Virus record (IMG/VR): IMGVR_UViG_3300020042_010367
Coordinates: 1-27,082 of that record
DNA from: a virus
Lineage: Duplodnaviria; Caudoviricetes
Strand: one strand, 5' to 3'
Length of the DNA stretch: 27,082 nucleotides
The notes under the pieces were generated by a model that searched no databases, was not told the DNA's origin, and saw only the letters and a list, made by a program, of their open reading frames with translations. Both the position numbers and the translations under genes were made by a program. Positions 1-27,082 of the stretch are shown here, piece after piece. How positions within the stretch are numbered: the stretch's first letter is position 1; every line of letters starts with the position of its first letter.

Positions 1-245
1 AACTTTGTATGAAACCATGTAGGGACTTTAAAACATGCATTCCATAGATAATACTTCTTGCTTGTGATTACTCTTTTTGATTGGTACTGACCTTTTGTGT
101 ATGATGTGATAGCTCCACACAACTCATCAATGATGGTTTTCCAACCTTCGGGAACCCACGCCCCGCATGGACATTCTTTGCCATTTTTCCCGTCATAAAA
201 TAAGTCGGGGTATTTATTGATTAAATATTGTTCAAAGTCTTCCAT
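1..245 (-). CDS. Conserved phage hypothetical protein, N-terminal part (runs off the left edge)
   Basis: Not in the ORF track. Translated by hand from ATG at 245: MEDFEQYLINKYPDLFYDGKNGKECPCGAWVPEGWKTIIDELCGAITSY..., open to the window edge. The 'KYP.LF...GW..IIDELC' pattern resembles a common phage family. It starts 2 nt after the stop of the upstream gene. Confidence 0.75.
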   Translation of the reverse strand, partial: MEDFEQYLINKYPDLFYDGKNGKECPCGAWVPEGWKTIIDELCGAITSYTKGQYQSKRVITSKKYYLWNACFKVPTWFHTK

Positions 246-246
246 G

Positions 247-618
247 TTATTTTTCTAGTAAAGCGTTAACGATTTTTTCTGCGTTTTCTTGGAAAGATGG
301 ATAATACAAGGTATTAATCCAATCTTTAAGAGCTTGTTCGCTAAGGGGAACGCCCTCTTTAGGCTTTGCTTCACCAGCTTCGCGAATGATTTTGACTAAT
401 TGATCTATCTTATCCTTAGCCGCTGCAAGGATTTCTGCTTTGGCAGGATAAACAGAGTGATAGACTGACTTGCAACCGTCTTCTACTTTGACCAAGTGCC
501 AGCCTTTGCGCAAACCATCTATAATACTCACATCATTGACCTGAACATATTTCTTACCTTTTTTCTGGTACAAGGCTCGGTTATTTTGTTTGTCGTATAT
601 AGAATTCATTGCGCTCAT
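247..618 (-). CDS. Hypothetical protein (123 aa)
   Basis: ORF track; tightly packed with neighbours and preceded by a sigma70-like promoter at 626-653. Confidence 0.75.
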   Translation of the reverse strand: MSAMNSIYDKQNNRALYQKKGKKYVQVNDVSIIDGLRKGWHLVKVEDGCKSVYHSVYPAKAEILAAAKDKIDQLVKIIREAGEAKPKEGVPLSEQALKDWINTLYYPSFQENAEKIVNALLEK

Positions 619-625
619 GAATTAA

Positions 626-653
626 ACTATACTTTGTATTTTAAAGGAGTCAA
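626..653 (-). promoter_or_regulatory. Sigma70-type promoter TTGACT-N16-TATAGT
   Basis: -35 at 653-648, -10 at 631-626, ATG at 618 seven nt downstream. Confidence 0.7.
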
Positions 654-654
654 G

Positions 655-1218
655 TTAAAGTTTAAATGATAACTTTTGAATTTGAGATCCTATTAATAGA
701 AAGATTTTGCTTATTTTATATAAAATATTTCCCAATTTTCTCTGGCATTTTCCGCGAATAGTTTTACTAAAAGCGATTTGTTTTTTAATTTTTTTAGCGA
801 TCTTTTCTTCTCTTTCTAGTCTAGGAGCAGAGTCTTCTTCCTCATATTTAAACAAAGATATTTCATCGACTTTACCGTTAATAAAAACAATTTTTAAATC
901 AATCGAAACATCTAAGGATTCTGTTTGTAAATAGTCGTAACATATAATAGTTGTTGTGATGTCGTGAGGAATAGTCTCTGTAGAGATTATCTTCATGTAT
1001 CCTTTCAAGAAATGATTTTCATCGCTTACCCATTCGCAATTGTTCTTTTTATACGTTAAGCTATCGTTTTCAATGCTGTAAGTGGCTAAAGCTTGATCAA
1101 AGTCTTTAGTTTGCAAAGATATTTCTTCGCCCTCGACTAGACTTAAATACTTATTTATTTTTTCATCAATTCCTAATAGTCTAGATTTAGAAATGATAAT
1201 GTTATCAAACATTCCCAA
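655..1218 (-). CDS. Conserved phage hypothetical protein (MGMFD...QTKD type)
   Basis: Track ORF 655..1287. The start is probably TTG at 1218 (or ATG at 1212), giving MGMFDNII...QTKDFD and removing the overlap with the upstream gene ending at 1223. Confidence 0.7.
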   Translation of the reverse strand: MGMFDNIIISKSRLLGIDEKINKYLSLVEGEEISLQTKDFDQALATYSIENDSLTYKKNNCEWVSDENHFLKGYMKIISTETIPHDITTTIICYDYLQTESLDVSIDLKIVFINGKVDEISLFKYEEEDSAPRLEREEKIAKKIKKQIAFSKTIRGKCQRKLGNILYKISKIFLLIGSQIQKLSFKL

Positions 1219-1222
1219 AATA

Positions 1223-1468
1223 TTAAACCTCCCAAGTTGTGTTTGAAGATGTATGGCCGCACTGCTCGCAAATATCGAGTTCGGCATACTGAAATAATTT
1301 GATTAAATCAGTAACAAATAAACTACCTTCGCTGATATGATCTTGTACTTTAATCAATAAATATTGAAGAAAATTATCTGTTTCGGTTTTATTCATTTCT
1401 CGCAAATCTTTTCCATCAACTGTCCAAGAATCGTCCATACATGTTGAATGTTGAATTATTTTTTTCAT
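1223..1468 (-). CDS. Hypothetical protein with C-terminal CxxC (CEQCGH)
   Basis: Track ORF 1223..1501 starts at a TTG that is part of a -35 box. The ATG at 1468 (MKKIIQHS) lies 5 nt after the -10 box. Confidence 0.65.
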   Translation of the reverse strand: MKKIIQHSTCMDDSWTVDGKDLREMNKTETDNFLQYLLIKVQDHISEGSLFVTDLIKLFQYAELDICEQCGHTSSNTTWEV

Positions 1469-1473
1469 TTCGG

Positions 1474-1501
1474 AATATATATTTGTTTCTTTATTTGTCA
1501 A
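1474..1501 (-). promoter_or_regulatory. Sigma70-type promoter TTGACA-N16-TATATT
   Basis: -35 at 1501-1496 (inside the last codons of the oxygenase gene), -10 at 1479-1474, ATG at 1468. Confidence 0.7.
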
Positions 1502-2312
1502 GGGCTGGTTGGTAAATCTTTTCGCGGAACCATTTAGTCAAAACAAATTTCTCTCCCTCTTCTACTGGCATTCCCCAATGCATAGATTCCTGAATGTTTT
1601 GGCCGTCCTTTGTATCTTGCCACAAAATCATTTTGCCCATTTCAGGCTTTGATTCGTAATCTATTTTGGTGAATTTAGTGTGCCCTCCTTTGGGAGTATC
1701 GTTTAAATAAACCATTGCTGTCCAAGTGCGATTTCCTTTAGTGGCTATTTCTTTTGTTTGAAACTCAGAGTTGGGAAACAGTGTGTCAAAATGAGGTTTA
1801 AATTGCTCGCCTTCTTTGTAGTATTGACCTTGAATTTGTTCTGTGAATTTTTCGGGAACGTTAATCAAACTAAAGATTCTATCCTCTACTAAATTAACAA
1901 TATCATATTTGTTTCTGTATAAATTAGTAGTCGAGCTAGTGCGAAAATCAGAGAGAGTATTGCCTCCTGTTTGATAATCAATAACAGAAGACTTTGTGCA
2001 ATTAGCGCGAATCACTTCAATAATTTTGGCGCACTCTTCCTCATTAAAGATGTTTTTGATTTCAAAAATATTTAGTTTATCAGAGAGTCTCTTTGCTGGA
2101 AATCTGGTATTAGAGAGGATCTTTTCTACGTCTAATTCTGGAGCGTTGTTTTGAACTTCAAAAATATCTGGGATTCCAAATTCGTTGATAATTAATTCTT
2201 TTTTAAATCCTTTGTCTAAAAGAATTCCTGCGATTTCCCTTTTGGGAGAGCCTCTTTTCACATTGTCCCAAATCCAAAATTTCCAACTGTCATCAAAAGA
2301 ATTAAAATTCAT
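1491..2312 (-). CDS. 2OG-Fe(II) oxygenase, prolyl 4-hydroxylase family
   Basis: Motifs RTSS, EQIQGQYYKEGEQFKPHFD (HxD), RTWTAMVYLND..GGHTKF and SMHWGMPVEEGEKFVLTKW (distal His and 2OG-binding Lys) match P4H catalytic domains. Start moved from 2381 to ATG 2312 to avoid the divergent gene. Confidence 0.9.
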   Translation of the reverse strand: MNFNSFDDSWKFWIWDNVKRGSPKREIAGILLDKGFKKELIINEFGIPDIFEVQNNAPELDVEKILSNTRFPAKRLSDKLNIFEIKNIFNEEECAKIIEVIRANCTKSSVIDYQTGGNTLSDFRTSSTTNLYRNKYDIVNLVEDRIFSLINVPEKFTEQIQGQYYKEGEQFKPHFDTLFPNSEFQTKEIATKGNRTWTAMVYLNDTPKGGHTKFTKIDYESKPEMGKMILWQDTKDGQNIQESMHWGMPVEEGEKFVLTKWFREKIYQPALDK

Positions 2313-2332
2313 ACTATATATACGTTTGAATC

Positions 2333-2338
2333 GTGTAA
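2333..2338 (+). promoter_or_regulatory. GTGTAA upstream motif (candidate phage-specific or late promoter element)
   Basis: 8 nt before ATG 2347. The same hexamer precedes starts at 3213(-), 11526(+) and 19753(+). Confidence 0.45.
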
Positions 2339-2346
2339 TTTCTAGT

Positions 2347-3015
2347 ATGAAGTTTGATTCTAAGGCTAGACAAATATTCAAAAAATTGCCTAATGACGTA
2401 AAAAACTATTTTTATGAAGTTGATGAAAAATGTAAAAATCATCAAATAAATTTTAGATTAAGCGGCGGAAAAAGCCTTAACGCTAACGGCTCTAGATGTG
2501 GAGGATGGTTTGACGATTCAACTAAAGAGTTGGCTATAGCTTTAAATATGCCTTTAAAATGGAGTTTGTCCATTCTTCTGCATGAAGAATCTCATTTAGA
2601 CCAGTGGCTAGATCAAAATTCTGTCTGGTATAATAGCAAAATTAATAACAGCTTTCAGCGTTTTTTTTCTTGGTTAGCTAAAGATTCTGAAATTCGCTAC
2701 CCCTTGAAAGAAGCAAAAAATATTATTATCCTTGAAGCTGATTGTGAAAGAAGAACATTACGAAAGATTCGCAAACGTTGGTCGCATATTATAGATTGCG
2801 AAACTTATTCTAGGTCTGCTAATGCTTATATGTTTTCTTACTTGTGGATGGCAAAAAGTAGAAAATGGATAGGTTGCTGTGTAAAACAACAGTATTTCTT
2901 GAAGCATTTCTCCGCTAAAATGCAAAAACAATATAATTTCTTGCCAGAAAAGTATCTTAAATTATTCTTGACTCAAGACAACAAAAAACCCCTCTCCAAA
3001 CGGAGAGGGGTTTAG
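2347..3015 (+). CDS. Putative zincin-like metallopeptidase (HEXXH)
   Basis: LLHEESHLDQW followed by LEADCERR (candidate third Zn ligand Glu). Track ORF 2185..3015; probable start is ATG 2347 (MKFDSKA). Confidence 0.7.
   Translation: MKFDSKARQIFKKLPNDVKNYFYEVDEKCKNHQINFRLSGGKSLNANGSRCGGWFDDSTKELAIALNMPLKWSLSILLHEESHLDQWLDQNSVWYNSKINNSFQRFFSWLAKDSEIRYPLKEAKNIIILEADCERRTLRKIRKRWSHIIDCETYSRSANAYMFSYLWMAKSRKWIGCCVKQQYFLKHFSAKMQKQYNFLPEKYLKLFLTQDNKKPLSKRRGV
2983..3013 (-). terminator. Intrinsic terminator hairpin between convergent genes
   Basis: AAACCCCTCTCC-aaac-GGAGAGGGGTTT, a perfect 12-bp stem at 2986-3013. On the minus strand the GC stem is followed by a T6 tract, just downstream of the gene ending at 3028. 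Confidence 0.85.
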
Positions 3016-3027
3016 TGGGTCTGCGGG

Positions 3028-3213
3028 TTATTTGTCTTTTGCTTTGCCGATATTTAAGGCGAGCCAATCAATTACCATGTAAGCTTTCTTAATAAAGCCG
3101 TCATCCTTTGGGGTAGGAGTTAAAGCGGCGATAGCGGAACATGTTGCCACGATAGAGGTAACAATATTAAAAATGTCGATTTTGTGAATGAGAATCCAAG
3201 TGATAGCGTTCAT
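3028..3213 (-). CDS. Small membrane protein, putative holin-like (TPTPKDD type)
   Basis: 61 aa with a hydrophobic helix IFNIVTSIVATCSAIAAL, a TPTPKDD turn, an amphipathic second helix and a basic tail GKAKDK. Confidence 0.6.
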   Translation of the reverse strand: MNAITWILIHKIDIFNIVTSIVATCSAIAALTPTPKDDGFIKKAYMVIDWLALNIGKAKDK

Positions 3214-3221
3214 GCTTTTAT

Positions 3222-3227
3222 TTACAC
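3222..3227 (-). promoter_or_regulatory. GTGTAA upstream motif
   Basis: 8 nt before ATG 3213; it coincides with the last Val codon and stop (GTG TAA) of the phosphoesterase gene. Confidence 0.4.
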
Positions 3228-3929
3228 ATAAAACGGCGTATACGACTCATCAATATTTAAACATTTAAATTCTGTATTTTCGTAATTAGTCGTAGAACTC
3301 TGATGGAAGTGTCCGTAAATCCAATTTTTTGGCTTGGTTCTTTGATATAAATAATCAAGTTGCTGACTCTCTTCAATGAGATCATTTTTCAAATCAGGGT
3401 CTTGATCGCACCAATATTTGATGTTATCAAATCCTTTGAAAGCTCCACAGACTCCTGGGCGAGTATGAGTTACAACTAAATCGTACTGACGATTTTCATA
3501 TGGAAATTCGTGTTCAAGTTTGAGATTAAAGGGTTCATCGCTCCACCATGATTTACCTTCTTTGCGAAAACGACGATCAACGCTAACTGCACCACCAACA
3601 AGTAAGATTCTTTTGCCAAGCAGTTCTAATTCGCTGTAATCAGCAAGTAGAGTAATATTAGTAATCCCAAAAGGATTGTTAGTTTCTGCAAAGTAGGATG
3701 GGTCATCATGATTTCCGCGAATAACGTAAAGATGGCAGTTGGTTTGAGTAAGAATCTTACTAAGAATAGTTAATTCGGTCTTGTAGTAATTTGGCTTGTA
3801 AAAGCCTAATCCAAAATCTCCAACTTGAATAATGTAGGCATCAGAAATGTTCTTTCTGATTTCATTTTTAAAAGGCCCAAACTCTGCGTGAATGTCTCCG
3901 ATTAATATTATTTTATTTTTTTCCTCCAT
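3222..3929 (-). CDS. Calcineurin-like metallophosphoesterase
   Basis: All five motifs are present: GDIH, VGDFG, RGNHD, VTH, YGHFH. Confidence 0.93.
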   Translation of the reverse strand: MEEKNKIILIGDIHAEFGPFKNEIRKNISDAYIIQVGDFGLGFYKPNYYKTELTILSKILTQTNCHLYVIRGNHDDPSYFAETNNPFGITNITLLADYSELELLGKRILLVGGAVSVDRRFRKEGKSWWSDEPFNLKLEHEFPYENRQYDLVVTHTRPGVCGAFKGFDNIKYWCDQDPDLKNDLIEESQQLDYLYQRTKPKNWIYGHFHQSSTTNYENTEFKCLNIDESYTPFYV

Positions 3930-3932
3930 AAC

Positions 3933-4109
3933 TTATTCAAAAGTATCGAAAACAAAATTTTCGTTGATTAATTCCATAATAGCATCACTTATTTTTTCCT
4001 TGATAACAATGCTCGTTGGATTATCAACATGTTTATGTGCTCGGTTAAAACCTAGAGAGATTCCGTTATCAATGCATTCGGTAATTATTTTATAGTAATT
4101 TGCTTTCAT
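3933..4109 (-). CDS. Small conserved phage protein (58 aa, G..RAHKH.D.P motif)
   Basis: Below the ORF-track cutoff. Hand translation MKANYYKIITECIDNGISLGFNRAHKHVDNPTSIVIKEKISDAIMELINENFVFDTFE; it fills the gap in the minus-strand gene run. Confidence 0.75.
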   Translation of the reverse strand: MKANYYKIITECIDNGISLGFNRAHKHVDNPTSIVIKEKISDAIMELINENFVFDTFE

Positions 4110-4162
4110 AATATTCTTATTTTAATTTGCTTTGAATCTGTGCGTGGTGTTGGTATTTTCAT
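4106..4162 (-). pseudogene. 18-codon ORF MKIPTPRTDSKQIKIRIL, probable remnant of a TPRTD-type phage gene
   Basis: Starts 4 nt after the upstream stop and ends in an ATGA overlap with the next gene. TPRTD is a frequent N-terminal motif of small phage proteins. Confidence 0.35.
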
Positions 4163-4166
4163 AATT

Positions 4167-4751
4167 TTACGTCCAAAAATATTCGCGATAATCAATCATT
4201 TTTTTTAAGATGTTAGAGTCTGTTTCTGAGATAAGAATATTGATTTTATTCATTTCTCCGTAGAGTTCATTATAAGATTTGCCTTTTAAATGATTTGGAA
4301 GGGGATAGGGAGGATAAAGAATATCTGCTTGAGCTTCGCAATTTGGTCTGCCAACAGTAATCCAATGAGCGGAAGAGTCAAGCCAATTCTTAAATTCGCG
4401 ATGTTTTTCTGTCCCATCCCAATCAACGTAAGATTGATCAGATTCTTTCTTGAAGCTAACAATCATTGCGAAATTAACATCCACAATCAAACTGCTAATA
4501 TCAGCCCATGTTTTAGGGATAACTTTGCGAATTTCTTGGTGCTTAGGTTTAAAAAAACATTTCACTTTGTAAAAGAAATCGTCCCACTTCCATCCCCAAC
4601 TGCGAAAATAATAATAAACATCTTCTCGTAGCCAATATTGAAAAGGATATTTTTCTTTTGTTTCTTTTTTCCATGAATCCCACTCATCGAAAGATAAGCT
4701 ATATGGAGTCTTGTAAATGAACGGGGTTTTTTGGTTGTCAGATTTTTCCAT
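4167..4751 (-). CDS. Hypothetical Trp/Tyr-rich phage protein (194 aa)
   Basis: ORF track; has its own consensus promoter. The C-terminus ETDSNILKKMIDYREYFWT looks like a conserved phage family ending. Confidence 0.8.
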   Translation of the reverse strand: MEKSDNQKTPFIYKTPYSLSFDEWDSWKKETKEKYPFQYWLREDVYYYFRSWGWKWDDFFYKVKCFFKPKHQEIRKVIPKTWADISSLIVDVNFAMIVSFKKESDQSYVDWDGTEKHREFKNWLDSSAHWITVGRPNCEAQADILYPPYPLPNHLKGKSYNELYGEMNKINILISETDSNILKKMIDYREYFWT

Positions 4752-4755
4752 ACTG

Positions 4756-4783
4756 ATTATACCATTGATTTTTCTTTTGTCAA
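4756..4783 (-). promoter_or_regulatory. Consensus sigma70 promoter TTGACA-N16-TATAAT with extended -10 (TGG)
   Basis: -35 at 4783-4778, -10 at 4761-4756. The uvsE stop codon lies inside the -10 box; ATG 4751 follows after 4 nt. Confidence 0.85.
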
Positions 4784-5668
4784 ATCTCTGATCTTAAAAA
4801 TAGCCTTACATTTATTTTTTAACTCAATATCATAGAACACTTCTCTACCATAATCCTCTGGAGTAGTGGTTGGCATGTCAGCGTGTTTGCGAGTGCCGTC
4901 AATGCCTTCGCTGTAGTGAAACAGAGGTGTTGTGGGCCAAGTGTCATAAGCTGCGTTAAAAGCCTCTCTAGGGGTCAAAGAATCGCCAAGGATGCTGTGA
5001 TGTAAGCTGTCGTAAGTGATTGGAATGCTGCGAGTGTTGTGAAAGTGTTTGATCAGGTTTTTGATGCCCCAGATGCCTTTAGCATTGTCGTTGTTTTCTA
5101 GAACTAAACGCTTGCGAATATTATCTGGCAATTCATCGTATACTGACAATACTTTGTCAGCGATTGCTTGAGCGTCTCCCTCTTGACGAACATGAAGATT
5201 GAGTGGAGAACGATAGTCTTCTGGCAAGTCTAAGAGACTAAAGATTTCAGCGTGCTGTTTGAGGTCTGAAATGCTGTTGTCAATGCATTCTTTCTTGTCA
5301 GATGACAGAGTGATGTATTCGCTAGGATGGGAGGATAAACGAATAGGCTTTTCTACCAAAGTCTTTTTGATAGCATCGCACGTTTCTTTGATGCTGGAAA
5401 AGTTTGGCAAGTCAGAGATTAATAGCTTAACATCTTTGTGCGTTAAGATTGGAGCAAGAGACGATGATACTCTATAACCTTGGATATTATTGTTTTGACA
5501 AAACTTGATTGTTTGATGAGTCATCTTAAAGTTGTGCAAGATGCGCTGAGAAAGCTCGTTGATAGCTTGGTCAAAAGGCAGTTTGGCGAATTGGGTATAT
5601 GTCATCGAACGGAAGTTGTGACCGTTGTCAGATAGTGTCTTGGAGATACAGCAAAGGGCTAGATTCAT
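4757..5668 (-). CDS. uvsE: UV DNA damage endonuclease (UvsE/UVDE)
   Basis: Motifs YRVSS, RLSSHPSEY, RLVLENND, YDSLHH, PLFHYSE, HAD, DIELKNK. Start at ATG 5668 (MNLALCC); the track's TTG at 5701 is the -35 box. Confidence 0.92.
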   Translation of the reverse strand: MNLALCCISKTLSDNGHNFRSMTYTQFAKLPFDQAINELSQRILHNFKMTHQTIKFCQNNNIQGYRVSSSLAPILTHKDVKLLISDLPNFSSIKETCDAIKKTLVEKPIRLSSHPSEYITLSSDKKECIDNSISDLKQHAEIFSLLDLPEDYRSPLNLHVRQEGDAQAIADKVLSVYDELPDNIRKRLVLENNDNAKGIWGIKNLIKHFHNTRSIPITYDSLHHSILGDSLTPREAFNAAYDTWPTTPLFHYSEGIDGTRKHADMPTTTPEDYGREVFYDIELKNKCKAIFKIRDLTKEKSMV

Positions 5669-5673
5669 ACTAG

Positions 5674-5701
5674 AATCTAGCCCCTCTATGCTGAATGTCA
5701 A
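5674..5701 (-). promoter_or_regulatory. Sigma70-type promoter TTGACA-N16-TAGATT
   Basis: -35 at 5701-5696, -10 at 5679-5674, ATG 5668 five nt downstream. Confidence 0.75.
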
Positions 5702-6145
5702 TTACGATCTCAAGATTTTTTCAGGATCACGTTCTCGCGGTCCTTTTTCAACGCTCGTCCAACTTTCAAAATCAATTAAAAATAATTTGCCACTATCAGA
5801 TTCTACAACATTTTTCCAACGAATATCATTGTGATGAATTCCATACTTATTCGCTAGTAAGTCATTCATTCTTTTGATTTCCGCCTTGAACTTGTAACGA
5901 TCTTTCGGCGCATATTTGATGTTTAATGATTCACCAACATACTTGGTGATGATTAACTTTTCTTCTGGCTTAGTGCTTATAAGCGGAGCTATAAAATCGC
6001 AATCGGATAAACTAAAATACGCGAACACTTCTTTCTTAAATTTATTAACTGTTTTTAAGTATTTGTATACAAGTAGTTCATTGTTGATTTCATGTAGTTC
6101 TAGCCTCTCAGTCGAAACTCCTTTTTTAAATTCTTTAATCAACAT
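5702..6145 (-). CDS. Minimal protein kinase-like protein (RIO/Bud32/Kdo-kinase-like fold)
   Basis: Candidate VYK lysine and KKE glutamate, catalytic loop HHNDIRWKNVV, metal-binding LIDFE; only 147 aa. Confidence 0.8.
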   Translation of the reverse strand: MLIKEFKKGVSTERLELHEINNELLVYKYLKTVNKFKKEVFAYFSLSDCDFIAPLISTKPEEKLIITKYVGESLNIKYAPKDRYKFKAEIKRMNDLLANKYGIHHNDIRWKNVVESDSGKLFLIDFESWTSVEKGPRERDPEKILRS

Positions 6146-6148
6146 AAA

Positions 6149-6244
6149 TTAAATATATCGTCCTATTGCTTCAATGAAGCGCAAAATCTTTTCTAAAAAT
6201 AAATTGATCATTAATTCTTTAATTTGTTTGAGGCGATTAAACAT
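6149..6244 (-). CDS. 31-aa amphipathic micropeptide
   Basis: Hand translation MFNRLKQIKELMINLFLEKILRFIEAIGRYI. It overlaps the sigma-factor stop by 8 nt and ends 3 nt before the kinase ATG, exactly filling the gap. Confidence 0.45.
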   Translation of the reverse strand: MFNRLKQIKELMINLFLEKILRFIEAIGRYI

Positions 6245-6821
6245 ATTCCTTGGATAGTCTTTCTATTTCTGATTGAAGTTTTTTGGTCATTTTATGTTTT
6301 GCGACATAAAAAGCACCGACTGTTACTTTATATTTTTCAATAATCTCTTCTTTGCTTTTCTCCTTTAAGAAAATATCGCAAAAAATATCATACTCTTTGC
6401 CTGATCTAGTGGTCTTCAAATTGTTTAAAGCAATTTTAATTAGTTTTTGCTTATATTTGTGGTCAGACTTATTCTCCACGGTGCAGTCTTCGCTTCCTTG
6501 ACTCTCCATTAGTTCGTCATCACCAGAGATGAAATACTTAGTTTGAGTCTTATTTCTGCGGATGATGTCAATCATTCTCCATTTCGCAAACTTTTGAACC
6601 CAAGCGTGAAGACATCCCTTTGATGAATCAAATTTATTATTTTTAAATTGATTAGCCATTGCTAAGAAAATATCTTGAATTGTATCTTCGGCATCTTGAT
6701 TGTTAAGATTGTATGAGTGGGTCAAGGAGCGAAAATAACCATAATAATGAGTATAAAATTCGTTCCAATCTTTGGCATTTGTCCAATCTTTAAGATCAAT
6801 TTCGGATGGCTGTTCAATCAT
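6237..6821 (-). CDS. ECF-type RNA polymerase sigma factor
   Basis: Region 2: WNEFYTHY...DAEDTIQDIF...FDSSKG.LHAW...AKWRMIDIIRR. Region 4 HTH: EEIIEKYKVTVGAFYVAKHKMTKKL. Confidence 0.9.
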   Translation of the reverse strand: MIEQPSEIDLKDWTNAKDWNEFYTHYYGYFRSLTHSYNLNNQDAEDTIQDIFLAMANQFKNNKFDSSKGCLHAWVQKFAKWRMIDIIRRNKTQTKYFISGDDELMESQGSEDCTVENKSDHKYKQKLIKIALNNLKTTRSGKEYDIFCDIFLKEKSKEEIIEKYKVTVGAFYVAKHKMTKKLQSEIERLSKEYV

Positions 6822-6822
6822 A

Positions 6823-6996
6823 TTAAAATGGGGTATCGTCTTCTTCTACTTCTAAAGGTTGATGCTGCTCTGCGATGGTATTTTTCAAAGCTCTAATAAC
6901 AGCGTACAACGCTACATAAGATTGATGATTGTCACCGTCAAGAGTAAAGACTTCGCTCTCCAGATTTTTAATTAATTTTGATAAAAAAGTTTTCAT
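6823..6996 (-). CDS. 57-aa protein with acidic C-terminal tail EEDDTPF
   Basis: Hand translation MKTFLSKLIKNLESEVFTLDGDNHQSYVALYAVIRALKNTIAEQHQPLEVEEDDTPF; it fills the gap between thyX and the sigma gene with 2-nt and 1-nt spacing. Confidence 0.7.
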   Translation of the reverse strand: MKTFLSKLIKNLESEVFTLDGDNHQSYVALYAVIRALKNTIAEQHQPLEVEEDDTPF

Positions 6997-6998
6997 AA

Positions 6999-7709
6999 TT
7001 AATGCCCGAATGCTTCGATAGTATGTTTGAAGGGATTACCTTCGATATTCCTCACAAGATCAAGCATGGTTGCGGCAATGTCGCGAATTTCCTTCTGTGC
7101 ATCTGGCTTATTGCGAAGACTCAAGAAGTGATAGAAAGACCTCCAGTTAAACATAACGTCAGCTTGAATCTGAGAGTTGTATGTTTTGAAGAAACGGGCA
7201 CTTTCTTTGGCGCGTTTACGGCCAAGAATAGGTTCAAGGTCTTTGAGGCATTGGTGGTAGAGATCATTGCCTAATTTTGTGTATTCTTCCAATACACTGC
7301 TCCATTCAATCTCATTTGGCTCGTATAAGCCTCTATCACTATCAAACACTGCTAGATAAGAAGAATTTGTAATTGTAATATCTTTATCTTTCCAATCATC
7401 AGGAATGTAATACTTATCCTCCTTCAGTTCTTTGTATCTCGCACTCTCACCATTAACAGAACATCCAATTCGGTGTTTTAGGAGATGGATGTGGCTAGCA
7501 ATGTCACAATCCACAAGAAAATGAAGACTGCTTTTTTCAAAGGGCGTATGATGTCCAGCATCTGCAAGCATTTTTAATAGTTTAGGAATCCGCTCGCGTT
7601 TTCCCTCTGTGATGTCTCGGCTGGTAGAAGTCCAAGCAGAACATGCGTGTACTTCGTCGCTTCCGTAGAAACCAATTAATTCTACTTTATTTGTGTTAGT
7701 TGCGCTCAT
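6999..7709 (-). CDS. thyX: FAD-dependent thymidylate synthase ThyX
   Basis: GHHTPFEK, ThyX motif KHRIGCSVNGESARY, KESARF, NWRSFYHFLSLR...AQKEIR. Start at ATG 7709 by ATGA overlap with the upstream stop (track start 7772). Confidence 0.95.
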   Translation of the reverse strand: MSATNTNKVELIGFYGSDEVHACSAWTSTSRDITEGKRERIPKLLKMLADAGHHTPFEKSSLHFLVDCDIASHIHLLKHRIGCSVNGESARYKELKEDKYYIPDDWKDKDITITNSSYLAVFDSDRGLYEPNEIEWSSVLEEYTKLGNDLYHQCLKDLEPILGRKRAKESARFFKTYNSQIQADVMFNWRSFYHFLSLRNKPDAQKEIRDIAATMLDLVRNIEGNPFKHTIEAFGH

Positions 7710-7948
7710 GGTTGAGGGATAAATCGGGCAATTTTTTGCTCTAGTTGTTCTACTGTTTTTTCTGAATGCCAAATCTCCACAACATCGCCAGAAATATAAT
7801 CTCCGATTGTCGTTTTAACCGCTGTATTTGCAGGTAGAAACAGAGCCTCTGGCTGTTCTAGCCTTCGTTGAGAGACTGATTTTAAATCAATTTTATTAGT
7901 GTTGCAGCAAGAAGCGGCGAATACTGTTAAAAGTAAGAGTTTTTTCAT
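7706..7948 (-). CDS. Small lipoprotein, possible o-spanin
   Basis: MKKLLLLTVFAAS-C has a basic N-terminus, hydrophobic core and lipobox-like Cys; it overlaps the end of the upstream gene by a few nt. Confidence 0.5.
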   Translation of the reverse strand: MKKLLLLTVFAASCCNTNKIDLKSVSQRRLEQPEALFLPANTAVKTTIGDYISGDVVEIWHSEKTVEQLEQKIARFIPQP

Positions 7949-8193
7949 AAGTTATTTTGCTTGAGGAACAGATTTAATTTTTCCTTTTCTTCGATAATTT
8001 CGTCCATTAATCTCTTTGCTTGAGCTTGTTCATCTGATTTAGCGATTGAACGAAGTTCTTCTCTTTTCTCATTGAGCTTGTTAACTCTAGAGGAATGCTT
8101 TTCTAAAATATCGTAAAAATAAGATTTATTCTTAAGTTTAAGAAATTGAACGCCAAGCTCAAGCAGTAATTTTACTGTTGCTAATAAAGGCAT
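7945..8193 (-). CDS. Protein with hydrophobic N-terminus and coiled coil, possible i-spanin
   Basis: MPLLATVKLLLELGVQFL followed by a K/E/R-rich helical region; directly precedes a lipoprotein. The N-terminal helix is imperfect as a TM segment. Confidence 0.4.
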   Translation of the reverse strand: MPLLATVKLLLELGVQFLKLKNKSYFYDILEKHSSRVNKLNEKREELRSIAKSDEQAQAKRLMDEIIEEKEKLNLFLKQNNL

Positions 8194-8195
8194 TT

Positions 8196-8393
8196 TTACT
8201 TCTTCGTAGATTCAAAAATAATCTTTTCCTCTTTGTCCACACCTGCTTCGCAGACATAGCCCCCGATATGTTTTGCGCAATCAAGTGCCCATGAATAGGC
8301 ATCTTGAAAACACATATCATAAGAAGCTTGATGATCGCCCTTGTGATTATAAACGCTATACCAACTGACACCAGATTTACCTTTTGTTTTCAT
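8196..8393 (-). CDS. Hypothetical protein (65 aa)
   Basis: ORF track; fits the packing between neighbours without overlap. Confidence 0.65.
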   Translation of the reverse strand: MKTKGKSGVSWYSVYNHKGDHQASYDMCFQDAYSWALDCAKHIGGYVCEAGVDKEEKIIFESTKK

Positions 8394-8403
8394 ATTTAAT
8401 GAT

Positions 8404-8646
8404 TTAATGATTTTGAGAGACTTTGATTAGGGTTTCGTGAATTAAATGACGGGTTTCGCGGTCAACTACTCGACCATCAACTTGAGGAAGTTCGTTTACA
8501 ACCTCGTCAAAGTCAAGACCAAAAGCGGAACATAGTGATTTTACTTTACGAAAGACTCCAATTTCCTTGTATTTAAGGACTGCCCAGCACAAATCAATTT
8601 GCTCTGGTGACGCTTCTTCAATTGCATTTGCAAGTTGCTTGCTCAT
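8404..8646 (-). CDS. Hypothetical protein (80 aa)
   Basis: ORF track; lies downstream of the consensus promoter at 8686-8713. Confidence 0.75.
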   Translation of the reverse strand: MSKQLANAIEEASPEQIDLCWAVLKYKEIGVFRKVKSLCSAFGLDFDEVVNELPQVDGRVVDRETRHLIHETLIKVSQNH

Positions 8647-8685
8647 GTATTTATTTTAATATTATTTGGGATTTATCTTCTATCT

Positions 8686-8713
8686 ATTATAGCATATTAA
8701 CAATGCTTGTCAA
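8686..8713 (-). promoter_or_regulatory. Consensus sigma70 promoter TTGACA-N16-TATAAT with extended -10 (TGC)
   Basis: -35 at 8713-8708, -10 at 8691-8686; encoded by the last codons (LTSIVNML-stop) of the glycosyltransferase gene. Confidence 0.85.
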
Positions 8714-9601
8714 GACGTTTCTCTTCTCGACAAGAGCTTTTTCTTTCCACTGCTGGAGATAATCCTGATAGAAAGAAGTATTTTCGGTTTTCTGAATCAA
8801 TTCCTCTTCGGAATTAACAAAGAAATGATCAGGAACATTATAACCAGACAACTCGACGGTATTTTTACAGTTACCATCAAAAAGAGGAAGTACGTTATAA
8901 TTAAGAGACTCGTAAAATCTGTTAGCCAAGCAATTATAATTGTTATGATTGATTTCGTCTTCGATATACAAAGATGTTTTAAAGTCAAGCAAGCCATCTT
9001 TTGACCAATTGATTCGATCAATAAAAGGACCGTTAACGCTAGCGTTCGAAAACTTTTCCCGATTCTTCTTGTGAGTAGATACTGTAACATAGCCTTTTAA
9101 ATAATTCTGAAAAGACAAGACACGATCTTTGCGGAAAGATCCGTAATACACGCAACCTTTCTTTTCTTTTGTCGTCAAGATAGGGTCGAACACTAAACTA
9201 TTTAAGTTAACGAAGTTCCACTTATCCACATACTTCTCAACAATTTTGGAGATGTCTGCGCTGTGATTAGCTATGACTTGGTAGCGGCGACCAGCTTTCG
9301 CAGCCATCCATAGGATGCGCGGCTCACCAAGATTATACTCGTTAGTGATATGAAAGAGTTCGGCATTTGGACTTTGTTCTAGCCATTTGTAATCCACATA
9401 TGAATAGTGGCTAGCATGATTGAAAATGATTTTGTCATAGTTTGGCTCAATAACATCATTGACTGATGGGTAGCTCCAAATCAAATCAACTTGGTGGCCC
9501 AAAGTGATTAGGTGGTCTTTAATTTGTTTTGCATTTAACCAGTGCAAGTTTTGCGGTTCTTTCAAAGAACCTTTGTGTGAATCAATTAGTAGGATTTTCA
9601 T
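8687..9601 (-). CDS. GT-B glycosyltransferase resembling T4 DNA beta-glucosyltransferase
   Basis: Colinear resemblance to T4 BGT as recalled from memory: MKILLI/MKIAII, LGHQVDLI/MGLNVDII, NYDKII/DYDRLI, VYYGSFR/IYGGSFR, LYIED..NRFYES/LIIGD..LRVWET, FFVNSEEELI/FYVNNRAELI. Start at ATG 9601 (track start 9703). Confidence 0.75.
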   Translation of the reverse strand: MKILLIDSHKGSLKEPQNLHWLNAKQIKDHLITLGHQVDLIWSYPSVNDVIEPNYDKIIFNHASHYSYVDYKWLEQSPNAELFHITNEYNLGEPRILWMAAKAGRRYQVIANHSADISKIVEKYVDKWNFVNLNSLVFDPILTTKEKKGCVYYGSFRKDRVLSFQNYLKGYVTVSTHKKNREKFSNASVNGPFIDRINWSKDGLLDFKTSLYIEDEINHNNYNCLANRFYESLNYNVLPLFDGNCKNTVELSGYNVPDHFFVNSEEELIQKTENTSFYQDYLQQWKEKALVEKRNVLTSIVNML

Positions 9602-9842
9602 ATTGTGAGAATTCAATGGCGATTTTGCCGAGACTGTTATCAATAGCGCAGTATCCTTCAAACACAAGTACTTTTTCGAAAACTCTTGTTTTAGTGATTT
9701 CAAAAAGTAAATCTTCTTTTTCTGGAATTCTCAAAATGTGCATAGACGGGTCGATTGACTTTAGCTCGCAATTTTCGAATGTTTTATCCATCCACTCTTG
9801 GTGAATGTCGTTTGCTCCAACAACTTTAATATTTCCTGTCAT
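9582..9842 (-). CDS. Hypothetical protein (86 aa)
   Basis: ORF track; has its own promoter and its 3' end overlaps the glycosyltransferase start by 20 nt. Confidence 0.65.
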   Translation of the reverse strand: MTGNIKVVGANDIHQEWMDKTFENCELKSIDPSMHILRIPEKEDLLFEITKTRVFEKVLVFEGYCAIDNSLGKIAIEFSQYENPTN

Positions 9843-9847
9843 GCTAT

Positions 9848-9876
9848 ATATTAATACTTGTATTTGAACATGTCAA
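9848..9876 (-). promoter_or_regulatory. Sigma70-type promoter TTGACA-N17-TAATAT
   Basis: -35 at 9876-9871 within the sulfotransferase 3' end, -10 at 9853-9848, ATG 9842 five nt downstream. Confidence 0.6.
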
Positions 9877-10504
9877 TATCTCGTTCAAAAATCTTTTCAA
9901 CGGTGCGCTTGGATTTAAAATCAAAATAATCATGATAATGTCCTCTCTTTGAAGAGTTGTCATGAGGCAAATTTGGAACAATATGATTAATGTTACAGTC
10001 TTCTAGCATTCCTGAGAAATCTGTTTTTAAAGATTCAAAACGCAAAACAAAATTAGGAGTAAACATTCCTTCTAGCCAAGAACTTTGATCATGAATAGCA
10101 ATAAAGTTTTTGTCTTGTTCTTCATATTTAACCATCATCAATTCACAGAATTCCGCGAAAGTCATTTGAGAGTCCATTTTATATAACTTTCCCAAATCGT
10201 TTTTTAACGCAAATTCATACATCGAAATCGCTCTGTCCCAAGGGTTTCTTACTACAGCGAAGGACATATAGTTGTGAATCATGTTCCCCATTACTAAACT
10301 GATTTCATCAGGTTTTGCATGAGTAGGCGAAAACCAATTGCGATAAGTTTTATCTTTTAAATAACGATCAAATTCTTTCTTGTGCTTGTGGATAAGATTC
10401 AAGTCTCCTAAATGATTATAAATAGAAGTACTAGCATTCTTAGGGATACGAACAAAAATCATACTCCAAATCCATTTATGGGTGCATGGAGATATTTCTA
10501 GCAT
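9851..10504 (-). CDS. PAPS-dependent sulfotransferase (Sulfotransfer_2 / carbohydrate sulfotransferase-like)
   Basis: 5'-PSB loop IFVRIPKNASTSI, 3'-PB motif FAVVRNPWDRAISMY, RFESLKTDF, and C-terminal FERDIDMFKY. Confidence 0.9.
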   Translation of the reverse strand: MLEISPCTHKWIWSMIFVRIPKNASTSIYNHLGDLNLIHKHKKEFDRYLKDKTYRNWFSPTHAKPDEISLVMGNMIHNYMSFAVVRNPWDRAISMYEFALKNDLGKLYKMDSQMTFAEFCELMMVKYEEQDKNFIAIHDQSSWLEGMFTPNFVLRFESLKTDFSGMLEDCNINHIVPNLPHDNSSKRGHYHDYFDFKSKRTVEKIFERDIDMFKYKY

Positions 10505-11016
10505 TTAGGCCAAACTTTAAATTTTAAATTCTCAAAAATATCTGAAAATTTAATAATTGAAATCTCGTCTTTGCGACCCTGCCTTTGATATATTTTATAC
10601 AAGGCATCTTTAGAAGAATTAACTCTAGAGTTTTGATCCACCTTTTCCATACAAAGCTTCCACAAAGCTGCTCTATTAACTATGATGAAATCTTTTTCCC
10701 TTTCAAAAGCAATGTATTCAGCCGCTCCAATTAACCATCCGCCGTTTCCAGCAACATTTAAAAACTCTACCCAAATCAATTCGTCATTAACATTAGAGTC
10801 TGTTCTTTTGATTTTCTTCTGAGCTTTAATGTCTAAAGAGAGTGTCGGATAGTTCTCTTTAGATAAAAACACATCTACATGAGACAACTGTTGTTTTCTA
10901 TCTGCCTTGATAGCTTTCCAGCCTTGTCTCTCAGCAATGGAAATGAAAAGGTCTTCTGCATTATGTCCATCGTCAGAACATTTTCCTGAAAAATCAAATT
11001 TATTACGGTATTTCAT
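10498..11016 (-). CDS. PD-(D/E)XK restriction-endonuclease-like nuclease
   Basis: Helix GHNAEDLF, then HVDVF...LDIKAQK (D...DxK), IWVEF and GWLIGAAEYIAF. Confidence 0.7.
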   Translation of the reverse strand: MKYRNKFDFSGKCSDDGHNAEDLFISIAERQGWKAIKADRKQQLSHVDVFLSKENYPTLSLDIKAQKKIKRTDSNVNDELIWVEFLNVAGNGGWLIGAAEYIAFEREKDFIIVNRAALWKLCMEKVDQNSRVNSSKDALYKIYQRQGRKDEISIIKFSDIFENLKFKVWPKC

Positions 11017-11527
11017 AAAGAGCTATATTATTATCAAAAATTTGAAAATTAAAAATTCTAACTATGGTTTTAATATATTTATCTTTTTTTCGTTCGCGAT
11101 TGATCTCTCCTATAATAAATTGAATTTGATATTTTTGTTTTAAAAACTGAAAAATATCATAAACTGCTCTTTTTATTTCAAAAATATTATTATGATCTGA
11201 AGCTGCGAAAGTAAATCCACAAACGCTTGATTTTGATAAATGCACTGTTTCAATCAAAGAAGATTGTGTTTCTGGCTTAAAATCAAAAGCTATAAAAAAT
11301 ATAATTTTAGATTCTTTGCGAGCATAAAAAATTCTTTTATCTTTAATTAAAAAATCAAAAAAACTTTCTATTTTTCTACGAAGATCGGATAAAGTCTTAG
11401 TTTTAAAAGACAAAGGTTGGGATTTTGTAAAAAATACATGATATAAAGACTTTAATTCCTCTTTAACGTCTTCTTCTCCAAGAAATTCGTGTAAATTATA
11501 CTCAACGCTTTTATTATTTATAGTCAT
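11003..11527 (-). CDS. Hypothetical protein (possibly a degenerate GNAT-like fold)
   Basis: Track ORF 11003..11551; ATG 11527 minimises overlap with the divergent tail gene. The fold guess is weak. Confidence 0.6.
   Translation of the reverse strand: MTINNKSVEYNLHEFLGEEDVKEELKSLYHVFFTKSQPLSFKTKTLSDLRRKIESFFDFLIKDKRIFYARKESKIIFFIAFDFKPETQSSLIETVHLSKSSVCGFTFAASDHNNIFEIKRAVYDIFQFLKQKYQIQFIIGEINRERKKDKYIKTIVRIFNFQIFDNNIALYEIP
11489..11494 (+). promoter_or_regulatory. GTGTAA motif upstream of the tail operon
   Basis: 31 nt before ATG 11526, inside the divergent minus-strand ORF. Confidence 0.35.
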
Positions 11528-12548
11528 GCCAATTAACAATAAAATCTCCAATGATTTAATAGATTTAGAACCAACTGCGGTTTTGGAGTTTTATAAACTT
11601 TATTATGATACGATCAATGAACCCGATTCTTTTTTCCCTTTTCATCCATGCTCTCATGGAATTGAAAACGGTATCATATTAAATGGTATTTCGTATTTAC
11701 CAATTGCGGTAGAGGTTGAAGATTTCGAGACTAATGCTTTTAATAGAATCAATAGACCTCGTATTCGTATTAGTAATGCCAACTTAAATGTTAGTCAAGT
11801 TCTAAGGCGCAAAAATGACTTTAAACATGCAAAATTAGAGAGAATAAAAATCTTTTTAAAGTATATTGATGATGCTAATTTTGAAGGCGGTGTTAATCCA
11901 TTCGGCGTTGCCGATCCAACCGCAGAAATAAATAAAGATACTTATATCATTTCTCAAAAACTCCAAGAAAATAAAATGCTTGTTGAGTTTGAATTGACTG
12001 CTCCGTTTGATTTGGAGAATTTTACAATTCCTGGCCGTTTGGTATTATCTCGTTATTGTTATTGGCAATACAGAGGTATTGGCTGTAATTATTTTGGCCA
12101 ACCTGTTTGCCAAGAAAACGATCAAGCTTTCACTGTTATTCCAACAGGAACTTTCAATTTTCAAACAACTGAAAACGAATGGAATTATGGTAGGTCTTAC
12201 AATAGCGGCGAAATCATTTACGCAACTACAGATAAAGATCCTTTTCGCACTTGGTATGTGTGCAGAAATAAGCATACAGCTTCAGAAAATAATCATCCTA
12301 GTTTAGACTCTTCTCCTTGGGAGAAAGATGGTTGTTCTAAAGTTATCTCTTCTTGTAGAAAGAGATTCTCCAACACAGGAATCAATTATACTGGGTATAT
12401 AGGAGCTACCGCAAATACAGGAAAAACTGTATATAATTTAGTGCCAGCAACTCTTAACGCCGACATTTCTGTAGCTTATTTACCATTTGGCGGCTTTCCA
12501 GCAACAGACAAATATCAATATGGAGCTTCATACAAAGGTAGAAAATAA
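11526..12548 (+). CDS. Lambda gpL-like minor tail (tail tip) protein
   Basis: RP.IRISN, DDANF...NP..DP, VEFELTAPFDLE, CYWQYRGIGC, CSK..SSCRKRF and LPFGGFP; four conserved Cys as in the Fe-S-binding gpL. Confidence 0.92.
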   Translation: MPINNKISNDLIDLEPTAVLEFYKLYYDTINEPDSFFPFHPCSHGIENGIILNGISYLPIAVEVEDFETNAFNRINRPRIRISNANLNVSQVLRRKNDFKHAKLERIKIFLKYIDDANFEGGVNPFGVADPTAEINKDTYIISQKLQENKMLVEFELTAPFDLENFTIPGRLVLSRYCYWQYRGIGCNYFGQPVCQENDQAFTVIPTGTFNFQTTENEWNYGRSYNSGEIIYATTDKDPFRTWYVCRNKHTASENNHPSLDSSPWEKDGCSKVISSCRKRFSNTGINYTGYIGATANTGKTVYNLVPATLNADISVAYLPFGGFPATDKYQYGASYKGRK

Positions 12549-12924
12549 TTTCGAAAATATTCTTCAATTTTTAAAAGATCATAGTGATCGTTATTTTAAT
12601 ATTGAATGTTGCGCTTTCATAGGTTTAAAAGACGGGGATTTTATTGCTCAAATTTTAGCTAACCGTTCTCCAGAGCCTAATTCTTTTTTTTGCGTTGATC
12701 CTTTAGATTTTTTAAAATTCAAAAGCGAAAATGAGTTGTTATTTATCTTTCATTCCCACCCTAACACAAGCGCTGATTTTTCTGAAATAGACAAAGCTAA
12801 TGCGGAAGCTTGTTGCTTGCTGTCTATTCTTTACTCTGTAGTTGATAATAAATTTGCACTTTACGAGCCGCAAAGTCACGAAACAGATGTAAATATATTA
12901 AACAAGGTAAAAGGTTATTTATGA
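12520..12924 (+). CDS. gpK-like tail assembly protein, JAB/MPN+ domain only
   Basis: ECCAFI and JAMM motif FHSHPNTSADFSEID; position between gpL and gpI. Start at ATG 12520 (track start 12487). Confidence 0.88.
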   Translation: MELHTKVENNFENILQFLKDHSDRYFNIECCAFIGLKDGDFIAQILANRSPEPNSFFCVDPLDFLKFKSENELLFIFHSHPNTSADFSEIDKANAEACCLLSILYSVVDNKFALYEPQSHETDVNILNKVKGYL

Positions 12925-13514
12925 CAGAAGTTCATTTACATGGTATTCTAGCAAAAAAATATGGTTCAAAACACTATATAGCTATTTCTCAGCCAAAAGA
13001 TTTATTGAGAGCTATGGAAGCTAATCATGATGATTTTTTAATTGATTTAAAAAATTTATATACAAAAAATATACATTATACTTATATCGTAAATGGTAAA
13101 TGGGCCAAAAATGGAGAATTCAATAAAGAAAAAATTAAAAGGTTAGATTTTGTTCCTATGATTTTAGGTAGCGGTTTTTTTGGACTCGTTATGCTTGCTA
13201 TTTCGGTTGTCTCTGCTGTATTCACTTATATACAAGCTGGAAAAGTAGAATATCCAAAGCTTCCTGGAGCTTCAGCCACCTCTTCTGCTTTTAATAAATC
13301 TTTAGCGTTTTCTAATAGAGAAAATGTTATGGAGCAAGGTAATCCAGTTCCTCTTGTTTATGGAAGATTGAGAATTGGTTCTTTTGTAATTCAATCCTCT
13401 ATTAAATCTTTCCCATTATCTTTATCATTAACAGACGAATTAATGAATAGTTCCTCTAAAAAAGGTAATAATCAAGTGGCCTCTATTGATCAGGCGGAAT
13501 TAAAAAAATATTAG
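12921..13514 (+). CDS. Lambda gpI-like tail assembly protein
   Basis: V.LHG.LAKKYG ubiquitin-like N-terminus, FVP.ILGSG, a hydrophobic segment, and QGNPVPLVYGRLRIGS.VI. Confidence 0.9.
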   Translation: MTEVHLHGILAKKYGSKHYIAISQPKDLLRAMEANHDDFLIDLKNLYTKNIHYTYIVNGKWAKNGEFNKEKIKRLDFVPMILGSGFFGLVMLAISVVSAVFTYIQAGKVEYPKLPGASATSSAFNKSLAFSNRENVMEQGNPVPLVYGRLRIGSFVIQSSIKSFPLSLSLTDELMNSSSKKGNNQVASIDQAELKKY

Positions 13515-13545
13515 ATTTTAAAGATGCAGCTCTAAGAATATAAAT

Positions 13546-16500
13546 ATGAATCATTTTAATAAGAAAAATTTTGGAGTTATTAAAGGTGCTGGAGGTAAAC
13601 AAAGACGACCCGCGCCACCTCCGCCGCCAACTCTAAAACCGCCAGTAATGGGCGATTTGCAAGCTATTTCTTCTTATGAATACATTGAAAATGTAGATTT
13701 AATTTCTGATGGAAGTATTGATGGTTTAGTTAATCAGCGCGGCGAATATATTTACGATAATGGTATTTTTGAAGCAATTTATTTAGAAGATGTGCCTATC
13801 AAACAGTCTGCTAATATTATTGAAAATACCACCATTCAATCTTTTGATCTTTCTTTTATTGCAACTGGTTTTTCTGGAATAATTAGCGGATTTTCTGGCC
13901 ATTATTATGACTCTCAAAATAATTTTTTAGATAGAACTTTAAACTCAACAGTTCCTTCGTTGACTGGGTATTTAAGTGGAGTAGGATATTCTGTTTTAAA
14001 CTCTAAAAAAGATATAGCAAACAGTATATATTCATCAATTCAAGAAATTAATGATGCTTTTAATAAAGCTTCTCGCACGCCAGAATCTATTGTTTACAAA
14101 CAATTGCAATCTATTAACTCTAAATTCAATTACAAATCACCTAAAGAAATTCAGTCTTATTTACTGCCAAATTTCCCTCAAGAATTTGATGAAGATTATC
14201 CATTTTTTTGTTTAAAATTAACTATCACTGGGGATAGTATATCAAACTATAGTATTGATACATACTCATATCTTGACAGTGATTTAATTAATCAAACATA
14301 TTTGCCTCTTGAGAGTACAGAGTTACAAAATAGAAGATTTATCACACCGCCTTCAAAAATTAATTTAACTTATATTGATACATATATTGAAAATATAAGC
14401 AATCGTTTATGTGGTTCGATGTATGTCTTTGCTTACAAAGAGAATGACAAGCCTTTACAAAATTCAATTGATGCAATTATTAATAATATTAAATCCATCA
14501 AATTAATAAATGATTACTCCACATATAATATAGGTAACGCTTCGATGGAAGTTCGTAATGGCGACGAACTACAGAAACCTTTGAGTTCATTTAATAAAAC
14601 TTATTTAGATAGGAATTACGGCGTTTCATTGCGTGGGCCTTTTCAAAAATCTACTAAAATAGCTACTTTATATGAAGAGCCACGGTATGAATCATTGGCA
14701 TCTCAATTTGATTCTGCTTCACAAGAAGCCAAAACAGGGGTGAGTAAAACAATTCAACAAAATCTTCTTATAACACAAAACGAATATGATCTTGCGATAA
14801 ATAAAAATGATGCACTTAAACTAGGTTATTTGTCAAATATTTCTCAAGAGTTGATCAAAGGGCGAGCTTATGATATTAAAATTATTAATTGTGTTGTAGG
14901 CGCTAGTCCAAATAAAATTGTTTTAAACTTTCGACTTGGCTATCTTGAATATGCGAGAGATGCTCAAATAATTTTAGATAAAAATACTGGTCAATTTGAA
15001 AAATATATATATTTGGTAGACTCACCTCCTACAGCGTTAGAGTTCCTTGTATCTGCGGATGGCTATATGAATCAAAGTGATAGAGATCCAACTTATGGGG
15101 TTCCAATACAACTAGCATATCCTTTTGAAGACTATTATTCATATATTTCAAACTATAATATTTTAGGTTTAGCGAGAACGCTTCTAGAATTAACTTTTAA
15201 AGCTGAAGGGAGTGATGATATGCGAAACATAGATCAAGTCTACACCCCATTCAGCAAACTTCCAAGCTATTCTGATTGGAATAATAATTATATTAAAAAC
15301 TTTTATGAACCAGCCGTTCCTGTTGTTCATGTGATTAATAATCCTAATGTAGATAGGGTTTATATAACCATGTCTGTAAGGGTTCTGCGAGATGTAGCTC
15401 ATAAATTAACTTCTTTAAAAAAAGCTGACGGTGGCGCAAAGAGTGTAGATGCTGGCACTAGTTTGCCTTCAATAATTAATTTTAAAATTGAAATTGGGTA
15501 TCAAGATAAAAACGGAACAGAAACAATTATAGAGGGAGGCGAAAGGGAGTTCCAAATTAAAGGAACTGCCGATTCTCCTGCGAGTATTGACATTGGGAGA
15601 GAAGAAAATAATACTCCCGCTATTATTGCTCAATACTCAAGATTTATTATGGGTGCTCAACAAAGTTTTGCTGCTCCATTAATTTTGCCTCCAGCCCAAC
15701 CTGATAGAACTCGTTTTGTCAGAATTTATCGCAAAACACACGAATCTTTCTCCTCTTTAGTAAAACGAGAGATTTCTTTAGAAAAAGTGAGTGAAATTAT
15801 TAATCTTCCGTTTTCTTATCCATACTCTACTATTTGTGGATTAAAGTTAGACGCTCGCACATTGCCCGAAATTCCTGCTAGAAGTTATGATGCTAGATTT
15901 AAAAAGGTTTTTGTTCCTAGTAATTATTTTCCTCTTAAAGCAAGTGGAAAAGATAAACGTTATTTGACACTTTCAGAAAAAGCTTTATTTAGTGCTCTTC
16001 CTGATGATGATAAAATTATTTACAGAGGAAACTGGGACGGCACTTTTAAATTAGCTTGGACAGATAACCCAGCTTGGATTATTTTTGATTTATTAATTAA
16101 TAGAAGATATGGTTTGGGTAACTTTATTTCTCCTACTCAGATTAACTATTGGGAATTATACAAGATTGCTCAATTCTGTGATGCTGTTGATAAAAATGGA
16201 TTGTTTGTTGGAGTATCGGCAGCGGATGGTGGTTTAGAGCCTCGTTACGGTTTTAATGGAGTAATAGCGGATAAAACTAACGTTTTCGACATGATTAAAT
16301 CTGTCGTCGCTTCATTCAGAGGCAATATGTTTTATAGCGATTCTGAAATTAACTTTACTAATGATCGTTTAAAACCGATTATCTCTTCATTTAATAACAG
16401 TAATGTAAAAGATGGATCTTTCAGTTACACAAACTCTCGTAAGGATTTACAATATAATGTTATTGAAGTTTCTTACTTGGATAGAGATGATTTTTTTAAA

Positions 16501-17649
16501 GAAAAAATAGAATACATCGAAGATTCTGACGACATTAAAACAAGAGGTATATTAAGAACTTCTGCTCAAACTTTTGGCGTAACCAGCCGCGCTCATGCCA
16601 AACGCATTGGCCAACATATTATTTATTCAACAATCAATGAAGATCAAAATGTTCAATTTGTAGGAGGTTTGGAAACTCTTCTTTGTCGGCCAGGCGATTT
16701 AATCTCTATTAATGATGAATTGCGTACTTTGAAAAAACATGTAGGAAGAGTCTTGGATATAGATTTAGCTAATAGCATAATTCACACTAACATTGATTTA
16801 ACTGCTGGAGATTTTAGTTCTACAGGATTATTAGCGCAGCTTTCCGTCTTGATTCCAACTGGAAAAAATCAATTTGAAGACTTCTATAATTTAGCAAAAA
16901 GCCCAAGCAAGTTAAGCATCAGTCAATTATATCAGACTGACATCCCTCAAAATGTTGTTTTTAACGCTACTGGTGTGGATGTTAACAGTTTTGGCGCAAA
17001 ATTTGTTCTTAATACAGGTGTTAGTAATTCTGGATTGCCTTTATTAGAAAATGCCAAGATTGGAGTCCCTTGTTCGGTTACTCTAGCTAATACCGCTCAA
17101 GAAGTATACAAAATCCAATCAATTAAAGAATTAAATTTAAACGAATACGAGATCGTCGCTTCTAAATTCGACACTGGAAAATTTGCTGAAATTGAAGCTG
17201 GAGAAACTCTGAACGATTTCTACTCATCTTTCCCATCTACTCGTCAAATTCAGGTTAATGAAGGCGCTGCATACTCTGTAAATAATCAAGCAAAGTATGA
17301 TCTCACTGGAGTTCCTTTAATTACGTCTCTCACTACTGGTAATTTTGACGCTCAAAATGATGTTATTGATATTAATGCAACATGGCAGTCTGTCAATAAT
17401 GCAAACTCTTATAACGTGGAGCTAATTACTCCAAAATATAGAAGCATTAAAACACAAACTTCTCTTAATTCCGTGGTCTTTGAAGACCAATCAGAAGTAG
17501 GAGTATTTAAATTAAGAGTGTCTGCTGTTCAGACTGGCGTTTATCCAGTTTTAGTTTCAGCAACTCATTCTGCCACTTTAAAAGTATTATCATATACTGC
17601 CCCTGTTCGTAGTAATGGCATTATAGGAAATATGCAATTTAATACTTAA
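13546..17649 (+). CDS. Lambda gpJ-like tip attachment / host specificity protein
   Basis: IKGAGG start, DLISDGSIDGLV, YPYSTICG, YRGNWDGTFKLAWTDNPAWIIFDLLINRRYGLG, EPRY, GVTSRAHAKRIG, RPGDLI, and a C-terminal FN3-like region. Confidence 0.95.
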   Translation: MNHFNKKNFGVIKGAGGKQRRPAPPPPPTLKPPVMGDLQAISSYEYIENVDLISDGSIDGLVNQRGEYIYDNGIFEAIYLEDVPIKQSANIIENTTIQSFDLSFIATGFSGIISGFSGHYYDSQNNFLDRTLNSTVPSLTGYLSGVGYSVLNSKKDIANSIYSSIQEINDAFNKASRTPESIVYKQLQSINSKFNYKSPKEIQSYLLPNFPQEFDEDYPFFCLKLTITGDSISNYSIDTYSYLDSDLINQTYLPLESTELQNRRFITPPSKINLTYIDTYIENISNRLCGSMYVFAYKENDKPLQNSIDAIINNIKSIKLINDYSTYNIGNASMEVRNGDELQKPLSSFNKTYLDRNYGVSLRGPFQKSTKIATLYEEPRYESLASQFDSASQEAKTGVSKTIQQNLLITQNEYDLAINKNDALKLGYLSNISQELIKGRAYDIKIINCVVGASPNKIVLNFRLGYLEYARDAQIILDKNTGQFEKYIYLVDSPPTALEFLVSADGYMNQSDRDPTYGVPIQLAYPFEDYYSYISNYNILGLARTLLELTFKAEGSDDMRNIDQVYTPFSKLPSYSDWNNNYIKNFYEPAVPVVHVINNPNVDRVYITMSVRVLRDVAHKLTSLKKADGGAKSVDAGTSLPSIINFKIEIGYQDKNGTETIIEGGEREFQIKGTADSPASIDIGREENNTPAIIAQYSRFIMGAQQSFAAPLILPPAQPDRTRFVRIYRKTHESFSSLVKREISLEKVSEIINLPFSYPYSTICGLKLDARTLPEIPARSYDARFKKVFVPSNYFPLKASGKDKRYLTLSEKALFSALPDDDKIIYRGNWDGTFKLAWTDNPAWIIFDLLINRRYGLGNFISPTQINYWELYKIAQFCDAVDKNGLFVGVSAADGGLEPRYGFNGVIADKTNVFDMIKSVVASFRGNMFYSDSEINFTNDRLKPIISSFNNSNVKDGSFSYTNSRKDLQYNVIEVSYLDRDDFFKEKIEYIEDSDDIKTRGILRTSAQTFGVTSRAHAKRIGQHIIYSTINEDQNVQFVGGLETLLCRPGDLISINDELRTLKKHVGRVLDIDLANSIIHTNIDLTAGDFSSTGLLAQLSVLIPTGKNQFEDFYNLAKSPSKLSISQLYQTDIPQNVVFNATGVDVNSFGAKFVLNTGVSNSGLPLLENAKIGVPCSVTLANTAQEVYKIQSIKELNLNEYEIVASKFDTGKFAEIEAGETLNDFYSSFPSTRQIQVNEGAAYSVNNQAKYDLTGVPLITSLTTGNFDAQNDVIDINATWQSVNNANSYNVELITPKYRSIKTQTSLNSVVFEDQSEVGVFKLRVSAVQTGVYPVLVSATHSATLKVLSYTAPVRSNGIIGNMQFNT

Positions 17650-17663
17650 ATTATAATATAGAT

Positions 17664-19631
17664 ATGCCTATACCATCTCCGACACCTTCGCCGCCGCCGC
17701 CAACGCCATTTCCAACGCCTTCGCCAACACCGCCACCGCCAACACCGTCTCCAACGCCGTCTCCAACACCGCCGCCTCCTACGCCAGCGCCATTTCCGCC
17801 GCCATTTCCGCCGCCGCCGCCTCCTACACCACCACCGCCGCCGCCTCCTACGCCAGCGCCAACACCGCCGCCGCCGCCGCCTCCTCCTCCAGCGCCAACA
17901 CCGCCGCCGCCGCCGCCTCCTACGCCAGCGCCAACGCCGTCACCAACACCATATCCAACGCCGCCGCCAACGCCTCCTGCGACTTTACCTGAATACCCAG
18001 GGGTAATTAATTCTTTTTCTCCTTCTGAATCTCCAGTAGGTACAGGAACAGCATTTTTAATTTCTCAAACAAAAGATTCATCATTCACTTTTCAATACAA
18101 AGACGTTTACGATAATGTTATTGACAACGAATTGCAGCTTGCTCAACAAATAGGTGATTTCTCTTATAGAGTTTCTCTATATACTACTGGAGCTACAGTT
18201 AATAATATAAATCCTTATTTGATCTCTGGAAATTTCGCTGTTAATCAACAAGCTTTAAATTTTAATTTTTTACGAACTAAAAATGTCGAATTATTTCGTT
18301 CTTCAGGAGCGCAAAGATATTATAATTTATTAATTAATGTTAAAAATGAAGGTTTAGAAAATTCAGTTCTTACTACGGTTTATCATATTCCAGCAAAAAT
18401 TAATTCTGTTGATGTTCAAGATTTTTATTCTGGCGTGACTGGACAAATTGATTTTAGTTTAACTTTTGATGATCAATCTGTCACAAACTATATTACAAGA
18501 AGTGTTGATGTTTATACGGGGGCGAGTTTGGGTGATGTATATTCTACTAGTGGGTACTCTTTATTTAAAAATGTATCATTTTTAAATAACGCTGCTGTTC
18601 AAAATTTTTCATTATTCGCTAGTGAAGTTCCAAATAATACTAATATTTATTATCAATTTGTTCCTTATGATGATTTTGGTAATGGTTTTATTTATTCTGG
18701 TGGAGTTTCTGGTTATTTAAAAACTGAAATAGAATTATTAAATTATAGTTACGGCATTCCTCCAATTTTAAATTTTGGGGATCGAACTGGATTATATTTT
18801 TCTGGATTATCTTCTCCTCAAAATAATGAGCGTGATGGTGGCCTTATCTATCAAACAGGAAGTTCTGGGCAAGATTTATATTTGTTGCGCTCTGGTCAGT
18901 GGAAAAGGATTTTATCAGAAGATGTGAATGATAGCCGATACGCTTTGCAAAGCGCAACGGGCAACTTCGTCACCACAGCACAAACAGGAAGCTTTGTTGT
19001 TTCATCGCAAACAGGAGCTTTCTTAACGACTGGGGCAGCGGATAATCGTTACGCTTTACAATCAGCAACTGGTAATTTTGTTGCTACTGGTCAAACAGGC
19101 GTTTTCTTAACCGACTCTTCCCTATCCATTAAACAGATTTATATTGATGCTGCCTCAATGTTAACTGGGGTTTCTGGAGCGACTACTGGCAGAGCTTCTA
19201 TTTTAAATTCTGGTATTGCTTATGAATTTTACTCTTTTGATCCACTAATTACTGGATTTACTCAATTTAACTTTCCTTTAAACGATTATAATCTTGGGCC
19301 AATGAGAACTAAATTTTATTGGACAGCTACTGGGTTTACAGCAGGAAATGTTGTTTGGGGGTTACAGTGTAGAGGGTTGGGTGATAGCGAATTATTGAAT
19401 TCGGGTTTCGCTGGAGGCGTTGAAGTTATAGATTCTTCCTTTGCTGGTGGTACTGGAATCTATATATCAACAGGTGCAACATTTACTCCTTCTGGAAATT
19501 TAGCAGTAGAAGATATGTATTATTTTAGAGCTTATAGAAACGCATCTAGCGCCAGTGATACTCTCCCAATGAACGCTCGTTTATTAGGAATTGCTATACA
19601 ATATACTGGAACCTCAATTTATGCTTGGTAA
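17664..19631 (+). CDS. Putative tail/virion protein with extensin-like Pro-rich N-terminus
   Basis: About 112 aa of P/T/S repeats, then a region with VDVYTG...YYQFVPYDDFGNG, TG repeats and a beta-rich C-terminal domain; directly follows gpJ. Confidence 0.8.
   Translation: MPIPSPTPSPPPPTPFPTPSPTPPPPTPSPTPSPTPPPPTPAPFPPPFPPPPPPTPPPPPPPTPAPTPPPPPPPPPAPTPPPPPPPTPAPTPSPTPYPTPPPTPPATLPEYPGVINSFSPSESPVGTGTAFLISQTKDSSFTFQYKDVYDNVIDNELQLAQQIGDFSYRVSLYTTGATVNNINPYLISGNFAVNQQALNFNFLRTKNVELFRSSGAQRYYNLLINVKNEGLENSVLTTVYHIPAKINSVDVQDFYSGVTGQIDFSLTFDDQSVTNYITRSVDVYTGASLGDVYSTSGYSLFKNVSFLNNAAVQNFSLFASEVPNNTNIYYQFVPYDDFGNGFIYSGGVSGYLKTEIELLNYSYGIPPILNFGDRTGLYFSGLSSPQNNERDGGLIYQTGSSGQDLYLLRSGQWKRILSEDVNDSRYALQSATGNFVTTAQTGSFVVSSQTGAFLTTGAADNRYALQSATGNFVATGQTGVFLTDSSLSIKQIYIDAASMLTGVSGATTGRASILNSGIAYEFYSFDPLITGFTQFNFPLNDYNLGPMRTKFYWTATGFTAGNVVWGLQCRGLGDSELLNSGFAGGVEVIDSSFAGGTGIYISTGATFTPSGNLAVEDMYYFRAYRNASSASDTLPMNARLLGIAIQYTGTSIYAW
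17667..17999 (+). repeat. GC-rich (CCG/CCA/CCT)n low-complexity repeat encoding polyproline
   Basis: The unit CCGCCGCCTCCTACGCCAGCGCCA recurs three times; the longest run encodes 9 consecutive Pro. Confidence 0.95.
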
Positions 19632-19735
19632 TTTATGGTAATTTTAAATCAAAGATTTCGGCAAATTATGGTTGAGTATGGTTTTTGCTTTAAGAACTTA
19701 TGAAACCAAATGATTTAATTAAATTAAGAATTAAA

Positions 19736-19741
19736 GTGTAA
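19736..19741 (+). promoter_or_regulatory. GTGTAA upstream motif
   Basis: 11 nt before ATG 19753, in the largest intergenic gap of the structural arm. Confidence 0.45.
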
Positions 19742-19752
19742 TTTATTGAAAT

Positions 19753-20100
19753 ATGGGAGCTACAGTTTATAATTTAACAGGTTCAAGCGCAATCGACAGA
19801 GGGGCTTGTTATTCTTACTCTATTGATTTGAGCACTTCCTCTGGGGAGTATACCTTATCAGGATATTCTGCCTCTGGATACTTGCGCCGTAAATGGGATG
19901 GATCGTTTGGCCCTAACTTATCAACTAATATATTAAGCACTGGTTCTGGAATCTTAAATGTTTCTCTGACTGCTACTCAAACAAACTCTTTGTCAAGAGA
20001 CGCTTACCAGCAAGAGGTTTTTATTTATCCTCCTAATAGTGGTTGCCCTGTAATGCTTCTTTACGGAGATGTTGATGTAATTGGGGGAGGCTCTCGGTAA
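19753..20100 (+). CDS. Small virion protein, BppU-N/adaptor-like beta-sandwich
   Basis: Pattern IDRGA.Y...LSGYSA...LR...GILNVSLTATQT.SL....Y....LLYG.V.V; TAATG coupling to the next gene. Confidence 0.7.
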   Translation: MGATVYNLTGSSAIDRGACYSYSIDLSTSSGEYTLSGYSASGYLRRKWDGSFGPNLSTNILSTGSGILNVSLTATQTNSLSRDAYQQEVFIYPPNSGCPVMLLYGDVDVIGGGSR

Positions 20101-23100
20101 TGGCTGATATTTCTATTGTTATTAATCCTGCGGAAACAATTTCGGCAAATATTTTGCCGCCTAATTCTATTTCTATTGGAACAGCGGATAGCTACCCACC
20201 ACATGCTTCTAGTCATGCTCCTGGAGGTTATGATTCCTTGTCTTCTTATTATGTCGCGACTGGAGACTTGACTGGTTATGTTAACAAAAGCCAAACAGGA
20301 TATCTGTCGGGAACGTTTTATCCATACTCTGCGAATCCTGCTGGATATGTTCAAGGCGCGGTTGTTAGACCATCTAATACTGGCAATTTTGTTGATAAAG
20401 CTTCTGCCGTATTAATTACTGGTGATCAAAATATTTCGGGCGTAAAAACCTTTTATTCTCGCCCTAGCGTATCTGGTATCGGCCTTCAAACAACTGGTGA
20501 ATACGCTACCTTTAACCTATGGGATGAATTTAGTGGCGAACTATACCCATATCCGAAAAATGATTTAAATAGATCGTACAATACTTTAAAACGCGCCGAA
20601 AATAATTCTGGTCCGTCTGGGGCGACTATTTGGTTTAATATTCCTCAGTGGACGGGTGCTAAACCAAGTTCAACTGGAGTATCTTCTTTTTATAATACTG
20701 GATTTTGGGCCAGAGATTACGATTGGTCGTGCGTGTCATTTAAGGGTTCAAGAACAAATAGCGGGAACGCTTCAGTCCCGTTAACATTGATTTCCCCTCG
20801 ACATGCGATGGGAGTTAATCATATTGGAGATGGACCTGGGGCAAAATGCGCCTTCGTTTCCAATAAGGAAACTGGATATACTTGGGAGGCTACAATCGCA
20901 TCTACAACAAATCTAAGTGGAGACGTTAGGTTGTACACTTTCACAAGTGATGCTCCAAGCGAAATTCGTCCAGCTTCAATCATCGGTTCGCCCCCAAAAT
21001 CAATATGGGAATATGGAACTCTTAATTTCACAAGAGTATTAACCGTTCAAGATTCTACTGTATTGTTTGATAGATTAGGTAATATAGCTTCTGGTGCTGG
21101 ATTTCAATCTGGGTCTTTAATTATTTCCCACTTGCCCGATTATAGTTCGAGATACACTGGTATTCATAAGAATGGCGACTCGGCCAGTCCAGTATTTTTC
21201 CCTCTTCAGGACGGAAGATTAGTATTCATCGGAGCAGCGTCAACAGTTTCTACTGTTGGTTTTATTGGCGATCCAGTAATTCGTTCTGGAATAAGTGCTG
21301 TTATTACGGGTCATACAGTTGACACATGGAATGTTCCAGCGGTTCAAACATCAGGATTGATGCCAGTAAGTGGTCAATTTAGTAGAATTGGCAGTATTTC
21401 AAACAAATGGAGGGAGGTTTATGCGGAAAATATTCACGCTGATAATTTGTATGGGAATCTAGGAGAATACGATCTTTACCCATATAATGAATATTTGTAT
21501 GGGGGTTCTGTAGTTGTTGCGAGTGATCTTCATGGTTTGACTTTTAATACGCATTATGTGGGAACCTCCAATACAATTAATTTCAGCGGCATTTACTCAG
21601 AAACATTTTGGACTCGATTTGTTATTCCAAATTCTGGTGCATCGGTTAATTTCTCTTCTTCTGGCCCAACATTATTAATGCCTAATGGCAGTGGTTTTTC
21701 TGGAGTTGGATATGTGATTGAGGTTCGTGGAGTCGGTGATAATAAACTACTTATTCAGCCGATATCAGAGCCGCCTAGCGTTGCTGGGAGCACTGGTTAT
21801 TTAACGGGCTATGTTAATAAAACAGAAACGGGGAATTTCTATCCGCGCTCAAACCCATCTGGGTATATAACCCCTGGACAAACTGGTAATTTTATCACTA
21901 CTAGCCAAACAGGGCAGTTTGTTTCAACAGGTTCTACTGGTTCTTTTGTGACTGGTTCTGTAGTGCGTCCAAGCGAAACAGGAGCATTTTTAACAACTGG
22001 TCAAACTGGGGTTTTTATAACCTCTTCTCAAACAGGCCAATTTGTATCAACAGGCTCAACTGGCTCATTTGTTACGGGTAGTGTTGTGAGGCCAAGTGAA
22101 ACTGGTAATTTCATTACAACATTTCAAACAGGACAGTTTGTTTCTACTGGTTCAACAGGTAATTTTGTCACTGGTTCTGTTGTCCGTCCTAGCGAAACAG
22201 GCTCTTTTATCACCTCTTCTCAAACAGGGCAGTTTGTTAGCACAGGAGCAACTGGCTCTTTTGTTGTTTCATCTCAAACAGGAGCGTTTTTGACCACAGG
22301 CGCGGCAGATAGTCGTTATGCTCTTCAATCTGCTACTGGGGCTTTTGTTACCACTGGACAAACTGGACAATTTGTTACAGGTTCTGTTGTGCGTCCAAGT
22401 GAAACAGGTATTTTTATTACTACTGGGCAAACTGGTTCTTTCATTACAGCTTCTCAAACTGGAGCATTTTATCCAAATAGTAATCCATCTGGGTATATAA
22501 CAGGAGTTGATCTCAGCAGTTATGCAACAACAAGTTACGTTACTGGAGTAAGCGGATATTTACAGTATCAAATAAGTAACTTTTCAGGTTCTAGTTCAAC
22601 TGGCAGTTATGTTTCTTTAACGGGTAATGAAACGATTTCTGGGATAAAAAATTTTATATCTAGGCCAACCGTTAACACTACAGGAGTTTTAATAAGCGGC
22701 GATGCTGTTGATACAATTCATTTGTATGGTAAAAATAGCGAATCCTTTACTTTAAACAAGGGTCAACCAGTTTATATCGGCGGAGCTAATGGAGCAAACC
22801 CTTTAATTAAAAGATCGTCAAACACTGGAGAAAGTGATTCTTCAAAAACTATTGGCCTTTTAGCTCAAGACTTAAACTCTAATGACTTTGGCTATATTGT
22901 ATCAGAAGGAATCTTAGAGGGATTTAATACGAGCGCTGCTACGGCTGGCGATCCAATGTGGCTTGGCGCAACTGGAGATATTCTTTTTGGTACGGGCAAT
23001 AAACCTTATGGAAACAATCATCTTGTTTATTTAGGCGTTGTTTTACGTTCTCAATCGAGCAACGGTAAAGTTTATGTCAAACCTCAAAACGGTTTTGAAA

Positions 23101-23537
23101 TCGAAGAACTGCATCGGGTTTACGCTAAGAATGCAAGTACTAACGATACACTGATGTATAATTCGGGCAGCGGATCTTGGTTTGCTCGTCAAATCACAAC
23201 TGGAGATGTTTCTGGTATTTCGTCTTACGCTTTAGCCGCTAACACTGGTTCCTTTGTCACATCAAATGCCACTGGCGCATTCTTAACCACAGGAGCGGCT
23301 GACTCTCGCTACTATAATATTTCAAACGGACAATCAATTAGTGGCTTTGCCACTACTGGTTTTAACGATGCCGTCACTGGCATGACTATTACTGGAGACG
23401 CTACTAAAACCATCACTCTTTTCCAAAGAGGAGGTTCGACTGTTTCTAGTTCATTTACTGATAATACTGGAACTGGCGGGGGCGGGGGCGGGGCAAGCGA
23501 TACACCAATTTCTTTAATTTCATCAATTTGGAGTTAA
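20100..23537 (+). CDS. Tail-fibre-like protein with trypsin-like serine protease domain and Thr/Gly repeats
   Basis: HASSHAPGG.D, GDQNISGVKTF and GNETISGIKNF fibre motifs; TLISPRH...NH / GDV / GDSASP protease motifs; TGxF(V/I/L)T repeats; C-terminal KGQPVY domain. Confidence 0.85.
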   Translation: MADISIVINPAETISANILPPNSISIGTADSYPPHASSHAPGGYDSLSSYYVATGDLTGYVNKSQTGYLSGTFYPYSANPAGYVQGAVVRPSNTGNFVDKASAVLITGDQNISGVKTFYSRPSVSGIGLQTTGEYATFNLWDEFSGELYPYPKNDLNRSYNTLKRAENNSGPSGATIWFNIPQWTGAKPSSTGVSSFYNTGFWARDYDWSCVSFKGSRTNSGNASVPLTLISPRHAMGVNHIGDGPGAKCAFVSNKETGYTWEATIASTTNLSGDVRLYTFTSDAPSEIRPASIIGSPPKSIWEYGTLNFTRVLTVQDSTVLFDRLGNIASGAGFQSGSLIISHLPDYSSRYTGIHKNGDSASPVFFPLQDGRLVFIGAASTVSTVGFIGDPVIRSGISAVITGHTVDTWNVPAVQTSGLMPVSGQFSRIGSISNKWREVYAENIHADNLYGNLGEYDLYPYNEYLYGGSVVVASDLHGLTFNTHYVGTSNTINFSGIYSETFWTRFVIPNSGASVNFSSSGPTLLMPNGSGFSGVGYVIEVRGVGDNKLLIQPISEPPSVAGSTGYLTGYVNKTETGNFYPRSNPSGYITPGQTGNFITTSQTGQFVSTGSTGSFVTGSVVRPSETGAFLTTGQTGVFITSSQTGQFVSTGSTGSFVTGSVVRPSETGNFITTFQTGQFVSTGSTGNFVTGSVVRPSETGSFITSSQTGQFVSTGATGSFVVSSQTGAFLTTGAADSRYALQSATGAFVTTGQTGQFVTGSVVRPSETGIFITTGQTGSFITASQTGAFYPNSNPSGYITGVDLSSYATTSYVTGVSGYLQYQISNFSGSSSTGSYVSLTGNETISGIKNFISRPTVNTTGVLISGDAVDTIHLYGKNSESFTLNKGQPVYIGGANGANPLIKRSSNTGESDSSKTIGLLAQDLNSNDFGYIVSEGILEGFNTSAATAGDPMWLGATGDILFGTGNKPYGNNHLVYLGVVLRSQSSNGKVYVKPQNGFEIEELHRVYAKNASTNDTLMYNSGSGSWFARQITTGDVSGISSYALAANTGSFVTSNATGAFLTTGAADSRYYNISNGQSISGFATTGFNDAVTGMTITGDATKTITLFQRGGSTVSSSFTDNTGTGGGGGGASDTPISLISSIWS
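21792..22500 (+). repeat. Coding tandem repeats (S/Q/E)TGxF(V/I/L)(T/S) and GSVVRPSETG
   Basis: 9-14 aa units; GSVVRPSETG occurs four times here with divergent synonymous positions. Confidence 0.9.
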
Positions 23538-23556
23538 TATTAACTAAATAAAATAT

Positions 23557-24015
23557 ATGGCAAAAACTACTACAAATCCATTCACACAGACAATCAGAAA
23601 CCTAGATGTCTCGTTATTAAATGCAACGTCATTCATTGCTGCTAATGGTGGAACTAATCCTACAAATACAGTTGAACTATTAACAGCAGGTAGTGAAGGT
23701 TCTATTCTCAAATCACTCATCGTAGCAAGTGATGATTCTTCTGCTCGTACAATTTCTTTTTACTTATCAACGGACGCTGGAACCACAAAGTTTTTACTTT
23801 TTAGTGTTCCTGTGGCTATCGCTTCTGGTTCTAATGGAACCACAGTTAATGTTGATGTTTTAAATAACGCTTTTGTTCAAGGTTTGCAAATTGATCAAAG
23901 TGGTCGTCCCATAATCGCTTTGGAAGCAAATTCTAAAATTTATATGGGCGTGATTACAGCGGCAGTCACATCAGGCAGAACGTTACATGTAGTTGCTTCT
24001 TTGGAGGATTTTTAA
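23557..24015 (+). CDS. Putative virion structural protein (152 aa)
   Basis: ORF track; beta-rich with TAGSEGS.LKSL pattern; lies in the fibre cluster. Confidence 0.7.
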   Translation: MAKTTTNPFTQTIRNLDVSLLNATSFIAANGGTNPTNTVELLTAGSEGSILKSLIVASDDSSARTISFYLSTDAGTTKFLLFSVPVAIASGSNGTTVNVDVLNNAFVQGLQIDQSGRPIIALEANSKIYMGVITAAVTSGRTLHVVASLEDF

Positions 24016-24018
24016 TTT

Positions 24019-25116
24019 ATGAATAGCGGTATTGTTGGAGCATTAGCAGCAGCGCCTTTACAAACTGTAAAGGCTCGATTGAGTAATTTTCAAGGTCGTT
24101 CATTTCTTACGTTTGATAAGTTTAGAAGAATTTTTAATACGATAAGTCCCAACAATGTAACTAATGCGTTACAGTTAGAGGCTATTGGTGGTACAACAAA
24201 TGTTGATCTCGTCCTAACGCCAAAAGGCGAAGGAGCCTTTATCCTTGGCCCCGCTCCAGATAGCACAGGCACTGGCGGCAACAAACGAGGTCAATATGCA
24301 GTCGATTTGCAACTCAACAAAAGTGCCACCGCATCCCGCGTTGCATCGGGCAATTATTCGTTTCTCGCAGGGCTTGGTGGGAGTTCTACAGCCGACGCGA
24401 CCACTTCAATAGGCCAGGGAAACTTAGTGACTGCTAACTATGCAGTTGGCCTTGGCTATGGTAATAGCGCTTCGGGTCTTGCATCTGTCTCTCTTGGATA
24501 CAGCAACGCTAACAGCGGCACGGTATCGGTGGCTTTAGGGCAAAGCAATATCACCAGCAACAATCGCAGCTACGCTATCGGAAACAGCAACACAGCTAGC
24601 GGTGATGCATCAGGAGCAATGGGCGACACATGCACGGCATCCGCAAAAAGTGCTTTAGCAACAGGGCTTCAGGCACTTGCGTCACGCTACGCTCAGAAGG
24701 CTCACTCGGCAGGGCAATTCGCAGCCGTTGGTGATGCACAAGCGGTACAGTTTGTAGTGAGAAACAAAACAACTAATGGCACAGCGGTAACGCTCTTTTT
24801 AGACGGAGCGAGCACAAGGCTAACTATACCAAGTGGGCGAATTTTTTCTGGAATAATTAATATCGTCGGCAGCAAATCAGATGGGACAGCAGTTGCTAGA
24901 TATTTAAGACAAGTAACGATTAAAAATGTTGCTGGTACTACTTCACTAGTTGGTGATGTTGTAACTATCGGGTCTGATGAGGTCGCTGCAACTAGCATTA
25001 GCATCACCGCTGACGACACAAATGACGCTTTGAGCATCCAAGTAACAGGAATCTCTCCTGAGACTTGGCGCTGGGTTGCAACAATTGATGGTGCTGAGTT
25101 AGCGTATGGAGTATAA
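24019..25116 (+). CDS. Tail fibre/adhesin with YadA-head-like repeats
   Basis: LVLTPKGEG, GGNKRG.YAVDLQ, then about eight 14-residue ASGxxSxAxGxxNx repeats (about 24343-24685) and a beta-sandwich C-terminus. Confidence 0.8.
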   Translation: MNSGIVGALAAAPLQTVKARLSNFQGRSFLTFDKFRRIFNTISPNNVTNALQLEAIGGTTNVDLVLTPKGEGAFILGPAPDSTGTGGNKRGQYAVDLQLNKSATASRVASGNYSFLAGLGGSSTADATTSIGQGNLVTANYAVGLGYGNSASGLASVSLGYSNANSGTVSVALGQSNITSNNRSYAIGNSNTASGDASGAMGDTCTASAKSALATGLQALASRYAQKAHSAGQFAAVGDAQAVQFVVRNKTTNGTAVTLFLDGASTRLTIPSGRIFSGIINIVGSKSDGTAVARYLRQVTIKNVAGTTSLVGDVVTIGSDEVAATSISITADDTNDALSIQVTGISPETWRWVATIDGAELAYGV

Positions 25117-25119
25117 TTT

Positions 25120-25743
25120 ATGAAAACATTTGGAATATTAGAAACACAAACTCTTGTTAGTTTATATCTTAATGATGATGGAACTATCAATCTAGAACTT
25201 ATTCGTCCTAGAGACAAATGGGAACAAGACAACTCGGCTGCTCCTTGGAATCAGGAAAACCCTAACCTAGATACTGATTGGAGTAGTTCAATTTGGGAAC
25301 CACCAACAATTGTTCCTTTAGTTAAGTTGCCTCAACCACAACTTGATCCAGTTACAGAATATTGTGAACCTAAATTAGTTTGGTTTGAAGACCGTGTAGA
25401 GCGTGATTGGGAAATTAAAACTATTCCTCCAATTCCACCTGAACAAATTGCAGAAGAGGCTGCACGCAAAGCTGCTAAACTAGCTATAGCTGAAAAACAA
25501 AAAAGATTATATACACCGTATCTTGTTTTACCAGAGAACTTTTACCTAGTAACAACAGTTGAAGATCAAAACGCATTTACTCGTCTGTTGACACTATTAA
25601 CTCTTGCTAATGCAGATAATAATTCTCAAACAACAATTTCAGACTCTTCTGGTGTATATCATCAATTATCAGTCTCACGTTTTAAAGAAATTATGATTTC
25701 TTACGGTTTAGAAATTCATCAACGTTGGATTCAATATAAATAA
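25120..25743 (+). CDS. Putative tail fibre assembly/chaperone protein
   Basis: P.LDPVTEY...W.IKTIPP segment followed by a helical domain ending ISDSSGVYHQLS...YG, typical of genes following fibres. Confidence 0.55.
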   Translation: MKTFGILETQTLVSLYLNDDGTINLELIRPRDKWEQDNSAAPWNQENPNLDTDWSSSIWEPPTIVPLVKLPQPQLDPVTEYCEPKLVWFEDRVERDWEIKTIPPIPPEQIAEEAARKAAKLAIAEKQKRLYTPYLVLPENFYLVTTVEDQNAFTRLLTLLTLANADNNSQTTISDSSGVYHQLSVSRFKEIMISYGLEIHQRWIQYK

Positions 25744-25754
25744 CATTAGAGATT

Positions 25755-26408
25755 ATGCCAGACCCACATTTCGCAAACACACCTGCATTTTTTAAAGAAC
25801 TGACCACAGCAGTTGTACCTTCTTCTGGTCAGATGGCTCTTTATTTTAAAACAGATGGTAATCTATATAAAAAAGATGATTTAAACGTTGAAACAGCAGT
25901 AGGTGGTAGCACATCAGCGATCAACTACACATATTTAGGCGAGTTTACCGCAACAGCGGCTGCTCTTGTGGCAGCGGATAATATTTTCAATGACACCCTG
26001 TATGATTCGTATATCTGGGAATTATCAGCTACACCCGCAACAAACAATGTTAACTTGATAGTGTATTTAAGAAATGCGACTCCAGCTAATGCAGCAACAG
26101 TCGCAAGAACTGGTGGTTATTACGTTGGAATAACGACTGGTATTGCTGGTACAACCGCTGTATCAGGGTCTATAGCTTCTGAAATGCTAAATACCAAACC
26201 GTGTTCATTTAGAGGTACATTAATATTTCAGTCAGCGACAAATAATTACGGTTTTTTTGAGGGCTTATCCCCACAAGTCGCTGATAGTTATACATTAAAT
26301 TACGGTTATGCGTTTACCGATACAACGCTTCGGCAAGGTATCGCATTTGGTTATTCAGCAGGCAATGTGGCTAGTGCAACTCTTAAAGTTTGGGGGAGAA
26401 AAAGATGA
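25755..26408 (+). CDS. Putative tail fibre / receptor-binding protein
   Basis: PSSGQMALYFKTDGNLYKK attachment-like motif and a C-terminal beta-sandwich ending GNVASATLKVWG. Confidence 0.65.
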   Translation: MPDPHFANTPAFFKELTTAVVPSSGQMALYFKTDGNLYKKDDLNVETAVGGSTSAINYTYLGEFTATAAALVAADNIFNDTLYDSYIWELSATPATNNVNLIVYLRNATPANAATVARTGGYYVGITTGIAGTTAVSGSIASEMLNTKPCSFRGTLIFQSATNNYGFFEGLSPQVADSYTLNYGYAFTDTTLRQGIAFGYSAGNVASATLKVWGRKR

Positions 26409-26779
26409 TGAACAGAGAACAAATAAAACAAGAATTGAGAGATGAAAATCCTTCTTCTCATATAAATGGTATTTTATATACCACAGGAGATGTTGCTTAT
26501 GAGGAACTATTGGAACAATGGGTAGATGCCCGTGTAGAACAGTTTGACACCACTCCTCCCATTATTGTGAGCTTTCGCGCTCTCGCCTTCGCGCTTGAAG
26601 CTGCTGGACTTTACTCTACTGTTAAAGCCGCCGCTCTAGCTACTACAGAGGGAGAAATCTGGTGGGAAACCGCAAAGTCTTCAACTGTTGCTCGCGATCA
26701 TCCATTTGTTGCTCAATTGCAATCAGTTCTAGGAAAGACAGATGCAGAGATTGACGCAATCTTTGATGCTGCAAAATAA
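26405..26779 (+). CDS. Fibre-associated phage protein
   Basis: Pattern VS.R....AL...GL...V....IWWE.A....R.HP.V..L...LG.TD.EIDAIF.AA. Start at ATG 26405 by ATGA overlap (track start 26390). Confidence 0.7.
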   Translation: MMNREQIKQELRDENPSSHINGILYTTGDVAYEELLEQWVDARVEQFDTTPPIIVSFRALAFALEAAGLYSTVKAAALATTEGEIWWETAKSSTVARDHPFVAQLQSVLGKTDAEIDAIFDAAK

Positions 26780-27082
26780 TGAATGCTAAATTTATCATAT
26801 TAATTATGGGCAGAAGTGGCGCTGGGAAATCCACATATTATAATAAATATAAAGACTCATTCGAATCTCATTTGTACCTCAACAATGACAGCGTTCGACA
26901 ATCTAGTGACAATAAAGATTTTTCAATTCAAGGAAGATTAAATGCCGCAAAAGAAATGACCAAACGAATTTCTAATTCTGAAAATGAATTGGTAGTGGTT
27001 GATATGATTTGCCCACTAAAAGAAATGAGAAAGATTATATCTCCTCACATGATAATCTGGATCGACAGAGAGTTCGAAAGCT
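26779..27082 (+). CDS. Adenylylsulfate (APS) kinase-like P-loop kinase, truncated by the window edge
   Basis: Not in the ORF track. Hand translation MNAKFIILIMGRSGAGKST...LNNDSVR....DFSIQGR...VVVDMICPLKEMRK...IIWID. Walker A plus CysC-like D.VR, FS...R and I(S/C)P...R motifs; TAATG coupling. Confidence 0.75.
   Translation, partial: MNAKFIILIMGRSGAGKSTYYNKYKDSFESHLYLNNDSVRQSSDNKDFSIQGRLNAAKEMTKRISNSENELVVVDMICPLKEMRKIISPHMIIWIDREFES

Follow-up and report, generated by a model that had tools for sequence, protein, structure and literature searches.

Our comparative analysis of a four-gene block in the window (the whole 27,082-nucleotide stretch of freshwater phage DNA that was analyzed) suggests that its glycosyltransferase (GT), sulfotransferase and nuclease are three modules gained and lost independently in one accessory slot, with the GT acting alone and glucosylating the phage's own DNA against host restriction; we give this reading about an even chance. 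The GT likely works alone because its presence does not depend on the sulfotransferase and no recognized modified-base gene accompanies it. The first-pass annotation had instead joined the genes in one pathway, in which a hydroxylated base is glucosylated, its sugar is sulfated and the nuclease cuts unmodified DNA.

Gene content and layout of the block

All four open reading frames of the block proved real, on the minus strand and with their boundaries unchanged (Table 1). The nuclease and sulfotransferase genes overlap by 7 nt and the 86-aa gene and the GT gene by 20 nt, 8 nt lie between the sulfotransferase gene and the 86-aa gene, and the nuclease gene is placed just past the tail-tip operon. 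Contigs from four freshwater runs span the stretch, with no joint omitting a gene among them, a result that has no bearing on variants. The record comprises only 27 kb, about 20% of a complete genome, and therefore its own full gene set is not visible.

Table 1. Features of the block and its context, numbered on the window
Feature	Coordinates	Strand	Basis or remark
GT-B enzyme (T4 beta-glucosyltransferase-like), 304 aa	8687..9601	-	start ATG at 9601; hhalign, Foldseek, family alignment
86-aa protein, clade-core gene without assigned function	9582..9842	-	co-travels with nuclease
Sulfotransferase, PF03567, PAPS-dependent carbohydrate-type, 217 aa	9851..10504	-	Pfam and motifs; accessory gene inserted between the nuclease and the 86-aa gene
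PD-(D/E)XK-like nuclease, 172 aa	10498..11016	-	E21, D48, D62-x-K64; clade-core gene
Sigma70-like promoter candidate TTGACA-17-TAATAT	9848..9876	-	10/12 match; end of sulfotransferase gene
Sigma70-like promoter candidate	8686..8713	-	12/12 match; inside GT 3' end, towards downstream small genes
thyX, PF02511 (context)	6999..7772	-	E 3.8e-31
APS-kinase-like P-loop protein fragment (context)	26779..27082	+	cut by contig end; sub-cut-off Pfam score

The promoter noted earlier between the sulfotransferase and GT genes is present as a candidate site, which would drive the 86-aa gene and the GT separately from the sulfotransferase. Because the sigma70 scan returned 16 sites overall against 13.7 expected, only conservation of such a site counts: of 18 distinct related sequences, 14 have its TTGACA without a mismatch, and the -35 TTGACA of the candidate inside the GT gene is retained in a GT-less allele (L290).

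The sulfotransferase is, as first proposed, a true PF03567 enzyme (E 1.9e-18; 68 bits versus a cut-off of 22), and it keeps two motifs conserved among its relatives, IPKNASTS at 20 and RNPWDRAIS at 86, which we take to be PAPS binding. Phage PF03567 sulfotransferases of glycan islands (phrog_3347) are of the same family, have the same motifs and often adjoin GT2/7/8/10/11/25/29/47 genes and nucleotide-sugar enzymes; unlike them, the enzyme of the window is flanked by the nuclease and a small gene and has no glycan GT beside it. At distant sulfotransferase loci the next gene is a glycan GT in 13 of 53, and in a close relative (G001) one of the three sulfotransferases comes after a GT8 gene next to a tail-fiber-like gene. 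The sulfotransferase probably sulfates a glycan, of the surface or of the virion, that other GTs make. The APS-kinase-like gene put forward as a PAPS source is there, but as a truncated fragment that scores 19.2 bits against a Pfam cut-off of 21.1. It is 30% identical to an APS-kinase-like gene directly upstream of the sulfotransferase in L255; the homolog in G001 lies about 28 kb from sulfotransferase, and no homolog was matched in the sulfotransferase-bearing G007 and G008. ATP sulfurylase was found in none of five records searched, and APS kinase exceeded the cut-off in 1 of 22, a record without a sulfotransferase. The APS-kinase-like protein is a possible PAPS source for the sulfotransferase.

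The assignment of the nuclease to the PD-(D/E)XK enzymes is tentatively borne out, as a PD-(D/E)XK-like fold with weak matches. Pfam and PHROG gave no match, Atlas leads were PF13020 (18%) and PF24579 (13%), and Foldseek with the structure model reached a best E of 1.3e-3 (prob 1.0; all matches weaker than E 1e-3), to I-Ssp6803I and Hjc resolvases. E21, D48 and K64 are invariant in the alignment and D62 nearly so. The nearest folds, the Hjc/Hje and RecU junction resolvases and I-Ssp6803I, are of similar size; the nuclease differs from them in having D instead of E in the D/E-x-K motif. Together with the 86-aa gene, the nuclease probably serves as a core enzyme for processing branched DNA rather than guarding modified DNA.

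A viral family homologous to T4 beta-glucosyltransferase

By sequence profile and predicted structure, the GT is a true homolog of T4 beta-glucosyltransferase (BGT; CAZy GT63, as we assume) and shares its fold, which bears out the likeness originally seen in three motifs. The hhalign comparison with T4 BGT gave prob 95.4 and E 1.9e-8, and the control comparison with T4 AGT gave prob 1.8. In a Foldseek search with the GT model (pLDDT 96.7), ranks 1-6 were all BGT (TM 0.66-0.71), followed by small-molecule, lipid and protein GTs at E 1.6e-6 and weaker; BGT thus led other GT-B enzymes by about three orders of magnitude in E-value, and also by TM-score. The motifs YYGSFR (152), NRFYES (227) and FVNSEEELI (261) are colinear with T4 BGT. 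The link is visible only to profile-profile and fold methods, because sequence searches of the PDB (single and profile; 0 matches), Pfam and PHROG (nothing of note) gave none; PF09198 matched none of 62 members of GT set A1, and phrog_7922 did not match the window GT.

In T4 BGT, R191, R195, D258, R269 and E272 are UDP-binding residues. Opposite them stand R157, R160, D215, R228 and E231 of the GT, conserved in 118, 117, 117, 118 and 118 of 118 relatives, respectively, with R160 one column off R195 in the alignment. The base-flipping residues of T4 BGT are N70, F72 and R115, and the columns opposite these are variable across the wide GT family. E88 aligns with T4 D100, named catalytic in bioRxiv 10.1101/2023.12.21.572611, in a column in which every one of the 118 relatives has an acidic residue (E in 85, D in 33). 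The two enzymes have in common the GT-B fold, the top structural match, the acidic D100 position, the aligned UDP-side Arg/Asp/Glu and restriction to viruses; they differ in their low identity (about 17-19%), in length (304 versus 351 aa, 47 aa shorter) and in the missing PF09198 and phrog_7922 matches. The GT-family median pI of 8.7 speaks for a DNA acceptor, and the pI of the window GT, 6.8 against 9.05 for T4 BGT, speaks against it.

The GT family comprises 490 clusters at 50% identity, viral and unnamed, and when prokaryote genomes were scanned with A1, none of the 86 pattern matches was confirmed as a relative. Carriers range from 34-kb to 210-kb phages and include three cultured ones, Citrobacter phage Ci1 and Cronobacter phages S13 and LPCS28; a P22-like phage of 34 kb has a copy with 53% identity to the window GT. 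The only BLAST cluster common to all nine GT-bearing phage groups compared is the GT itself. In unrelated phages the genes directly beside it include those for DNA polymerase B, clamp loader, DnaB and replication initiators, as well as N6/N4 methyltransferases, an SNF2 helicase, RusA, a ParB-like protein, terminase and a UvsY-UvsW stretch. Replication and packaging genes are far commoner next to the GT than glycan genes, which it adjoins in L045. These features suggest a widespread, mobile, stand-alone BGT-like family that resides mostly in replication modules, with DNA as the likely acceptor.

Separate presence and absence of the genes

Linkage of the GT and the sulfotransferase is confined to one syntenic clade. 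The sulfotransferase is present at 37 of 39 close GT loci, against about 20 kb of general synteny, and at 0 of 38 more distant ones; among GT-bearing records it occurs in 5 of 24, all of the window's clade, and in 0 of the 5 complete ones, and the GT is found at 0 of 64 distant sulfotransferase loci. Near-identical phages lack the sulfotransferase only (L011, L037, L104) or the GT only, with the sulfotransferase kept (L290), as clean single-gene empty alleles whose flanks are 92-98% identical. One sister clade has the nuclease and GT without the sulfotransferase; another has the nuclease and sulfotransferase without the GT, usually with Mu Mom nearby. The GT was likewise not found in the sulfotransferase-bearing G007 and G008 (87% complete), in a search in which the controls G001, G005 and Ci1 scored. 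In L320, L321, L322, L331 and L332 the nuclease has no GT and no sulfotransferase in the roughly 9-10 kb downstream of it, and the 86-aa gene follows it in loci with or without either. The nuclease and the 86-aa gene are the clade's core slot. A single glycosylate-then-sulfate pathway fails on this separate occurrence and on the lack of recognized hydroxy-base genes, two findings in relatives that the first-pass annotation had itself named as refuting its model, and a nuclease that persists without both enzymes is probably not the guard it had been taken for.

No hydroxy-base pathway was recognized in GT-bearing relatives, complete genomes included. TET and C5-methyltransferase were found in 0 of 24 GT-bearing records (19 of 24 partial), in a TET search for which no positive control scored over the cut-off, and the five complete genomes show no TET, hydroxymethylase or C5-methyltransferase. 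The hydroxymethylase search recovered its positive control, T4 gp42; in Ci1 and LPCS28 it found no hydroxymethylase, and no sulfotransferase was found there either. T4 bgt adjoins gene 42, and the GT carriers searched are without hydroxymethylase or TET. Record-level searches covered records other than L017, L151, L320, L205, L206, L340, L044, L030 and L339. ThyA occurs in two of the 24 records, one each in Ci1 and LPCS28, both Asn-type; in LPCS28 a canonical frd-thyA stands in place of thyX, in an frd-thyA-nrdA context. The thyX gene reported 1 kb downstream is present, about 0.9 kb from the block, and had no match in G016, G024 and G025; judged by these gene contents, it is not required by the GT family. 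As GT partners, the 2OG oxygenase, thyX, the kinase and the nuclease were rejected, none being common to GT-bearing phages, as was a 210-aa gene (655-1287) that directly follows the GT in the sister clade and is absent from unrelated carriers.

Possible acceptors of the glucosyltransferase

If the GT acts alone on DNA, it would use UDP-glucose as donor in an inverting transfer to a base flipped out of the phage's own DNA after replication, and host restriction would be blunted. The acceptor may be a canonical base, so that a single gene would need no hydroxymethyl precursor and could pass from one phage to an unrelated one in the manner of orphan methyltransferases or Mom; we offer this tentatively and regard it as somewhat unlikely. 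That the host or an unrecognized enzyme supplies a hydroxylated base is doubtful. Mu Mom (PF25680) is a single enzyme that hypermodifies canonical adenine after replication and evades restriction; it is only a functional analog, with a GNAT fold, a Gly-tRNA donor and no homology to the GT (PMC13219725, PMC7261163). In the GT-less sister clade Mom occupies the same accessory block, at a distance of 1.5-2.3 kb beyond the nuclease; none of 25 GT-bearing records has it. The nuclease tree was made by a quick method and has long branches; because all seven Mom records share one nuclease clade, Mom appears to have been gained once, at a nearby but different insertion site. The mutual exclusivity of GT and Mom is not significant, because Mom is rare (1 of 64 unrelated loci) and L326 and L330 have neither.

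Known DNA glycosylation, as far as the available text of PMC13326640 and bioRxiv 2023.12.21.572611 describes it, places a sugar on a hydroxyl pre-installed by a phage ThyA homolog or TET. In bioRxiv 10.1101/2023.12.21.572611, the GT-B DNA glycosyltransferases GT53, GT66 and GT94 cluster with C5-MT plus 5mYOX, or with ThyS; they are likewise phage enzymes of T4-BGT-like structure, often near polymerase, helicase, ParB and terminase genes, whereas the window GT family has neither partner. An alternative that deserves real weight, if short of an even chance, is that the modules are independent and the BGT-like GT has taken on an acceptor other than DNA: a protein of the host or the phage, a glycan of the surface, or a small molecule, e.g., a defense signal. 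The only known BGT substrate is removed because no carrier searched has a hydroxy-base pathway, and low identity to T4 BGT, a variable flipping loop, the small-molecule, lipid and protein GTs that come next in Foldseek and the glycan-rich gene content of the window's clade all point the same way. Pyle et al. found about 65% of GT matches without a base-modification neighbor and considered DNA modification less likely for GTs that have neither 5mYOX nor ThyS next to them. The lead of BGT over other GT-B enzymes and the excess of replication and packaging neighbors over glycan ones argue instead for DNA.

It is improbable that an unrecognized phage enzyme, the 2OG-Fe(II) oxygenase (1491-2381) or thyX, provides a hydroxylated base for a T4-like two-step modification. 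Close relatives retain both genes, and ThyA-type homologs make 5-hydroxycytosine according to PMC13326640. However, the oxygenase belongs to PF13640, not Tet_JBP, without a match in the sister clade or unrelated carriers, and neither gene is a partner common to GT-bearing phages. The thyX gene also keeps its motif, presumably of FDTS type. The sulfo-glycosyl pathway first envisaged is very improbable and would at most add a second step locally, within the window's clade. It draws on the adjacency of the four genes in 37 of 39 close loci, the intact appearance of both enzymes, the APS-kinase-like gene in the window and in G001, and two loci (L255, L264) where a sulfotransferase has an APS-kinase-like gene on one side and DNA modifiers on the other; these are set against retention of the sulfotransferase throughout an entire GT-less clade and in L290, a nuclease kept without either gene, a promoter-like site that splits the genes and is conserved, and the missing hydroxy-base pathway. 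We found no literature joining phage glycosyl- or glucosyltransferase, sulfotransferase and DNA (hyper)modification, and no title or opening of an abstract on sulfated DNA or on the GT family; the strings "sulfo" and "sulfat" are absent from the main text of bioRxiv 10.1101/2023.12.21.572611. A sulfated-sugar DNA mark at this locus is unlikely and should be dropped as a lead.

Our results point to a GT family of about 490 clusters that has kept the BGT catalytic machinery and moves as a single gene; it lacks a ThyA- or TET-type partner and must therefore use another acceptor. If that acceptor is a canonical base, the family would represent a DNA modification and an anti-restriction strategy that are both new, and possibly a DNA-labeling tool; a protein or small-molecule acceptor would make the GT a repurposed BGT with a target in the host.

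Homology of the glycosyltransferase to T4 BGT

The four co-oriented genes of the block, for a nuclease, a PF03567 sulfotransferase (ST), an 86-aa protein and a glycosyltransferase (GT), were confirmed as first annotated, as was a promoter-like site with the ST on one side and the 86-aa gene and GT on the other (TTGACA in 14 of 18 distinct sequences). A position immediately beyond a lambda-like tail-tip operon (gpL, JAB, gpJ) is occupied by the block, which is divergent from that operon. The window spans the entire record, a linear viral contig of 27 kb with an estimated completeness of 20%; at least half of the words sampled from positions 8400-11600 were present in six public runs, all freshwater metagenomes. 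DUF1501 and PSCyt2/PSD1 genes in G001, the genome record of a close relative, may be a pointer to a Planctomycetes-Verrucomicrobia host.

Plain sequence searches with the GT gave no named family or protein, and the ESM Atlas returned PF09198 clusters at 0.96-0.97; the family comprised 458 matches among 837 candidates, and 490 clusters at 50% identity. A 118-row GT profile aligned with T4 beta-glucosyltransferase (BGT) over 252 columns (probability 95.4, E 1.9e-8; control against T4 AGT, 1.8), and a fold search with the AlphaFold model (pLDDT 96.7) ranked BGT structures in the first six places (E 5.9e-10 to 3.2e-7, TM 0.66-0.71), other GT-B enzymes following from E 1.6e-6. Residues R157, R160, D215, R228 and E231, whose T4 counterparts we take to be UDP-binding, are kept in 117-118 of the 118 rows. 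E88, which is E or D in every row, aligns with T4 D100, the catalytic residue according to Pyle et al. (bioRxiv 10.1101/2023.12.21.572611). The suggested homology was thus borne out by both profile alignment and fold ranking: the GT is genuinely homologous to BGT, and chemistry like that of T4 BGT is proposed for it. It differs, however, in its identity of ~17-19%, in being 47 aa shorter, in giving no match to the family HMM PF09198, and in the variability of its family where what we take to be the T4 flipping loop aligns. These differences and its pI of 6.8 (family median 8.7; 84 of 118 members above 8) disfavor a simple BGT identity; membership of PF09198 was rejected, with neither an HMM match nor a precursor pathway found.

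Coordinates of the features discussed (L, loci of relatives)
Location	Feature	Observation
Window 655-1287	210-aa gene	In sister clade, homologue directly follows GT; in L040, immediately upstream of GT; none in other GT carriers
Window 4757-6821	UvdE UV endonuclease, small kinase-like gene, ECF-type sigma factor	Same accessory block
Window 6999-7772	thyX	Two types alternate among close relatives (L014, L016, L030, L031), ~70-95% vs ~33% identical to window copy; position shifts relative to sigma factor and uvdE
Window 8687-9601, - strand	GT, 304 aa	
Window 9582-9842, - strand	86-aa gene	
Window 9851-10504, - strand	ST	
Window 10498-11016, - strand	Nuclease	
Window 11003-11551	182-aa gene upstream of nuclease	GC 0.24, GC3 0.15; diverges faster than neighbors; no family match
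L040:10001-14764	GT in T4-like replication block	2.2 kb from carbamoyltransferase (PF02543/PF16861); no ThyA-like match among genes scanned
L080:6391-16480 (G001)	Glycan island: tail-fibre-like gene, GT8 and ST, GT1, cupin, third ST, another GT	GDP-mannose dehydratase further along
L099:7980-11985 (phage DLP6, cultured, T4-like)	ST two genes before DNA polymerase	Beside dATP/dGTP diphosphohydrolase-like gene
L119:8147-10339	Full GT, then second partial copy (184 aa)	242-aa reverse ORF between
L255:7702-12648; L264:3294-7552	DUF1376 initiator, Asp/Asn beta-hydroxylase, APS-kinase-like gene, PF03567 ST, C5 DNA methyltransferase	Co-oriented, in replication module; Mom too in L255
L323:11970-12644; L333:12035-12691; L211:12256-12939; L336:12775-13503	Mu Mom homologues of GT-less clade	Same accessory block

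Linkage of the glycosyltransferase, sulfotransferase and nuclease

The first-pass annotation had read these genes as one system in which the GT glycosylates a hydroxylated base, the ST sulfates the sugar and the nuclease cuts unmodified DNA. In 37 of 39 close loci the GT has the ST upstream, an adjacency that carries little weight because synteny in these loci extends over the entire 20 kb. Three alleles lack only the ST (L011, L037 and L104; flanks 92-98% identical to those of ST-bearing L010, L036 and L105), and L290, a single contig, lacks ~886 bp of GT and retains the nuclease, ST and 86-aa gene, its flanks being 93-96% identical to those of L035. In a nuclease tree built by a quick method, the nuclease and 86-aa gene of a sister clade have no ST adjacent to them and are separated from the GT by 5-7.6 kb; nuclease-ST without a GT characterizes another clade (support 99), and in further branches neither the GT nor the ST is nearby. 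The ST was found in 0/38 more distant GT loci and the GT in 0/64 distant ST loci. Among whole records, 5 of 24 bearing the GT had the ST, all five from the window's clade; none of the five complete GT-bearing records had it, and the GT was absent from ST-bearing G007 and G008 (87% complete), with three positive controls scoring. Given the clean single-gene empty alleles and the absence of linkage beyond the close syntenic loci, the GT, ST and nuclease are not one system.

All-against-all BLAST of 14 records found the GT to be the only cluster common to all nine GT-bearing groups. The window GT shares 53% identity with its counterpart in G024, a 34-kb P22-like phage (99% complete) in which the GT sits between a replication initiator and RusA, with no nucleotide-pathway match (at least 27 of 42 ORFs scanned). 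Since this identity exceeds the 43-45% between nucleases of clades of the window's own group, it indicates single-gene transfer of the GT. The nuclease itself is clade-core and occurs independently of the GT and ST, so that processing of branched DNA is a more likely role for it than guarding a modification; its model (pLDDT 88.7) has its closest folds in I-Ssp6803I, Hjc/Hje and RecU, every match lying above E 1e-3.

Acceptor of the sulfotransferase

In distant ST neighborhoods (53 loci; 97 of 112 neighbor genes scanned, with near-duplicate loci mostly dropped and some genes of L216 and L217 covered by a separate scan; many with no Pfam match), the next gene was for a glycan GT in 13 loci, for a nucleotide-sugar enzyme and for an APS-kinase-like protein in 3 loci each, and for a C5-methyltransferase in 2 near-identical loci. 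Of the three STs in G001, one comes directly after a GT8 that neighbors a tail-fibre-like gene; G001 also carries GT1 and GDP-mannose dehydratase, and the GT-less clade has GT14 and UDP-galactopyranose mutase downstream in some members. Because glycan genes recur beside STs in these settings, a glycan is the likely ST acceptor. The APS-kinase-like fragment proposed as a PAPS source is a fair lead, although it had no match in G007 or G008. The L255 and L264 runs, which have no BGT-like GT, are a better place than the window to ask whether a phage ST touches DNA.

Proposed function of the glycosyltransferase

Gene content and context suggest, at about even chances, that the GT is a stand-alone, post-replicative DNA glucosyltransferase; acting alone, it would glucosylate phage DNA after replication. 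A canonical base as its acceptor is a tentative and somewhat doubtful prospect, and a hydroxylated base, host-supplied or from an unrecognised source, is unlikely. The annotation's premise of a hydroxy-base pathway found no recognised source in 26 records, 24 of them GT-bearing (19 of the 24 partial): Tet_JBP matched none, with no positive control over the cut-off, and C5-methyltransferase none, against matches in 9 of 14 controls. ThyA-family profiles, which recovered td and gp42 in the T4 control, matched one gene each in phages Ci1 and LPCS28 only, both with an Asn-type motif and that of LPCS28 in the context frd-thyA-nrdA-nrdB. The absence of any known BGT substrate, together with the view of Pyle et al. 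that unlinked GTs are less likely to modify DNA, favors the main rival, a non-DNA acceptor, which we consider possible if less probable; the GT's neighbors in unrelated phages argue otherwise, being mostly DNA-handling genes. These are polymerase B and clamp loader (L040, L074), two N6/N4 methyltransferases (L072), replication initiator and DnaB (L069), nuclease and SNF2 helicase (L055, L067), ParB-like protein and terminase (L076) and UvsY-UvsW (LPCS28), with a glycan cluster in one context (L045). Sulfo-glycosyl DNA at the window locus is most improbable; of the original interpretation, the BGT homology and the ST family stood, and the single sulfo-glycosyl system with its guarding nuclease did not.

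In the GT-less clade a distance of 1.5-2.3 kb separates the nuclease from a Mom gene (PF25680, E ~1e-35) located beyond it; the near relatives L326 and L330 lack Mom. Mom occurred in 7 of 45 records overall and in 0 of 25 bearing the GT; it was found in 0/157 GT loci, and the GT in 0/80 Mom loci. This mutual absence is a hint only, because Mom in that clade represents one evolutionary event at an insertion site different from the GT's and its base rate is low (1/64). PMC13219725 and PMC7261163 describe Mom as a single enzyme that modifies canonical adenine to evade restriction, and the GT is possibly like it in role.

A literature search, with most subscription papers outside its scope, turned up no paper that brings together a phage, a glycosyl- or glucosyltransferase, a sulfotransferase and modification of DNA. 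Passages of PMC13216743, PMC11659082 and PMC9599517 do not include the BGT-like GT family; the unlinked GT-B contigs of Pyle et al. may already do so. By tblastn, 5 of 50,697 records carry the GT; the cultured carriers are Cronobacter phages S13 and LPCS28 and Citrobacter phage Ci1, and because these carriers exist the question of its acceptor is directly testable. The interest of the locus rests on this orphan BGT-like GT family.
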